A stretch of DNA of 64,000 nucleotides from Alphaproteobacteria bacterium. Lineage in GTDB: Bacteria > Pseudomonadota > Alphaproteobacteria > MPNO01. The position numbers were made by a program, and so were the translations under genes. Below the pieces are notes generated by a model. It had not been told where the DNA came from, did no database searches, and saw only the letters and a program-made list of their open reading frames with translations. Where the stretch lies: contig CBDFLJ010000001.1 of assembly GCA_965248835.1 (NCBI GenBank), positions 512,001-576,000 on the forward strand. Direction: 5' to 3'. This document shows positions 1 through 64,000 of the stretch, in pieces; positions within the stretch are counted from its first letter, which is position 1; every line of letters begins with the position of its first letter.

Positions 1-2
1 AG

Positions 3-98
3 CGCAAGCGCATGGGGTTGAAGATCGTACTGTTCCTGATCCTGCTCACCGGCATGATGTTCGCGGTCAAACGCAAATACTGGACCGGCGTGCACTGA
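3..98 (+). CDS. petC: Cytochrome c1, C-terminal fragment (5' end outside window)
   Basis: Frame 3 reads RKRMGLKIVLFLILLTGMMFAVKRKYWTGVH*, the typical cytochrome c1 membrane anchor with a KRxxW tail. Confidence 0.85.
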   Translation, partial: RKRMGLKIVLFLILLTGMMFAVKRKYWTGVH

Positions 99-116
99 TC
101 GTCGGGCGAAGGGCCG

Positions 117-1004
117 ATGGCTGAGCCCGGGATGCCGCCGGTGATCGGCGTGATCGGCGGCAGCGGCATCTACGATATCGACGGGCTGGCGGACCGGCGC
201 TGGGAAGCGGTCGGATCGCCGTTCGGCACGCCCTCGGACTCGGTCCTGTTCGGCACCCTCGACGGCCAGCAACTCGCCTTCCTGCCGCGCCACGGCCGCG
301 GTCACCGCGTACCGCCGTCCGAGCTCAACTTCCGCGCCAATATCGACGTGCTCAAGCGCGCCGGCGCGACCGAGGTGATGTCGCTGAGTGCCGTCGGCAG
401 CCTTCACGACGACCTGCCGCCCGGCACGTTCGTGATCGTCGATCAGTTCATCGACCGTACCTTTGCGCGCCGCAAGAGCTTCTTCGAGGCCGGTCTGGTC
501 GCCCATGTCTCGATGGCCGATCCGGTCTGCTGCCGCCTCGGCGATGCGCTGGAAGCGGCGGCCGGCGCGCTCGAACTGCGCTCGGTGCGCGGCGGGACCT
601 ATCTGGTGATCGAGGGCCCGCAGTTTTCGACCCGCGCGGAATCCGAGCTCTACCGAAGCTGGGGCGCCTCGGTGATCGGCATGACCAACATGCCCGAGGC
701 GAAGCTCGCCCGCGAAGCGGAGATGTGCTATGCGAGCGTGGCCATGGTCACCGATTACGACTGCTGGCATCCGCATCATGACGACGTCAGCGTGGCTTCG
801 GTCATCGCCGTCCTGCAGGAGAACGCGGCCCATGCCCGCGCGCTCGTGGCCGGCGTGGTTCCGGCGCTCGCCGCCCGCCGCGGCGCTTGCGAGGCCGGCT
901 GTCACACGGCCCTCGACGCTGCGGTGATCACCCCGCCCGATGCGCGCGACCCGGACGTCGCTGCCCGGCTGTCCGCGGTCGCCGGCCGCGTGCTCGACCG
1001 ATGA
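117..1004 (+). CDS. mtnP: S-methyl-5'-thioadenosine phosphorylase
   Basis: [39 protein letters not shown] and VTDYDCW motifs; adjacent to mtnA. Confidence 0.95.
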
Positions 1005-2086
1005 ACGTCGCGGGAACCGCCTATCGGACGATCTGGCTTGCCGATGACGGCGAGACCGTCGAGATCATCGACCAGACCCGCCTGCCGCACGAGTTCACGG
1101 TGGCGCGGCTGGCAAGCTGCGCCGACGCCGCCCATGCGATTGCCGCCATGCAGGTCCGCGGCGCGCCGTTGATCGGGGCCGCCGCGGCCTACGGGATGTG
1201 CCTTGCGATGCGCACCGACGCTTCCGATGCCGCGCTCGAGACGGCGTACGCGCGGCTGCTCGCGACGCGTCCGACCGCGGTGAACCTGCGCTGGGCGCTG
1301 GAGGACATGCGCGCGGTCATCTCGCCGGTCGGACCGGACGAGCGCAAGGCCGCCGCCTATCGGCGGGCGGCCGAGATCTGCGAGAACGATGTGGCGATCA
1401 ACCGCGCGATCGGCACGCACGGGCTCGGGCTGGTTGGCAAGCCGGGCGGCGGCACAGTCAACGTGCTGACCCACTGCAACGCGGGCTGGCTTGCGACGGT
1501 GGATTGGGGCACCGCCCTGGCACCGATCTACCGGGCACACGATGCCGGGATCGACGTCCACGTGTGGGTCGGCGAGACCCGTCCGCGCAACCAGGGCGCA
1601 GCCCTGACCGCCTGGGAGCTTGCCGGGCACGGCGTCCCGCATACCGTGATCGCGGACAATGCCGGCGGCCACCTGATGCGCGAAGGCCGGGTCGATCTGT
1701 GCATCACTGGGACCGATCGGACGACCGCCAACGGCGACGTGTGCAACAAGATCGGCACCTACCTGAAGGCATTGGCGGCGCGCGATAACGGCATCCCGTT
1801 CTATGTCGCCCTGCCGGGGCCGACCATCGATTGGACGCTGTCCAGCGGCCGCGACATCCCGATCGAGGAGCGCCACCCGGGCGAGGTGGCGACGATTACC
1901 GGCCGCACGGGGACGGGCGCGCTCGCCACCGTGCGTCTGACGCCCGAGGCGAGCCCGGCGCTCAACCCGGCCTTCGACGTCACCCCGGCGCGTCTTGTGA
2001 GCGCGTTGATCACCGAGCGCGGCGTGACCGAGGCCTCGGCCGAAGGGCTCTTGAGGCTCTATCCCGAGCGCCGCGCGGCCGGTTGA
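1001..2086 (+). CDS. mtnA: Methylthioribose-1-phosphate isomerase
   Basis: [45 protein letters not shown] and NPAFDVTP motifs; ATGA overlap with mtnP stop. Confidence 0.95.
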
Positions 2087-2098
2087 CGGGAGGACGGG

Positions 2099-4132
2099 AT
2101 GCAAAGCCGGTGGTCGGACCGCGACGCCGAGGCGATGGTCGAGCACTATGCCGGCCAGGGTGTCGGCCGCGATCTCGCGCTCAGGGTCTATACGACGCGG
2201 CTGCTCGGCCGCGACCACCGACTGGTTCTGCACGGTGGCGGCAACACCTCGGTCAAGACCACGATGGAGGATTTGCTCGGCGAGACCGTCGAGGTGCTGT
2301 GCGTCAAGGGCAGCGGCTGGGACATGGGCGGTATCGAGCCGCCCGGCCTGCCTGCGGTCCGGCTGGCGCCGCTGCGCCGGCTGCTCGCGCTGGAGACGCT
2401 GAGCGATGAGGCGATGGTCAATTTCCAGCGCGGCAACCTGCTCGATTCCGCTGCGCCCAACCCCTCGGTCGAGACGCTGCTGCACGCCTTCATCCCGCAG
2501 AAATTCGTCGATCACACCCATGCCGATGCGGTGCTGTCGCTGACCGACCAGCCCGAAGGGGCGGAGATTTGCGCCGAGCTTTATGGCGGGCGCATCGGAC
2601 TTGTGCCCTACATCATGCCGGGCTTCCGGCTCGCCAAGAAATGCGCCGAGATCCACGCCGCCGACCCGGCGGTCGAAGGGCTGATCCTCTTGAAGCACGG
2701 TGTGTTCACCTTCGGCGAGACCGCGCACGAGGCCTATGAGCGGATGATAGAGGTGGTCTCCCGCGCCGAAGACCGGCTCGGCCGCGCACCGGTCTCGCAC
2801 CCCGTCCCGCGCCGCGCGCCGCCGCTGCCGGCTGCGGCGATCGCGCCGATCCTGCGCGGGCTTGCGAGTGGTGCGGGCAACCAGGCGCCGCGCCGGCTGG
2901 TGCTCGATTTCCGCAACCCCGCGGCGTTGATGGATTATCTCAACCATCCCGACCTCGCCCGGCTCGCGGCGTCGGGGCCGGTCACCCCCGATCACGTGAT
3001 CCGCACAAAGCCCCGGCCGCTGCTGCTCGCAGCGCATGCGGACGAGGCCCGGTTCCGCAACCACGCCAAGGACGCGCTGGCGGCCTTTACGACGGACTAC
3101 GAGGCCTATTTCGCGCGCAACAACGCCACGCAAACGCGCCCGAAGCGGCCGCTCGATCCCTACCCGCGGGTCATCCTGATCCCCGGCGTCGGGCTGTTCG
3201 GGCTCGGGGAGTCGCCCAAGGCGGCCGCCGTGGCCGCGGACCTTGCCGAGACCACCGCGAGGGTGATCACGGCCGCCGAATCGATCGGCCGGTTCGAAAG
3301 CATTTCGGAGTCCGAGATCTTCGATATCGAGTACTGGTCGCTCGAGCAGGCGAAGCTCGGCAAGGGCGCGGAAAAGCCGCTCGCGCGGCATATCGTGGCG
3401 GTGACCGGCGGCGGCTCGGGCATCGGCAGGGCGACCGCCGAGGCGTTCGCCGGCCAGGGCGCGGCGGTCGCCGTCATGGACCGCGACCGCCCGGCCGCCG
3501 AGGCGGTCGCCGCCGCGATCGGCGGCCGTGCATTCGGCTGCGACGTCACCGACCCCGCCTCGGTCGAAACCGCATTCGCCGACCTCGCGCAGGCCTTCGG
3601 CGGGCTCGACATCCTGGTCTCGAACGCAGGCGCGGCCTGGCAGGGCCGGATCGGCGAGGTCGCGGAATCGGTGCTGCGCGAAAGCTTCGAGGTCAATTTC
3701 TACGGCCATCAGCGCGTTGCTCAGGCGGCGGTCCGCATCATGCGTGCCCAGGGGCTCGGCGGCTCGCTGCTGTTCAACACCTCCAAGCAGGCGGTCAATC
3801 CGGGACCCGAATTCGGACCCTACGGCCTGCCGAAGGCGGCAACCCTGTCCTTGATGCGTCAATACGCGCTCGATCACGGCGCCGAGGGGATCCGGGCGAA
3901 TGCGGTGAACGCCGACCGGATCCGATCGGGCCTGCTGAGCGAGCCGATGATTGCCGAACGCGCCAAGGCCCGCGGCGTCAGCGCGCAGGACTACATGTCC
4001 GGCAACCTCCTGGGGCGCGAGGTCACCGCCGCCGACGTCGCCCGTGCCTTCGTCGACCTCGCCTTGTCGGAGAAGACGACCGGTGCGGTGCTCACCGTCG
4101 ATGGCGGCAATATCGCCGCGGCGCTCAGGTAG
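2099..4132 (+). CDS. Bifunctional class II aldolase / short-chain dehydrogenase (RhaEW/YuxG-like)
   Basis: N-terminal aldolase motifs GGGNTS, PSVETLLH, DHTH, KHG; C-terminal SDR motifs TGGGSGIG, SNAG, YGLPK; GGAGG RBS. Confidence 0.9.
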   Translation: MQSRWSDRDAEAMVEHYAGQGVGRDLALRVYTTRLLGRDHRLVLHGGGNTSVKTTMEDLLGETVEVLCVKGSGWDMGGIEPPGLPAVRLAPLRRLLALETLSDEAMVNFQRGNLLDSAAPNPSVETLLHAFIPQKFVDHTHADAVLSLTDQPEGAEICAELYGGRIGLVPYIMPGFRLAKKCAEIHAADPAVEGLILLKHGVFTFGETAHEAYERMIEVVSRAEDRLGRAPVSHPVPRRAPPLPAAAIAPILRGLASGAGNQAPRRLVLDFRNPAALMDYLNHPDLARLAASGPVTPDHVIRTKPRPLLLAAHADEARFRNHAKDALAAFTTDYEAYFARNNATQTRPKRPLDPYPRVILIPGVGLFGLGESPKAAAVAADLAETTARVITAAESIGRFESISESEIFDIEYWSLEQAKLGKGAEKPLARHIVAVTGGGSGIGRATAEAFAGQGAAVAVMDRDRPAAEAVAAAIGGRAFGCDVTDPASVETAFADLAQAFGGLDILVSNAGAAWQGRIGEVAESVLRESFEVNFYGHQRVAQAAVRIMRAQGLGGSLLFNTSKQAVNPGPEFGPYGLPKAATLSLMRQYALDHGAEGIRANAVNADRIRSGLLSEPMIAERAKARGVSAQDYMSGNLLGREVTAADVARAFVDLALSEKTTGAVLTVDGGNIAAALR

Positions 4133-4258
4133 CACCGCGCGCCAGCCGGGGTCGCGAGCGCTTCGTTCCACCCCGTCCGATCATCGGGGTGCACGGCATC
4201 GATCGGCGCATTAGGATCGGCTTTTATGCCCTCGAGTCCAGCACGAGGGAGGCTGATC

Positions 4259-5242
4259 ATGCGTGCGATGGTCTTCACCGGCGTCGGCTCCCCGCTCGTC
4301 CTGCAGGAGCGCGCCGTCCCGGAGCCCTCTTCCGAGGAGGTCGTGATCCGTGTGACCGCCTGCGGGGTGTGCCGGACCGACCTCCACGTCGTCGACGGCG
4401 ATCTGCGGCACCCCAAGCTGCTTCTGGTTCCCGGTCACGAGGTGATCGGCCGCGTCGCGGCGCTGGGCGCCGCCGTCGAGGGCCTGACTCCGGGCCAGCG
4501 GGTCGGGATGCCGTGGCTCGGCTGGACCTGCGGTGAATGCCGCTATTGCCGGGATGGGCGGGAGAACCTGTGCCGCGCCGCCCGGTTCAACGGCTATACG
4601 CTGGACGGCGGCTATGCGGAATACGCGCTCGCCGATGCGCGCTACTGCTTCCCGGTCGCCGGCACGCTCGCGGATGCGGAGGCGGCGCCGCTTCTGTGCG
4701 CCGGGCTGATCGGCCACCGCTCGCTGCGCATGGCGGGCGATCCGGCGGCGCTGGGCCTTTACGGCTTCGGTGCCGCGGCCCATATCGTCGCCCAAATCGC
4801 CAGGCACGAGGGCCGCCGGGTCTTCGCCTTCGTGCGCCGGGACGACACCGCGGCGCGCGACTTCGCGCTCGCCCTTGGCGCGGAATGGGCCGGCTGGTCC
4901 GACGAGATGCCGCCCGAGCCGCTCGATGCCGCAATCCTATACGCACCGGTGGGGGCGCTGGTCCCCGCCGCGCTGCGGGCCGTCGCGCCGGGCGGGACGG
5001 TGGTCTGCGCCGGTATCCACATGAGCGACATCCCGTCCTTCCCCTACGACATCCTGTGGGAGGAACGGCGCCTGGTCTCGGTCGCCAACCTGACCCGCCG
5101 GGACGGCGAGGATTTCCTGCCGCTCGCAGCCGCGATTCCGATCAGGCCTTCGGTTCAGGTGCTGCCGCTGGAGCGCGCCAACGAGGCGCTGGCCGCGCTG
5201 CGCGAGGGCGCGCTGAGGGGTGCGGCGGTGCTCGGGATGTGA
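4259..5242 (+). CDS. Zinc-dependent alcohol dehydrogenase (MDR family)
   Basis: CGVCRTD, PGHE, structural Zn site CGECRYC...C, LLCAG; GGGAGG RBS before ATG 4259. Confidence 0.92.
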   Translation: MRAMVFTGVGSPLVLQERAVPEPSSEEVVIRVTACGVCRTDLHVVDGDLRHPKLLLVPGHEVIGRVAALGAAVEGLTPGQRVGMPWLGWTCGECRYCRDGRENLCRAARFNGYTLDGGYAEYALADARYCFPVAGTLADAEAAPLLCAGLIGHRSLRMAGDPAALGLYGFGAAAHIVAQIARHEGRRVFAFVRRDDTAARDFALALGAEWAGWSDEMPPEPLDAAILYAPVGALVPAALRAVAPGGTVVCAGIHMSDIPSFPYDILWEERRLVSVANLTRRDGEDFLPLAAAIPIRPSVQVLPLERANEALAALREGALRGAAVLGM

Positions 5243-6237
5243 CCGACCTCGTCCCTTGCAAGGTCGCGGGTGACGAACACGATGCGCGAGCGGCGGTCGG
5301 CTGACGGCCAGGCAGCCATGGCGACCGGCGTGTGGAAGACGTGGTGCACGCCATGGATCGCGACCGGGCCGTCCTCGCCCGTCAGGTTGAGGATACCCTT
5401 GACCCGCAGGATGTTGTCGCCGCGCCGGACCCGCAGGTCCTTGAGCCAGGCGGAGAACTGCCGCCAGTCGAGGGGTTCGTCGATGACCAGCGAGAACGTC
5501 ATGATCGACCGGTCGTGGCGGTGCGCGGCCTCGCCGTGGCCGCTTGCCGAATCGGCGCTCAGCCAGGCGCCGATGTCGTTGGGATTTCCGGACCGGTCGT
5601 GCAGGCCCGCCCCGAACAGCGCGTCCGGATCGATCGCGCCGAAAAGCACGCGGATGACCGGCGCGCGCGGGTTCAGCCGGGCCAGGCGGCGGATTAGCGC
5701 CCGGCACGCCTCCTCCTCGGAGAGATCGGATTTGGTCAGCACCAGCCGGTCGGCGACCGCGGCCTGGCGCACCGCCTCGAAATGCTCGTCGAGCTGTCTG
5801 TCGCCGTATACCGCATCGACGGTCGCGATCACCGCATCGAGCCGGAAGAGCCGCGACAGGATCGGGTTGTTGAGGAACCCTTCGATGACGGGCCCCGGGT
5901 CGGCCAGCCCGGTGGTCTCGATGATCAGGCGCACGAACGCTGGGAGCGCGCCGCTGGTCCGGCGCGCGTAGATCGTCGAGAGCGTCGTCTCCAGGTCGTC
6001 CCTGACCACGCAGCACAAGCACCCATTGGTCAGCATGACCACTTCGGCATCGGCATCGTCCAGGAAATACTGATCGAGCCCGATCTCGCCGATCTCGTTG
6101 ATCACCACCGCGGAATCGGCCATCGCCGGATGGCCGATCAGGCGGTTGAGCAGGGTCGTCTTGCCGCTGCCGAGAAAACCGGTCAGCACGGAAACCGGCA
6201 CCCGCTTATCATGATCGCCTCTGCGAAACAGGCTCAT
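5155..6237 (-). CDS. CobW/COG0523-family G3E GTPase (metallochaperone)
   Basis: GFLGSGKTT P-loop, INEIGEIG, GCLCC, IETTGLADP, LTKSD, RVKG; start estimated at MSLFRR. Confidence 0.9.
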   Translation of the reverse strand: MSLFRRGDHDKRVPVSVLTGFLGSGKTTLLNRLIGHPAMADSAVVINEIGEIGLDQYFLDDADAEVVMLTNGCLCCVVRDDLETTLSTIYARRTSGALPAFVRLIIETTGLADPGPVIEGFLNNPILSRLFRLDAVIATVDAVYGDRQLDEHFEAVRQAAVADRLVLTKSDLSEEEACRALIRRLARLNPRAPVIRVLFGAIDPDALFGAGLHDRSGNPNDIGAWLSADSASGHGEAAHRHDRSIMTFSLVIDEPLDWRQFSAWLKDLRVRRGDNILRVKGILNLTGEDGPVAIHGVHHVFHTPVAMAAWPSADRRSRIVFVTRDLARDEVGHIPSTAAPLSAPSRSAASASLARSSGST

Positions 6238-6418
6238 GGCGACTTTATCCCTGCATTCCGGCCCTTTTGCGCGGTCGAAGGTCAACCATAGTCGCGCCCG
6301 TCGTTGGCGGTCCAAAAATTTCTTGCGGAGTCCGCTCGGGCGGGGGCACGCTTGGCCCGGAGCACGCGGCGGCGCGAACGCTGTGGAGAACAACAAGGCT
6401 CGGATCGGGGCGAAAGGC

Positions 6419-7204
6419 ATGGCTGACCTGATCGACGTGAGCGGCCGCGTGGCAATCGTTCCGGGCGCCAGCGGCGGCATCGGCAGCGCCGTCGCCGAGG
6501 TCCTGGCCGAGTGCGGCGCCGATGTCGCGCTCGGCTACAGGTCGAACCGCCAACGCGTCGACGAGGTGCTCGATCACGTCGGCAAGCTTGGCCGGCGGGC
6601 GAGCGCGCATCAGGTCGATGCGACCGATCCGGCGGCGATCAAGGCCTGGGTCGATCAGGTGATCGCCGATTACGGTCAGGTCGACATCCTGGCGAATTGC
6701 CTGGGCTGGAAAGGCCACACCTCTTTCTCGTTGTTCACCGAGCAGGACCCGGCGTCGTGGCGCGCCTGCGTCGAGATCGAGCTGATGGCCTGCATCTACT
6801 TCGCCGATGCCGTCATTCCCCACATGATCGAGCGCAGGTACGGGCGGATCGTCACCATCGGCTCGGATTCCAGCAAGGTCGGGGAGTCCGGCGCCGCGGC
6901 GAGCGCCGCGGCGCGCGCCGGCAACAACGCCTTCTCCAAGTCGCTCGCGCGGGAGTGCAGCCGCCACGGCGTGACCGTGAACACCGTCTGTCCTGGGCCG
7001 ACCGACACCCCCGTCCTCGATCAGCTCAACAATTCCGGCGATACCGGCCAGAAGATCGTCGCGGCGCTGATCCGCTCGATCCCGATGAAGCGCATCGGTA
7101 CGCCGCGCGAGGTCGCCAACGCGGTCGCCTTCCTCGCCTCGGATGCAGCGAGCTACATCACCGGCCAGGCGATCAGCGTGTCCGGCGGCTTGACTATGTC
7201 ATAG
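6419..7204 (+). CDS. Atypical SDR oxidoreductase (BadH/FabG-like, lacks YxxxK)
   Basis: PGASGGIG, VNTVCPGPTDT, ITGQAISVSGG; active-site segment reads SAAAR. Confidence 0.85.
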   Translation: MADLIDVSGRVAIVPGASGGIGSAVAEVLAECGADVALGYRSNRQRVDEVLDHVGKLGRRASAHQVDATDPAAIKAWVDQVIADYGQVDILANCLGWKGHTSFSLFTEQDPASWRACVEIELMACIYFADAVIPHMIERRYGRIVTIGSDSSKVGESGAAASAAARAGNNAFSKSLARECSRHGVTVNTVCPGPTDTPVLDQLNNSGDTGQKIVAALIRSIPMKRIGTPREVANAVAFLASDAASYITGQAISVSGGLTMS

Positions 7205-7231
7205 GGCGGAACGAGCGCAAGAGGTGGTCCG

Positions 7232-8101
7232 TTGAGAGCAATCGACATCCACGTGCATCCGATGACCAAGGAGTGGTTCGAGGCCTTCGGGGTGTTCTCC
7301 GATGCGCTGGAGAAGCTGCTGCATGTCGAGTACGAGGCCAAGACCGAAGAGGAGATGGCCAACGACTTCCGGCGTGCGGACTGCGTCGGCATGATGATCG
7401 CCTGGGACGCCGGGGTGGCGACGGGCGATGGGATCATCACCAACGACTGGGTCGCCGGTCTGACCGAAAAGTTCCCCGACGTGTTCCTGCCCGGTTGGGC
7501 GGTGATCGATCCCTGGAAGGGCAAGGAGGCGCTGGCCGAGCTCGAGCGCGCGATCACGACGCTCGGACTGAAGGGCGCGAAGTTCCAGCCGCCGGTCCAG
7601 GCGTTCTACCCCAACGACCGGCGTTTCTATCCGATCTGGGACCTTTGCCAGTCGCTGGGCGCACCGGTGCTGATCCACACCGGGGTGACCGCACTCGGCA
7701 CCGGGCTGCCTGGCGGGCGCGGCGTGCACCTGAAATACGGCCGGCCGATCCCCGGCATCGACGACATCGCGGCGGACTTCCCGAACCTTACGATCATCGC
7801 CGCCCATCCGGGATGGCCCTGGCATGAGGAGCTGATCGCCGTCCTGGTCCACAAGGACAACGTGTTCTTCGACGTCTCGGGCTGGCGGCCGCGGTTCATC
7901 CCCGAGCCGGTCAAGCAGCAGATCAACAACCGGCTCCAGGACAAGGTGATGTTCGGCTCGGACTACCCGGGCTGGACGCCCGAGCAATGCTTGGACGAGC
8001 TGGAGCAGGAAGGCTTCAAGGCGCCGGTGCTGGAGAAGATGTTCGTCAAGAACGCCGTGCGGGTGCTGGGGCTGGACGAAGAGGCGATCGCCGCCCGCTG
8101 A
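7232..8101 (+). CDS. Amidohydrolase-2 family protein (CouO-like)
   Basis: IDIHVH, IHTG, AAHPGWPW, FGSDYP; TTG start with GAGG RBS. Confidence 0.85.
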   Translation: MRAIDIHVHPMTKEWFEAFGVFSDALEKLLHVEYEAKTEEEMANDFRRADCVGMMIAWDAGVATGDGIITNDWVAGLTEKFPDVFLPGWAVIDPWKGKEALAELERAITTLGLKGAKFQPPVQAFYPNDRRFYPIWDLCQSLGAPVLIHTGVTALGTGLPGGRGVHLKYGRPIPGIDDIAADFPNLTIIAAHPGWPWHEELIAVLVHKDNVFFDVSGWRPRFIPEPVKQQINNRLQDKVMFGSDYPGWTPEQCLDELEQEGFKAPVLEKMFVKNAVRVLGLDEEAIAAR

Positions 8102-8117
8102 GCCGGCCGAGGGGAGG

Positions 8118-9563
8118 ATGACGATGAGCCAGAGGCTGCCGAATTCAAAGCTGCCGATCTATCGCGAGCTCATCGATTGGAACGATTTCAACCAGCAATA
8201 CCCCGCGCCCGACGTCTGGGCGGAGACCATGTTCAAATGGCCGGCCGAGCGGGTGCGCGAAATGCAGAACGACCGTTTCGTCACGCTCATGGCCGACGGC
8301 TGGAAAAACGGCTTCTACAGCCGCCGCTGGCGCGACGCCGGGCTGGAACCGGGCGATATCAAGAGCCTGGAGGACATCGTCAAGCTGCCGATGTTCAATT
8401 CCGACGACATCAAGGCCAACCAGGCCGACTTCCCGCCGTTCGGCGACATCCAGGGTATCGGCCCGGCGGACTTCAAGGACATTCCGATCAAGATCCACAC
8501 CAGCGGCGGGACCACCGGGACGCCGCGGCCGACGCTCTACGGACCGGTGGAATGGGAGCTCAACGCGCTGACCTGCGGGCGCGGCCTCTATCTCGTCGGC
8601 GGCCGGCCCGGCGACATCATCCAGATCCCTTCCACCCTGTCGCTCGCCAATGTCGGCTGGGCCTACTACAAGGCCTGCCATGACTATCTCGGGATCCTGC
8701 CGCTGACCACCGGCAGCGGCGTGGTGACCGCGAGCCGGCGCCAGCTCGACATCGCCTTCAATTGGGGCACCAACCTGTGGATGAGCTTCCCGGAATACCT
8801 GATGCAACTCGCCCGCGTCGCCCGGGAGGATCTGGGCCGCGACATCCGCGAGCTCAACACCAAGCTCTTGGTGACCTATCTCGGCCCGGACACCAAAGGC
8901 CTGCTCCGCGCGGAGCTGGAGGCGCTGTGGGGCTGTCCGGTCTACGACCTCTACGGCACCCACGAAATCGGGCTCGGCGCATTCGAGGGACCCGACAAGG
9001 ACGGCCTCTATTTCATGGAGGACGTGATGTTTTTCGAGGTCACCGACGTCGAGACCGGAGCCACCCTCTCCCCGGGTGAGACCGGCAACCTCGTCGTCAC
9101 CTTGTTCCACCGGCGCATCCCGCCGATCATCCGGTTCAACCTGCGCGATCTGGGCCGGATCGTTTCGACCGGGACCTCGTCCATCGGCAGCGCCTACCGC
9201 CGCATGGACCACTTCCTCGGCCGCAGCGACGACATGGTCAAGCTGCGCGGCGTGAACGTCTATCCGATGGCCTGCCTGTCGGCGATCAAGTCTGACCCGC
9301 GGACCACGGGGGAGTGGATCTGCATCGTCAACCGGACCAAGGACGGCGGCGTCTCCCGCGACGAGATGACGGTGCGCGTCGAAACGCTGAAGGGCGCCGG
9401 CGCCATCGACGGGCTGGTTCCCTTCCTCGAGACCCGGCTGCGCGAGGACCTCGGCGTCAAGGTCGACGTCGAGCTGGTGCCTGACGGAAGCCTCGCCGAT
9501 ATCGCCAACCTCGGCCGGGAAGGCAAGCCGCAGCGCCTGATCGATCAGCGCTTCAAGGATTAG
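8118..9563 (+). CDS. Phenylacetate-CoA ligase-family (PaaK-like) acyl-CoA ligase
   Basis: HTSGGTTGTP, YGTHE, IRFNLRDL, GRSDDMVKLRGVNVYP. Confidence 0.88.
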   Translation: MTMSQRLPNSKLPIYRELIDWNDFNQQYPAPDVWAETMFKWPAERVREMQNDRFVTLMADGWKNGFYSRRWRDAGLEPGDIKSLEDIVKLPMFNSDDIKANQADFPPFGDIQGIGPADFKDIPIKIHTSGGTTGTPRPTLYGPVEWELNALTCGRGLYLVGGRPGDIIQIPSTLSLANVGWAYYKACHDYLGILPLTTGSGVVTASRRQLDIAFNWGTNLWMSFPEYLMQLARVAREDLGRDIRELNTKLLVTYLGPDTKGLLRAELEALWGCPVYDLYGTHEIGLGAFEGPDKDGLYFMEDVMFFEVTDVETGATLSPGETGNLVVTLFHRRIPPIIRFNLRDLGRIVSTGTSSIGSAYRRMDHFLGRSDDMVKLRGVNVYPMACLSAIKSDPRTTGEWICIVNRTKDGGVSRDEMTVRVETLKGAGAIDGLVPFLETRLREDLGVKVDVELVPDGSLADIANLGREGKPQRLIDQRFKD

Positions 9564-9789
9564 TCCTGTCCCGAAAATTTCTGATCGTGTGGGTTGATCT
9601 GTGATTCGCGACGCCCATGGTCACTGACATGGCGATAGCTGACAAGCCTGGCGCCCACCGAGTGATTCCGCCGCAAATCCCCCAACGTTCAACCCGGACG
9701 TTGAACCAGCGCGGCGCGCCTCACCAAGACAAGGATGTCCTCCGGCGAGGCGACGGCGGGGACGAGAACGGCCGGGGCAGACGGGCCGA

Positions 9790-10611
9790 TCAGATGGCGA
9801 TCTCGAGGATGTCTGCTACTTCCGGCCAGCTCCGGGCGCCGTTTTCCCTGAGGTCCCGGGTGAGCTGTTCCGGCATCCAGTCCAGGAAGGCGGGCTTGTA
9901 GGTGGGGCGGGATTTTATCGCGGCGAGCCACTGGGCCACCCTCGGCAGGCGGCCGTTTTCCCACATGCCTTGCATCGAAAGCATGTCCAGGCGGGTAACG
10001 TAGGGCGTCATGGCGATGTCGGCAAAGCTGAACGCGTCGCCGGCGAGCCATTGCGTCTTTTGCAGGGCCTCTTCCATCTTTTTCAGATAGTGGTCGTAGA
10101 GGGTGACCTTCTCGGCCGCGCCGGGGGCGGCGAAGCCTTCGCGGACGTAGGCCTTCTTCTGCTCGTGCCAGCCTGCGGCGACCGAGAACGGCGGGGTCGC
10201 GTTGAGGAATTCTTCGACGCCTTTGGGGCCGAGCCTGTTGATGATGTGGCGGTGGGAGGACATGAACGTCAGCGCGCCGCAGGCCAGATGGACCTCCTCG
10301 TCGACGGCCTTGGTCCAGTAACGGATTTCGGCGCAGAACACCGGGTCGTCCGGGCGGATGCGGTTTTCCGGAAAGGCATCGTCGAGGTATTCACAGATGT
10401 TGGTCGATTCGCGGATGACGATGCCGTCATCGACCAGGGTCGGCACGACCGCCTTGGGGTTGAGCTTCATGTATGCCGGATCGAACTGCCCGCCCGCCAG
10501 GATATCGATGTAGTGGCCTTCCCAGGCGAGGGCCTTTTCCTCCAGGTAGAATCGTACCTTGGCGGCGCATACCGATGAGCCGTGGTGGTAGAGTTCGAGC
10601 GTCCGGGCCAT
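9790..10611 (-). CDS. Glutathione S-transferase
   Basis: SVCAAKVR, LNPKAVVPTL, ESTNICEYL, WLAGDAFSFAD. Confidence 0.92.
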   Translation of the reverse strand: MARTLELYHHGSSVCAAKVRFYLEEKALAWEGHYIDILAGGQFDPAYMKLNPKAVVPTLVDDGIVIRESTNICEYLDDAFPENRIRPDDPVFCAEIRYWTKAVDEEVHLACGALTFMSSHRHIINRLGPKGVEEFLNATPPFSVAAGWHEQKKAYVREGFAAPGAAEKVTLYDHYLKKMEEALQKTQWLAGDAFSFADIAMTPYVTRLDMLSMQGMWENGRLPRVAQWLAAIKSRPTYKPAFLDWMPEQLTRDLRENGARSWPEVADILEIAI

Positions 10612-10713
10612 GTGCGGCCTCCTTCGGCGGTCCCCGCGCGAAGATCAGGAAGAACACCGATTCTGTCAAATTCGCAGGGAGACCGGCCGGCGTCGGCGCG
10701 CCGGGACGCGGCT

Positions 10714-11661
10714 TCAGTCCCGCCCGGACCCGGCCTCGTAGACCGGGCGGTGGCCGCCATGGCTGACCGCGCCCTTGATGGCCGATTTGGGTCGTTGCAC
10801 GCTCGCCGGGTCGGCTGCCTCGACGCCGACCGGCCGATCGCCCTTGATCGTCACCCGGTCCATGAAACGGCGCTGCGGGTAGTAGTCGTGGACCGCGTAG
10901 TGCTGGACCGAACGGTTGTCCCAGAAGGCCAGCGTGTGCAGCCGCCAGCGGTGACGGAACTGATATTCTGGGATCAGCGCCTGGTAGAACAGCGTATCGA
11001 GCAGAGACCGGCTCTCCCGCTCGTCCATGTCCTTGATACGGATCGTGAACTGTGGGTTGACGAACAGCACCTTGCGGCCGGTCACCGGATGGACCCGGAC
11101 CACCGGATGGGTCATCGGCGGGTAGAGAGTCTCGAAATGCTGCAGGGCCTTGCGGTCCTCCTCGCCGTCTCCGAACAGCGGCCTGAACGGCTTGATGTCG
11201 TGGATCGCCTCGAGACCCGAGATCAGTGCCTTCGTGCGTGCAGACAGACCGTCATAGGCCGCACGCATGCTGGCGAACATGGTGTCGCCGCCGATCTCGG
11301 GCACTTCCTTCGCGCATAGTGCGGTCGCCATCGGCGGCGCGGCGCGGAACGTCTCGTCGGAATGCCAGACGTCGGTACCGAACGGCGGGTTATCCTCGCT
11401 GTTCTCGAACCTGATCAGCGCCGGGCTGTGCGCGTCATGCGGCGCAAACGGGTGAACCGAGAGCTCGCCGAACCGCTCGCCGAAGGCGAGGAGTTCGGCG
11501 GAGGTGATCTCCTGATCGTGGAAGATCAGGAGTTCGTGCTCGGCCAGCGCGTCGTGGATCGCCCGATAGGCCTCTTCGTCCAGCGGGCGCCGCAGATCGA
11601 CGCCGCTGACCTCTGCACCGAGACTGGCGCCGACCCGGCGGATCGTCAGGGCATTGCTCAT
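10714..11661 (-). CDS. TauD/TfdA-family Fe(II)/2-oxoglutarate dioxygenase
   Basis: WHSDETF (HxD), GGDTMF, HPVVRVHPVTGRK, WDNRSVQH, RFMDR. Confidence 0.92.
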   Translation of the reverse strand: MSNALTIRRVGASLGAEVSGVDLRRPLDEEAYRAIHDALAEHELLIFHDQEITSAELLAFGERFGELSVHPFAPHDAHSPALIRFENSEDNPPFGTDVWHSDETFRAAPPMATALCAKEVPEIGGDTMFASMRAAYDGLSARTKALISGLEAIHDIKPFRPLFGDGEEDRKALQHFETLYPPMTHPVVRVHPVTGRKVLFVNPQFTIRIKDMDERESRSLLDTLFYQALIPEYQFRHRWRLHTLAFWDNRSVQHYAVHDYYPQRRFMDRVTIKGDRPVGVEAADPASVQRPKSAIKGAVSHGGHRPVYEAGSGRD

Positions 11662-11705
11662 CGGTCGCTCTCCCAGGCAGGACCAGACCTTACGTCAAAG
11701 ACCGG

Positions 11706-13028
11706 TCAATCGGCCAGCAGGCGCGGCATGATCAGGGTCAGGGTGGGGAAGGCGATGATGATCGCAACCCGGACGGCATCCGAGGCGAGGAACGGGATCA
11801 CGCCCTTGAAGGTCTCGATCATCGGAATGTCGCGCGCCAGCGAGTTGATGACGAAGACGTTGAGCCCGACCGGCGGCGTGATCAGCCCGACCTCGACAAC
11901 GATCAAGGAGATGATGCCGAACCACAGCTTCAGGTCCTCGGCGCCCAGGCCGAATTCGAGCCCGGCAATGATCGGCCAGAAGATCGGCACCGTCAGCAGG
12001 ATCATCGACAGCGAATCCATGACGAAGCCGAGGACCAGATAGAGCCCGATCATGCCGAACAGCACCACCATCGGCGTCAGCCCGGAGTTCTGGAAATAGT
12101 CAGCAGCGTAAATCGGTAGCTGCGAGAACCCGAGGAAGGCGTTGAACACCGCCGCGCCCAGGAGGATCAGAAAGATCATCGCGGTGGTCGAGGCGGTGCC
12201 CAGCAGCGCATCGATGAAGCCTGCAAGGCGCATGCCGCCCTTGGTGACGGCGATCACGAAGGTCCCGACGGCCCCGATCGCGGCGGCCTCGGTCGGGGTG
12301 AAGATGCCGACATAGATGCCGCCCATCACCAGGAGGAAGATCACCAGCACCGGCCATATGTCGATCAGCGCCGCCCATTGCTCGGCCGCCGCGGCCCGGG
12401 CGCCGGCGGGGCCGGCTTCGGGGTTGACGCGCACCACGATCGCGATCGTCAGGATATAGCCGATCGCGGCCAGGATGCCCGGGATGAAGGCCGCCTGGAA
12501 CAGGGTGGCGACGTTGGCCTCGACCATCACCGCGTAGATGATCAGCACGATCGAGGGCGGGATGAGGATGCCGAGCGTGCCGCCGGCGGCCAGCGCGCCG
12601 GTGGCCAGCGATCCGGCATAGTTGTAGCGCCGCAGTTCCGGCAGGGCGACCTCGCCCATGATCGCCGCTGTCGCGAGCGAGGAGCCGGAGATCGAGGCGA
12701 ACCCGGCACAGCCGCCGACGGCCGCCATCGCGATGCCGCCGCGACGGTGGCCGAGCCACACATTGGCCGCACGGAACAGCGACTGGCTGATGCCGGCCTT
12801 GGCCGCGAACTGGCCCATCAGCAGAAACAGCGGCACGACTGACAGATCGTCGTTGGTGAACCGCCAATAGGTCTCGGTCTTCAGGTAGCTCAACAGCGCC
12901 GTCGTCCCGGCGATGCTGACATAGCCGATCATGCCCACGCTCAGCATCGAGACGCCGATCGGGATGCGCACGGCCAGCAGCGCCAGAAGGGCCGCGAACC
13001 CGATGCCTCCGATCAGCAAGCCGCTCAT
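11706..13028 (-). CDS. dctM: TRAP transporter large permease
   Basis: VPLFLLMG, ISGSSLAT, GGTLGILIPPS, FTPTEAA, ITPPVGLN. Confidence 0.93.
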   Translation of the reverse strand: MSGLLIGGIGFAALLALLAVRIPIGVSMLSVGMIGYVSIAGTTALLSYLKTETYWRFTNDDLSVVPLFLLMGQFAAKAGISQSLFRAANVWLGHRRGGIAMAAVGGCAGFASISGSSLATAAIMGEVALPELRRYNYAGSLATGALAAGGTLGILIPPSIVLIIYAVMVEANVATLFQAAFIPGILAAIGYILTIAIVVRVNPEAGPAGARAAAAEQWAALIDIWPVLVIFLLVMGGIYVGIFTPTEAAAIGAVGTFVIAVTKGGMRLAGFIDALLGTASTTAMIFLILLGAAVFNAFLGFSQLPIYAADYFQNSGLTPMVVLFGMIGLYLVLGFVMDSLSMILLTVPIFWPIIAGLEFGLGAEDLKLWFGIISLIVVEVGLITPPVGLNVFVINSLARDIPMIETFKGVIPFLASDAVRVAIIIAFPTLTLIMPRLLAD

Positions 13029-13033
13029 CGGGT

Positions 13034-13582
13034 CTAGGACATCGGCTGGTCGTCGAAGAAACGGCCGGCGCGCATCTCCGCGATGCTCCGAAAGACCGTA
13101 TATCCGGTGACCACGATGAGGAAGGCCATCAGCAGCACCGAGATCGGGAAGGTCGTCCAGCGCGGGAAATTGATGGTCAGCGACTTCTCCGAATACTGGT
13201 ACATGTCGATCCCGCCATAGACCATGCGCCAGGTGAGCAGCGCGCCCAGAGCGACGTAGACCATCGCGCCCACCGCATCGCAGAACGCCTTGGCGCGCAC
13301 CGACGCGTGGTTCATGAAGAAATCGACGAGCACGTTGCCGCGCCTTAGCTGGCACCACGGCAGAAAGGCGAAGACGGCGATGCCGGTCCCGATCGCCACA
13401 AGCTCGAAATCGCCGCGGACCGGCTCGGAGAACGCCGCCCGCCCGGTGATGCTCACCGCCGTCATCAGCGCCAAGCCGCACAGGATCACACCGCCGAAGA
13501 TGGCAAGCGCGCGGGATGTGCGGTAAAGGGCCTGGCCCACCGGATCGGTGGGCCAGGCCGAATGCTCAGATCCTTCCGCCAT
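13034..13582 (-). CDS. dctQ: TRAP transporter small permease
   Basis: Four hydrophobic segments, GDFELV and RGNVLVD; located between dctP and dctM. Confidence 0.88.
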   Translation of the reverse strand: MAEGSEHSAWPTDPVGQALYRTSRALAIFGGVILCGLALMTAVSITGRAAFSEPVRGDFELVAIGTGIAVFAFLPWCQLRRGNVLVDFFMNHASVRAKAFCDAVGAMVYVALGALLTWRMVYGGIDMYQYSEKSLTINFPRWTTFPISVLLMAFLIVVTGYTVFRSIAEMRAGRFFDDQPMS

Positions 13583-13626
13583 CGTGTCCTCGTGCCGCCC
13601 CGAACGCCGCGGGACGGTGGGTCACC

Positions 13627-14673
13627 CTATTTCGAGTATTTGTCAATCAGCGCCCGGGCATCGGCGAGCAGCGCCGGGCCGTCGACGCCGACCTTCTTCA
13701 TTTCCGAGAACCAGCGCTCGAAGACCGGCTCGGCCGCGGCCTTCATCTTGGCGACCTCGGCCGGCGCGATGGTGTAGAACTTGTTCTTCTTCCGCGACTG
13801 GACGACCTTCAGCCCGGGCTCTTCGATATCCACCCAGTTCTGCCCGGCCGCGCGTGCGATGTTGCGGCCCGAATTGGCATCGACCACGTCTTTCAGCTCC
13901 CTCGACAGGCGGTTGTAGCTCGCCTTGTTCATCAGGAAGGTGAACACGTTGGTGCCGAGCCGCGGCTGCGCGCCGGACAGTTTGGAGAAATGGCTGACGA
14001 GGTCGGGCGTCTTGACCGCCGGCGCAATCTCGTAAGGCAGGGTGACGCCGTCGATGACGCCCTTGGACAGTGCGGGTGGGATGCGCGGCAGCGGCAGCCC
14101 GATCCCCGTCGCGCCCAACGCCTCCAGGAGCCACACCCCGCCGCGCGAGGCGGCGCGGATCTTGAGCCCTTTGAGGTCGGCCATCGTCCTGATCGGCGTC
14201 TTGGTCTGGAACAGGAAGCCGGCATGGACGTGCAGCAGCAGCGGGTGATAGTCCTTCAGATCGGTCGTCATCAGGTGCTTGTGCTGGTAGTCCTGCATGG
14301 CCAGCGTGGTGGACAGCGCGTCCTTGTGCACGAACGGCAGCTCGAACGGCTCTACGCGCGGCATCCTGCCCGGGGTGAAGCCCGGCAGCGCCCAGACGAT
14401 GTCGACCACCCCGTCGCGCGCCTGATCGAGAAGCTGGGTGGCCTTGCCGCCGAGCTGCATCGCCCAGAACGGCTGGACCTTTAGCTTGCCGCCCGAAGCC
14501 TCGCCGATCTTCTTGGCCCACGGGATCAGGAAGGTCTTCGACGGGTTCGCGACCGGCGGGATGAAGGTGTGCATGCGTAGCGTGACGTCTTGCGCCTTTG
14601 CCGGCGGCGCAAGCCCTGCCAGCGGCACCATCAGAACCGCGGCGCCCGCCACGACGACGGAAATCCTTTTCAT
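13627..14673 (-). CDS. dctP: TRAP substrate-binding protein
   Basis: Signal peptide MKRISVVVAGAAVL...AKA; MQLGG, DGVVDI, FELPF, DLKGLKIR, LSKGVIDG. Confidence 0.92.
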   Translation of the reverse strand: MKRISVVVAGAAVLMVPLAGLAPPAKAQDVTLRMHTFIPPVANPSKTFLIPWAKKIGEASGGKLKVQPFWAMQLGGKATQLLDQARDGVVDIVWALPGFTPGRMPRVEPFELPFVHKDALSTTLAMQDYQHKHLMTTDLKDYHPLLLHVHAGFLFQTKTPIRTMADLKGLKIRAASRGGVWLLEALGATGIGLPLPRIPPALSKGVIDGVTLPYEIAPAVKTPDLVSHFSKLSGAQPRLGTNVFTFLMNKASYNRLSRELKDVVDANSGRNIARAAGQNWVDIEEPGLKVVQSRKKNKFYTIAPAEVAKMKAAAEPVFERWFSEMKKVGVDGPALLADARALIDKYSK

Positions 14674-14859
14674 TTTCGCCTCTCCGAGTGTTTCCTCGCA
14701 AAGGACAAAATCAGGGTGAGAATGGCTTGTAAAGCCAATTGATGGGCGATCGAGAGAATTTCTCGGCCGACCAGGCCGGGCAAGACAAGCCGCGGGCCGC
14801 GCTTTGTTGTCGGCGCGGCAAACGGTCGGTATCGTCGCGACGCACCGGAGTGGAACGGA

Positions 14860-15873
14860 GTGGGCATGGGCGCGCGCGGTCGCTGCGGCATGATGCTGGC
14901 GTGGCTCGCCCTGGCGGTCGCGCCGCTTACGGGTGCGGCCGGCGGCGCGGAAAAGCTTGTCTTCGGGACCAACTGGAAGGCCGAGGCCGAGCATGGCGGC
15001 TTCTACCAGGCACTGGCCGAGGGCCGCTATGCGAAGCACGGCCTGGCGGTCGAGATCCGCGAGGGCGGGCCGATGGTCAACGTCGCCCACCTCCTGGCCG
15101 CCGGCGTGCTTGATGCGGCGATGATCTCCAACAACGCCCAGGCGATCAATTTCCTGCTCAACGACATCCCGATGGTGACCATCGCGGCCTTCTTCCAGAA
15201 GGACCCGCAGGTCCTGCTCGTCCACCCCGGCAGCGCCTACCGGTCGATCGCGGAGATGAAGGGCCGGCCGATCATGATCTCGGCCGACACGCGCGAGGCC
15301 TGGTGGCGCTACCTCGCGCTCAAGTTCGGCTTCACCGACGCGCAGATCCGTCCCTATACCTTCCAGATGGCGCCGTTCCTGGTCGACAACCAGGCGATCC
15401 AGCAGGGCTATGTGACGTCGGAGCCCTTCATCCTCGCGCGCGAGGGGGTCAAGGCCCGGGTCTTTCTCGTGGCCGATACCGGCTGGCCGAGCTATTCCAC
15501 CCTGGTGACGACGTCCAAGGCGCTGGCAGTGAAAAAACCGAAGGTGATCCAGGCCTTCATCAATGCCTCGATCGAAGGCTGGTACAGCTACCTCTACGGC
15601 AACCCGCGCCCCGGCAACGCGCTGATCCTGGCCGAGAACCCGGAGATGACCGAGGAGTTGATCGCCTACGGCATCGCCAAGATGAAAGAGCATGGCATCG
15701 TCGATTCGGGCGACACGCTCAAGCTCGGCATCGGCGCGATGACCCGGCCGCGGCTTCAGGCCTTCTTCGACGTGATGGCCAAGGCCGGCGTCTATCCGAA
15801 ATCGTTGGACCACCGCGCCGCCTTCGACCTCGGCTTCGTCAACCGGTCCCACGCGCTGGAGATGCGCCCATGA
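14860..15873 (+). CDS. ABC substrate-binding protein, NMT1/THI5-like (NitT/TauT family)
   Basis: TNWKAEAEHGGFYQA, GGP, FQKDPQ, QQGYVTSEPF; signal peptide (start may be 14890). Confidence 0.88.
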   Translation: MGMGARGRCGMMLAWLALAVAPLTGAAGGAEKLVFGTNWKAEAEHGGFYQALAEGRYAKHGLAVEIREGGPMVNVAHLLAAGVLDAAMISNNAQAINFLLNDIPMVTIAAFFQKDPQVLLVHPGSAYRSIAEMKGRPIMISADTREAWWRYLALKFGFTDAQIRPYTFQMAPFLVDNQAIQQGYVTSEPFILAREGVKARVFLVADTGWPSYSTLVTTSKALAVKKPKVIQAFINASIEGWYSYLYGNPRPGNALILAENPEMTEELIAYGIAKMKEHGIVDSGDTLKLGIGAMTRPRLQAFFDVMAKAGVYPKSLDHRAAFDLGFVNRSHALEMRP

Positions 15874-15960
15874 CCGGCCGCGTGCCGACGCCGGCGCTCG
15901 CGGTTTCGGGCTGCGCGAGGCTTTCGCCGGCACCGGGTCCACATGCTGTTCCTGCCGGCC
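15870..15960 (+). pseudogene. Possible N-terminal stub of a deleted ABC ATP-binding subunit
   Basis: ATGA overlap with the binding-protein stop; MTGRVPTPALAVSGCAR resembles an ATPase N-terminus, then decays with no Walker A. Confidence 0.35.
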
Positions 15961-16009
15961 TTCGGCACCGCTTGTTGGTGCAGGAGCTGCGTGCGAGGAT
16001 CGGCCGGCG

Positions 16010-16975
16010 ATGCCAGAACTGCCCGATATCGTCGTCTATATCGAGTGCCTGGAGCGGCGTATAGCGGGCGCGCGGCTGGACAAGGTCTCGGTGAGGGGCC
16101 CCAACCTGCTGAAGACCTATGACCCGCCGTTGAGCGAGGCCTTCGGCCGGCGGGTGACGGGCCTGCGGCGGATCGGCAAGCGCATCGCGGTCGGCCTGGA
16201 GGGCGATCTTCACCTGGTGCTGCATTTGATGATCGCCGGACGGCTGCACTGGCACGACCAAGGCGTCGAACCGCCGCCGCTTCGCGGGCTTGCCGCCTTC
16301 GCCTTCGATACCGGAACGCTGGTGCTGACAGAGGCGGGCACCAAGCGGCGCGCATCGCTCCACGTGGTCGCTGGGGAGGTGGAGCTCGCAGCGCTCGACC
16401 CGGGCGGGATCGAGGTGCTGAGTGCCGGTGCGGACGGCTTCGCCGAACGGCTCCGATCGGTCAACCACACGCTCAAGCGCGCCCTGACCGATCCGCGCAT
16501 CTTCAGCGGCATCGGCAACGCCTATTCGGACGAGATCCTCCACCGCGCGCGGCTCTCGCCGGTAGCCAGGGTCCAGGCGTTGAGCGAGGCGCAGATCACC
16601 GCGCTCCATGACGCGACCTGCGGCGTGCTCGAGGATTGGACCGAAGCCCTGCGCGCGGAGACCGGCGCCGGCTTTCCCAGGAAGGTGACCGCCTTCCGTA
16701 AGGGGATGGCCGTCCACGGCCGCTACCGCGAGCCCTGCCCGGACTGCGGCGCGCCGGTTCAGCGGATCGTCCATGCGGACAACGAGACCAACTACTGTGC
16801 GCGCTGCCAGTCCGATGGCAAGCTGCTCGCCGACCGGTCGCTGTCCCGGCTGCTGAAGGAGGACTGGCCGCGCACGATCGACGAGTTCGAAGCCTTGGAC
16901 AAGGCGCTCGTGAAGAACCGGCGGACCGGCCGCTCCCAGGGCGGTCTCAACCGGGCCCGCCGGCCGGGCCATTGA
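16010..16975 (+). CDS. Fpg/Nei-family DNA glycosylase/AP lyase
   Basis: N-terminal PELPD, RIGK, HLMIAG, H2TH motif SGIGNAYSDEIL, zinc finger CPDC...CARCQ. Confidence 0.92.
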   Translation: MPELPDIVVYIECLERRIAGARLDKVSVRGPNLLKTYDPPLSEAFGRRVTGLRRIGKRIAVGLEGDLHLVLHLMIAGRLHWHDQGVEPPPLRGLAAFAFDTGTLVLTEAGTKRRASLHVVAGEVELAALDPGGIEVLSAGADGFAERLRSVNHTLKRALTDPRIFSGIGNAYSDEILHRARLSPVARVQALSEAQITALHDATCGVLEDWTEALRAETGAGFPRKVTAFRKGMAVHGRYREPCPDCGAPVQRIVHADNETNYCARCQSDGKLLADRSLSRLLKEDWPRTIDEFEALDKALVKNRRTGRSQGGLNRARRPGH

Positions 16976-17044
16976 CCGCGCGGGTCCGGCTTACTAATCC
17001 TTTCGGCGCACGAGGGCACCCGAAACCGGCCGGCGTTAGAGGCG

Positions 17045-17299
17045 ATGAAAGCGCAGTCCAAGGCTTTTCTGCCGGCGATCGCCGTTATTGCGATCCTCGC
17101 CGCGCCGCTCGGCGGCTGCGCAAGCAAGCCGGGCGGGGGGGGCATCCTCGCCCACGCATGCCAGACCCGGTCCTGCACCTGCGAAGCGCAGGAGGCCGAG
17201 CCGTTCCGCAGAAGAGCAACCACCGAGGTGCTGTGGCGGGTGAACGGCGATGCCTACTGCCCCGAGGGTTTCGTCCTCAAATCGACCGACGCCAACTGA
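17045..17299 (+). CDS. Small Cys-rich lipoprotein of unknown function
   Basis: MK + hydrophobic core + LGGC lipobox; four further Cys; GAGG RBS. Confidence 0.7.
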   Translation: MKAQSKAFLPAIAVIAILAAPLGGCASKPGGGGILAHACQTRSCTCEAQEAEPFRRRATTEVLWRVNGDAYCPEGFVLKSTDAN

Positions 17300-17312
17300 A
17301 CCGGACCTCCGC

Positions 17313-18176
17313 TCAGCGCTCGGCCTTGACCGGGTTGGACAGAACGCCGATTCCCTCGATCTCGATCTCGCAGGTGTCGCCGCGCTTCATGAAAATCGGC
17401 GGCTTGCGTACGAAGCCGACGCCGGCCGGCGTTCCGGTGACGAACATGTCGCCGGGCTCGAGCGTGAAGATCGTGCTGGCTTCCTTGATCAGCGTCGCCA
17501 CGTCGAAGATCATCGCCGCGGTGGTCGAGGACTGCAGTACCGCACGGTTCAGCCTGCACTCGATCTTGAGCCCTTTGGCGCCCTTGGGCAGCTCGTCGGG
17601 GGTGACGAGTTCCGGCCCGATGGCGCCGCTGCGGTCGAAGTTCTTGCCGATTGTCCACTGCGAGGTGCGCATCTGGAAGTCGCGGACCGAGCCCTCGTTG
17701 GCGATGGTGTAGCCGGCCACGTGGTCGAGCGCCCTGGATTTGGCGATCCGGCGCCCCGGCTTGCCGATGACCACGACCAGCTCCGCCTCGTAGTCGAAAT
17801 GCTTCGATGCCTTGGGGCGGATCAGCGGCTGGCGGTGGCCGACGAACGAGGCCGTGGTGCGCATGAACAGCACCGGATAGTCCGGCGGGGTCAGGTTGGC
17901 CTCGGCCGCGTGGTCGCTGTAGTTCAGCCCGACGCAGATGATCTTGCCCGGGTTGGTGATCGGCGGAAGGTAGCTCACCCGGCCCCTGACGACCGCCTCC
18001 CGCGGTGGCCGGCGTGCGGCGCGCGCAGCCTTTGCCATCGCGCCCTTGCCGGCGGTGAGCAGGCCGATCATGTCGCGCGGCAGTTCGGGCGCGGCAACCG
18101 AAAGGTCGACCAGCCCGGCCGCGCCGCGCACGCCGATGGCGGCCTCGCGGCCGCGCTTGAAGCTCACTAGACGCAT
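17313..18176 (-). CDS. Fumarylacetoacetate hydrolase-family protein
   Basis: KIICVGLNYSDH, DYEAEL, GKNFD, LEPGD, TGTPAGVG. Confidence 0.93.
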   Translation of the reverse strand: MRLVSFKRGREAAIGVRGAAGLVDLSVAAPELPRDMIGLLTAGKGAMAKAARAARRPPREAVVRGRVSYLPPITNPGKIICVGLNYSDHAAEANLTPPDYPVLFMRTTASFVGHRQPLIRPKASKHFDYEAELVVVIGKPGRRIAKSRALDHVAGYTIANEGSVRDFQMRTSQWTIGKNFDRSGAIGPELVTPDELPKGAKGLKIECRLNRAVLQSSTTAAMIFDVATLIKEASTIFTLEPGDMFVTGTPAGVGFVRKPPIFMKRGDTCEIEIEGIGVLSNPVKAER

Positions 18177-18220
18177 CTCTGTCTCCCTGGTGTTGAGGCT
18201 GCGGGTTTCGTCTTCGCGGC

Positions 18221-18943
18221 CTAGTTCTCCGGATCCCCGTCGGTCAAGTAATCCCACATGCGCTCGAAGATCCGGCCGGTGGTGGCGGCCCGCGCGCTTG
18301 CCTCCTCCAGCGGGATCTCGACAGACTCTGCGTTGCCGCCGATCGCTAGCACCGCAAGCTCGGTCCGCGCCGCTTCTTCGAGGTAGAACGCCATCACGAT
18401 GCTCTCCTCGACCGTTTCGCCGGTCAGGATCACGCCGTTGCCGCGCATCACGATTGCGCGCGCCTCGCCCAGCGTCTCGGCAAGGCGGCGCGCCGTCTCG
18501 TCCGAACGCAGCAGCGCCGGATCGTCCCACAGCACCGGCCCCGGCGCGAAGTAGCAGCCGAAGCCGTGCCGGGCGCGCGGCGTCCGGCGGAAGGTCGACA
18601 AGGTCATGGTCTCGCGCAGGAAAGTCCGGCAGATGCCGTTGACGTCCGGGCGCCGGCGATAGATCTGCTGATGGCAACGCACCTCGCCCAAAACGCCCTC
18701 GGGCAACGGGCCGTCGATTGCGACCACCGTCCCGTCCTCGCCGACGCGGATCTGCCCCATCGGCTTGGCCGCGCAGACCAGGAACCGGTCCGCATCAAGC
18801 CGGGCACTGACATGGCCGTAGGCATGGCCGAGGTCGTGTCGGGCGAGCGCGCGGGCGGCCTTACGGACGCGCCGCTGGGTCGTCTCCAGCGGCTCGCCGA
18901 GCGTTCCGAACGCCGTTTCAGCCAATCGCCTGCCTTTCTTCAC
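18221..18943 (-). CDS. Class II aldolase-fold protein, CmtD/DhbB-like decarboxylase
   Basis: AARALARH, HAYGHVSAR, GEVRCHQQIY, MRGNG; adjacent to CmtC-like dioxygenase. Confidence 0.75.
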   Translation of the reverse strand: MKKGRRLAETAFGTLGEPLETTQRRVRKAARALARHDLGHAYGHVSARLDADRFLVCAAKPMGQIRVGEDGTVVAIDGPLPEGVLGEVRCHQQIYRRRPDVNGICRTFLRETMTLSTFRRTPRARHGFGCYFAPGPVLWDDPALLRSDETARRLAETLGEARAIVMRGNGVILTGETVEESIVMAFYLEEAARTELAVLAIGGNAESVEIPLEEASARAATTGRIFERMWDYLTDGDPEN

Positions 18944-18962
18944 CTGGGCCGCCCGCTCGAGG

Positions 18963-19817
18963 CTAGCTGCGGAACTCCTGGATGTCGGGCTTGGCGCCCC
19001 ACATGCAGAAGGACATGTCCTCGAACGGGAATTGGCGCGGCCGGTAGTCCGCGTCTTCGATCAAGCGTACGCCTTGGGAATACTCGTAGACCATGCCGTC
19101 GGGCCCCTCGAAATAGAGGAACCGCGCGCCGGAGCTCGGATGGCGGCCGGGCCCGAAGACGATGCGCACCTGGCGCTCGCTCAGGAAATAATGCGAGCGC
19201 ATGATGTCATCGACCGTCTCGACCTGGAAGTTGATGTGCTGCACCCCGGGGCCGTCGGCGGGGAACAGCGCCAACCTGTGGTGGACCTTGTCGAAGGACA
19301 GCAGCGCCGCGGTGCCGATCCAGTCGTTGGCCCGGACGTTGAACAGCCCGGTCCAGAACGCCTCGTCGCGCGGCGCATCCGAAGTCCTGAGCCCAACATG
19401 GGAGAATTCCTGAATGCCGGCATCGCGGCTCGGGAAATAGCGTTTTCCGCTGTGATAGGGGCGCAGCACGACATCGATGCTGTTGCCGGTCGGGTCGCGA
19501 AAATTTATGTAGTCGAGCACGCGCCGCGCGGCCGCGCCCTCGGCCGTTCCACGGTTCACGGTCACGCCGGCGGCCTCGAGTTCGGCTGCGGCGTCGTCGA
19601 GCGAGGCCTCGGAATCGAGCTCGAACCCCAGCGTGTGATCCCCCGGGTCGCCGGTGAAGTAGCAGATGTTGTGATCGCGGTCGTCGCCGCGCAGATAGGC
19701 CACCCGGTCGTCGCGCCGGACCAGCTCCAACCCGAGGATCTCACGGCCGTAGGCCACCGCGGCGTCGAGGTCGCCCGTGCCCATGCGCACATAGCGGATT
19801 TCGACCAGCCTGATCAT
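18963..19817 (-). CDS. VOC-family extradiol dioxygenase, CmtC/DhbA-like
   Basis: IRYVRMGT, FSHVG, HHRLAL, QHINFQV, GPGRHPSSG, FLYFEGPDGMVYEYS. Confidence 0.8.
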   Translation of the reverse strand: MIRLVEIRYVRMGTGDLDAAVAYGREILGLELVRRDDRVAYLRGDDRDHNICYFTGDPGDHTLGFELDSEASLDDAAAELEAAGVTVNRGTAEGAAARRVLDYINFRDPTGNSIDVVLRPYHSGKRYFPSRDAGIQEFSHVGLRTSDAPRDEAFWTGLFNVRANDWIGTAALLSFDKVHHRLALFPADGPGVQHINFQVETVDDIMRSHYFLSERQVRIVFGPGRHPSSGARFLYFEGPDGMVYEYSQGVRLIEDADYRPRQFPFEDMSFCMWGAKPDIQEFRS

Positions 19818-19992
19818 ATTGTCCTCCCGGATCGCGAGACGCTGAAGAGGATGCAAATCCGCCAGCATGATACCCGCCCGCCCGCCCCGTTCAAAGGGTT
19901 GAAGGGCCGGGACCCGCGCGCGAGGACCGGCAAAGCCGATTGAGCCTGGATGGGTTGGCCGGGCGGAAATAGCCCAGCGGGAATCGCCGCCC

Positions 19993-21129
19993 CTAAACCA
20001 GGCGGATCACCTCGCCCGAAGCCTCCTTGCCATAGCGTTGCAGGAAGCCGAGCTTGGCCAGCGTCGGCTCGTCGCTGACCACGAACAGGATCGCGTCTTC
20101 CTCGTCGGAGCCGTTGACGTGCTCGAACCATTCCCCGCCGGGGACGGCGATCGCATCGAAACGGTCCCATTCCAGCGTCTTGCCGCCGATGATCGAGCGT
20201 CCGCTCCCGTGGAAGGGGAAACAGACCAGCGATGCGTTCTGCCGCTGCGGCCTGGTTCTCTCGCCCGGGCGCAGCATCTGGCCGAAGAAGGCCATCGTCG
20301 GATAGGGCGGCTGTCCGGTGGTCGGATCGGTGTATTCAACCGTGATCGCGTCATAGGGGCTGCCCTCGTGATCGCGGAACCGCTCCAGCAGTTCGCGGGT
20401 CCTCTCCCATCGATAGACATACATCGGCGAGGCGCGGCCGGATCCGCGGCTGTGGTCGACGAAGCGCGGCATGAGCCCGCCCTGGCCGTAGACCCGGGTC
20501 GAATAATCATCGCCGTAGCGGAGGGTCTGCTCGCGCTTGCGCACCCCGTCCTCGGCGTAGTCGTGCTCGAAGCGCGCCGCGTTCAATATCTCGGACAGCG
20601 GCAGGTCCAGCACGCTGACATTGACCGCGAAATCATCGCCGTGGTTGCCGTGGTTGTGCCAGGCGTCCGCCGGCGTCAGCACCAGATCGCCCGGCCCGAA
20701 GATGATGTTCTCGCCCTCGACGCCGGTGAAGTTGTTGGCCCCCGTCAGCCCGATGCGCACGGCGTTGATGCTGTGGCGGTGCGGCGGCATGACCTCGCGC
20801 GGATCGTTCAGCCGATAAGCGGTATAAAGGGTGGAGACCGTCGCGCGGACCGGCGCCATGCCCGGGTTGACCAGAACCACAGAACGGCGCTCGGAGTCCT
20901 CCATCGAGACAAGCTCGGCCGACTCGTAGAGGATCGGCTCGATGTCGCGGTACTTCCACACGTAAGGCTGCGCCTTGCGTGCCTTGAGGATCTGGGCGTC
21001 CTCGTCGTGGTCGGCTTCGGTCTCGACCGCCCAGTAGGGCGCCATGTCGAGCGCATCAAGCCTGCTGTAAAGAGCCTCCAGCCGCGCCCCGCGGTTGGAC
21101 CCGCCCGGTTCCGGATCGAGGCTTGCCAT
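19993..21129 (-). CDS. Gentisate 1,2-dioxygenase-like bicupin
   Basis: SERRSVVLVNPG, PHRH, GDLVLTP, WHNHGN, EYTDPTTG, VSDEP. Confidence 0.85.
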   Translation of the reverse strand: MASLDPEPGGSNRGARLEALYSRLDALDMAPYWAVETEADHDEDAQILKARKAQPYVWKYRDIEPILYESAELVSMEDSERRSVVLVNPGMAPVRATVSTLYTAYRLNDPREVMPPHRHSINAVRIGLTGANNFTGVEGENIIFGPGDLVLTPADAWHNHGNHGDDFAVNVSVLDLPLSEILNAARFEHDYAEDGVRKREQTLRYGDDYSTRVYGQGGLMPRFVDHSRGSGRASPMYVYRWERTRELLERFRDHEGSPYDAITVEYTDPTTGQPPYPTMAFFGQMLRPGERTRPQRQNASLVCFPFHGSGRSIIGGKTLEWDRFDAIAVPGGEWFEHVNGSDEEDAILFVVSDEPTLAKLGFLQRYGKEASGEVIRLV

Positions 21130-21203
21130 CAATGGTCTCCGTGATCGCCGCTGCCGTTTCGCCGAGACTACCATGCCCAGCACGCTTTTGCCCGGCGAAG
21201 CGC

Positions 21204-21659
21204 TCAGCTCTCGTCGAGCGGGCTCAGCCGGGTCGAAGGCGCGAACTGGTCCTCCAGCCGGTTGGCGTGGCGGTGGATCAGCCGCCACTCGCCCGCCAGC
21301 AAGCGGAAGACATGGGTGACCCGGTTGGACCACCGGGTCGGCCGCTCCATGCCGTCCATCCGGACCTCGAAGGTCTCGATGTCGGTGGTGTAGGCAAGTT
21401 CCTGCGTGACCACCTTGGTCAGGAGCTGGTGGCTTACCGTGCCGCCCTTGAACTGCCGGCCGGCCCAGTCCCAGCGCGCGGAGACCGCCTGCCAGCCCTT
21501 CTCGTAGCCGCCCCAGCCGTAGAAGCTGGTCGCCTCCTCGGTCCGGGCGTACAGCGCCTTGATCGCCGCGACGTCGCCGTTGGCGACATCGGCGAGCGCG
21601 GCGCGCAGCCTGGCCAGGGCGTCGTCGAAGGCCGGCTGCCGGGGAATGTCGTCTGCCAT
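21204..21659 (-). CDS. SnoaL-like / NTF2-family protein
   Basis: GWGGYEKGW, RVTHVFR...GEWRLIHRH. Confidence 0.8.
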   Translation of the reverse strand: MADDIPRQPAFDDALARLRAALADVANGDVAAIKALYARTEEATSFYGWGGYEKGWQAVSARWDWAGRQFKGGTVSHQLLTKVVTQELAYTTDIETFEVRMDGMERPTRWSNRVTHVFRLLAGEWRLIHRHANRLEDQFAPSTRLSPLDES

Positions 21660-21725
21660 GGACCCAGCTTGGCGGGGCCTCGACCGGCGGTCAAACCGAT
21701 GCTGCGGATGGAACGGACCGGACCA

Positions 21726-22700
21726 TCAGTCGTTGTGGCGCTTGGCGCGCGTGGCCTCGAACTCGCTGAGCGGCGGTGACAGGTAGCGGCGCAGATCCGA
21801 GACGTCGACCGGCGGCACGTCGCCGATCGGGCGGTCGCCGCGGATCGTGATCCGGTCGAGCTTGCGGCGCTGGGGGTAGTAGTCGTGGAGCGCCGAATGC
21901 TGGACCGAGCGGTTGTCCCAGAACACCACCATGCCCGGCTTCCAACGGTGGCGGTAGTGGTATTCGTGGCGCAGCGTCCGCTGGTAGAGGAAGTCGAGGA
22001 TCATCTTGTTCTCGCCCTCGTCCATCCCCTTGATATGGAGCGTGAAGGAGCGGTTGACATAGATCGCCTTGCGTCCGGTCACCGGGTGGACGCGCACCAC
22101 CGGGTGGGCCATCAGCGGATAGATCTTCTCGAAATGGCGCAGGCGGTCCTTGCCGCGCTCGCTCTGCGAGAACAGCTTCTTGAACGCCATGAAGTCGTGG
22201 ACCGCTTCGAGGCCAGACAGGAAACGCTGCATCCGGTCGGACAGACCGTCATAGAGCGCACTCATGCTGCAGAACGCGGTATCCCCGCCGGGCGAGGGAA
22301 TGATCTTGGCGCACAGGATCGTGCCCATCGGCGGACATTCGCGGAACGTCTCGTCGGAATGCCAGATGTCGGTCGACGGCGGCGGATTGCCTTCCTTGTT
22401 GTCGAAGACGATCAGTTCCGGGATGTCTTCGTCGTTGGTCGAGAACGGATGGACCGTCAATTCGCCGAACTGCCTGCCGAAGGCGACGAGCTGTTCGGAG
22501 GTAATGTGCTGATCCGGGAACACCACGACGCCGTGCTCGGCATGGGCGGCCGTGATCGCCTCGACGGTCGGCCTGTCGAGCGGCCGGCTGAGGTCGACCC
22601 CGGTGATCTCCGCGCCGCAGAATACGCCCAGCGGCTCGATCGAGAGCGCCGCCTGATCCGCTGATACGCCTTCCGAGGCAAGGGGTGCAATTTCCGCCAT
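21726..22700 (-). CDS. TauD/TfdA-family dioxygenase (second paralog)
   Basis: WHSDETF, GGDTAF, HPVVRVHPVTGRK, WDNRSVQH. Confidence 0.92.
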   Translation of the reverse strand: MAEIAPLASEGVSADQAALSIEPLGVFCGAEITGVDLSRPLDRPTVEAITAAHAEHGVVVFPDQHITSEQLVAFGRQFGELTVHPFSTNDEDIPELIVFDNKEGNPPPSTDIWHSDETFRECPPMGTILCAKIIPSPGGDTAFCSMSALYDGLSDRMQRFLSGLEAVHDFMAFKKLFSQSERGKDRLRHFEKIYPLMAHPVVRVHPVTGRKAIYVNRSFTLHIKGMDEGENKMILDFLYQRTLRHEYHYRHRWKPGMVVFWDNRSVQHSALHDYYPQRRKLDRITIRGDRPIGDVPPVDVSDLRRYLSPPLSEFEATRAKRHND

Positions 22701-22788
22701 GAGCGCAGCCTTTCCGCGAAGTTCCGGTTGAATGGTCGGCGCCGAGCCTATCACGGATGGATCGGCTGCCAAAGGCCGCGTGCGGCGG

Positions 22789-23610
22789 TCACACCGCCCA
22801 ATCGTGGCGGTCGATGCAGGTGGCCACGACCTCGTCCGGATCGCGCCGCCACCAGTCGTAGCTCGAGAAGATCTCGACCTCGTTGAAGCCGTTGAACCCC
22901 GCGCGCTGGACCCAGCGGCGGATCTTGGGGATATCGACGACGCCGTCGCCCATCATGCCGCGGTCGAACACCAAATCGCGGGTGTTGCGCAGCCAGTCGT
23001 TGACGTGGAAGGCCAGAATCCGGCCGGCCGCGCGCCTGATCTCGGCTTCCAACGCGGGGTCCCACCAGACGTGGTAGATGTCCACGGCGATTCCGATGCC
23101 CTCGCCCAGGGCCTCGCACATGTCGTTGGCCTGGGCCAGCGTGGACACGCAGCCGCGGTCCGCGCACGTCATCGGGTGCATCGGCTCGATCGCCAGCTTC
23201 ATCCCGGCGGCGCGTGCCTCGGGCAGCAGGACCGTGAGCGCGTCCATGACCTGGGCCCGCGCGCCGGCGAGGTCCTTGGAGCCTTCCGGCACACCGCCGG
23301 CGACCAGGATCACGCAGGCCGCCTTGACCGCCACGGCCTGGTCGATTGCCGCGCGGTTGTCGTCGATCGCGCATTGCCGGCCGGCCGCGTCGATCGCCGG
23401 GAACAGTCCGCCCCGGCACAGGCCGGTGACCGTCATGCCGTGGTCATCGAGGATCCGTGCCGCTTCGGCCACGCCGCATTCGGCAAGCTTGTCACGCCAC
23501 AGCGCAATGCCGCGCACGCCGTGGCGCGCATAGCCTTCGACCGCCTCGCGCAGGGTCCACTGATCGCGGGTGGTGATCTGGTTGATCGAAAGCTTCTCGA
23601 TGCCCGGCAT
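22789..23610 (-). CDS. Sugar phosphate isomerase/epimerase (xylose isomerase-like TIM barrel)
   Basis: LSINQIT, GLCRGG, AIEPMHP, DIYHVWWD, FHVNDW, RGMMGDG, EVEIF. Confidence 0.88.
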   Translation of the reverse strand: MPGIEKLSINQITTRDQWTLREAVEGYARHGVRGIALWRDKLAECGVAEAARILDDHGMTVTGLCRGGLFPAIDAAGRQCAIDDNRAAIDQAVAVKAACVILVAGGVPEGSKDLAGARAQVMDALTVLLPEARAAGMKLAIEPMHPMTCADRGCVSTLAQANDMCEALGEGIGIAVDIYHVWWDPALEAEIRRAAGRILAFHVNDWLRNTRDLVFDRGMMGDGVVDIPKIRRWVQRAGFNGFNEVEIFSSYDWWRRDPDEVVATCIDRHDWAV

Positions 23611-24776
23611 CAGGCGGCGATCCCATGGACCGCCATGACCGAGCGCATGCGGCTTGCCGCGCGGTCGGCGTCGGACAGGAGACCGGCGCGGTCGGCCAGG
23701 CGGAACAGCTCGGCAAGGTGGACCGCGGAGCGGGCGCTCTGCTGGCCGCCGATCATGGTGAAATGGTCCTGCAACCCGTTGAGATAGGCCATGAACACCA
23801 CGCCGGTCTTGTAGAACCGGGTCGGCGCCCTGAAGATGTGGCGCGACAGCGCAACGGTGGGCGCCAGGATCTCGTGGAAGTCCTCCCTGCGGTTTCCGGA
23901 CAAGGCGGCCAGCGCGGCCGAGGCCGCCGGCGCGATGGCATCGAAGATCCCCAGGAGCGCGTCGCTGTAGCCCTGCTCGTCGCCCTCGATCAGCTCGGGG
24001 TAGTTGAAGTCGTCGCCGGTATACATGCGAACGCCCGCAGGCAACCGGCGGCGCATCGCGATTTCCTTGTCCTTGTCCAGGAGCGAGACCTTGACGCCGT
24101 CGATCTTGTCCGCATTGGCCTCGATCACCTGCAGGCAGACATCCATCGCCGGCCAGTGGTCGTCATGGCCCCAATAGCCGGCAAGCGCCGGATCGAACAT
24201 CTCGCCCAGCCAGTGGATGATCACCGGCTCGGCGACCTGCGACAGGATGCGGTCGTAGACGGTCAAGTAGTCCTCGGGCCCCTTGGCCACGGCGGCGAGC
24301 GCACGCGAGGCCATCAGGATGATCCGCCCGCCCAGGCCCTCGACCGCCGCGCATTGGCTCGCATAGGCCGCGATTACGTCCTCGATCGTCAACGCCGGGT
24401 CTGGGGCGATGTGGTCGGTGCCGGCGCCCGAAGCGACCACCGCGCCCGGGATCGCCCGGCTTTCGGCGACCGAGCGCCGGATCAGCTCGAGCGAGGTGGG
24501 CCAGTCGAGCCCCATGCCGCGCTGGGCGGTGTCCATCGCCTCGGCGACGCCGAGCCCGAGCCGCCAGAGGTGGTGGCGAAAGGCCAGCGTCGCCTCCCAG
24601 TCGATCGGCGCGTCGAGCCACGGGTCGGCGTCGGCGCGCGGATCGGCCACAACATGCGCTGCGGCATAGGCGATGCGGTTGAACGTTCGGTCCGATGGCG
24701 GCTCGATCTCGCGCGGGCCGGCCATCGCGAAGCGCTCGATGATGCCGGCTTCGGTCGGCAGGTCCAGGCTCGGCAT
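23610..24776 (-). CDS. DUF993 / dihydrodipicolinate synthase-like protein
   Basis: RIAYAAAHVVAD, AEAMDTAQRGMG, HWLGEMFDPAL, KVSLLD, YTGDDFNY, YKTG. Confidence 0.85.
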   Translation of the reverse strand: MPSLDLPTEAGIIERFAMAGPREIEPPSDRTFNRIAYAAAHVVADPRADADPWLDAPIDWEATLAFRHHLWRLGLGVAEAMDTAQRGMGLDWPTSLELIRRSVAESRAIPGAVVASGAGTDHIAPDPALTIEDVIAAYASQCAAVEGLGGRIILMASRALAAVAKGPEDYLTVYDRILSQVAEPVIIHWLGEMFDPALAGYWGHDDHWPAMDVCLQVIEANADKIDGVKVSLLDKDKEIAMRRRLPAGVRMYTGDDFNYPELIEGDEQGYSDALLGIFDAIAPAASAALAALSGNRREDFHEILAPTVALSRHIFRAPTRFYKTGVVFMAYLNGLQDHFTMIGGQQSARSAVHLAELFRLADRAGLLSDADRAASRMRSVMAVHGIAA

Positions 24777-24778
24777 GA

Positions 24779-25930
24779 TCAGCCCTCCAATGACGGGATG
24801 TCGATCCAGCGGCTCTCGGCCCAACTCTGCATCGCGCACTCGGCAAGCTGGACGCCCTTGGCCCCCTCCAGCAGGGTCCAGGTGAAGTCGGTGTCGCCGT
24901 AGAGCGCGCGGATGAACAACTCCCACTCGGTCTTGAAACCATTCTCGAAGCTCTCCTCGGCGGCGTATTCGCGCCAGGTGCCGAAGAAGTCGATCGTCTG
25001 CGGCTCGTCGGGGTTCCATACCGGGGACGGCGTGGCATCCCGGTCCTGGACGTAGCAGCGGGTGAGGCCGCAGACCGCAGCTCCCAGGACGCCGTCGGCA
25101 TGGAAGGTCACCAGGTCGTCCTTGCGAACCCGCGTGCACCAGCTTGCGAAGATCTGGGCCGTGGCGCCGCCTTCCAGCTCGACCATCGCGTAGGAGGCAT
25201 CATCGGCATCGGCGGCATACGGCTTGCCGTCCTCGTCCCAGCGCTTGTCGAAGTTTACCGCGCCCTTGCAGACCACGCGGCGCACCTTGCCGAAAACGTT
25301 GTCGAGCACGTAACGCCAATGCGGCATCATGTCGAGGATGACCCCGCCGCCGTCGGCCTTGCGGTAGTTCCAGCTCGGCCGCTGGGCGGGGCGCCAGTCG
25401 CCCTCGAAGACCCAATAGCCGAAATCGATCTTGACCGACAGAAGGCGGCCGAGGACGCCGTCATCGATCAGCCGCTTCATCTTGAGCAGGCCGGGCAGGA
25501 AGATCTTGTCCTGGACCACGCCGTGCCTGACGCCCGCCGCTTCCGCCCGGCGCCAGACGTCGAGCGCGTCGGCCAGGGTGTCCGCGACCGGCTTTTCGCA
25601 ATAGATATCCTTGCCCGCGTCGATCGCCTTGCGCAGCAGCCCGGCGCGCAGGTTGGTGCTCGCGGCATCGAAGAACAGCGGGTAGTCGGGATCGGCGATG
25701 GCGCCGTCGAGGTCCGTAGTCCATTTCTCCAGCCCATGGGCGGCGGCAAGGGCTGCGAGCTTGTCCTCGTTGCGGCCGACCAGCAACGGATCGGGCATGA
25801 TGCGCCGTCCGTCGGACAGCGCGAGCCCTCCTTCCTCGCGGATCCTGAGGATCGACCGGATCAGGTGCTGGTTGGTCCCCATCCGGCCGGTCACGCCGTT
25901 CATCGCAATGCCGAGCCGTTCCTGTGCCAT
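24779..25930 (-). CDS. Gfo/Idh/MocA-family oxidoreductase
   Basis: MNGVTGRMG, YCEKP, VQDKIFLPG, FGYWVFEG, GGVILDM. Confidence 0.9.
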   Translation of the reverse strand: MAQERLGIAMNGVTGRMGTNQHLIRSILRIREEGGLALSDGRRIMPDPLLVGRNEDKLAALAAAHGLEKWTTDLDGAIADPDYPLFFDAASTNLRAGLLRKAIDAGKDIYCEKPVADTLADALDVWRRAEAAGVRHGVVQDKIFLPGLLKMKRLIDDGVLGRLLSVKIDFGYWVFEGDWRPAQRPSWNYRKADGGGVILDMMPHWRYVLDNVFGKVRRVVCKGAVNFDKRWDEDGKPYAADADDASYAMVELEGGATAQIFASWCTRVRKDDLVTFHADGVLGAAVCGLTRCYVQDRDATPSPVWNPDEPQTIDFFGTWREYAAEESFENGFKTEWELFIRALYGDTDFTWTLLEGAKGVQLAECAMQSWAESRWIDIPSLEG

Positions 25931-26014
25931 CGCGCGCTCCCGCCTGTCGCCGGAGAAAGCATCGCCGATAGGCCGGGCCAGATCAAACCCGCCGGTTTGC
26001 GCTAGAATGGCGCC

Positions 26015-26110
26015 ATGAGCGAGACCGGCCGGATCTCCGAAATCCCCGTAGAGGCGGCGATCGATCATGCCCCGGCGCCGGTGCCCGCCACGGCGGGCGG
26101 GCCCCGATAG
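26015..26110 (+). other. Candidate leaderless 31-aa mini-ORF or gene remnant
   Basis: TAGAAT at 26003-26008 lies 6 nt before the ATG; MSETGRISEIPVEAAIDHAPAPVPATAGGPR*. Confidence 0.3.
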
Positions 26111-26119
26111 GGGGGGCCG

Positions 26120-27238
26120 GTGTCCGCCCTCGAACGGATCGAGTGTGCGGTGATCGGCGCCGGTGTCGTCGGGCTCGCGGTGGCCCGGCGGCTCGCCCGG
26201 GCCGGGATCGAAGTGGTCGTGCTCGAGGCCGCGGAGACGATCGGCAGCGAGACCAGCTCACGCAATTCCGAGGTGATCCACGCCGGCATCTACTATCCCA
26301 AGGACAGCCTGAAGGCGCGCTCGTGTATCGCCGGCAAGGAGGCGCTCTACCCGTACTGCGAGGACCACGGTGTCGGCCATCGCCGCTGCGGCAAGATCAT
26401 CGTGGCCACCGAGGACTCCCAGCTCGCCGAGCTTGCGGCGCTCAAGGATAGGGCCGCCAACAACGGGGTCACGGACCTGCAATGGCTGAGCACGGCCGAG
26501 GTCGCCGAACTGGAACCGGCGGTCTTCTGCGTCGGGGCGCTTCTGTCGCCGTCGACCGGGATCATCGATTCACACGGCCTGATGCTCGCCTATCAGGGCG
26601 ATGCGGAAGCCGCCGGCGCGGTGATCGCCTTCCATGCGCCGGTGCACAGCGCGCGGATCGCCGATGACGGGATCGTGCTCGATGTCGCCGGGGTCGAGCC
26701 GATGGCGATCAAGGCCGACCGGGTGGTCAACGCGGCGGGGCTGTCGGCCCAGGCGTTGGCCCGGAAGATGGCGGGACTGCCGAAACAGACCGTCCCGAAG
26801 GACTATCTCTGCAAGGGCAACTACTACACGCTCGCCGGCCGGCCGCCGTTCACCCGGCCGATCTATCCGGTGCCCGAGAAGGCGGGCCTGGGCGTCCACG
26901 TGACCGTCGACCTCGCCGGCCAGGTTCGCTTCGGCCCCGATGTCGAATGGATCGACGAGATCGACTACGATGTCGATCCCGGCCGGGCCGATGCGTTCTA
27001 CGAAGCGGTGCGGCGCTACTACCCGGCCCTTGCCGACGGCGCGATCCAGCCCGGATATGCCGGTATCAGGCCCAAGCTCCAGGCACCGGGTGAACCGGCC
27101 GCGGACTTCATGGTCCAGGGCCCTTCGGTGCACGGCATCGACGGGCTGGTGCATCTTTACGGCATCGAATCGCCGGGCCTGACCGCCTCGCTGGCCCTCG
27201 CCGACCGAGTCGCCGAGGAGCTTTCCGCGGGGTCTTGA
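26120..27238 (+). CDS. FAD-dependent oxidoreductase, L-2-hydroxyglutarate oxidase (LhgO) family
   Basis: [47 protein letters not shown]. Confidence 0.88.
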
Positions 27239-27264
27239 ATCGCCGTCGACCCGTCCCAAATATA
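27234..27264 (+). promoter_or_regulatory. RpoH (sigma-32) heat-shock promoter
   Basis: CTTGAA-N15-CCCAAATAT about 100 nt upstream of the small heat-shock gene. Confidence 0.75.
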
Positions 27265-27267
27265 TCC

Positions 27268-27365
27268 CGTCGGGTGCCGTTGAGCGGACCCGGCAGACCG
27301 GTCGACCCGTTTGGGTGGCCACCGATCCTACGGATTGCTCACACTCAAGGAGGACTGTAGCCATG
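27268..27365 (+). ncRNA. ROSE-like RNA thermometer in the 5' UTR
   Basis: TTGCTC (27335-40) pairs with SD GAGGA (27350-54) with a bulged G, closed by CTACGG/CTGTAG; additional upstream hairpins. Confidence 0.65.
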
Positions 27366-27821
27366 CGTGACTTCGACTTCTCCCCTCTTTTCCGTTCCGC
27401 CATCGGCTTCGACAGGCTGCCGAGTCTCGTGGACTCGGCGCTGCGCGGCAGCGTGGCGGCGGACGCCTATCCGCCCTACAACATCCAGAAGGTCGCCGAG
27501 GACGCCTACTGCGTGAGCATCGCGGTTGCGGGTTTCGCCGAGGCCGACCTCTCGGTCGAGGTGCGCGACGGCGTGCTCGTGGTCACCGGACAGCGCAAGG
27601 GGGCCGATGAGGGCGTGTCCTACCTGCATCGCGGCATCGCCGGGCGCTCTTTCGTGCGCCGCTTCCAGCTCGCCGAGCATGTCGAGGTGCGCAATGCCGC
27701 GCTCGCCGACGGCATGCTGACCATCAACCTGGTGCGCGAGGTGCCTGAGGCCCTCAAGCCGCGCACGATCGAGATCCGCAGCACGGCGCCGACGGCGATC
27801 GGAGCCCCGAAGGCGGCCTGA
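27363..27821 (+). CDS. ibpA: Small heat-shock protein Hsp20
   Basis: DFSPLFRSAIGFDRL, YPPYNI, AVAGF, YLHRGIA, REVPEALKPR. Confidence 0.93.
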   Translation: MRDFDFSPLFRSAIGFDRLPSLVDSALRGSVAADAYPPYNIQKVAEDAYCVSIAVAGFAEADLSVEVRDGVLVVTGQRKGADEGVSYLHRGIAGRSFVRRFQLAEHVEVRNAALADGMLTINLVREVPEALKPRTIEIRSTAPTAIGAPKAA

Positions 27822-27844
27822 GCGCGGGATCATCGACGTAAACC

Positions 27845-27873
27845 GGGGCCGGGCGGGACCACCGCCCGGCCCC
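27845..27873 (+). terminator. Stem-loop downstream of ibpA
   Basis: GGGGCCGGGCGG-gacca-CCGCCCGGCCCC, perfect 12-bp stem; no clear U tract. Confidence 0.5.
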
Positions 27874-27921
27874 AACGCCGTCACATAAGTGCGGAATCGG
27901 GACCGGAGACATAATCGGATC

Positions 27922-27950
27922 TTGACAAATCGGCCATCGAAAACAAGTTT
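27922..27950 (+). promoter_or_regulatory. Candidate sigma-70 promoter for the ABC operon
   Basis: Perfect TTGACA followed by an A/T-rich, weak -10 (CAAGTT/AAGTTT). Confidence 0.4.
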
Positions 27951-28046
27951 CCCGCGGCCCATGACGAAGGCCGCGCCGGCGCAGGCGGGATCGCGGCTTT
28001 CGCGCCACGGCTGCCGAACGGAATCGCTGCGGGGAGGTGATATCTG

Positions 28047-28991
28047 ATGAGCAAGATGCTCGAGCTTCGTGGGCTGACCAAGCGATTCGGACCCCTGACC
28101 GCCGTCGACGGCATCAGTCTGACCGTCGACCGGGGCGAGGTCCTGGGCTTCCTGGGGCCCAACGGTGCCGGCAAGTCGACGACGATGAAAATGGTGACCG
28201 GCTTCCTGCCGCCGAGCGCGGGTACCGCGACGGTCTGCGGTTTCGACGTCGTGCGCGAGCCGTTGGAGGTCAAGCGCCGGGTGGGCTACCTGCCCGAGGG
28301 CGCACCGCTTTATGAGGACATGACCCCGCTGGGTTTCCTCAACTTCGTCAGCGAGGTCCGCGCCATCCCGGCCGACAAGCGCGCCGCGGCGATCGAGCGT
28401 GCCTCGCGGATGATCAACATCACGGACGTGATGCACCAGCCGATCGGCACGCTGTCCAAAGGCTACAAGCGCCGCGTCGGGCTCGCCCAGGCGATCGTCC
28501 ACGACCCCGAGGTCCTGGTCCTGGACGAGCCGACCGATGGGCTGGATCCCAACCAGAAGCACGAGGTGCGCACGCTGATCACCGAGATGGCCGCCAGCAA
28601 GGCGATCGTGATCTCCACGCACCTGCTCGAGGAAGTCGACGCCGTGTGCTCGCGCGCGGTGATCATCTCGCGCGGCAAGGTGATCATCGACGGCACGCCG
28701 GAGGAGCTGCACGCCCAGTCGCGCTATCACAACGCGGTCAGCATCCGCATCGCCTCGGACCGGCTTGCCGCGACCCGCGAAATGCTGAAGGCCATCGGCG
28801 GTGTCGGCAGCGTCGAGGTCGTCGAGGAGGCCGGGTCACGCGTGCTGATCCTGGTCACCCCGCAGAACGGCCAGATGATCATGCCGCAGATCAGCGAGAG
28901 GATTCAGGCCGGTTCGCTGGTAGCCGAGGAGATCGTCGTCGAGCGGGGCCGGCTCGACGAGGTCTTCAGGATGCTAACGGTCGGCGAGTAG
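28047..28991 (+). CDS. ABC transporter ATP-binding protein (GldA-like)
   Basis: GPNGAGKST, LSKGYKRR, LDEP, STH. Confidence 0.93.
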   Translation: MSKMLELRGLTKRFGPLTAVDGISLTVDRGEVLGFLGPNGAGKSTTMKMVTGFLPPSAGTATVCGFDVVREPLEVKRRVGYLPEGAPLYEDMTPLGFLNFVSEVRAIPADKRAAAIERASRMINITDVMHQPIGTLSKGYKRRVGLAQAIVHDPEVLVLDEPTDGLDPNQKHEVRTLITEMAASKAIVISTHLLEEVDAVCSRAVIISRGKVIIDGTPEELHAQSRYHNAVSIRIASDRLAATREMLKAIGGVGSVEVVEEAGSRVLILVTPQNGQMIMPQISERIQAGSLVAEEIVVERGRLDEVFRMLTVGE

Positions 28992-29000
28992 GAAGAAACC

Positions 29001-29735
29001 ATGCAAGCGACCACGGCAATCTGCAAGCGCGAGCTGGTGGCCTATTTCTCGACCCCGCTCGCCTACGTGTTCATCGTGATCTTTCTGGCCCTGACCGGGG
29101 CGGTGACCTTCTATTTCGGCGGGTTCTTCAACCGCGGCCAGGCCGATCTCCAGGCGTTTTTCGCCTTCCATCCCTGGCTCTATCTGTTCCTGATCCCCTC
29201 GATCGGCATGCGGCTGTGGGCCGAGGAGCGCAAGTCCGGCACGATCGAGCTTCTGATGACGCTGCCGGTCTCGACCACGCAGGCGGTGATCGGCAAGTTC
29301 CTGGCCTCGTGGATCTTCGCTGGGATCGCGCTTGCCCTGACCTTCCCGATCTGGATCACGGTCAACTACCTGGGCTCGCCCGATAACGGGGTGATCATTG
29401 TGAGCTATTTCGGCAGCCTGTTGGTGGCCGGCGCATTTCTGTCGATCGGCTGCTTCGTGTCCGCGCTCACCCGCAACCAGGTGATCGCCTTCGTGATCGC
29501 CGCAGCGGTGTGCTTCGTCTTCATGATGAGCGGGCTGGAACTCGTGCTGTCGGCGTTCAAGGGCTGGGCGCCGAGCTTCGTGGTCGATGTGATCGCCTCG
29601 CTCAGCTTCCTGTCGCATTTCGACGGCATCCTCAAGGGCGTCGTCGACGTGCGCGACGTGATCTACCTGCTGTCCGCCATCGTGATCTTCCTGTTCGCCA
29701 ACAAGCTGATGATCGACCTCAAGAGGGGGACCTGA
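29001..29735 (+). CDS. ABC-2 permease (GldF-like)
   Basis: YFSTPLAY, MRLWAEERKSGTIELL, GKFLA, TRNQVIA. Confidence 0.9.
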   Translation: MQATTAICKRELVAYFSTPLAYVFIVIFLALTGAVTFYFGGFFNRGQADLQAFFAFHPWLYLFLIPSIGMRLWAEERKSGTIELLMTLPVSTTQAVIGKFLASWIFAGIALALTFPIWITVNYLGSPDNGVIIVSYFGSLLVAGAFLSIGCFVSALTRNQVIAFVIAAAVCFVFMMSGLELVLSAFKGWAPSFVVDVIASLSFLSHFDGILKGVVDVRDVIYLLSAIVIFLFANKLMIDLKRGT

Positions 29736-29736
29736 G

Positions 29737-31644
29737 GTGTATTTCTGGGATCAGCGGAAACTCGGCGTCGCCGGTCTCGTCCTTGCGATCGTCCTGTTTC
29801 TCGCGCTCAACATCTTTTCCAACGGCGCGCTGAGGAACCTGCAGGCCGATCTGACATCGGACGGGCTGTATTCGGTCTCCGAAGGCACCGAGAAGGTGCT
29901 GGCCGAACTGAACGAGCGGATTACGCTGCGCTTTTTCGTCTCGCGCGCGTTGCTGGATGCGAGCCCGGGGCTGGGCACTTATTCGACCCGCGCCCAGGAG
30001 TTGGTCCAGCGCTATGTCGACCGGTCGGGCGGCAAGATCCGGCTGGAGGTCATCGATCCCAAGCCGTTTTCGCCCGAGGAGGACCGCGCGGTCGGGTTCG
30101 GCCTCCAGGGCGTGCCGCTTAGCGAGGTGGGCGAACTCGGCTATTTCGGCATTGCCGGCACCAACACCACCGACGACCAGGACGTGCTCGCCTTCCTGCA
30201 ACCGCAGCGCGAGCCGTTCCTCGAATACGACCTCACCCGGTTGATCCACAACCTCGCCAACCCCAAGAAGAAGGTCATCGGCCTAGTCTCCGGCATCCCG
30301 ATCGATGCCGACCCCGCCATGCAGTACAAGCCCTGGCGGGTGGTCGAGCAGATGAAGCAGTTCTTCGAGGTCAAGAGCCTCGGGCTCGATCCGAAGATCA
30401 CCGGAGACATCGATGTCCTGATGATCGTCCACCCGTTCGGGTTGAGCGAGGAGACGCAGTATGCGGTCGACCAGTTCGTGATGCGCGGCGGCAAGACGAT
30501 GATCTTCGTCGACCCCTTTGCCGAGGAGGGCTCGCGCTCGAACGCCGCCATGCGGCTGCCGCCCGACTACGGCTCCAACATGGAAAAGCTGTTCAAGGCC
30601 TGGGGGATCGAATACAGCCAGGACGAGGTTCTGGGCGATCTCGGCTCGGCCCAGCGGGTGAGCGCCGGCGTCGATCCGCGCGGCCGGCCGATCATTACCG
30701 ACTACGTCGCCTGGCTGACGCTGCGGCCGGAGCGCTTCAATCCCGATGATGTGATCACCGGGCAGCTTGGTCTGATCAACGTGGCGAGCGCGGGCTTCAT
30801 CGACAAGGCCAAGGACGCCACAATCACCTTCGAGCCGCTGATCACCTCGACCAAGGCCGCCGCCCCCGTCGAGGCCCAGAAGGTGCGTTTCCAGCCCAAC
30901 CCGGCGGAGATCCTCAAGGCGTTTGAGCCGAAGGACAAGTCATTGACCCTGGCCGCCCGGATCGGAGGCAAGCTCAAGAGCGCCTTCCCCGCCGGCGCGC
31001 CCAAACCGAAGGATGCCGACAAGGACGCCGAAGAGGCGGACAAGCCGGCGCCCCACTTGGCGGAGTCCAAGGATGTCGTCAACCTCATCGTCGTTGCCGA
31101 CAGCGATATCCTGGCCGATTCTTTCTGGCTTCAGACCCAGGATTTCTTCGGCCAGAGACTCGTCACCCCGGTCGCTGACAACGCCAACTTCGTGATCAAC
31201 GCGCTGGACAACCTCTCGGGCTCGAGCGCCCTGATCAGCCTCAGGAGCCGAGGCCTGTCCAGCCGCCCGTTCGAGCACGTGCTCAAGATCCAGAAGGAGG
31301 CGGAACTCAAATACCGTGACCGCGAGCGCGCTCTGGTCAAGCAGCTCGAAGACGTGGAGAGCAAGCTCGAGGACCTTCAGACGAAGGAGAAGGCTGGCGG
31401 CGGTGCCATCCTGTCGGAAAAGCAGCAGGAGGCGATCGACAAGTTCCGTCTCGAGATCCGCAAGGTCCGCCGCGATTTGCGCGACGTCCGCCGCGACCTG
31501 CGCGAGGACATCGACACGCTCGATGCCTGGATCAAGGTGCTCAATATCGTTGCGATGCCCGTCCTGATCGCCTTGTTCGCCATCGTCTTTCTGGTCGCGC
31601 GCGGCCGGCGGATGCGCCGGCACAGCGCCGCCCCGGCCGCCTGA
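29737..31644 (+). CDS. GldG-family ABC accessory protein
   Basis: DLTSDGLYSVS, LEYDLT, DQFVMRGGK, VADSD, NANFVINALD, LISLRSR, C-terminal coiled coil and TM helix. Confidence 0.85.
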   Translation: MYFWDQRKLGVAGLVLAIVLFLALNIFSNGALRNLQADLTSDGLYSVSEGTEKVLAELNERITLRFFVSRALLDASPGLGTYSTRAQELVQRYVDRSGGKIRLEVIDPKPFSPEEDRAVGFGLQGVPLSEVGELGYFGIAGTNTTDDQDVLAFLQPQREPFLEYDLTRLIHNLANPKKKVIGLVSGIPIDADPAMQYKPWRVVEQMKQFFEVKSLGLDPKITGDIDVLMIVHPFGLSEETQYAVDQFVMRGGKTMIFVDPFAEEGSRSNAAMRLPPDYGSNMEKLFKAWGIEYSQDEVLGDLGSAQRVSAGVDPRGRPIITDYVAWLTLRPERFNPDDVITGQLGLINVASAGFIDKAKDATITFEPLITSTKAAAPVEAQKVRFQPNPAEILKAFEPKDKSLTLAARIGGKLKSAFPAGAPKPKDADKDAEEADKPAPHLAESKDVVNLIVVADSDILADSFWLQTQDFFGQRLVTPVADNANFVINALDNLSGSSALISLRSRGLSSRPFEHVLKIQKEAELKYRDRERALVKQLEDVESKLEDLQTKEKAGGGAILSEKQQEAIDKFRLEIRKVRRDLRDVRRDLREDIDTLDAWIKVLNIVAMPVLIALFAIVFLVARGRRMRRHSAAPAA

Positions 31645-31668
31645 GCGCTGCGAGGAGAGCTTACGCCG

Positions 31669-32721
31669 ATGAAACCCGGATCGTTCCTGAGCCTGGCCGC
31701 GCTGACGGTTATCGTGGTGATCGCCGCGGTGGTAACGGTTTTCCAGCAACGGGCGCTGACCACCATTGCGACCGATCGCGAGCGGGCCTTCGCGACGCTT
31801 GCCGATCGGGTCAACGATGCCGTCGAGGTCGAGATCGTCTCCACCGAGGCCAAGTTCGCGCTGGTCAAGAGCGGCAATGACTGGGGCCTGAAGGACCGCG
31901 CGAACTATCCGATCCACTTCGACAGGATCAAGAAGACGATCGTCGGGCTGGCCGAGCTCAAGCTGCTCGAAGCCAAGACCAGAGATCCGGCGCGCCACGA
32001 GCGGCTGCAGCTCAACGAGCCCGACGAGGAAGGGGCCCAGTCGGTCCGCTTCGCGATCAGCGACTCCAGGGGCGCGGTGCTCGCCGAGGGCGTGATCGGC
32101 AAGCAGAACCCCAACCTGTTCGGCGAAAGCGGCGGCGGCACCTATCTGCGGCGCGGCAAGCAGGCCCAGACCTGGCTTGCCGAGGGCGAGGTGGCGCTGG
32201 GCAAGACCCGCAACGACTGGCTGGTCCGCGACATCGTCGACATCGACGCCGAGTCCATCCGCCGCGCCGTGATCCGCCAGCCCGACGGCGCGGAGATCAC
32301 CGTGCGCAAGGACAAGGAAAAGGACGGCAAGTTCACGCTGGAGGGCATCCCCAAAGGCCGCAAGCTCAAGGATTCCGGCGAGGCGAAGAACCTCGCCGGC
32401 GGCCTGTGGCGGCTGACCTTGGAAGACGTCAAGCCGGCCAAGGACATCGCCTTCCCGCCCAAATTCAACACCGCCGAGTACGAGACCTTCGACGGGCTGA
32501 AGGTCCGGGTCGAGATGACCATGGTGGACGACGTCGTCTGGGGCCGCTTCAGTGCCTCGGCGGAAGGCGCCACCGGCGATAAGGCCGGCGAGGTCAGGAA
32601 AAAGGCAGACGAGATAAACGGCCGCGCGACGGGCTGGATCTACGAGCTGTCGGCCGGCGAGGGCGAGAAGCTCACCACCAAGATCGAGGACATCCTCGAG
32701 AAGCCGGCCAAGAACTCCTGA
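31669..32721 (+). CDS. DUF4340-domain periplasmic protein
   Basis: Single N-terminal TM helix; EAKT, YLRR...WL; usual fourth gene of gldAFG-like operons. Confidence 0.75.
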   Translation: MKPGSFLSLAALTVIVVIAAVVTVFQQRALTTIATDRERAFATLADRVNDAVEVEIVSTEAKFALVKSGNDWGLKDRANYPIHFDRIKKTIVGLAELKLLEAKTRDPARHERLQLNEPDEEGAQSVRFAISDSRGAVLAEGVIGKQNPNLFGESGGGTYLRRGKQAQTWLAEGEVALGKTRNDWLVRDIVDIDAESIRRAVIRQPDGAEITVRKDKEKDGKFTLEGIPKGRKLKDSGEAKNLAGGLWRLTLEDVKPAKDIAFPPKFNTAEYETFDGLKVRVEMTMVDDVVWGRFSASAEGATGDKAGEVRKKADEINGRATGWIYELSAGEGEKLTTKIEDILEKPAKNS

Positions 32722-32733
32722 GGCCGGCGTCCA

Positions 32734-33807
32734 ATGCGTGTCCTGCTGCTGCGGCCGACCGACCTCCAGGGCCTCCTCAGCATGGAAGATGCGATCGACG
32801 TGATCGAGCAGGGCTATGCCGAGGCGGCGGCGTATCCGGTGATCAACGCCCCGCGCCGGCGGGTACACTCGCCCGACGGCGTTCGGGTCAGCAACTTCCC
32901 CGGCGGCGTGCACGGGCTGGGGGTGATCGGCGCCCAGACCAGGGCCGAGCGGGTCGTGCAGACCGAGACCAACCAGAGCTATTCGTTTCGCGGCCCGCCG
33001 GTCCACGTGCTCAGCAGCTCGGCCACCGGCGAGCTGCTGGCCATCCTGATCGGCGAGATCGACGAGAAGACGCTCGGGCCGACCAGCCTGATGGCCTTTC
33101 GCACCGCCGCGGCGAGCGGCGTCGGCTTCCGGCACCTGGCGCGCACCGACGCGCGGACCTGCGGGCTGTTCGGCTCCGGCGGGCAGGCCGCGAACCAGCT
33201 TCTGGCGCTGATCACCACCCGGCCGATCGAGCGCGTCAGGCTGTACAGCCGCGACCCCGACAACCGCCAACGCTTCGCCGCAACCTATGGGCCGCGCTTC
33301 GGCGTGGAGATCGAGCCGGTCGACACGCCGCGCGCGGCGGTCGACGGCGCGGACGTGATCATCGGGGCGACCAACACCAACGTGCCGCTGTTCGACGGCG
33401 AATGGCTGGTCCCCGGCCAGCACGTCACCGGGATCATCGGCTCCAACATCCAGCTCGTCCAGGGCGGCTTCCTGAAGCGCCGGCGCCGCGAGATCGACGA
33501 CAGGACCGCCGAACGGGCCGATGTCGTGGTCGCCAACCTGCGCGATTCGGTGCTGTCGGAGCAGCAGGGCGATCTGTTCGAGCCGATCGAGCGCGGCCTG
33601 ATCGCGGCCGAGGACATCATCGATCTCGGCGATGTCGCCCGCGGCGCGGTGCCGGGGCGGACATCGGCCGAGCAGATCACCTATCACAAGAACAACAACG
33701 GCACCGGGGCCTCGGAGCTCGGCCTTGCCATGCGCGCCTACACGCTCGCCAGGCAAGCCGGCCGGGGCATCGAGATCGACCTCGATCCAGCGCCCGATCC
33801 CGCGTGA
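32734..33807 (+). CDS. Ornithine cyclodeaminase / mu-crystallin-family protein
   Basis: FRTAAASG, GLFGSGGQA, GATN, PGQHVTGI, REID. Confidence 0.87.
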   Translation: MRVLLLRPTDLQGLLSMEDAIDVIEQGYAEAAAYPVINAPRRRVHSPDGVRVSNFPGGVHGLGVIGAQTRAERVVQTETNQSYSFRGPPVHVLSSSATGELLAILIGEIDEKTLGPTSLMAFRTAAASGVGFRHLARTDARTCGLFGSGGQAANQLLALITTRPIERVRLYSRDPDNRQRFAATYGPRFGVEIEPVDTPRAAVDGADVIIGATNTNVPLFDGEWLVPGQHVTGIIGSNIQLVQGGFLKRRRREIDDRTAERADVVVANLRDSVLSEQQGDLFEPIERGLIAAEDIIDLGDVARGAVPGRTSAEQITYHKNNNGTGASELGLAMRAYTLARQAGRGIEIDLDPAPDPA

Positions 33808-33817
33808 TCGGGCGCCC

Positions 33818-34558
33818 ATGCTCGATGCGCTCGATTTCACGACAGCCCAATATGCGGCGATCGCGGCGATCGCGCTGCTCGGCGGGCTGGTGCGCGGCTT
33901 CGGCGGCTTCGGCAGCGCGCTGGTCGTTACCCCGGTCCTGAGCATCGTCGTCGGGGCGCGCGCGGCCGTGCCGGCGGTGATGATCGTCCTGCTGGTTACC
34001 ACGCTGCAGCTCATCCCCAGCACCTGGCCGCATGTGCGCTGGCGCCAGCAATGGGCGTTGTCGATCGCCGGCTGCGTCGGCGTGCCGTTGGGCGGTATGG
34101 TCCTGCTGGCGCTCGACCCGGAGGTGCTGCGCCGCGCGATCTCGGCAACCACCGCGGCCTCGGCCCTGCTCCTGATGTCCGGCTGGCGCTATTCCGGCAG
34201 CTATTCCAATCCGGCCGCGGCCGCGGCCGGCGGGCTCGGCGGTTTCATCTCCGGCGCCGGGTCGGTCGGCGGCCCGCCGGTCGTCGCCTATCTGCTTGCC
34301 GGGCCGGGCAGCGCGGCCGAGGTGCGCGCGGACATCGTGTACTATTTCGTGTTCACCCAGGTCGTGAGCCTGGTCTTCTATGGCGTGAGCGGCCTGCTCG
34401 GGCTGGAGGTGATGGTGGCCGCGCTGCTGATCGCGCCGACCCTGCTGATCGGGACCTGGATCGGCACGAAGCTGTTCGTGCTGGCAAGCGAGATGATCTT
34501 CCGCCGGTTCGCCTTGGTCCTGCTCCTGGTGATCGGCGTCGTAACGTTGGCGATCTGA
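33818..34558 (+). CDS. TauE/SafE-family membrane protein
   Basis: RGFGGFGSAL, GGPP, about 8 TM segments. Confidence 0.85.
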   Translation: MLDALDFTTAQYAAIAAIALLGGLVRGFGGFGSALVVTPVLSIVVGARAAVPAVMIVLLVTTLQLIPSTWPHVRWRQQWALSIAGCVGVPLGGMVLLALDPEVLRRAISATTAASALLLMSGWRYSGSYSNPAAAAAGGLGGFISGAGSVGGPPVVAYLLAGPGSAAEVRADIVYYFVFTQVVSLVFYGVSGLLGLEVMVAALLIAPTLLIGTWIGTKLFVLASEMIFRRFALVLLLVIGVVTLAI

Positions 34559-34574
34559 AGCTCGGGCCGGTCCT

Positions 34575-35342
34575 TCAGACTTCTTCCTGCTCCGACATCG
34601 ACACGCCGGGCGGCAGGTCGAACAGGCCGTCGGGCAAGCCCTCGATATACGCGATCGCCTCCTCGGTGCCGATCACATCGGCATATTTGGCGTGCATGTC
34701 GCACAGGTTGATTGCGTGGCTCGCTTCGGAGCGGTCGAAGCAGCCCTCCTCGACCAGTGTGGTGCGGAAGTTCTCGCTGAACGCATCGAGGACCGAGGCG
34801 CGCACGCAGCCGCTGGTGGTGGTCCCGACCATCAGGATGGAATCGGCCTTGAGGTTGGTCAGGAACGAGGACAGCGGGGTGCCGTGGAACGCGCTGGGCT
34901 TGAGCTTCTCGATCACGATGTCCTGTGGGCCGGGCGCGATGACGTGGTTGATCGCGTTGCCGTCGAGGTTGGTGTTGCGCCGATCATCGTGCGAGCGCCA
35001 TTCGCCGGTGCGCTTGTTCTTCCAGGCCCAGGACCCGCGGTCCCAGCCGTCGGCGCGCATCGAGGCGGTGGTGTAGATCACCGGGATCCCCTTGGCGCGT
35101 CCGGCATCGATCAGCCGCTTGATGTAGGTCATCGATTCCCACGCCTCTTCGCCGCAGGAGTTCGGCCAGGTCTTGACCGATTCCAGGATCGGCTCGGGCC
35201 TGTCGCCGGTGAAGTTGTAGTTGACGTCGATGACCACGATCACTGGCCGGTCGCCGAACCCGGCGCGCTCGCCATAGCCCGCGGCCTCGAAGACCGCCTT
35301 GTCGCGCTCGGTGAGAAACTTGTTCCAGACCGGTTCCTTCAT
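34575..35342 (-). CDS. Isochorismatase-family cysteine hydrolase (maleamate amidase / N-carbamoylsarcosine amidase-like)
   Basis: VIDV, EKLKPSAFHGT, TTSGCVRAS catalytic D-K-C triad; DMHAKYADV. Confidence 0.88.
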   Translation of the reverse strand: MKEPVWNKFLTERDKAVFEAAGYGERAGFGDRPVIVVIDVNYNFTGDRPEPILESVKTWPNSCGEEAWESMTYIKRLIDAGRAKGIPVIYTTASMRADGWDRGSWAWKNKRTGEWRSHDDRRNTNLDGNAINHVIAPGPQDIVIEKLKPSAFHGTPLSSFLTNLKADSILMVGTTTSGCVRASVLDAFSENFRTTLVEEGCFDRSEASHAINLCDMHAKYADVIGTEEAIAYIEGLPDGLFDLPPGVSMSEQEEV

Positions 35343-35458
35343 CGTCTTGCCTCCGGGGGCGAGGTTGCGTCATCATGTCCGGCGAAAACCCTAAGCCCCC
35401 GCGGGGCGGCGCGCAACTGCCCGAGAGCGCCGCGGGGCGCCGGCGGAGGAACCGCGAA

Positions 35459-35887
35459 ATGAAGATCGACAGCCTCAACCACATCAACATCCGCACGATG
35501 CAGATGGAGGAGACCAAGGACTGGTACTGCGACGTGCTCGGCCTCGAAATCGGCTTCCGTCCGCCGTTCGACGAGCACGGCTATTGGCTGTATGCCGGTG
35601 ACGTGGCGATCGTCCACCTGTCCTACAGCGAGGACGGCAAGCCGCGGCGCACCGTGGCGGAGGCGATGGGCGAGGGGCTCGATCACATCGGGCTGTTCTG
35701 CACCGGCTATCACGACATGCTGGCGCGGCTCGAACGGTTGTCGATCGAGCGCGACAAGCGCCTGGTCGGCGGCGGCAAGATCGCCCAGGTCTTCCTATAC
35801 GATCCCAACGGAGTCCTGGTCGAGCTCGGCTACGACGTGGAGTCCGAAGGCATCGACATCAGAACCTTCGAGAAGGTCCCGGCTTAG
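35459..35887 (+). CDS. VOC/glyoxalase-family protein
   Basis: LNHINI, RPPF, LDHIG, DPNGVLVEL. Confidence 0.85.
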   Translation: MKIDSLNHINIRTMQMEETKDWYCDVLGLEIGFRPPFDEHGYWLYAGDVAIVHLSYSEDGKPRRTVAEAMGEGLDHIGLFCTGYHDMLARLERLSIERDKRLVGGGKIAQVFLYDPNGVLVELGYDVESEGIDIRTFEKVPA

Positions 35888-36003
35888 CCGGGCTTCAAAG
35901 AAACACTTACTGGGCCGCAGCGGACGAATTCCGCGATAAAGCACGCTGTGGTAACAGTGGGATTTTTAAATCGCGCTAAGGTAGCATTCCTGTTGAGTCA
36001 AGA

Positions 36004-38408
36004 ATGATCTCGACCTGGGGAGTGGGAATGATGTCGACGGACAACGCGGCGGCGGTATCGCGACGGACGAGCATGCCAGCGGCGGTGCACGGCAGAGCCA
36101 TCGGTTTCCCTGCCTTCGATCCCAGCTTCAAGCCGATGATCGCGTTGTGCGCCGTCGTTCTGGTCGTCACGGCCTGCAAGACGACCGGTTCAACGCCCGG
36201 GCCGGATTCCTACAACATGTTCTTTTCCCCGGCGGATCACCTCACCGAACTGACGGCGGCTGGCAAGATCGATGAGGCGGGCAAGGTCTATGAAGCCCAA
36301 CGGGAATACTTCACGCCGGATTCCAAGAAGCGGGCTGCGGTCGTCGGCGAATATTGGAACGCGCTGAGGGCTCGGCTCGACCCGCGAATCGACGCCGCAA
36401 GCCGGCGGCTCGGGACGCTTTCCTGGCCGGTCAGCGTGGATCGATGGGCTGAAGCGCGCGAGACACTTTCTGCGACCCGACAGGTCATCGAGGCTATCGA
36501 GGCGAACCTGATCGTCGCCGAAAAGCGGTTCCCGTTCCACGCCCTAAAGGATTTGAAGACGGCGTTGTCGGCAACCGAAACGACCATCCACGACGACGCT
36601 TCGACCCAATTGGCGAAATATGACCTGACCGGCAGCGCGGATTTCTTCGCGACCTATCCGGCCGCGGTGAACGCCCGATCGGTTTTTTCCACTGCAGCCG
36701 AGGCACTGGTTGACCGGTTCGCCGACGCCACGCGCGAAGACCTTGTGCGGATCCACGAGACCTATCGCCAAGCGCTGACCGAGTCGCTGAATCGGGCGCT
36801 CGGCAAGCGCTATTTCGACCTTGCCCGGGAAAACCGCGGCGGGACCGGGGGCAGGGACTTGAAAACCATCGTTTCGGCTGCCTTGGAGACCCGCGCAGCA
36901 GGGCTGCCGCTCGACCGGATCGACGGCGTCAAGCTCGGCATGATCGAGATTACCAGCGAGACGCTGTTGCGGGAGGGGCAGATCGACTATCCGATTTCGA
37001 TCGAGATCGATCTGCCGTTCGATGCGGAGAAGGCGGAGCTCGATGCCGCGTTCACCGGCGATCAGGCGCAGGCGGCCGACCATCTGTTTGTCGTCGATGT
37101 CGCGCTGGCCAAGGCCTCGCGGCGCGTTCTGGGGATCGACAAGACGCCGTCCACTATTCTGTCCCATTACCGGGAAGACCCGAACCCGCAATACAATCTC
37201 GTGCAGAACGAGGTGAACAATGCACGAATGACCGCCCAGCAATCCGCGTTCGCGACCACCGCAGCGGCCAACCAGTTCTGCCAAGGCATGGCCTGCATCG
37301 GCCGGCTCGTGGCTGTCTACGCCGCCAAGGCACGGCAGGACGAAGCCGAGGCGGCGCTGCAAGCCGCGATGACCAAGCTCGGGCAAACATCTCAGACGGT
37401 CAAGACGCCGGTCTTCCGCGACTATGCGTTCGATGTCGCAAATATAAAGACGAACAAGACCACGACCGTCAATTACTATATCATCGACCGCGTACGCAAA
37501 AATACTTCAAATCGACCTTCGATATAGTCGAGGACAAGTCGTTCCGGGTGGCCTACAACGTCGACGATCGGGATCCGAAGAGAACCGAATACGTCGAGGG
37601 CAACGACAGCGAAACGGATGTCGACGAATGGGAACGGGCGCCCGCGACAGTGCCCCTGACGCGGCTTGCCCGGCACTATTTTGACAATGCCGATGGCGAA
37701 AAGCCGCTGCCCCGCCTGGCCGCCATTCGCCGCGAGATGCTGGCCGACAAGAACGTCGCCTTGGCCCGCTACCGGGCCGATCAGTTCAAAACCCGCCCGG
37801 TCGAAGATCCGCGCCTCAAACACGTTGTCGTGGTTTATACGTCAAAGAGCCTGGGCAGCGGCTTCTTCGTCAAGGCGGACATCGTGCTCACCAACTGGCA
37901 TGTTGTCGACAACCAGAAATTCATCGAGATGAAGATGCATGGCGGGCAGGAGACGTTCGGCAAGGTCATCGCGAAGGACGTGCGGCTCGACCTGGCTTTG
38001 GTCAGGGTTCAACAGAGGGGCGCTCCGGTTGCGCTATACGGTGAAAAAAAGCTGGAATTGGGACGAACGGTAGAGGCGATCGGCCATCCCAAGGGGCTCG
38101 AATTCTCCGTAACCCGCGGCGTGATAAGCGCGGTGCGCGAGCACCCGAGCATCAACTTGCCGCCCGGCGCCGGCAAGGCGGTGCTTTATCTGCAGACCGA
38201 TGCGCCGATTAATCGCGGAAATTCGGGCGGTCCGTTATTCCTCGGCGACAAGGTCGTTGGCGTGAATACATGGAAACAGCCCGACATCCAAGTGAGAGGC
38301 GGCCAGGCGGTAAACGTGGGTGAGGGATTGAACTTTTCCGTCCATTACTTCGAGGTCGAGAAATTTCTCAAGGATTACCTGACGAGTTACGGAACGGGAG
38401 CGTCGTGA
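36004..38408 (+). pseudogene. Large lipoprotein with C-terminal trypsin-like serine protease, split by a 1-nt frameshift (ORFs 36004-37527 and 37548-38408)
   Basis: Lipobox-like VVTAC; one extra A in the A5 run at 37498-37502 gives a continuous ...VRKKYFKSTFDIVEDKSFRVAYNV...; protease motifs GSGF, TNWH, DLAL, GNSGGP. Confidence 0.75.
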
Positions 38409-39154
38409 TGAGATCCAAGGCGACAGGTCTGATCTGGGCCGCCTCGGCGGCGGTGCTGATCGCCGGATGCGCGTCTCCGTCGCGGTTGGGGATGGTCCAG
38501 CAAGAGGGCACCGGTCTGCAATTCGGCTCGGCGGTCGAGAACAACATCGTCACCGACGCGTCGTTCTTTCCCAACAAGAAGATCAAGATCCGCACGCGCA
38601 ACACCTCCGGCGATCTCGCCTTTGGTCTGCGCCGCTTCGCGGCAAACCTGAGCGATGCCTTCGAATCCAAAGGGTATCAGCCGACCCGGGGCGACGATTT
38701 CGGCCTGTTGCTCGACGTCAACGTTTTGTACAGCGGCCAGGTCCAATCGAACCTTGCGAATGAATTCGCCTTTCTCGGCGGCGCCGGGGGCGGCTTGGCC
38801 GCGTCGGCCGCAAGCGGCGGCAGGTCGGTCCCGACGCTGGGCGGCATGATCGCGGGCGCAACGCTTGGGGCGATCATCGGAAGCTACGTCACCGATGACA
38901 CCTACATCATCGTTGCCGAGGTGACCGTCGGCGAGGTCAAGACGGTCATGAGATCGAAGAAGCGCATCACGTTCAGTCGGAGCGCCACGACTCGTCACGA
39001 GGCCGATGACTCCGAAGAGACGAACCGGCGTGGTCTGCGCAGTTCGGTCAGGAACAAAGTGGCGGTCTATGCCGGCGGTCGGAATGTGCCCCAGTCGCGC
39101 ATCGCCGACGAGGTGCGCCAGCGGATCATCCGCATCGTCAGCGACATCATTTAG
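38405..39154 (+). CDS. TraT-like (complement-resistance family) lipoprotein
   Basis: Lipobox IAGC, RNTSGD, glycine zipper GGAGGG...GMIAGATLGAIIG; start overlaps the protease stop. Confidence 0.65.
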   Translation: MMRSKATGLIWAASAAVLIAGCASPSRLGMVQQEGTGLQFGSAVENNIVTDASFFPNKKIKIRTRNTSGDLAFGLRRFAANLSDAFESKGYQPTRGDDFGLLLDVNVLYSGQVQSNLANEFAFLGGAGGGLAASAASGGRSVPTLGGMIAGATLGAIIGSYVTDDTYIIVAEVTVGEVKTVMRSKKRITFSRSATTRHEADDSEETNRRGLRSSVRNKVAVYAGGRNVPQSRIADEVRQRIIRIVSDII

Positions 39155-39205
39155 AGCAGACCTGTTTTTGATTGAGGCGCACTGGCCCGGAGCCCGCCCG
39201 CCCGC

Positions 39206-42200
39206 TCAATGAAAGTCCCGTGAGGGGTAGTGGCGCGCGGCGCGGGCGGCGGCGCCCGGGATTTTCTCGGCGCGGGCGTGCGGCGGGCTGATCGGAGCCT
39301 GCCCGGTGGCTAGTGCGCGCAGGCGCTCGGTGTGGTCCTCCAGGCGCCGGGCGATGACGTGGATGACGATCCCCTCGCGCTGCAGTTCGCCGGTGACCTG
39401 CAACAGCCGGGCAGCCATGACCTCGCGGCGGTAGCGCTCGAAGGTCTTCGGCCAGACCACCAGGTTGGCAATCCCGGTCTCGTCTTCCAGGGTGATGAAG
39501 ATCACGCCCGAGGCGGTGCCCGGGCGCTGGCGGACCAGCACGAGCCCGGCGACGGTGACCCGCGCCCCGTCGGCGAGCGCGGCCAGCCGTGCGGCAGGGA
39601 CCGCGCCGGCATCGGCGAACGCGATGCGCATCAGCGCCAGGGGGTGCTGCTTGAGCGATATCCGGACCGCGGCATAGTCCTCGGCGACCTCCTCGCCCAG
39701 GCTCATCACCGGCAGGGCGAAGGGCGCGTCGGCGCGGCCCTGTCCGGTTGTGGCGAACAGCGGCGGCGGGTCGGGCTCGAACGCGCGGACCGCCCACAAT
39801 GCCTGGCGCCGGGTTCGCCCGGTCGAGCCGAACGCATCGGCGCGCGCGAGCCTCTCCAGCGCCGCCACCGGTAGCGCGGCCCGGCGCCCGAGATCAGCCG
39901 GGTCGGCGAACGGGCGGGGGTGCGGCGCGCTGCGGGCGGCGGCCAGCGCTTTGGCGTGGTCCTGCGAAAACCCCTTGATCTGGCGCAGGCCCAGGCGCAG
40001 CGCCCGGCCACCGGCCCCGCCCGCATCGGTCTCCTCCAGCGTACAGTCCCAGTCCGAATGGTTGACGTCGACCGGGCGCACCGGCACGCCGTGCTCCCTG
40101 GCGTCGCGCACCAGCTGGGCCGGAGCATAAAAGCCCATCGGCTGGCTGTTGAGGATGGCAGCGGCGAAGATGTCGGGATGGTGGCACTTGAGCCAGGCCG
40201 AGACATAGACCAGGAGCGCGAAGCTGGCGGCGTGGGATTCCGGGAAGCCGTACTCGCCGAAGCCCTCGATCTGCTTGAAGCAGCGCTCGGCGAACGCGGC
40301 CTCATAACCGTTAGCGACCATGCCCTTGACCAGCTTTTCATGGAAGGTCTGGATGGTACCGACGCGGCGGAAGGTCGCCATCGCCCGACGCAGCCGGTCG
40401 GCCTCGGAAGGCGTGAACCCGGCCGCGACGATGGCGATCTTCATCGCCTGTTCCTGGAACAGCGGCACGCCGAGAGTCTTCGCGAGCACCGAGCGCAGCG
40501 CCTCGGTGGGGTAGTCGACCGCCTCCTCGCCGCGCCTGCGGCGCAGATAGGGGTGGACCATGTCGCCCTGGATCGGGCCGGGGCGGACAATCGCCACCTC
40601 GATGACCAGATCGTAGAAATTGCGCGGCCGAAGCCGCGGCAGCATGGTCATCTGGGCGCGGCTCTCGACCTGGAAGACGCCCACCGAATCGGCCTCGCAA
40701 AGCATGTCGTAGACCGCCGGATCCTCGGCCGGGATCCCGGCCAGATCGAGGTCGCGGCCATAATGGTCGCGCAGCAGGTCGAGCCCCTTGCGGATGCAGG
40801 TCAGCATGCCGAGCCCGAGCACGTCGATCTTGAGGATGCGCAGCGCATCCAGATCGTCCTTGTCCCACTCGATGGTGGTGCGATCCTTCATGGCCGCGTT
40901 GGCGATCGGCACCACCTCCGACAGCGGGCCGCGGGTGATCACGAAGCCGCCGACATGCTGGGACAGGTGGCGCGGGAAGCCGGTGAGCTCGCGGGTCAGC
41001 GCGATGGTCATCGCCAGCCGCTCGTCGTCGGGATCGAGCCCGACCTCGCGGATGTGGTCCTCGTTAACCCCGCCGGAGCGCCATCCCCAGACGGTGCCGG
41101 CGAGGGCCGCGATGGTATCGCCGCTCAGCCCCAACGCCTTGCCGACCTCGCGCACCGCGCTCCTGAAGCGGTAGTGGATGACAGTCGCGGCAAGCCCTGC
41201 GCGCTCGCGGCCGTATTTCTTGTAGATGTGCTGGATGACCTCCTCGCGCCGCTCGTGCTCGAAATCGATGTCGATGTCGGGCGGCTCGTTGCGCTCGGCG
41301 CTGACGAAGCGCTCGAACAGGAGGTCCACGCGGCTGGGATCGACCGCTGTGATGCCCAGGCAGTAGCAGACCGCGGAGTTGGCCGCCGACCCGCGTCCCT
41401 GGCACAGGATGGACTGGCTGCACGCGAAGCGGACGATGTCGTGGACGGTCAGGAAATAGGGCGCGTAGTCGAGATCGCCGATCAGGGCGAGCTCGTGGGC
41501 GAGCTGGCCGGCGACGCGTTCGGGAATACCGTCGGGATAGCGCCAGGCCGCCCCTTCCCAGGTCAGCCTTTCGAGCTCGCCCTGCGGCGTGGTGCCGGGC
41601 GGCGCCTCGTCGTCGGGGTATTCGTAGCGCAGCATGTCCAGGTTGAACGCGCAGGCCTCGACGATCTCCAGGCTGCGTGCGACGGCGTCTTCGTGGCCGC
41701 GGAACAGTCGGACCATCTCGCCGGCGGGCTTGAGGTGGCGCTCGGCGTTGGCGGCCAGCCGGTAGCCCGCCTGATCGATCGTGCAATGCTCGCGGATGCA
41801 GGTCAGCACGTCGGCCAGTCGGCGACGCGCGGGTGCGTGCGCATGCACGTCGTTGGTCGCCACCAGCGGGGCGTCCGCGCGCGCCGCGACCGCTGCCAGG
41901 TGGCCGATCCGCGCCCGGTCGTCGCCGCGATACAGATGGCTCGCCGCCAGGTGAACCGCCGGGCCGATACGCCGCCGGAGCGAGACCAGGTGGTCCTCGA
42001 AACCCGGATCGATCGATCCGTCGGGAGCAACCGGCGGCAGGACGATCAAGATCTGGCCGGTTGCATGCTCGAGCAGGTCGGCCAGCCCGATCTCGCAGCT
42101 TCCCTTGGGCGCGCGGCGGCGGCCGATGGTCAACAGCCGCGACAGCCGGCCATAGGCCGTCCGGTCGCGCGGCAGGCACAAAAGGGACGGCGCATCGCCG

Positions 42201-42409
42201 AAATCGAGCCTGGCGCCGATCACCAGCCGCATGCCGGTCTCACGCGCGGCCACATGGGCGCGCACCACCCCGGCCAGCGTGTTGCGATCGGTCACCGCGA
42301 CCGCGGCGAGGCCGAGCGCGGCGGCGGTCCGGACGATCTCCTCGGGATGCGAGGCGCCGCGCAGGAACGAGAAGTTGGTCGTCACCTGGAGCTCGGCGTA
42401 GTCGGCCAT
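39206..42409 (-). CDS. dnaE2: Error-prone DNA polymerase DnaE2 (ImuC)
   Basis: YAELQVTTNFSFLRGAS, GRGSAANS, PDIDIDFEH, YGFPESH, RQRPGTA, terminal SRDFH. Confidence 0.97.
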   Translation of the reverse strand: MADYAELQVTTNFSFLRGASHPEEIVRTAAALGLAAVAVTDRNTLAGVVRAHVAARETGMRLVIGARLDFGDAPSLLCLPRDRTAYGRLSRLLTIGRRRAPKGSCEIGLADLLEHATGQILIVLPPVAPDGSIDPGFEDHLVSLRRRIGPAVHLAASHLYRGDDRARIGHLAAVAARADAPLVATNDVHAHAPARRRLADVLTCIREHCTIDQAGYRLAANAERHLKPAGEMVRLFRGHEDAVARSLEIVEACAFNLDMLRYEYPDDEAPPGTTPQGELERLTWEGAAWRYPDGIPERVAGQLAHELALIGDLDYAPYFLTVHDIVRFACSQSILCQGRGSAANSAVCYCLGITAVDPSRVDLLFERFVSAERNEPPDIDIDFEHERREEVIQHIYKKYGRERAGLAATVIHYRFRSAVREVGKALGLSGDTIAALAGTVWGWRSGGVNEDHIREVGLDPDDERLAMTIALTRELTGFPRHLSQHVGGFVITRGPLSEVVPIANAAMKDRTTIEWDKDDLDALRILKIDVLGLGMLTCIRKGLDLLRDHYGRDLDLAGIPAEDPAVYDMLCEADSVGVFQVESRAQMTMLPRLRPRNFYDLVIEVAIVRPGPIQGDMVHPYLRRRRGEEAVDYPTEALRSVLAKTLGVPLFQEQAMKIAIVAAGFTPSEADRLRRAMATFRRVGTIQTFHEKLVKGMVANGYEAAFAERCFKQIEGFGEYGFPESHAASFALLVYVSAWLKCHHPDIFAAAILNSQPMGFYAPAQLVRDAREHGVPVRPVDVNHSDWDCTLEETDAGGAGGRALRLGLRQIKGFSQDHAKALAAARSAPHPRPFADPADLGRRAALPVAALERLARADAFGSTGRTRRQALWAVRAFEPDPPPLFATTGQGRADAPFALPVMSLGEEVAEDYAAVRISLKQHPLALMRIAFADAGAVPAARLAALADGARVTVAGLVLVRQRPGTASGVIFITLEDETGIANLVVWPKTFERYRREVMAARLLQVTGELQREGIVIHVIARRLEDHTERLRALATGQAPISPPHARAEKIPGAAARAARHYPSRDFH

Positions 42410-42414
42410 CGCGC

Positions 42415-44025
42415 TCACCCGAACAGGCCGTGGAGGAACCAGGCGGGCGCCGCGCCGGGACGGTAGAGGCCTTCGCGGTAGAGCCAGAAGCGCCGGCCCT
42501 CGCTGTCCTCGATACGGTAGTAGTCGCGCAGGGCAGCCGCGTCGTCCGTCTCGGGCGCGCGCCACCATTCCGGCGCGATGCGCTCGGGCCCCTCGGCGCG
42601 GCTGACGCGATGGAGCACCCGGCGCCAGCGGAACATCAGCGGCGGGTCGTCCGGGATCGGCGCCACCGCTTCGATCGGCTCGGGCCGGACCAGCAGGCGC
42701 AGCGGGCGCGGCGCGGCCGGCCAGGCGGCGGCACCCGCGCGCCCCGCCGCCCGCAAGGCGGGCCGGGCAGCCACCGCGCGTTCGGGCACGTGGCTTTCGC
42801 GTGCGGCCAGGCGGACCACCCGCGCAGGCCCCAGCCGGTTGGCCAGCCGGTCGATCAGCGCGCCGGCACCGGGGTCGCCAGCACCGGTCCGCCCGTCCTC
42901 GAACGTCGTCTGGGCCGCGCCCTGGCAGTCGGTCTCCGGTGCCGCGAGCGTCATCGCCTCGATGCCGAAAGCGGTCTGGAGCCCGGCCAGCGGCTCGGCG
43001 AACAGCCGGGCGAGGTGGCCGGTATCGCGCGAGGGCCGGCTGGTGCCGACGACGAAGCGGTGGAAGGCGCCGTCGGGCTCGAACAGGGTGAGCACCACGC
43101 GCCTTGCCCCGCGCCGGCGGCGGGCGAGGCCGCAGGCCAGCCGGGCGAGCAGGCGCTCGAGCGCGGCTGCGATGTCGTCCGCCGTCGCAATCGGCTCGGC
43201 GAAGCCCAGCCGGGCGAAATGGGGCTCGGCCGGGGCATCGGGCGACAGCGGCTCGCCGGCGTCGCCCAGCGCCGCATCGAGCCGGGCTGCGAGCGCGGAC
43301 CCGAAGCGCGCGGCGACGCTCGCACGCGGCAGGTCGAGGACCGCGCCCACGGTCCTCAAGCCCAGCGCATCCAGCGCCGCGACCGTCTCGGGCGCGATGC
43401 GCAGCGCGGCCGTCGGCAGCGGGGCGAGGAAAGCGCGCGCGCCGCCCTCGGGCACGATTGTCCAGCCCGGCCGGCCGGCCGCTTCGCCGGTCGGGAACCG
43501 GGCGGCCGCCCACGCCGCGCCCGGGGTATCGGCGAGGCCGGCGCGGGCGGTGTAGCCGGCTGCGCCGAGCCGCGCGGTCAAATCGCCGAGCAGGGCGGGC
43601 TCGCCGCCGAACAGGTGGGCGCAGCCGCTGACGTCGAGCCAGAGCCCGCCCGCCCCGCCGATCGTCTCCGCCGGGGCTGACTCGGGCGTGGTCCAGGGGC
43701 TGTAGCGGCCGCACCAGCCGGTCAGGCGCTCGAGCGCCGCGGCATCGCCCGGCGGATCGCCGGTCACGGTCTTTAGGCCCTGCAAGATCGCCCTGGCATC
43801 GACGAGCGGCAGCCCCGGGTGCAGTCCGGCCGCGCCGGCCGCCGCATCGAGCCCGGCCAGCACCAGCCGGCCGTCGACCTCGACCGTGGTCGCCAGCGGC
43901 CGGACGGACGGCCGGGCCGGGCCGGGCTGTTCGGAACCGGCTCTAGCCGGCCGCGCGCGGGCGCGCCGGTGCAGCCGGTCGGTCGCGAAGCGGGGCAGCC
44001 AAAGCGAGATCACGCGTTTCATCAC
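42415..44025 (-). CDS. imuB: Y-family polymerase-like ImuB
   Basis: SLWLPRFATDR, RYSP, LDVSGCAHLFGGE, GPERIAPEWW, RDYY, WFLHGLF. Confidence 0.93.
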   Translation of the reverse strand: MMKRVISLWLPRFATDRLHRRARARPARAGSEQPGPARPSVRPLATTVEVDGRLVLAGLDAAAGAAGLHPGLPLVDARAILQGLKTVTGDPPGDAAALERLTGWCGRYSPWTTPESAPAETIGGAGGLWLDVSGCAHLFGGEPALLGDLTARLGAAGYTARAGLADTPGAAWAAARFPTGEAAGRPGWTIVPEGGARAFLAPLPTAALRIAPETVAALDALGLRTVGAVLDLPRASVAARFGSALAARLDAALGDAGEPLSPDAPAEPHFARLGFAEPIATADDIAAALERLLARLACGLARRRRGARRVVLTLFEPDGAFHRFVVGTSRPSRDTGHLARLFAEPLAGLQTAFGIEAMTLAAPETDCQGAAQTTFEDGRTGAGDPGAGALIDRLANRLGPARVVRLAARESHVPERAVAARPALRAAGRAGAAAWPAAPRPLRLLVRPEPIEAVAPIPDDPPLMFRWRRVLHRVSRAEGPERIAPEWWRAPETDDAAALRDYYRIEDSEGRRFWLYREGLYRPGAAPAWFLHGLFG

Positions 44026-44809
44026 GCCATTCCACGTCCCAGGTCCCAGGCATTCCGCCGCGGCAGCGAAACAGCTCCAGCCGCCAGCGCAGCGGCGCGA
44101 GCCCGGTGGTGAAACCCTCGCCGGGCACCGCTTTGCCGGGCACCGGGCCGATGCGCCAGCGGGTCAGCGCCGCGCTGGGCGCATCGCCGACGGCCGACGG
44201 GCGCAGCATCAGGGCGGCCACGCCGCGGCTTTCGGCGGCGAGCTGCAGCCGCCTGGTCTGGCTGAGCGAGGCCTTGCACACCGCGCCCACCACCGCTGCG
44301 AGGGCCGGGCAGCGCAGCCCTTCCTCCATCGCCCACAAAGTCTCGGCATCGCGTCCGGTGGAGGCGACGATCAGCCGCGCCGGGTCGAGCCCGAAGCGCC
44401 TCAACCCCGGGGCATACAGCATCCCGGCATCGAGCACCCGAGGGGCTTCGCACCACAGCACCGCCGCGCTGCCGGCATCGGCAAGGCGGGCGCAGAGCAG
44501 GGCGCAGAACGCGCTCGCCATGCCGGCATCGGCGGCCACCACGTCATGCAGCCCGCCGGCGGCGAGCCCGCCCCAGGGCAGGCGCGCATCGATCGCGGCG
44601 ACGCCGAGGGCGAGCGCCGGAGTGTCGCGCCCGGCCATCGGCCCGCCCTCGATGCGCCGGACCGCTGCGCGAAGCCGTTCCAGCCCCGCGCGGTCGACAG
44701 CCCGGCGATGGGCCGCGATGCGGCCCCGATCGCGTCCAGGTGCCGAGGCTGGCGGCGGCGAAGACGGTCCTTCGACGAGGCGGATGTCGGGGGGCATCAC
44801 GGACTCCAT
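43943..44809 (-). CDS. imuA: RecA-like ImuA
   Basis: GGLHD, LWAMEEGLRC, RRLQLAAE, TRWRI, LELFRCRG; first gene of the imu cassette. Confidence 0.9.
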   Translation of the reverse strand: MESVMPPDIRLVEGPSSPPPASAPGRDRGRIAAHRRAVDRAGLERLRAAVRRIEGGPMAGRDTPALALGVAAIDARLPWGGLAAGGLHDVVAADAGMASAFCALLCARLADAGSAAVLWCEAPRVLDAGMLYAPGLRRFGLDPARLIVASTGRDAETLWAMEEGLRCPALAAVVGAVCKASLSQTRRLQLAAESRGVAALMLRPSAVGDAPSAALTRWRIGPVPGKAVPGEGFTTGLAPLRWRLELFRCRGGMPGTWDVEWRDETRDLALAAPLRDRPAAPARPRAAG

Positions 44810-44810
44810 T

Positions 44811-44850
44811 GTTCGCTTTATGTTCTATTATTGTTCCTGTTTGGAGTCAA
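44811..44850 (-). promoter_or_regulatory. Tandem alphaproteobacterial LexA boxes and imuA promoter
   Basis: GTTC-N7-GTTC-N7-GTTC at 44811-44836; minus-strand TTGACT-N17-TAGAAC overlapping them. Confidence 0.88.
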
Positions 44851-44932
44851 GCTTTTCCAATCCGGCCAAGGTTGAGCCCCGCGTCGGCATCGCCTAGAAA
44901 ACGCCCGCCACGCAGATGCGGAGACCCTGCCG

Positions 44933-45781
44933 ATGGACCGGACCATCGCCCCCGACACCTCCGAGTCGCTTCGCGCGCGCCTGCGCGTCTGGACCGAGAC
45001 GCCGCGGTTCCGCTACGCGATCCTCGCGCTGATCCTCTTCAATGCGATCTCCCTGGGGCTGGAGACCTCGCCCAGCGTCGTGGCGGCCACCGGCGGTGCG
45101 CTGCGGATCCTGGACGCCGCGGTGCTCACGGTCTTCGTGGCCGAGATCCTGATCCGGATCTACGCCCACGGCCCAGCCTTCTTCCGCGATCCGTGGGGGG
45201 TGTTCGACTTCGTGGTGGTCGGCGTCGCGCTCGCCCCGGCGGGCCAGGGCTTCGCCGCGCTGCGGGCGCTGCGGGTGCTGCGCGCCTTCCGGCTGGTCTC
45301 GGCGGTTCCCCGGATGCGCCGGGTGGTCGAGGCGCTGCTGCGCGCGGTGCCGGGGATCGGCGCGGTCGGAGCGCTCCTGATCCTGGTCTTCTACGTTTTC
45401 TCGGTGATCGCGACCAACCTCTACGGGGCGGACTTCCCCGAATGGTTCGGCACCATCGGGCGCTCGATGTTCTCGCTGTTCCAGATCATGACCCTGGAGA
45501 GCTGGTCGATGGGTATCGTTCGCCCGGTGATGGCGATGCACGATTACGCCTGGGCGTTTTTCGTCCCGTTCATCATCGTGTCCAGCTTCACGGTGCTCAA
45601 CCTGTTCATCGCCATCATCGTGGATTCGATGCAGGCACTCCACGATGCCGAGCGCGCGCAGACCGTCGCCGAGGTCACCCATGTCGTCGACACCGATGCG
45701 CACCTGGTCTCGGCCGAGATCGCCAGCCTGCGCAGCGAGATCGCGGCGCTCAGAACCAGCCTCGAGAAGCGCGGACGCTGA
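44933..45781 (+). CDS. Bacterial voltage-gated sodium channel (BacNav family)
   Basis: S4 RALRVLRAFR, selectivity filter TLESWSM, C-terminal coiled coil. Confidence 0.92.
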   Translation: MDRTIAPDTSESLRARLRVWTETPRFRYAILALILFNAISLGLETSPSVVAATGGALRILDAAVLTVFVAEILIRIYAHGPAFFRDPWGVFDFVVVGVALAPAGQGFAALRALRVLRAFRLVSAVPRMRRVVEALLRAVPGIGAVGALLILVFYVFSVIATNLYGADFPEWFGTIGRSMFSLFQIMTLESWSMGIVRPVMAMHDYAWAFFVPFIIVSSFTVLNLFIAIIVDSMQALHDAERAQTVAEVTHVVDTDAHLVSAEIASLRSEIAALRTSLEKRGR

Positions 45782-45888
45782 AGCCCGCCGGCCAGACTCT
45801 GTTGCCGTGCAGGCGGTCTTTCAGTATCAACGCTAGAGGTCGGAAACGCTTCCAGGCGTCCTACCGCCAATTCTCCAGCCGGGCCGAC

Positions 45889-48099
45889 ATGTCCAGACTG
45901 CGGCGCTGCGTTCTGCGACGGATCTTCGTGGTGACGGTCATGGGTACCGTCGGGCTGGTCGTGGCAGTCTCGTTCCACGCCGGCACCGCCCTGAGCGTTC
46001 TCGCCCAGCCCGTCCCGCCCGACGACGGCCCGGTCCTGTTCAAGTCCGACAGCCTGTCCTACGACCGGGAGCGCGAGACGGTGACCGCGCGCGGCAACGT
46101 CGAGATCATCCGGGACGAGCGCATCTTGCGCGCCGACCAAGTGGTCTACGACCGCAAGGCCGACAGGGTGACCGCCACCGGCAACGTCTCGATCCTCGAG
46201 CCGTCGGGCGATGTGATGTTCGCCGACAGCTTCGAGGTCTCCGGCGATCTCAAGGACGGTGTGGCCGAGGGCATCAGACTGCGGTTCGCCGACGACGCGC
46301 GGCTGGACGCCGCCGGCGGTCGGCGCGTGGGCGGCACCCGCACGGAGCTGGACCGGGCCGTCTACTCGCCCTGCCCGCTGTGCGAGGACGATCCGACCAA
46401 GCCGCCGACCTGGCAGGTGAAGGCGGACCGGGTGGTCCACGACCGCACCGCCAAGGAAGTGGTCTATCGCGATGCGACGCTGGAGATGTGGGGCGTACCG
46501 GTACTCTATATGCCCTACCTGTCGCACTCGGACCCGACGGTCAAGCGCAAGACCGGCGTGCTGGCGCCGGTCTTCGGCCGCGACACCGCGCTCGGGCTGA
46601 CCGCCCAGCTACCGGTGTTCATCAACATCGCGCCCAACAAGGATGCGACGCTGACGCCCATCATCACCTCCAAGGAAGGGGCGGTGGGGCTCCTCGCATA
46701 CCGCCACCGGTTCGTCGGCGGCCAGTTCTCCGGCGAGGGCAGCCTGACCGAGGCGAGCACCCAGACCCGGTCCTCGGCCATCCGCGGCCACTTCGACGGC
46801 GGCATCCGCTATGACATCGACGACTCCTGGCGGACCGGGCTCGACATCGCCTTCGCCTCCGACGACACCTATCTCGGCCGCTACGACTTCTCCTCGGAAA
46901 AGACGCTGACCAGCAACCTCTTCGTCGAGAGGTTCGGCGGGCGCAGCTACTTCGCCGCCAACGCATACCGGTTCCAGGGCCTGCGGGAGAGCGATGCCCA
47001 GAAGACGATTCCGCTGGTGCTGCCCGAGATCGACTACAGCTTTTTCGGCGCCCCCGACCGGCTCGGCGGCCGGCTCAGCGTCGATGCCAATCTCCGCGCA
47101 CTGGTGCGTGATACCGGCGGCCAGAGCGTCCGTCTGTCGCTCGACAACGGCTGGACCCTGCCATACACCACCGCGGACGGACAGCGGCTGACGCTGTTCG
47201 CCAGGCTCCAGTCCGACGGTTACTGGCTCAAGGATCAGCCCGATCCGGACGACCCGGGGCGACGGTTCCAGGGCTTCTCCGGCCGGCTTTTCCCACAGGT
47301 CGGGCTCGACTGGCGGTATCCGTTGGTCCGCCAAGGCCGCTGGTTCTCGGAGGTGCTGGAGCCGGTCGTCGGCATCATCGCCGCGCCCGACGGCGGCAAC
47401 CCCTCCAAGGTGCCCAACGAGGACAGCCTCGACCTGGAGCTCAACGAGACCAACGTCTTCTCGCGCTCGCGCCTGACCGGGCTCGATCTGGTCGAAAACG
47501 GGCAGCGGGCCTATTACGGCGCCCAGCTGCGCCTGATCGCGCCCAACGGCCAGGGCGCGACGGCGTTCCTTGGCCAGAGCTACCGTATCGGCGGCAGCGA
47601 CCTGTTCCCCGTCGGCTCGGGCCTGGAGGACGACTTGTCCGACATCGTCGGGCGGTTCTCCCTGGACGCGGGCAAGCTTGCGCGCATCCTCTACCGCTTC
47701 AGGTTGGACGGCGAGGACATCACGGCCGATCGCAACGAGCTCGAGGCCGACATCGGGACCGACGATCTGAGGCTGAGCGGGAACTACCTGTTCATCAGAG
47801 GCCAGCCGACGCCCGGCGGGGTCGCCGACCGCGAAGAGGTGAGCTTGCGTCTGGCGGCCAGGATCGCCGGGAATATGCGGCTCGTCGGCTCGACCCGCCG
47901 CGACATCGCCGCGAAGCGCGCGCTCAGGCACCGGGTCGAGGTCGGCTACGAGGATGACTGCTTTGCCGTGACGCTGAGCTTCACGCGCGACTTCACCGAG
48001 GACCGGGACATCCGCCCGACCGATTCGGTTTCCCTGCGGATCAACCTGCGCACGCTCGGGTCCGCCGGCGGCAGAACCCGACCACGCGCGGACCAATAG
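45889..48099 (+). CDS. lptD: LPS-assembly protein LptD
   Basis: OstA-like ARGNVEI/ATGNVSI, YSPCPLC, TWQVKA, SDDTYL, PNEDS, YEDDCF; the track ORF from 44740 is over-extended. Confidence 0.88.
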   Translation: MSRLRRCVLRRIFVVTVMGTVGLVVAVSFHAGTALSVLAQPVPPDDGPVLFKSDSLSYDRERETVTARGNVEIIRDERILRADQVVYDRKADRVTATGNVSILEPSGDVMFADSFEVSGDLKDGVAEGIRLRFADDARLDAAGGRRVGGTRTELDRAVYSPCPLCEDDPTKPPTWQVKADRVVHDRTAKEVVYRDATLEMWGVPVLYMPYLSHSDPTVKRKTGVLAPVFGRDTALGLTAQLPVFINIAPNKDATLTPIITSKEGAVGLLAYRHRFVGGQFSGEGSLTEASTQTRSSAIRGHFDGGIRYDIDDSWRTGLDIAFASDDTYLGRYDFSSEKTLTSNLFVERFGGRSYFAANAYRFQGLRESDAQKTIPLVLPEIDYSFFGAPDRLGGRLSVDANLRALVRDTGGQSVRLSLDNGWTLPYTTADGQRLTLFARLQSDGYWLKDQPDPDDPGRRFQGFSGRLFPQVGLDWRYPLVRQGRWFSEVLEPVVGIIAAPDGGNPSKVPNEDSLDLELNETNVFSRSRLTGLDLVENGQRAYYGAQLRLIAPNGQGATAFLGQSYRIGGSDLFPVGSGLEDDLSDIVGRFSLDAGKLARILYRFRLDGEDITADRNELEADIGTDDLRLSGNYLFIRGQPTPGGVADREEVSLRLAARIAGNMRLVGSTRRDIAAKRALRHRVEVGYEDDCFAVTLSFTRDFTEDRDIRPTDSVSLRINLRTLGSAGGRTRPRADQ

Positions 48100-48139
48100 A
48101 GCGGATTGCGAACACGCTCCGACGACGGGCGGGCGCCGG

Positions 48140-48865
48140 CTATTCCGGCAGGTAGGCGGCGAGCTCCCGCTCCGTCGCCTTGGCGTCGCGGGCCAAGTTC
48201 TCGGCTATTCCCTGTGCCATGGCGTCGGGGTAGAGGTCCTCGACATCGGCCCTAATGGCCTCGATCACCGCAGCGGCGATGTCCTCGGGCTTGGCCAGCC
48301 CGCCCGGCGTCATATCGGTGTCGACCGAGCCCGGCATGACCGCCAGCACGTGCGTCCGCTGGGCAGCGAGTTCCGCGCGCACGCCGTGGGTCATTGAAAG
48401 TCCGGCGGCTTTGGAGGCGCAATAGGTGCCGATCGCCGGGATGCACACCCGCGACAGCACGGACAGCATGGCGACGATCATGCCGCCGCCATTGGCCGCC
48501 AGCACCGGCGCGAAGGCCCGGACCATCGACAGGGTGCCGAAATAGTTCGTCTCCATCTCCGCGCGCGCGTTGGCGATCGCATCGGCCTCGCCGATCAGCG
48601 GCCGGTTGCGGTTGACCCCGGCGTTGTTGATCAACAGCGTGACATCGCCGCAACGCGCGGCGGCTTCCGCGACCTGGCCGGGATCGGTGATGTCGAGCGC
48701 CAGGGTCCGGACCCTCGCGCCGTCGGCCAGATCGGCGGCCTTGGCCGGATCGCGCGCCGTGGCGTATATCCTGGGCGCCCCGGCCGCGACCAGGCACTTG
48801 ACGATCTCCCGTCCCATGCCGCGGTTCGCGCCGGTGACGAGCGCTGTTGCTCCGGTGATGTCCAT
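48140..48865 (-). CDS. SDR oxidoreductase
   Basis: TGANRGMG, INNAG, YCASK, PGSVDTDM. Confidence 0.9.
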   Translation of the reverse strand: MDITGATALVTGANRGMGREIVKCLVAAGAPRIYATARDPAKAADLADGARVRTLALDITDPGQVAEAAARCGDVTLLINNAGVNRNRPLIGEADAIANARAEMETNYFGTLSMVRAFAPVLAANGGGMIVAMLSVLSRVCIPAIGTYCASKAAGLSMTHGVRAELAAQRTHVLAVMPGSVDTDMTPGGLAKPEDIAAAVIEAIRADVEDLYPDAMAQGIAENLARDAKATERELAAYLPE

Positions 48866-48883
48866 CGCGTGCTGCTTTCCGGC

Positions 48884-50122
48884 CTAGTCCGCGGGCTCGC
48901 TTTCCTTCCAGCGCGCCATGAGCTGGTTGGATTCAACGGCGTTGGTATCGACCATCTTTCTGGCCACGTCCTGCCCGCCGACCGGCAGGTTGGCCGGGTC
49001 CAGCAGCCCGACCTGGACCAGTACCGAGGCCTGATCCCAATAGATGTGCTCGTGATAGAGCTTGTCGCCGCGGAAGTTGATGATGCCGACGGTCGGCACT
49101 TCGACATACTTGCCGGTCGGCGGGACCCCCGGCAACAGCCAGTCGATCTCCCGATCGTGGGTGAAGCACAGCAGCATCTCATCGACCACCCGGTCGGCGC
49201 CGACGGTGCGCGAGACCGGAATCAGCTTCGTGTCGTCCGGGTTCGCGTGCACGAAGTGATTGAGATAGAACCGGTGCAGGCTCTTATGGCCGACCCCGCC
49301 GGTCATCGTCGGGATGTGGTTGACATAGGGCTCGGGAACCATGGTCGCCATGGTCGCGTCCACGTCGCGGACGATGAACTCGTACTCGCAGTGCTTGTCC
49401 CACAGAGCGCTCAGGTCGTAGTTCGGGCCCATCGTCCGGCGCAGCGCGGCAATCGTGCGGCTGTGGGCCATCGAGACCGACGGCTTGTCGAAGACCTCGC
49501 GGTCCTGGTTGTAGAAGCCATGATCGGCGCCGGGATAGGCGTAGATCTCGACATCGGTCCGCTCGGCGAACGCCCCGCGCAGGGCCGCCACGCCCTCGGG
49601 CGGCATCAACTTGTCGAGCTCGGGGCAGTGGAAGACCATCGGGCAGGTGATCTTGTCCGCCTCGCCCAGCAAGTCTGGCAAACCGACGCCGTAGAACGAG
49701 ATCGACACCGCCGGGTCCAGCCTGGCCGCGGTCAGATAGGCGAGCTTGCCGCCGAGGCAGAAGCCCATATAGCCGATCTTGCCGGTGCATTCGGGCAGGC
49801 GCGCGAGCGCGTCCATCGCCGCCGCGATGTCGTCGATCCCCTGATCGATGTCGAACTGCCCCATGTACCCGAAGGCCGTGGCGAAATCGGCCTCCGAATA
49901 GGTCAGCGTGATGCCCGGCTCGATCCGCCAGAACATGTCGGGCACTAGGACGACATAACCCTCCTGGGCGAAGTCGTCGGCCGTCGCCCGCATGGTCGGG
50001 TTGACCCCGAAGATCTCCTGGCCGATCACCAGCCCCGGGCCGGAGCCCGCATCCGGCACCGCGAGATAGCCATTGAAGCGCTCGCCGTCGCGGGCGGTGA
50101 TGTCGATCATGCGGCCTGTCAT
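48884..50122 (-). CDS. Dienelactone hydrolase fused to a SnoaL-like domain
   Basis: QEIFG, GFCLGG, HGF; C-terminal PYVNHIPTMTGG and HEHIYWDQASVL. Confidence 0.88.
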   Translation of the reverse strand: MTGRMIDITARDGERFNGYLAVPDAGSGPGLVIGQEIFGVNPTMRATADDFAQEGYVVLVPDMFWRIEPGITLTYSEADFATAFGYMGQFDIDQGIDDIAAAMDALARLPECTGKIGYMGFCLGGKLAYLTAARLDPAVSISFYGVGLPDLLGEADKITCPMVFHCPELDKLMPPEGVAALRGAFAERTDVEIYAYPGADHGFYNQDREVFDKPSVSMAHSRTIAALRRTMGPNYDLSALWDKHCEYEFIVRDVDATMATMVPEPYVNHIPTMTGGVGHKSLHRFYLNHFVHANPDDTKLIPVSRTVGADRVVDEMLLCFTHDREIDWLLPGVPPTGKYVEVPTVGIINFRGDKLYHEHIYWDQASVLVQVGLLDPANLPVGGQDVARKMVDTNAVESNQLMARWKESEPAD

Positions 50123-50270
50123 CGGTCTGCCTCCATGGAGCCCCGGCGGGCGAGTGACCACCTTGCCTTACTATAAGAGGAAACGGGGTAGCGCCAAGGC
50201 TTTCCCGGCTCGGCCGTCGCCGGCGCGCGGTCTGCCGATCTGCGGCAGCACACCGGTCGTCCGGTCCCGC

Positions 50271-50765
50271 TCAGCCCTGGTAGAGGCCGCGGGCCTTGTG
50301 CCAGTCCTCGATCCCCTCGTCGGGATAGAGGTCGAAGGATTTGACGTTTGGGCCCTGGCCGGAATCCGCCCACGACGCGGCATAACGGGTCATCAGTACC
50401 GTGTGCTCGTCGGGCCGCGGCAGCGTCGTGTCGATCGCCGAGGCGAAGGGGTAGACATTGGCAGGCCAGTCGGGGGCAGCAACCCACAGCGCGCTGCCGC
50501 AATGTTTGCAGAAGCTGCGCCGGGCCGGGCTCATCCCGTCGTCTTCCAGACGGTTCCGCTCGTTGGATCTCGCGCGGTAAACGGCGATCGCACCTTCGCC
50601 CTCGACCTTCAGCGTCGCGGCATCGCCCATGATGTTGACCGCATACCCGCCGCCGCCGGCGGTCTTGCGGCAGACCGCGCAATAGCAGCGGTTGTAGGGG
50701 TAGGGGGTGTGCGAAACGACGCTGAACCGCACGGCTCCGCAATGACAGGATCCTTCAAGCAGCAC
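50271..50765 (-). CDS. GFA/CENP-V family zinc protein
   Basis: GSCHCGAV, CYCAVCRK, FCKHCGS. Confidence 0.88.
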   Translation of the reverse strand: MLLEGSCHCGAVRFSVVSHTPYPYNRCYCAVCRKTAGGGGYAVNIMGDAATLKVEGEGAIAVYRARSNERNRLEDDGMSPARRSFCKHCGSALWVAAPDWPANVYPFASAIDTTLPRPDEHTVLMTRYAASWADSGQGPNVKSFDLYPDEGIEDWHKARGLYQG

Positions 50766-50854
50766 GTCCCGGCCTCCCTGATCTGAGCGCTGCCGCAGGG
50801 TACGCCGGGCGGTGGCCTCGGGGCGAGTCCTTGTGCCCCGAACCGCGCCCGCGC

Positions 50855-51619
50855 ATGATCGCGCCGGCCATGTCCGCAGACGCCCTGCTCGTCATCGTCA
50901 CCGCCCTGCTGATCGGCTCGATCGGCAAGGCGATTACCGGCTTCGGCCTGCCGCTGGTCGCGATACCGGTGATGGCGGTCTTCATCGGTGTCGAGACCGC
51001 GGTGGTCGTGATGGTGATCCCGGCCGGCTATTCCAACCTCGCAATGTTGTGGGAATTCCGCCGGTCCGCCGGCACGGTGCCCGGGCTCTGGCTCGCGATC
51101 GGCCTCGGCCTGTTCGCCATCGCGTTGGGGACATGGCTGTTGAAGGTGCTCGATCCGGCACTGCTTCGGCTGGTCCTTGCCGGATGGATCGGGGTCTATC
51201 TGGCAAGCCGCGCCGTCGGCGTTACGATGCCGCCGGCAGCCGGCCGGCGCCGCGCGATGGTTGCCGCCGCAGTCGGGCTCGGCGGCATCTGCCAAGGGGC
51301 GACCGGGATCGCCGGTCCCATCGTGGTCACCGCGATGCACGCCCTGCGGCTCGACCGCGCCGTTCTGGTCTACGTGCTGTCGGCGATCTTCTTCTCCTAT
51401 TCGATCGCCCAGATCACTTCGATGACCGCTTTCGGCCTGCTCACCACCGAGCGCGTGATCCAGGGCCTGATCGCCATGGTCCCGGTCATCGCCGGCACCT
51501 GGCTCGGCCTGAAGCTCGGCCGCCGGATCGACGCACGCACGTTCAACATATGCGTCTTCGTGCTGCTCTCGGCGATGGCGCTCAAGCTCGCCTATGACGG
51601 CATTACCGGCCTGGGCTAA
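50855..51619 (+). CDS. TauE/SafE-family membrane protein
   Basis: KAITGFGLP, GATGIAGP, multiple TM segments; start may be 50870. Confidence 0.83.
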   Translation: MIAPAMSADALLVIVTALLIGSIGKAITGFGLPLVAIPVMAVFIGVETAVVVMVIPAGYSNLAMLWEFRRSAGTVPGLWLAIGLGLFAIALGTWLLKVLDPALLRLVLAGWIGVYLASRAVGVTMPPAAGRRRAMVAAAVGLGGICQGATGIAGPIVVTAMHALRLDRAVLVYVLSAIFFSYSIAQITSMTAFGLLTTERVIQGLIAMVPVIAGTWLGLKLGRRIDARTFNICVFVLLSAMALKLAYDGITGLG

Positions 51620-51628
51620 GATCGCGCG

Positions 51629-51745
51629 ATGTCGTGGACCCTGCTCGCCGCCGCAGCTTTCGCCGCCTGGGCGGGGCTGGTCTTCGGGCGCGGTCGGGCG
51701 TGGAAGAGCTGGATCTGCCGGCCGGCGGGCGGTGATGACGGCTGA
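51629..51745 (+). pseudogene. Probable internally deleted remnant of hopanoid glycosyltransferase hpnB
   Basis: MSWTLLAAAAFAAWAGLVFGRGRAWKSWICRPAGGDDG*; overlaps the hpnC start; resembles fused HpnB N- and C-termini. Confidence 0.55.
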
Positions 51746-52604
51746 GGCGTCCTACGAGGCCCCGTCGGGCAAGTGGTGGGGCGAGGAGAACTTTCCGGTC
51801 GGCTCGTGGCTGCTGCCGGCCCGGCTGCGGCCGCATGTGGCCACCTACTACGCGATCGCCCGGACCACCGACGATATCGCCGACAACCCGGCGCTGGCGC
51901 CCGAGGAAAAGCTTCGCAGGCTGGAGGCCTTCGAAGACGCGGTCCTCGGCAAGCGGGCCGAGGATCCGGCGCTCGCCAAGGCGCACCGCATGCGCGAGAG
52001 TCTCTCGCAGACCGGGCTCGGCCCACGCCATGTGCTCGACATCATCACCGCATTCAAGCAGGACACGACCAGGCGCCGCTACCGCGACTGGGACGAGCTG
52101 ATGGGCTATTGCTTGCTTTCGGCCGCCCCGGTGGGGCGTTACCTGCTCGACCTGCACGGCGAGGACCGCGCCGGTTGGCCGGCATCGGATGCGCTGTGCA
52201 ACGCGCTCCAGGTGCTGAACCACCTGCAGGACTGCAAGGACGACTATGTCGACCTCGACCGGGTCTATCTGCCGCAGGACTGGATGGATGAGGCGAGAAC
52301 GACGGCCGCCGCGCTCGATGCGGCGGCCGCAAGCCCGGCGATGCGCGCTGTCATCGACCGCGCGCTGGACGGAGTCGAGGCGCTGATGGTCCAGGCACGC
52401 AGCTTGCCTGGACGCTTGGCCAACCGGCGACTGGCGATGGAATCGGCGGTGATCGTGCGTCTTGCCGACCGGCTTGCGGTGCTGTTGCGGACCAACGATC
52501 CGATCGCAGGCCGGATCGCGCTCCGCCGTTGGGACTTCGCACGCTGCGGGATCGCCGGCGTTCTGGCCGGCCTGCTGGGCCGGCCTCAGAGCGGCTCGGA
52601 ATAG
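51735..52604 (+). CDS. hpnC: Hydroxysqualene synthase HpnC
   Basis: ENFPVGS, DDIAD, SAAPVGR, ALQVLNHLQD, RVYLP. Confidence 0.9.
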   Translation: MTAEASYEAPSGKWWGEENFPVGSWLLPARLRPHVATYYAIARTTDDIADNPALAPEEKLRRLEAFEDAVLGKRAEDPALAKAHRMRESLSQTGLGPRHVLDIITAFKQDTTRRRYRDWDELMGYCLLSAAPVGRYLLDLHGEDRAGWPASDALCNALQVLNHLQDCKDDYVDLDRVYLPQDWMDEARTTAAALDAAAASPAMRAVIDRALDGVEALMVQARSLPGRLANRRLAMESAVIVRLADRLAVLLRTNDPIAGRIALRRWDFARCGIAGVLAGLLGRPQSGSE

Positions 52605-53332
52605 ACCGCCGAAAGGCGCGAGCCCTCATAGTAGGCGATCGGATAGCTCGGCCGGGCGCGGATCCGGTCATACCAGTCGCCGAGCAGCGGACGGCCATCC
52701 TCCCACATATGCGCATAGCCCAGATCGTCGAGCCGGTCGATATTGGCAAGATAGGCCGCATCGACGATCGTGAACGCGTCGCCCATGATCCACGGCCCGC
52801 CGCGGCCGGCGAGCGCCGCCTCGATCCGGTCCATCGACAGGCCGAGGTTCTCCAGCGCGCGGTCGATATCCTCCTGCGGGAAGCCGTCCTGGCCCATGCG
52901 CTGATAGAAATGCTTGCGCAGCGGCCGTGCCGCCGCCGCGGCGGCGAACTGCCCGGCATCCATCCTCTGGAAGGGGCGGATCAGGAATTTGTTGAACGAT
53001 GGGTAGCGGATCGAGGGCGTCGCCACCTCGTCGAAATAGCGCAGCCATTTGCGCATATGCGCGCGGCCCAGCGGCTCGGCGGGGCTGAGCGGGATTTCGG
53101 GGAAGACCTCCTCGAGATATTCCATGATCACCGATGAATCGAGGATTACATGGCCGTCATGGACCAGCGTCGGGACGACGGCGTTGGGGTTGAGCTTCAG
53201 ATACGCCGGCTGCAGATGCTCCTGCTTGCGGGAATCCAGCCGCCGGTCGATCCAGTCGAGGCCCTTTTCCGCCAGACACAGCCTGACCTTCTGGCTGCAG
53301 GTCGATTGCCGGAAATTATAGAGCTCGAGCAT
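52586..53332 (-). CDS. Glutathione S-transferase (second paralog)
   Basis: STCSQKVR, LNPNAVVPTL, DSSVIMEYL. Confidence 0.9.
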   Translation of the reverse strand: MLELYNFRQSTCSQKVRLCLAEKGLDWIDRRLDSRKQEHLQPAYLKLNPNAVVPTLVHDGHVILDSSVIMEYLEEVFPEIPLSPAEPLGRAHMRKWLRYFDEVATPSIRYPSFNKFLIRPFQRMDAGQFAAAAAARPLRKHFYQRMGQDGFPQEDIDRALENLGLSMDRIEAALAGRGGPWIMGDAFTIVDAAYLANIDRLDDLGYAHMWEDGRPLLGDWYDRIRARPSYPIAYYEGSRLSAVYSEPL

Positions 53333-53453
53333 GCCGTCCCCCTGTCCGTCTTCGCCGCGCGGATCGACGAAATTTAGCACCGCCGGCCCGCGCCGGTCGA
53401 AGACGAATACGGTCGCGATACGCCGGGGCGGCTTAACCGCAAGCGTTTATGAC

Positions 53454-54353
53454 TCAGCCCAACAACCCGTATCGGAAAGCGAGCCATATCTTGGCCGGCC
53501 TGGATATGCCCACCGGATGGTCGAGCCTGCGCCAGCCGCGCTGCTCCAGCCCGTCGAGCAGGCGCTTGTAGTTCATCATCATGACGACCGCCGGTCGCAG
53601 CGGGCCGCTGCGGCAATCCGCGCGCGCGGTGTCGGCCTCGGCGAACCGTTCCCGCGCGATCCGCGCCAGCGCCGTGCACACCTCGGGCAGCGCCGGATGG
53701 GCGAGCACCGCGCGGGGCGAGACGGTGTGGATGCCGGCCTCCGCCAGCAGCTCACAGGGCAGATAGAGCCGCCCGTCCTCGGCATCTTCGCCGAGGTCGC
53801 GCAGGATGTTGGTGAGCTGCAGCGCCGTGCCGAGGGCCAGCGCGAAGTCCTTCGCACGGGACTCCTCGGCCCCGAAGGCCCGGATCGACAGCAGACCCAC
53901 CGCGCCGGCCACGCGCTGGCAATAGAGCTCGAGCACCGCCATCGAGGGCGCCTGCAGACCCTCGCCCACGTCCATCGCCATGCCGTCGATCACGGCGAGG
54001 AAGTCTTCGCACCGCAGACCGAATGCGGCGACCGGCCCGCACAGCGCCCGCGCCGTCAGGCTCTGCGGACGCGATCCGTCATAGATCCGGGCGATGTCGC
54101 CGCGCCAGGCGTCCAGCCGGCACCGCTTTTCCGGCACCGGATCCGGACCGTCGGCGATATCGTCGACCTCGCGGCAGAACGCGTAGATCGCGAACATCGC
54201 ATCGCGGCGGTCAGCCGGCAGCAGCCGCATCGCCCAGTAGAAGGACGAGCCGGATGCAGCCGTCCTCGCGCGGGCATGCGCGATCGCTTCGGAGTCCGGC
54301 GCTCCGATTTCGGCAATGCGCGCAGAGACCAGGCGATCAGCGCGGGCGGGCAT
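53454..54353 (-). CDS. hpnD: Presqualene diphosphate synthase HpnD
   Basis: GSSFYWAM, FCREVDDIAD, YCQRVAGAVG, ALQLTNILRD, RLYLP. Confidence 0.9.
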   Translation of the reverse strand: MPARADRLVSARIAEIGAPDSEAIAHARARTAASGSSFYWAMRLLPADRRDAMFAIYAFCREVDDIADGPDPVPEKRCRLDAWRGDIARIYDGSRPQSLTARALCGPVAAFGLRCEDFLAVIDGMAMDVGEGLQAPSMAVLELYCQRVAGAVGLLSIRAFGAEESRAKDFALALGTALQLTNILRDLGEDAEDGRLYLPCELLAEAGIHTVSPRAVLAHPALPEVCTALARIARERFAEADTARADCRSGPLRPAVVMMMNYKRLLDGLEQRGWRRLDHPVGISRPAKIWLAFRYGLLG

Positions 54354-54544
54354 ATCGACCGGCGGTCCGCGCTCCGGCCGAAGCCGATTCTGCAGATGTC
54401 ATCGCCATTCCACGTCGCCTCCACAGCCCCGCGATCCCGGCTGGCGAGCCGGCCGGGATCGCGGGGGACAGTGCGGAGTTTAGCAAGCCGGCGCGAACCG
54501 GCGGAATCGAAATTCTCGCATCCCGGCGGCGTTGGCAGCGGGCC

Positions 54545-54612
54545 TTGACGGCGGCGGCGGATCGGGAGAAAGTAACAGGTGAAACAAAGTTTCATATATG
54601 AAAATCATTTTC
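54545..54612 (+). promoter_or_regulatory. Candidate promoter and palindromic operators of the Rieske operon
   Basis: TTGACG at 54545; TGAAAC-aaa-GTTTCA (54580-94), TTTCATATATGAAA (54590-603), GAAAAT-c-ATTTTC (54600-12). Confidence 0.7.
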
Positions 54613-54627
54613 GCGGGAGACCATGCG

Positions 54628-54861
54628 ATGCCCCTCCCCTATGACGAGCCGGAAAACGTCGTCTGGCAGACGCAGATCGTTGCGCCGCCGGATGCCTACG
54701 CGATGGCTCTGGCCGATGCGCTGGAAGCGATTTTCGGCCAGGGGATCCACGAAATCGACGGCATCGTCGCACGACTGAACGAGAGCGGCCCGCGACCGGC
54801 AGGAGCGGATGCGTGGACCCCTTCGGTCTTCGAGGCGGAGATGGTTCGCCTGGGCGCATGA
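54628..54861 (+). CDS. Small recombinase-like helix-turn-helix protein associated with Rieske oxygenases
   Basis: LADALEAIFGQGIHEIDGIVARLN...WT...FEAEMVRLG; GGAGA RBS. Confidence 0.72.
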   Translation: MPLPYDEPENVVWQTQIVAPPDAYAMALADALEAIFGQGIHEIDGIVARLNESGPRPAGADAWTPSVFEAEMVRLGA

Positions 54862-54871
54862 TCACGGAGAG

Positions 54872-55921
54872 ATGACCATGTCCGCAGAGCAGAGCGCGCA
54901 TGAGCAGGCCGAGGCGCTGGTCGATCTCGGTGTTCGCAACCGCTGGTACCCGATCGCGGCAAGCTGGATGGTCAAGGACCGGCCCGTCGGGCTGATGCGG
55001 CTGGGCGAGCCGATCGTGGTGTGGCGCAACGGCGAGGGCGCGGTCCAGGTCCTGGCCGACCGCTGCCCCCATCGCGGGGCGCGGTTGTCGATGGGCTGGA
55101 ACCTGGGTGACAGGCTGGCCTGCTGGTATCACGGCGTCGAGGTGGGCGGCGGGGGCGTAGTTCAGAGGGTCCCCGCCATCAGCGACTGCCCGCTGGTCGG
55201 TACCGCGGCGGTCAAATCCTATCCCTGCTTCGAGCACATGGGCGCGATCTTCGCCTATTTCGGCGATGCCGCGCATCCCGAACCGGTCGCGTTCACCCTG
55301 CCCGAACAGCTCGATTCCCCTGAATGGGACGCGATCCTGTGCACCGCGCACTGGCGCTGCAACTACCGGTATGCGATCGACAACGTGATGGACCCGATGC
55401 ACGGCGCCTATCTGCACGCCAAATCCCATTCGATGGCCGATGGCGACAAAGAAGCCCGGATGCGGGTGCGCCAGACCGATGAAGGTCTGGTCTTCGAGAA
55501 AACCGACCAGCGCGGCGTCAACTTCGACTGGGTGGAGTTCGGCGATACCGGCGCGCACTGGATGCGCCTGTCCATCCCCTACCAGAAAAACGCCGGGCCG
55601 GGCGGCGAGTTCGGAATCATGGGCTTCGTCACGCCGATCGACCACGAGAACTGCCGGGTCTTCTTCTGGCGCACGCGCAAATGCACCGGCTGGCAGAGGG
55701 CTGCCTGGCGGTTCATGTACAAGCACAAGCTCGAAACCCTGCACTGGGACGTGCTGGAGCAGGACCGCACGATCCTCGAGCGCCTGCCGGGCGATGCACG
55801 CGATCACGAGTTCCTCTATCAGCACGACACCGGCCTGGCGCGGGTGCGGCGCATGCTCCACGAGCAGGCCGAGGAGCAACTCGCCGCGCTGGCCGCCGCC
55901 AACGCCCAGGCCGCGGAGTGA
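54872..55921 (+). CDS. Rieske non-heme iron oxygenase alpha subunit
   Basis: DRCPHRG...CWYHG (2Fe-2S), DNVMDPMHGAYLH (mononuclear Fe), EQD. Confidence 0.93.
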   Translation: MTMSAEQSAHEQAEALVDLGVRNRWYPIAASWMVKDRPVGLMRLGEPIVVWRNGEGAVQVLADRCPHRGARLSMGWNLGDRLACWYHGVEVGGGGVVQRVPAISDCPLVGTAAVKSYPCFEHMGAIFAYFGDAAHPEPVAFTLPEQLDSPEWDAILCTAHWRCNYRYAIDNVMDPMHGAYLHAKSHSMADGDKEARMRVRQTDEGLVFEKTDQRGVNFDWVEFGDTGAHWMRLSIPYQKNAGPGGEFGIMGFVTPIDHENCRVFFWRTRKCTGWQRAAWRFMYKHKLETLHWDVLEQDRTILERLPGDARDHEFLYQHDTGLARVRRMLHEQAEEQLAALAAANAQAAE

Positions 55922-56664
55922 GCACGGTCTCGCTCGCAGGCAGGCGGGTGCTGATCACCGGCGCCGCACGCGGGCTCGGCCGCTGGTTCGCCGAGGAAGC
56001 GCTTGCCGCCGGGGCGCGCGTGGCGATCGCCGACATCCTGGAGGACGAGGGCCGCGCCACGGCCGAGGCGCTGGGCGCGGTCTTCATGCCGCTCGACCTC
56101 GAGGTTCCGGACTCGATCGAGGCCTTGGCCGGTTCGGCGGGCGCGGCGCTGGGCGGCCTCGACGGGCTGGTCAACAACGCGGCCATCGCCACCGGCATCG
56201 GCGGCAGGACCTGCGAGGAGATCGATATCGAGACCTGGGACCGGGTGATGCGGGTCAACGTCCGCGGCACTTGGCTGATGACCAGGGCCTGCCTGCCGCA
56301 CTTGCGCGGCAGCGGCAACGCCAAGGTGGTCAACATCGCCTCCGACACTGCGCTGTGGGGCGCGCCGCGCCTGCTGCACTACGTCTCCAGCAAGGGCGCG
56401 GTGATCGCGATGACCCGTGCGCTCGCCCGCGAGCTCGGCGGCGACGGCATCGCGGTCAACGCGGTCGCACCGGGCCTGACCCTGGTCGAGGCGACCGCGT
56501 ACGTGCCCGAAGAGCGTCACCGGCACTATGTCGAGGGCCGCGCGATCAGCCGTGCGCAGCGGCCCGAGGATGTCGTCGGCGCGGTGATGTATCTGCTGTC
56601 CGATGCGGCCGATTTCGTCACCGGCCAGCTTCTTCCGGTCAACGGCGGCTTTGTCATGAACTGA
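55918..56664 (+). CDS. SDR oxidoreductase
   Basis: TGAARGLG, VNNAA, YVSSK; GTGA overlap with the Rieske gene stop. Confidence 0.9.
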   Translation: MSTVSLAGRRVLITGAARGLGRWFAEEALAAGARVAIADILEDEGRATAEALGAVFMPLDLEVPDSIEALAGSAGAALGGLDGLVNNAAIATGIGGRTCEEIDIETWDRVMRVNVRGTWLMTRACLPHLRGSGNAKVVNIASDTALWGAPRLLHYVSSKGAVIAMTRALARELGGDGIAVNAVAPGLTLVEATAYVPEERHRHYVEGRAISRAQRPEDVVGAVMYLLSDAADFVTGQLLPVNGGFVMN

Positions 56665-56692
56665 GCCGGTCAAGCTTTCACAGGAGAGCCCG

Positions 56693-57199
56693 ATGAGCAC
56701 CAAGTTGGAGACCACCACACGAGACCTCCAGGACTGGATGGAGAGCCGCATCGCGCGCTTCCAGACGCGCCGCTACGACTGGGACGCGCTCAAGTTCCAG
56801 GCCGATTTCGACCCGAAATACCGCCGCGCGCAGATGCGCTATATGGGCACCGGCGGGACCGGCGTCGCCAGCGACATGAACAGCGTGCCGTGCGAGCACT
56901 TCACCTTCTCGACGATGGTCCTGCCACCGGGCTGCGAGGGTCCGATGCATGTCCACGACGATGTCGAGGAGGTGTTCTTCATGCTGCGCGGCCGGATCCG
57001 GCTGAGCTTCGAGCAGGACGGCGAGACCTGGCAGACCGTGCTCGACGAGCGCGATCTGGTTTCGGTGCCGCCCGGGGTCTATCGCGGCTTGATCAACGAA
57101 GGCCAGGAGGAGGCGCTGATGTGCGTGATGCTGGGTGCCTCCAAGCCGAAGATCCCGACCTATCCGCCCGATCACCCGCTGGCCGGGATCAAGCGCTGA
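56693..57199 (+). CDS. Cupin-domain protein
   Basis: GPMHVHDDVEEVFF, SVPPGVYR. Confidence 0.87.
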   Translation: MSTKLETTTRDLQDWMESRIARFQTRRYDWDALKFQADFDPKYRRAQMRYMGTGGTGVASDMNSVPCEHFTFSTMVLPPGCEGPMHVHDDVEEVFFMLRGRIRLSFEQDGETWQTVLDERDLVSVPPGVYRGLINEGQEEALMCVMLGASKPKIPTYPPDHPLAGIKR

Positions 57200-57209
57200 G
57201 CCGTTCGGC

Positions 57210-58028
57210 ATGGCCGACCAGGACCTTCCGGCGCTGCGGACCGTCCAGGCGGGCGGCCGGACGATCGCCTACCGGGAGGCGGGAAGCGGGCCGGCGGTGT
57301 TGGCCTTGCACGGCATCGGCTCGGGCTCTGCCTCCTGGGCCGCCCAGTTCGCGGCGCTATCGTCCGGGTTCCGGGTTGTGGCCTGGGACGCGCCGGGCTA
57401 CGGCGGCTCCGATCCGCTGCCCGGCGAGACGCCGAGCGCGGCCTGCTACGGCGACGCGGCGGCTGCGCTGCTGGATGCGCTCGACATCGGCAAGGTCCAT
57501 CTCCTCGGCCATTCCATGGGAGCGCTGATCGGCGCCGCGTTCTGCCGCCACCACCCCGGCCGGCTGCTGTCGGTGGTGCTGGCCGATGCGGCCGCGGGAT
57601 ACGCCAAGGCCCCGGACGAACTGCGTGTCGGCCGGCTGGAGGCGCGGCTCGCCGCGATGGCCGAGCTGGGACCGGTCGGGCTCGCGGCGCGCCGGGCGCG
57701 CGAACTGCTCTCGCCAGGCGCAACCGATGAGACCTACGAAATCGTCCGCGCGGCGCAGAGCCGGCTGCGCCCGGACGGCTATGCCCAGGCCGCGCGCATG
57801 CTGCACGGCTCGGATATCCACGATGATGCGGCAACCATCGCGGTGCCGGCGCTGGTGATGTGCGGCAGCGAGGATTCGGTGACACCGGAGGACATCAGCC
57901 GCCGCATCGCCCGGATTATTCCCGGCGCGCGCTACCGCACCCTCGAAGGCCTGGGGCACGCGAGCTACGTCGAAGGACCGGCGGTCTTCAACCAGGCGCT
58001 CACCGAATTCATCGACACCGTGTCATGA
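57210..58028 (+). CDS. Alpha/beta-fold hydrolase
   Basis: LHGIG, WDAPGYG, GHSMG, EDSVT, GHASY. Confidence 0.9.
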   Translation: MADQDLPALRTVQAGGRTIAYREAGSGPAVLALHGIGSGSASWAAQFAALSSGFRVVAWDAPGYGGSDPLPGETPSAACYGDAAAALLDALDIGKVHLLGHSMGALIGAAFCRHHPGRLLSVVLADAAAGYAKAPDELRVGRLEARLAAMAELGPVGLAARRARELLSPGATDETYEIVRAAQSRLRPDGYAQAARMLHGSDIHDDAATIAVPALVMCGSEDSVTPEDISRRIARIIPGARYRTLEGLGHASYVEGPAVFNQALTEFIDTVS

Positions 58029-58834
58029 GCGACAAGACGCCGCAGGACCGCTACATCGTGCCGGCATTGCAGCGCGGGCTGGCGATCCTCGGCAGCTTCG
58101 ACCGCGACCGGACGGTCCTGACGATGGTCGAGCTTGCACGGATCAACGCCCTGCCCCGCGCGACCGCCTTCCGGCTGGCGCACACCCTGGAAGCCATGGG
58201 CTTCCTGGTGCGCGAGCCCGGCGGGCAGGGCTATCGACTCGGCCCCGCCGTGCTGTCGCTCGGCTTCGGCTACCTCGCCGGGCTGGAGCTGCCCGGGATC
58301 GCGCGGCCGGTGCTGGAGCGTCTGCGCGACGCCACCGGGGCGTCCGCGCATCTCGCGGTCCGCGACGGGGTGGAGATCGTCTATCTGGTCCAGGTCTCCG
58401 GGCAGTCGGCGCTGACCAGCAATATCGGAGTCGGCTCGCGGCTGCCGGCGTATGGCTCGACCATGGGGCGGGCGCTGCTGCTGGACCTCCAGGCGCAGGC
58501 GCTTTCGGACATCTTCGGCGCCGCGCCGCTGGCGGCGATGACCGACCAGACCCCGGAGACGGTCGAGGCGCTGGCGCGTATGCTGGCCGAGGACCGCGGC
58601 CGGGGCTATGTCGCCAGCCGGTCGTTCTACGAGCGCGGGGTCGTCAGCGTCGCCGCGCCGGTGCGCGATGAAGCGGGCGCCATCGTCGCCGCCGTCAGTG
58701 TGGTCACCTCCGAGCATGCGCTGGATGCGGAGGCCATGCACGGCGCCGTGAAAGACCGGGTGCTCGAGGCGGCGGCGGAAATCTCGCAATGGCTCGGCCA
58801 TCACCCGGCCGGCCTGAGCAGCGCCGCGGAATAG
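58025..58834 (+). CDS. IclR-family transcriptional regulator
   Basis: VPALQRGLAIL, RATAFRL, GSRLPAYGSTMGRALL, SVAAPV. Confidence 0.92.
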   Translation: MSDKTPQDRYIVPALQRGLAILGSFDRDRTVLTMVELARINALPRATAFRLAHTLEAMGFLVREPGGQGYRLGPAVLSLGFGYLAGLELPGIARPVLERLRDATGASAHLAVRDGVEIVYLVQVSGQSALTSNIGVGSRLPAYGSTMGRALLLDLQAQALSDIFGAAPLAAMTDQTPETVEALARMLAEDRGRGYVASRSFYERGVVSVAAPVRDEAGAIVAAVSVVTSEHALDAEAMHGAVKDRVLEAAAEISQWLGHHPAGLSSAAE

Positions 58835-58852
58835 CAACGGACGGGGACGGGC

Positions 58853-59635
58853 GTGGATCTGGAGCTGACGGGCAAGGTCGCGGTGATCACGGGCGGCTCG
58901 TCGGGTATCGGCCTGGCCGCGGCGCGGCTGTTCCTCGCCGAAGGCGCGAAGGTTGCGATCTGCGGCCGCGATCAGGGCCGCCTGGACGACGCGGTCGCAG
59001 CGCTCGGTGCGGAGAACAGTTTCGGATTCGGCTGCGACGTGCTCGATGCCGAGGCGGTAACGCGGTTCCGCGACGGCGTCGGCCGACGATTCGGCCGCGC
59101 CGACATCCTGGTCAACAACGCCGGCCAGGCGCGGATGAAGCCGTTCGCCGAAACCAGCGATCAGGACTGGCGCGACGAGCTCGATCTCAAGTTCTTCAGC
59201 GTCCTGAACCCGACGCGCGCATTCCTGCCCTTGCTCGAAGCCGCCGCCCCTTCGGCGATCGTGTGCACCAACGCCCTGCTCGCCCGCAGGCCGGAGCCCC
59301 ACCTTATCGCCACCGGGGCTGCGCGCGCCGGCGCGCTGAACCTCGCCAAATCGCTCAGCCGGGAGTTCGCGCCCAAGGGGATACGGGTCAACTCGATCCT
59401 CATCGGCCTGGTCGATTCCGGGCAATGGCGGCGGCGCTACGAGAACGGCGACGGAGGTGGGCTTAGCATGGAAGAATGGTTCGCCGAGCTGGCCGTGGAC
59501 CGGGACATCCCGCTGGCCAGGCTCGGCAGCAGCGAGGAGGCCGCCAAGGTGATCGTCTTCCTGGCTTCGCCCGCGGCGAGCTTCCTGACGGGCTCGGCGA
59601 TCGAGGTCGCCGGCGGGCAGGGCCGCCATGTCTGA
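58853..59635 (+). CDS. Atypical SDR oxidoreductase (lacks YxxxK)
   Basis: TGGSSGIG, VNNAG, PEPHLIATGAARAG, SGQWRRR. Confidence 0.87.
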   Translation: MDLELTGKVAVITGGSSGIGLAAARLFLAEGAKVAICGRDQGRLDDAVAALGAENSFGFGCDVLDAEAVTRFRDGVGRRFGRADILVNNAGQARMKPFAETSDQDWRDELDLKFFSVLNPTRAFLPLLEAAAPSAIVCTNALLARRPEPHLIATGAARAGALNLAKSLSREFAPKGIRVNSILIGLVDSGQWRRRYENGDGGGLSMEEWFAELAVDRDIPLARLGSSEEAAKVIVFLASPAASFLTGSAIEVAGGQGRHV

Positions 59636-61289
59636 GCGGATCGGCGCGGGCGAGATCGTCGCTTCGTTCCTGGAGGCCTGCGGGGTCGAGGCGGCCTACG
59701 GCGTGATCAGCATCCACAACATGCCGATCCTCGATGCGATCGGCCGGCGCAACCGGATCCGCTTCGTCACCGCTCGGGGCGAAGGGGCGGCCGTCAACAT
59801 GGCCGATGCCCATGCCCGGGTCTCCGGCTGCCTCGGGGTGGCGTTCTCCAGCACCGGGACCGCCGCCGGCAATGCCTGCGGCGCGCTGGTCGAGGCCCAG
59901 ACCGCCGGCACCGCACTGTTGCACATCACCGGCCAGATCGAGTGTGCCTATCTGGATCAGGACAGGGGCTACATCCACGAGGCGCGCGATCAGCTCACCA
60001 TGCTGCGCGCGGTCTCCAAAGCCGCCTACCGCGTAATGAGCCCGCAGACCCTGCTCGGCACCTTGCGCGAGGCCGCCCGCGTCGCGCTCAGCCCGCCGGC
60101 CGGACCCGTCAGCATCGAGATCCCGATCGACATCCAGGAGGCCGCGATCGCGCGGCCCGGCGACATCGCCCCCGTCCCGGCGATCGTGCCCGAGCCCGAC
60201 CCGGCGAGCCTGGATGCGCTTGCCGACGCGCTGGCCGGCGCCAAACGCCCGATCCTGTGGCTCGGCGGCGGCGCGCGCGGGGCCGCGGCCGAGGCGCGCG
60301 CGCTGGTCGAGCTCGGTTTCGGCTGCGTGACCAGCATCCAGGGCCGCGGCACGGTCGCCGAGGGACACCCCCGCTCGCTGGGAGCGTTCAACTTCCAGCC
60401 GCCGGTCGAGGCGCTCTATCGAAGCTGCGATGCGATGCTCGTCGTCGGCTCTCGCCTGCGCGGCAACGAGACCCTGAAATATCGGCTCGCGCTCCCCGAC
60501 CCGCTCTACCGGATCGACGCCGATGCGCGGGCCGACGGCCGCTCGTTCGCAAACGCGCAGTTCATCGCCGGCGATGCCGCGCGGGCGTTGGGCGGGCTCG
60601 CGGACCGGCTGGCCGGCCGGATCGCGGTCGATGCGGGCTTCGATGCCGATATCGCCGCCGCGCGGCAAGCCGCCGAGACGGCGATGCGCGCCGCGCTCGG
60701 CCCCTACGAGCGTCTGGTCGAAGCGCTTCAGGACGCGGTGCCGGCGGATCTCGTCTGGGTGCGCGACATCACGCTGTCCAACAGCATGTGGGGCAACCGG
60801 AGGCCGCGCCTGTCGGGGCCGCGCGACGGAGTCCACGCACTGGGCGGCGGGATCGGCCAGGGCCTGCCGATGGCGATCGGTGCCGCGATCGCCGCCGGAG
60901 CGCGCAAGACCGTGGCCATGCTCGGCGACGGCGGGTTCGCCGTCACCCTGGGCGAGATCGCGACCCTCGTTCAGGAGCGGGCGCCGGTCGCGCTCATCGT
61001 CATGAACGACCGCGGCTACGGGGTGATCCGCAACATCCAGGACCGCCAGTTCGAGGGCAGGCGGTATTTCGCCGACCTCAGCCTGCCCGACCTCGGGAAA
61101 CTCTCCGAAGGGCTCGGCCTGCCGTTCCGCAGGATCGGCGAGGAGGACGCCATCGGCCCGGCGCTCGATTGGGCGATCGGCCAGGACGGGCCGGCGTTGA
61201 TCGAGATCGATATGATCGCATTGGGGCCTTTCGCGCGGCCTTTCGCCGGACCGCCGGTCCGCGAGGTCGAGATCGAGGCCAAGGCGTGA
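59628..61289 (+). CDS. Thiamine pyrophosphate-dependent enzyme (ALS-like fold)
   Basis: GVISIHN, ARGE, TPP motif GDGG...MNDRGYG. Confidence 0.9.
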   Translation: MSERIGAGEIVASFLEACGVEAAYGVISIHNMPILDAIGRRNRIRFVTARGEGAAVNMADAHARVSGCLGVAFSSTGTAAGNACGALVEAQTAGTALLHITGQIECAYLDQDRGYIHEARDQLTMLRAVSKAAYRVMSPQTLLGTLREAARVALSPPAGPVSIEIPIDIQEAAIARPGDIAPVPAIVPEPDPASLDALADALAGAKRPILWLGGGARGAAAEARALVELGFGCVTSIQGRGTVAEGHPRSLGAFNFQPPVEALYRSCDAMLVVGSRLRGNETLKYRLALPDPLYRIDADARADGRSFANAQFIAGDAARALGGLADRLAGRIAVDAGFDADIAAARQAAETAMRAALGPYERLVEALQDAVPADLVWVRDITLSNSMWGNRRPRLSGPRDGVHALGGGIGQGLPMAIGAAIAAGARKTVAMLGDGGFAVTLGEIATLVQERAPVALIVMNDRGYGVIRNIQDRQFEGRRYFADLSLPDLGKLSEGLGLPFRRIGEEDAIGPALDWAIGQDGPALIEIDMIALGPFARPFAGPPVREVEIEAKA

Positions 61290-61293
61290 TCGA

Positions 61294-62091
61294 ATGTTGA
61301 ACGTCGCTCTGATCGGCTTCGGCGCCATCGCCCAGGAGGTGATCAGCCATATCGGCGCCGACGACCCGGCGAAGATAACCGGTGTCATCGTCCGCCCCGG
61401 CCGCGCCGAGGCGGCCCGCGCGGTCCTTGACGCCGGCGTGGCGGTCGCGGAGTCCTTGGACGGGCTGCCCGCCAGACCTGACCTGATCGCCGAATGCGCC
61501 GGTCACGGCGCGGTCGCCCAATACGGCGCGGCGGCGCTGCGCCGCGGGATCGATTTCCTGGTGATCTCGATCGGCGCGCTGGCCGACCGCGATCTCGGCG
61601 CCAGGCTCGAGCAGGCGGCCGAGGCCGGCGGCGCCAAGCTCATCCTGCCGGCCGGGGCGGTCGCCGGGGCCGACGCGCTGACGGCCGCCCGCGTCGGCGG
61701 GCTCGCGCGCGTCACCTACACCTCGCGCAAGCCGCCCGGGGCGTGGAAGGGTACCCCGGCCGAGGCGGCCCACGACCTGGAGTCGATGTGCGCCGAGACT
61801 GTCCTGTTCGAGGGGCCGGCCGACCAGGCGGCCAGGCTCTATCCGCAGAACGCCAACGTGGCCGCGACCATTGCGCTTGCCGGCGCCGGCTTCGATGCCA
61901 CTGCCGTCCGGTTGGTCGCCGACCCGCAGGCCGGCGGCAATATCCATCAGGTCCATGCCGAAGGAGCGTTCGGCGCCTTCGACATCGAGGTGCGTGGCCG
62001 CCCGCTGCCGGACAACCCCAAGACCTCGACCCTGGCCGCCCATTCCGTGGTGGCCGAAATCCGCCGCCGCGCGGCCGCAATCGAGATTTAG
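61294..62091 (+). CDS. nadX: L-aspartate dehydrogenase-family protein
   Basis: IGFGAIA, ECAGH, SIGALAD, RKPP, YPQNANVAA, NPKTS. Confidence 0.88.
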   Translation: MLNVALIGFGAIAQEVISHIGADDPAKITGVIVRPGRAEAARAVLDAGVAVAESLDGLPARPDLIAECAGHGAVAQYGAAALRRGIDFLVISIGALADRDLGARLEQAAEAGGAKLILPAGAVAGADALTAARVGGLARVTYTSRKPPGAWKGTPAEAAHDLESMCAETVLFEGPADQAARLYPQNANVAATIALAGAGFDATAVRLVADPQAGGNIHQVHAEGAFGAFDIEVRGRPLPDNPKTSTLAAHSVVAEIRRRAAAIEI

Positions 62092-62096
62092 CCGAG

Positions 62097-63026
62097 ATGA
62101 TCATCGACTGGCACACCCACGCCTACCCGCCTGAAGACCAGGCGCACGCGTTCTGGAAGGGCCGCTGCCCGATCACCATCGAGAACGTGCTGGCCGCCCA
62201 CGAGCGCGGCGGCATCGACGTCACCGTGATCAGCAACCCCTTTCACGAGCTCGCCCAGATGGAGCCGGACGACCAGCTCAGGAACGTCCGGCGCATGAAC
62301 GACTTCCTGGCCGGGCAGCGGGACAGGCACCCCGACCGGCTGGTCGCCTTTGCGACCGGCGTTCCCTGTGGCGGCGACGGTTTCCTCAAGGAGACCGAGC
62401 GCGCGGTCCGCGCGCTCGATCTGCGCGGGGTGATCGCGATGTCGAGCCTCAAGGGCGCCTATCCCGACGACGACGCGGCGAAGCCGTTCTTCGGGCTGAT
62501 CGAGGCGCTCGGCGTGCCGGTGATGATCCATCCGCCGGCCGTTGCCTTCGGCGAGGAGCGGCTGCGCGAGTACCGGCTGGCCTCGAGCATCGGCCGGCCG
62601 GCGGACAACTGCCTGGCCATCGCCCGGCTCCTGGTCCGCGGCATTTTCGAGCAGTTTCCCGACCTCAAGCTGGTCGGCTCGCATCTCGGCGGCGGCATTT
62701 GCGAAGTGATCGGCCGGATGGAATACGCCTACGAGCTCCAGGACGAGGCCTATTTCCTCGGCCCCTACGAGCCGATGCTGATCCGACATTCGCCGATGCA
62801 CTATCTGAAGATGATGTATCTGGATTGCGTCTGCTACCACGCGCCAGCCGCGCGGTGCGCGATCGAGACCATCGGTGCGGACCGGATCATGTTCGGCACC
62901 GATTCCCCGCCGCTCTACCCGTTGAAGGAACGCGGCCTGGAGGTAATCCAGGGCCTTGGGCTCGCTGCGAGCGAGGAGGCGAAAATCCTGAGCGGCAACG
63001 CGAAGCGCTTATTGAAGCTCGACTGA
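62097..63026 (+). CDS. Amidohydrolase-2 family protein (ACMSD-like decarboxylase/hydratase)
   Basis: IDWHTH, MIHP, HLGGG, MFGTDSP. Confidence 0.87.
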   Translation: MIIDWHTHAYPPEDQAHAFWKGRCPITIENVLAAHERGGIDVTVISNPFHELAQMEPDDQLRNVRRMNDFLAGQRDRHPDRLVAFATGVPCGGDGFLKETERAVRALDLRGVIAMSSLKGAYPDDDAAKPFFGLIEALGVPVMIHPPAVAFGEERLREYRLASSIGRPADNCLAIARLLVRGIFEQFPDLKLVGSHLGGGICEVIGRMEYAYELQDEAYFLGPYEPMLIRHSPMHYLKMMYLDCVCYHAPAARCAIETIGADRIMFGTDSPPLYPLKERGLEVIQGLGLAASEEAKILSGNAKRLLKLD

Positions 63027-63051
63027 TTTGCAAACCAGGGAGGCAAGACCG

Positions 63052-63678
63052 ATGAGCGATGCGGCAAACGTTCAGGGCCAGGTGCTGGACGACAAAACCA
63101 TCGAGCCCAGAGGGCACTATGCGGGCGAAGTCAGGGCGGGAGAGGTATTCCGGATCATCGATATCGAGGGCGAGCAGGTCGCCGATTTCCTGTGCTTCAA
63201 CCTCGCCCGGCTGGAAGAGAAGCTCTCGCCGCACAACACGCTGCTGTTGAACGGCTCGGTGTTCCCCGGCATCGGCTACACGCTGTTCTCCGATGAGGCG
63301 GGCAGGCTGATGACGATCACCGCCGATACCTGCGGCACCCACGACATGATCGCCGGCGCCTGCTCACGGTTCACCAACGAATACCGCTACCACATCCCGG
63401 ACCTGCCCAACTGCCGCGACAACTTCGCCGCGGCGCTGGCCCCCTGGGGGATCACCTGGAAGCAGGTCCCCTACAACATGAACGTCTTCATGAACTGCCC
63501 GATCCAGCCCGACGGCGGCTTTTCGATCGAGCTGCCCAAATCCAAGGCCGGCGACCATATCGACTTCACCGCCGACATGGATGTCCTGGTCGCCATGTCG
63601 AACTGCCCGCAGGAGCGCAACAAGTGCAACAACTTCAAGGTCAAGCCGATGCGGGTCATCCACTACCGCCCGGGCTGA
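63052..63678 (+). CDS. DUF1989 / urea carboxylase-associated family protein
   Basis: DIEGEQVADF, DTCGTHD, GACS, NCRDNF, NVFMN, SNCPQ. Confidence 0.87.
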   Translation: MSDAANVQGQVLDDKTIEPRGHYAGEVRAGEVFRIIDIEGEQVADFLCFNLARLEEKLSPHNTLLLNGSVFPGIGYTLFSDEAGRLMTITADTCGTHDMIAGACSRFTNEYRYHIPDLPNCRDNFAAALAPWGITWKQVPYNMNVFMNCPIQPDGGFSIELPKSKAGDHIDFTADMDVLVAMSNCPQERNKCNNFKVKPMRVIHYRPG

Positions 63679-63702
63679 GCCGGCGATCCCGGGCGCGGGA
63701 CC

Positions 63703-64000
63703 TTAACGCTGGGCCAGATTGCTGACCTGGCCGGTGTCGTCCAGCCGGTTGCCGCCGGTGTCGATATCCGGCTTCAGGCGCTCCCATTCGTCGAGATAGG
63801 TGCGGGTGTGGCCGCGGAAGTGCGGGATGACGTAGCGCGCGAACAGCTCCAGCGAACGGCGCAGGCGCGGCGTGTCGGTCCACTCATGGGTGGTCAGCAT
63901 CAGCCCGCCGAACCCGCCGGTCTCGGCCTGCTTCCGCTCGATCCAGGCGATCGCGTCATCGGGGGTGCCGACGATCCAGTCGCGCCGCTCGATGCAGGAC
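63703..64000 (-). CDS. LLM-class flavin-dependent monooxygenase, C-terminal part (5' end outside window)
   Basis: WIVGTPDDAIAWI...GGFGG...HEW...SLELFARYVIPHF. Confidence 0.85.
   Translation of the reverse strand, partial: SCIERRDWIVGTPDDAIAWIERKQAETGGFGGLMLTTHEWTDTPRLRRSLELFARYVIPHFRGHTRTYLDEWERLKPDIDTGGNRLDDTGQVSNLAQR

What the first reader, a model, noticed from the sequence alone, without database searches (positions are those of the whole stretch)
54628..63678. Eleven-gene Rieske / cupin / TPP / NadX-like / ACMSD-like / DUF1989 operon: unassigned catabolic pathway
Seen: HTH mini-protein, Rieske oxygenase, SDR, cupin, hydrolase, IclR, Tyr-less SDR, TPP enzyme, NadX-like dehydrogenase, amidohydrolase and DUF1989, all on + with overlaps or gaps under 30 nt; no nadA/nadC, no Rieske reductase or ferredoxin, no aldehyde dehydrogenase. 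From memory, the first nine genes recur as a cluster in beta- and gammaproteobacteria with no substrate known to me; the last two look like additions here. Established: NadX acts on an amino/imino acid, ACMSD-like enzymes decarboxylate ring-cleavage products, and DUF1989 includes the carboxyguanidine deiminase CgdAB. Inference: ring hydroxylation, dehydrogenation, cleavage, hydrolysis, decarboxylation and deamination of an N-containing aromatic or heterocycle. Best candidate for an undescribed system in this window.
Basis: partly seen in the sequence, partly recalled or inferred. Interest (0 to 1): 0.8.

Follow-up and report, generated by a model that had tools for sequence, protein, structure and literature searches.

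The report
Orphan Rieske–cupin–aspartate-dehydrogenase catabolic operon
This is a real eleven-gene operon, a trimmed and locally extended copy of a widespread bacterial gene set that probably breaks down a nitrogen-containing ring acid but still has no known substrate.

Summary

- **Conservation.** Genes 1-9 are the alphaproteobacterial form of a gene set found across Pseudomonadota. The thiamine-enzyme ortholog occurs in 31 of 41 related genomes, and cupin relatives in at least 579 stretches of species genomes.
- **Additions.** The decarboxylase and DUF1989 genes occur only in this genus: 0 of 80 other loci.
- **Modules.** The set splits into an oxygenase/side-chain module and a cupin + hydrolase + aspartate dehydrogenase module. 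The second also occurs alone.
- **Missing here.** This copy lacks the ferredoxin, reductase, extradiol dioxygenase, aldehyde dehydrogenase and transporter of fuller versions.
- **The "HTH mini-protein".** It is probably a small subunit of the Rieske oxygenase, not a regulator. It accompanies 63 of 66 orthologs and is acidic in 22 of 22. The complex model scores 0.81 against a best control of 0.00.
- **Not NAD synthesis.** The genome has no quinolinate synthase.
- **Substrate.** I found none assigned in print.

My best reading is breakdown of an N-containing aromatic acid to (imino)aspartate. This scan has noted the same set before on other DNA.

The parts
54590..54603 (.). Palindromic operator-like site TTTCATATATGAAA, 25 nt upstream of g01; probable binding site of the operon's IclR regulator
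   Evidence: Found as an inverted repeat. Similar palindromes lie upstream of g01 orthologs in L011, L012, L022, L023, L025, L029 and L037. It is the only site in the 4.89-Mb genome at up to 2 mismatches. Binding is inferred, not tested.
54628..54861 (+). g01: 77-aa HTH_62 protein, proposed small subunit of the Rieske oxygenase
   Evidence: PF20552, E 3.6e-19. It lies upstream of 63 of 66 Rieske orthologs; the other 3 are at contig ends. Orthologs are acidic, pI 4.05-5.05, in 22 of 22. Complex model: score 0.81, best control 0.00.
54872..55921 (+). g02: Rieske non-haem-iron oxygenase, alpha-only (VanA_C / homotrimeric) type
   Evidence: Pfam Rieske plus VanA_C. CPHRG...C.YHG and DPMHG..LH motifs are conserved in 30 orthologs. 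Best solved relative is DdmC at E 2.7e-22, over the Rieske domain and the start of the catalytic domain only. No NCBIfam model reaches its cut-off.
55918..56664 (+). g03: classical SDR (SDR1), candidate dihydrodiol or alcohol dehydrogenase
   Evidence: adh_short_C2, 7.9e-55. No NCBIfam cut-off reached. Absent from the cluster in genus g6.
56693..57199 (+). g04: metal cupin, the most conserved protein of the set
   Evidence: Cupin_2. H86, H88, E92 and E93 are invariant, and the second cupin motif (recalled consensus) carries no His. Identity is 71-75% between alpha- and beta/gammaproteobacterial copies. Fold search gave only generic cupins.
57210..58028 (+). g05: alpha/beta-fold serine hydrolase
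   Evidence: Abhydrolase_1, 1.3e-29. GHSxG, Asp and His are conserved in 28 orthologs. PcaD model scores 131 bits against a cut-off of 255.85.
58025..58834 (+). g06: IclR-family regulator, PcaR/PobR-like
   Evidence: IclR_C plus HTH_IclR. TIGR02431 scores 193 bits, below the 284.75 cut-off.
58853..59635 (+). g07: atypical SDR (SDR2) with Ala-Thr-Arg in place of Ser-Tyr-Lys
   Evidence: NF005468, 378 bits against 266. The Ala, Thr and Arg are unchanged in all 31 orthologs aligned. Ortholog of the solved P. aeruginosa protein Q9HYA2, PDB 3LF1/3LF2, E 2.6e-85. Its TxxxR motif is cited in PMC8659612.
59628..61289 (+). g08: ThDP-dependent enzyme, candidate 2-oxo-acid decarboxylase
   Evidence: Three TPP_enzyme domains. 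NF005470, 818 bits against 495. Nearest solved relatives reach only E 1e-43. GDG...N-D motif and the Glu near residue 52 read by eye in the translation.
61294..62091 (+). g09: aspartate dehydrogenase family enzyme
   Evidence: NF009828, 315 against 177; NF009827, 288 against 226. The His of the N-I-H motif aligns with the N-I-H of the solved enzymes 2DC1 and 1H2H.
62097..63026 (+). g10: Amidohydro_2 enzyme of the ACMSD / LigW / IDCase decarboxylase branch (alternative TTG start at 62088); addition specific to this genus
   Evidence: Pfam 9.4e-34. PDB ACMSD 1e-21 and LigW 1.9e-21. Found in 0 of 80 other cluster loci. Frameshifted in G002.
63052..63678 (+). g11: DUF1989 protein (alternative TTG start at 63028); addition specific to this genus
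   Evidence: PF09347, 5.1e-53. TIGR03424 scores 172 bits against a cut-off of 284.7. PDB matches are the TMAO demethylase N-terminal domain and 3ORU. Found in 0 of 80 other cluster loci.

Best explanation
The eleven genes form one IclR-controlled catabolic operon. Genes 1-9 are a reduced alphaproteobacterial form of a widespread, uncharacterised gene set built from two modules.

Module A: an alpha-only Rieske oxygenase carrying a previously unrecognised small acidic subunit (the HTH_62 protein), a classical SDR, the atypical Ala-Thr-Arg SDR, and a ThDP 2-oxo-acid decarboxylase.

Module B: a metal cupin, a serine hydrolase and an aspartate dehydrogenase.

Inferred mechanism, not shown:
1. The oxygenase, with SDR1, hydroxylates a nitrogen-containing aromatic or heteroaromatic carboxylic acid.
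2. The cupin and the hydrolase open and split the ring.
3. This releases an alpha-imino or enamino dicarboxylate (iminoaspartate or a close analogue). The aspartate dehydrogenase interconverts it with L-aspartate or oxaloacetate.
4. The atypical SDR and the ThDP enzyme trim the 2-oxo-acid fragment.

In this genus a decarboxylase of the ACMSD/LigW type and a DUF1989 enzyme were added at the 3' end. This copy has no linked ferredoxin, reductase, extradiol dioxygenase, aldehyde dehydrogenase or transporter. It therefore either takes a simpler (monocyclic) substrate than the full beta/gamma versions or borrows unlinked genes.
For: **Shown**
- Gene content and tight spacing.
- Synteny in 20 loci of relatives and 12 loci of other classes.
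- Counts in the 56 full-length (20-kb) loci among 80 cupin-anchored loci: hydrolase 52, AspDH 52, SDR2 50, Rieske 47, HTH_62 44, SDR1 44, IclR 41, ALDH 39, ThDP 38, extradiol dioxygenase 35.
- Module B stands alone as cupin-hydrolase-IclR-AspDH in L128, L140 and L147. A TctC carboxylate receptor lies beside it in L128 and L147, the two loci whose neighbours I scanned.
- In G335 and G416 the two modules are separate, each with its own IclR.
- Catalytic motifs of the Rieske protein, hydrolase and cupin are conserved.
- AspDH passes curated cut-offs and keeps the canonical His.
- There is no NadA in a genome rated 100% complete, so AspDH is not feeding quinolinate synthase.
- The operator palindrome is conserved and unique in the genome.

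**HTH_62 as a subunit**
- It is next to 63 of 66 Rieske orthologs.
- All 10 strong PF20552 hits in a 301-genome sample lie within about 3 kb of such a Rieske gene.
- 22 of 22 orthologs are acidic.
- The complex model supports binding: score 0.81, best of 3 controls 0.00. That mark was reached by 58 of 80 solved complexes and 2 of 110 mismatched pairs; the counts hold only roughly because my own alignments were used. Runs agree in at least 92% of contacts and the partner pLDDT is at least 87.
- Invariant residues L28, F36, G39 and F68 of the small protein lie in the predicted interface.
- It has no solved relative by sequence or fold, so the pass is unlikely to come from memory of a known complex.

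**From established knowledge**
- Fuller versions carry a Rieske ferredoxin, a reductase, an SDR, a VOC extradiol dioxygenase and a hydrolase. That is the classical aromatic dihydroxylation and meta-cleavage set.
- The ASPDH family includes an enzyme that reduces the ring-cleavage enamine 2-aminomuconate (bioRxiv 10.64898/2026.06.05.730449; abstract and passages read).
Against: - No substrate, product or expression datum exists for this or any ortholog I could find.
- The cupin cannot be assigned a reaction: fold search returns only generic cupins, and it could be an isomerase, decarboxylase or hydrolase.
- Genus g6 keeps the Rieske protein but lacks SDR1. This fits poorly with a cis-dihydrodiol-forming dioxygenase.
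- This copy has no ring-cleaving VOC enzyme. No second operator site in the genome ties unlinked genes to the regulon.
- Enterobacterial-type copies lack the ThDP enzyme (L035, L036, L038), so that step is dispensable.
- Aspartate dehydrogenase could simply assimilate released ammonia or feed oxaloacetate, without the substrate carrying an aspartate skeleton.
- The complex prediction is a model's confidence, not a measurement.
Confidence: 0.5

Rival explanations
1. The operon is specifically the gene set of the classical kynurenate ('quinoline') pathway: kynurenate 7,8-dihydroxylation, dehydrogenation, 8,8a extradiol cleavage, side-chain reduction and trimming, then opening of the pyridone ring to aspartate.
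For: - Earlier notes of this scan proposed this for fuller copies.
- Full beta/gamma versions do have Rieske + ferredoxin + reductase, SDR1, a VOC extradiol dioxygenase, an atypical SDR, a ThDP enzyme, ALDH, hydrolase and AspDH.
- N1-C2(COOH)-C3-C4 of kynurenate is an aspartate skeleton (my own inference).
- A review states that A. baumannii grows on kynurenic acid (PMC10732645, passage read), and Acinetobacter species carry the set.
- No genes are assigned to this pathway in the papers I could search.
Against: - This window's operon has no extradiol dioxygenase, aldehyde dehydrogenase, ferredoxin or reductase.
- The genome's nearest VOC homologs are only 41-43% identical, lie at other loci, and have no operator site.
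- Genus g6 also lacks SDR1.
- No experiment links any ortholog to kynurenate.
- The classical pathway's steps and end products are recalled from memory, not read here.
Confidence: 0.15
2. The substrate is an amino-substituted benzene ring (aminophenol or hydroxyanthranilate type). The cupin acts like 3-hydroxyanthranilate dioxygenase, the Amidohydro_2 enzyme like ACMSD, and the aspartate-dehydrogenase homolog reduces or deaminates a 2-aminomuconate-like product, as human ASPDH does.
For: - Weak cupin matches to 3-hydroxyanthranilate dioxygenase (E 0.009-0.018).
- g10's best solved relatives are ACMSD (E 1e-21).
- Human ASPDH is reported to be a 2-aminomuconate reductase (bioRxiv 10.64898/2026.06.05.730449).
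- ALDH is present in fuller versions.
Against: - The cupin is not a PF06052 member; three true members lie elsewhere in the genome.
- g10 occurs only in this genus and is broken in the sister species.
- The AspDH keeps the His at the canonical ASPDH position, not the shifted position described for the reductase.
Confidence: 0.12
3. The substrate contains no nitrogen (an ordinary aromatic acid). The aspartate dehydrogenase, ThDP enzyme and SDR2 form an accessory aspartate/oxaloacetate shunt: aspartate to oxaloacetate to malonate semialdehyde and onward, or ammonia assimilation.
For: - AspDH, ThDP enzyme and SDR2 are always adjacent.
- A1S_0956-0958 (AspDH, aldehyde dehydrogenase, ThDP enzyme) of A. 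baumannii rise about two-fold on mucin, listed there under amino-acid catabolism (PMC5757984, passage read).
Against: - AspDH travels with cupin and hydrolase, without the ThDP enzyme or SDR2, in L128, L140 and L147.
- AspDH is kept where the ThDP enzyme is lost (L035, L036, L038).
Confidence: 0.13
4. The aspartate dehydrogenase is NadX serving de novo NAD synthesis, and its position in the operon is incidental.
For: It passes NCBIfam aspartate dehydrogenase cut-offs.
Against: - No NadA was found by TIGR00550 or PF02445 in a genome rated 100% complete. The controls ring in 12 of 14 reference genomes.
- The gene is conserved inside the catabolic cluster in 52 of 56 full-length loci.
Confidence: 0.02

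Closest known systems
Uncharacterised orthologous cluster of beta- and gammaproteobacteria (Cupriavidus, Ralstonia, Acinetobacter, Halomonas, Zobellella, Kluyvera and others; in P. aeruginosa PAO1 recalled as about PA3504-PA3514)
   Same: HTH_62, Rieske, SDR1, cupin, hydrolase, IclR, SDR2, ThDP enzyme and AspDH in nearly the same order, at 40-75% identity.
   Different: Those copies add a Rieske ferredoxin, a ferredoxin reductase, a VOC extradiol dioxygenase, an aldehyde dehydrogenase and an MFS or ABC transporter. The window lacks all of these and adds Amidohydro_2 and DUF1989. The PAO1 gene numbers are recalled and come from no call; no paper held two or more of PA3505-PA3511.
Q9HYA2 of P. 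aeruginosa PAO1, PDB 3LF1/3LF2 (atypical short-chain oxidoreductase)
   Same: g07 matches it at E 2.6e-85 over its full length and shares the TxxxR replacement of YxxxK.
   Different: No function was assigned to Q9HYA2 as far as I could see. The original paper (Huether et al. 2010) is not held; I saw only its citation in PMC8659612.
Three-component alpha-only Rieske oxygenases with meta-cleavage enzymes (carbazole CarAa/Ac/Ad + CarB + CarC; 2-oxoquinoline 8-monooxygenase)
   Same: Alpha-only oxygenase with a weak PF11723 match. In fuller versions: Rieske-type ferredoxin and GR-type reductase, an extradiol dioxygenase and a serine hydrolase.
   Different: Only about E 1e-13 to 1e-20, over the Rieske domain and the start of the catalytic domain. 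None of those systems has an HTH_62 partner (recalled), a cupin, a ThDP enzyme or an aspartate dehydrogenase.
L-aspartate dehydrogenase NadX (T. maritima 1J5P/1H2H, A. fulgidus 2DC1) and metazoan ASPDH (2-aminomuconate reductase)
   Same: Same family. Curated cut-offs are passed and the canonical His is kept.
   Different: It is not linked to nadA or nadC, and the genome lacks NadA. It sits inside a catabolic operon.
Kynurenate ('quinoline') pathway of pseudomonads (EC 1.14.99.2, 1.3.1.18, 1.13.11.10; recalled)
   Same: The enzyme types of fuller versions can be laid on its steps.
   Different: No gene has been assigned to it in the papers I searched. The window's copy lacks the extradiol dioxygenase step.

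Membership tests
Aspartate dehydrogenase (NadX/ASPDH) | Score over the curated family model cut-off | tested here: met
   NF009828 scores 315 bits against 177; NF009827 scores 288 against 226. TIGR03855 scores 184.5, below its 206.55 cut-off.
Aspartate dehydrogenase (NadX/ASPDH) | Catalytic His at the canonical position | tested here: met
   The N-I-H motif aligns with the N-I-H of 2DC1 and 1H2H. N and H are invariant in 27 orthologs.
Aspartate dehydrogenase (NadX/ASPDH) | Role in NAD synthesis together with NadA and NadC | tested here: not met
   No NadA in the genome. nadC lies on the other contig.
Aspartate dehydrogenase (NadX/ASPDH) | Activity on L-aspartate / iminoaspartate | not testable with these tools
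   In-vitro activity of the P. aeruginosa ortholog is recalled from memory only.
Rieske non-haem-iron oxygenase, alpha-only type | Rieske CxH...CxxH and mononuclear-iron DxxHxxxxH motifs | tested here: met
   Conserved in 30 orthologs; invariant columns listed.
Rieske non-haem-iron oxygenase, alpha-only type | Dedicated ferredoxin and/or reductase encoded with it | tested here: not met
   None in the window's operon. Both are present in fuller versions. A ferredoxin + reductase pair (44% and 42% identity) lies at G000:C2:404722-406197.
Rieske non-haem-iron oxygenase, alpha-only type | Membership of a characterised subfamily | tested here: not met
   The best NCBIfam model scores 67.7 bits against a cut-off of 600. 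The best PDB match is E 2.7e-22 and partial.
Classical SDR (for g07) | Ser-Tyr-Lys catalytic residues | tested here: not met
   Ala-Thr-Arg at those positions, unchanged in all 31 orthologs aligned. The TGxxxGIG and NAG cofactor motifs are kept.
ACMSD / LigW / IDCase decarboxylases (for g10) | Amidohydro_2 fold with similarity to the decarboxylase branch | tested here: met
   Pfam 9.4e-34. ACMSD 1e-21, LigW 1.9e-21 and IDCase 1.8e-19. The N-terminal H-T-H is read by eye in the translation.
ACMSD / LigW / IDCase decarboxylases (for g10) | Equivalog-level assignment to one enzyme | tested here: not met
   0 NCBIfam families matched.
UAAP / carboxyguanidine deiminase type DUF1989 (for g11) | Score over the TIGR03424 or TIGR03425 cut-off | tested here: not met
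   172.3 against 284.7, and 115.6 against 205.95.
3-oxoadipate enol-lactonase / meta-cleavage-product hydrolase (for g05) | Ser-Asp-His triad | tested here: met
   GHSxG, D and H are conserved in 28 orthologs.
3-oxoadipate enol-lactonase / meta-cleavage-product hydrolase (for g05) | Score over the PcaD model cut-off | tested here: not met
   TIGR02427 scores 131.1 against 255.85.
Kynurenate ('quinoline') pathway | An extradiol dioxygenase for 7,8-dihydroxykynurenate encoded with the oxygenase and dehydrogenase | tested here: not met
   No VOC gene in the window's operon or in other alphaproteobacterial copies of its order. One is present in 35 of 56 full-length loci elsewhere.
Kynurenate ('quinoline') pathway | Conversion of kynurenate by the encoded enzymes | not testable with these tools
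   No data found.
DNA-binding HTH regulator (for g01) | Basic surface suited to DNA, and independence from one partner gene | tested here: not met
   Net charge -3 to -11 and pI 4.05-5.05 in 22 of 22 orthologs. The gene is tied to the Rieske gene in 63 of 66 cases.

The most novel reading that the evidence does not exclude
HTH_62 'recombinase-like' mini-proteins are not DNA binders. They are the obligatory small subunit of a distinct clade of alpha-only Rieske oxygenases. The conserved gene set encodes a still gene-less route for N-heteroaromatic 2-carboxylic acids: the kynurenate 'quinoline' pathway in its full form, and its monocyclic lower half in copies like this one. That route ends by releasing iminoaspartate, which a catabolic aspartate dehydrogenase reduces to L-aspartate.
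Probability: 0.3. Interest if true: 0.8.

Novelty: new variant of a known kind. Interest (0 to 1): 0.62.

Why it matters
The gene set occurs in several hundred bacterial species, from soil and marine alphaproteobacteria to Cupriavidus, Acinetobacter and enterobacteria. None of the papers I could search assigns it a substrate.

Finding the substrate would do three things:
- Give a physiological role to the 'mesophilic' aspartate dehydrogenases.
- Give a role to the structurally solved but function-less oxidoreductase Q9HYA2.
- Possibly give genes to a pathway known only from enzymology.

The predicted small subunit would be a new component type for Rieske oxygenases and would re-annotate a Pfam family now named as a recombinase-like DNA-binding domain.

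This particular copy is useful as a natural minimal variant. It shows which genes travel together and which are optional.

Tried and rejected
- **NAD-synthesis role for the aspartate dehydrogenase.** Rejected: no NadA.
- **Cupin function by structure.** The AF2 model has pLDDT 76. Foldseek against the PDB gave only generic cupins.
- **HTH_62 fold.** The model has pLDDT 71.5. No PDB match at E <= 0.001 and no sequence relative in the PDB. The ESM Atlas returned only same-family clusters.
- **Promoter and terminator scan.** 0 promoter-like sites and 3 terminator-like sites against 3.0 expected by chance, so uninformative.
- **Unlinked regulon members.** I searched the genome for further operator sites; only the operon's own site turned up.
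- **AH2 and DUF1989 as a travelling pair.** Rejected: AH2 orthologs in G007, G444, G039 and G446 have no DUF1989 within their 1.5-kb flanks.
- **Orthologs of the cluster's ABC transporter in this genome.** The best are 42-48% identical paralogs, and there is no hit for the binding protein at E <= 1e-10.
- **Expression data.** No RNA holder was listed; read laying was not used.
- **Literature.** No paper held two or more of PA3505-PA3511. None gave genes for kynurenate degradation. None links aspartate dehydrogenase with extradiol, cupin or IclR terms. A1S_0951-0956 appear only in expression lists.
- **Prior prediction of the operator.** An earlier scan note says the motif was predicted in 2021. 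The paper I recalled (PMC8222616) has 0 mentions of PA3508 in its main text, and its supplements are closed.
- **My first simple gene caller.** It mis-called high-GC loci, so I relied on tblastn maps instead.

Full report
**Observation.** The + strand between 54628 and 63678 carries eleven ORFs with overlaps of 4-8 nt or gaps of at most 28 nt. Pfam and NCBIfam give the following:
- HTH_62 (g01).
- Rieske + VanA_C (g02).
- A classical SDR (g03).
- Cupin_2 (g04).
- An alpha/beta hydrolase nearest PcaD but below its cut-off (g05).
- An IclR regulator nearest PcaR/PobR but below cut-off (g06).
- An SDR over the NF005468 cut-off (g07).
- A ThDP enzyme over the NF005470 cut-off, 818 bits (g08).
- An aspartate dehydrogenase over two curated cut-offs (g09).
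- Amidohydro_2 (g10).
- DUF1989 (g11).

A convergent luciferase-like gene follows, so the operon ends at g11. Upstream lie squalene/phytoene-synthase-like genes and a GST on other strands.

**Conservation.**
- A ThDP-enzyme ortholog (at least 55% identity) is present in 31 of 41 genomes of the window's genus, family and order. The other 10 hold only paralogs of at most 34% identity.
- tblastn maps of 20 loci from these genomes show the order HTH_62, Rieske, [SDR1], cupin, hydrolase, [IclR], SDR2, ThDP, AspDH.
- Genus g6 lacks SDR1 and IclR in the cluster.
- Families f3 and f4 insert a NitT/TauT-type ABC transporter between HTH_62 and Rieske.
- In a 401-genome sample of the phylum, 14 genomes hold a Rieske ortholog at E <= 1e-60.
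- A scan of species genomes with the cupin found at least 579 relatives. The 80 best loci include MAGs labelled Alphaproteobacteria, Rhodospirillaceae and Defluviicoccus, and isolates of Cupriavidus, Ralstonia, Acinetobacter, Halomonas, Zobellella, Kluyvera, Advenella, Pigmentiphaga and others.
- In the 56 of those loci with a full 20 kb, counts are: hydrolase 52, AspDH 52, SDR2 50, Rieske 47, HTH_62 44, SDR1 44, IclR 41, ALDH 39, ThDP 38, VOC dioxygenase 35, ferredoxin 18, reductase 18. The cupin is present in all by construction.
- Amidohydro_2 and DUF1989 orthologs occur in 0 of the 80.

**Fuller versions and modules.**
- An enterobacterial-type copy (L036) was scanned gene by gene. It reads: Rieske ferredoxin, HTH_62, Rieske oxygenase, SDR1, IclR, a two-domain VOC extradiol-type dioxygenase, a glutathione-reductase-type ferredoxin reductase, an MFS transporter, cupin, hydrolase, SDR2, AspDH and an aldehyde dehydrogenase. 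It has no ThDP enzyme.
- In G335 and G416 the set is split in two. One block is cupin-hydrolase-IclR-AspDH. The other is SDR1-IclR-SDR2-ThDP-ALDH-VOC ... HTH_62-Rieske.
- In Advenella and two Pigmentiphaga genomes, cupin-hydrolase-IclR-AspDH stands alone (L128, L140, L147). A TctC-type carboxylate receptor lies beside it in L128 and L147, the two loci whose neighbours I scanned.
- I therefore read the set as two modules. The cupin/hydrolase/AspDH module can act on an imported carboxylate by itself.

**What this copy lacks.**
- The window's operon has no ferredoxin, reductase, VOC dioxygenase, ALDH or transporter.
- Elsewhere the genome has a ferredoxin + reductase pair (44% and 42% identity) at C2:404722-406197, and VOC homologs of 41-43% at two other loci. 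Its best ALDH is only 35-36% identical.
- It has no ortholog of the cluster's ABC transporter.

**The HTH_62 protein.**
- Of 66 Rieske orthologs in the 80 named loci, 56 have an HTH_62 gene within 300 nt upstream on the same strand. Seven more have one within 4.5 kb, with the transporter in between. The remaining 3 sit at contig ends with too little upstream sequence to judge.
- In a 301-genome sample, all 10 PF20552 hits of 62 bits or more lie within about 3 kb of such a Rieske gene, including a paralogous pair on the window's own second contig. The nine weaker hits (about 30 bits or less) lie in longer open frames of 115-565 aa.
- All 22 orthologs are acidic: pI 4.05-5.05, net charge -3 to -11. 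That is unlike a DNA-binding domain.
- A complex prediction with my own alignments supports binding. The score is 0.81 and the best of 3 controls is 0.00. The mark was reached by 58 of 80 solved complexes and 2 of 110 mismatched pairs, counts that hold only roughly here. The runs agree in at least 92% of contacts and the partner pLDDT is at least 87.
- The predicted interface includes the small protein's invariant L28, F36, G39 and F68. On the oxygenase it includes invariant W274, F281, Y283, E288 and W292 of the catalytic domain.
- The small protein has no relative among solved structures by sequence or by fold.
- I conclude that it is most likely a subunit or chaperone of the oxygenase. This is a model-based inference, not a measurement.

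**Aspartate dehydrogenase.**
- g09 passes NF009828 and NF009827.
- It keeps the His of the N-I-H motif at the position seen in the A. fulgidus and T. maritima enzymes.
- The genome is rated 100% complete. It has no NadA by TIGR00550 or PF02445, while the controls ring in 12 of 14 reference genomes.
- It has nadC and three 3-hydroxyanthranilate dioxygenase homologs, but no tryptophan dioxygenase.
- The enzyme therefore does not feed quinolinate synthase, and its conserved place in the cluster argues for a catabolic role.
- A 2026 preprint reports that human ASPDH reduces the ring-cleavage enamine 2-aminomuconate, with its catalytic His shifted by two residues (abstract and passages read). This shows the family can work on such products. 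The window's enzyme has the unshifted His.

**Other enzymes.**
- SDR2 has Ala-Thr-Arg where classical SDRs have Ser-Tyr-Lys, unchanged in all 31 orthologs aligned.
- SDR2 is the ortholog of P. aeruginosa Q9HYA2, PDB 3LF1/3LF2 (E 2.6e-85). The TxxxR centre of Q9HYA2 is cited in PMC8659612; the original paper is not held.
- The cupin keeps H86, H88, E92 and E93 and has no His in the second motif. It is the most conserved protein of the set.
- The Rieske and mononuclear-iron motifs and the hydrolase triad are conserved.
- The ThDP enzyme has no close solved or named relative.

**The two additions.**
- g10 belongs to the ACMSD / LigW / IDCase decarboxylase branch but matches no NCBIfam model.
- In the sister species G002, g10 is split over three frames, while DUF1989 there is intact at 87% identity.
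- Its 80% ortholog in G007 lies elsewhere, next to HpaB-like, UbiD-like and iron-ADH genes. Other orthologs have no DUF1989 beside them.
- g11 is a DUF1989 protein below the UAAP cut-offs. Its solved relatives are the N-terminal domain of TMAO demethylase and two proteins of unknown function.
- Their roles here are open: a decarboxylation and a C-N cleavage are plausible guesses.

**Regulation.**
- An AT-rich palindrome, TTTCATATATGAAA, lies at 54590-54603, 25 nt before g01.
- Similar palindromes precede g01 orthologs in L011, L012, L022, L023, L025, L029 and L037.
- It is the only such site in the genome at up to 2 mismatches.
- I read it as the operator of g06.
I could not confirm that in the main text of the paper I recalled.

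**Mechanism.** Gene content, conservation, modularity and the absence of NadA are shown. The rest is inferred:
1. A Rieske oxygenase with its small subunit, plus SDR1, hydroxylates a ring acid.
2. The cupin and hydrolase open the ring and split it.
3. The aspartate dehydrogenase handles an alpha-imino or enamino dicarboxylate.
4. SDR2 and the ThDP enzyme trim a 2-oxo-acid fragment.

The kynurenate pathway proposed by earlier notes fits the full beta/gamma versions on paper. It does not fit this copy as it stands, because the extradiol step is missing. The rival explanations are set out in their own section.

**Literature.** All ten searches found no assigned substrate. The supplements of PMC9162365 and PMC8222616, which may list this cluster or regulon, were closed.

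**Earlier scan notes.** The same set was found before on other DNA, in nine earlier findings.

Noticed in passing
G000:C2:933561-934809 (locus L045), outside the window: A paralogous HTH_62 + Rieske pair (Rieske 52% identical). It sits beside NitT/TauT-type ABC transporter genes, a second Rieske protein, a pyridine-nucleotide-disulphide reductase, an SDR and an amidase. This looks like another unassigned cluster built on the same oxygenase pair.
   Followed up: partly
whole genome G000: No NadA and no tryptophan 2,3-dioxygenase were found. nadC and three 3-hydroxyanthranilate dioxygenase homologs (C2:1775563, C1:1483750, C1:1324165) are present. De novo NAD synthesis, if any, may start from 3-hydroxyanthranilate.
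   Followed up: partly
window 54427-54466: A 19-nt inverted repeat, 95% complementary with a 2-nt loop, lies in the intergenic region between the upstream minus-strand squalene/phytoene-synthase-like gene and g01. Its purpose is unknown.
   Followed up: no
L011 12464-13383 (G002, sister species): The Amidohydro_2 ortholog is spread over three reading frames. It is either a pseudogene or an assembly error.
   Followed up: partly
G007:C1:27431-29068 and 1154286-1155923: One relative carries two copies of the seven-gene cluster, in opposite orientation about 1.1 Mb apart, with near-equal scores.
   Followed up: no
window 51594-52604 and 53454-54353; L029 791-1933: Squalene/phytoene-synthase-like genes flank the cluster both here and in a genome of another family (f4). 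This suggests an old, conserved chromosomal position.
   Followed up: no
G000:C2:1701689-1706773 (locus L047): A more distant Rieske paralog (36% identity) and a ThDP-enzyme paralog (31%) lie within 4 kb of each other.
   Followed up: no
G000:C1:3818-5266, C1:2280110-2281558, C2:2601120-2602568: Three aldehyde dehydrogenase hits with identical scores lie close to contig ends. This looks like a repeat, or duplicated assembly ends, in a genome rated at 9.5% contamination.
   Followed up: no
G335:C7:201450-202454: The Rieske ortholog of this genome has one in-frame TGA.
   Followed up: no
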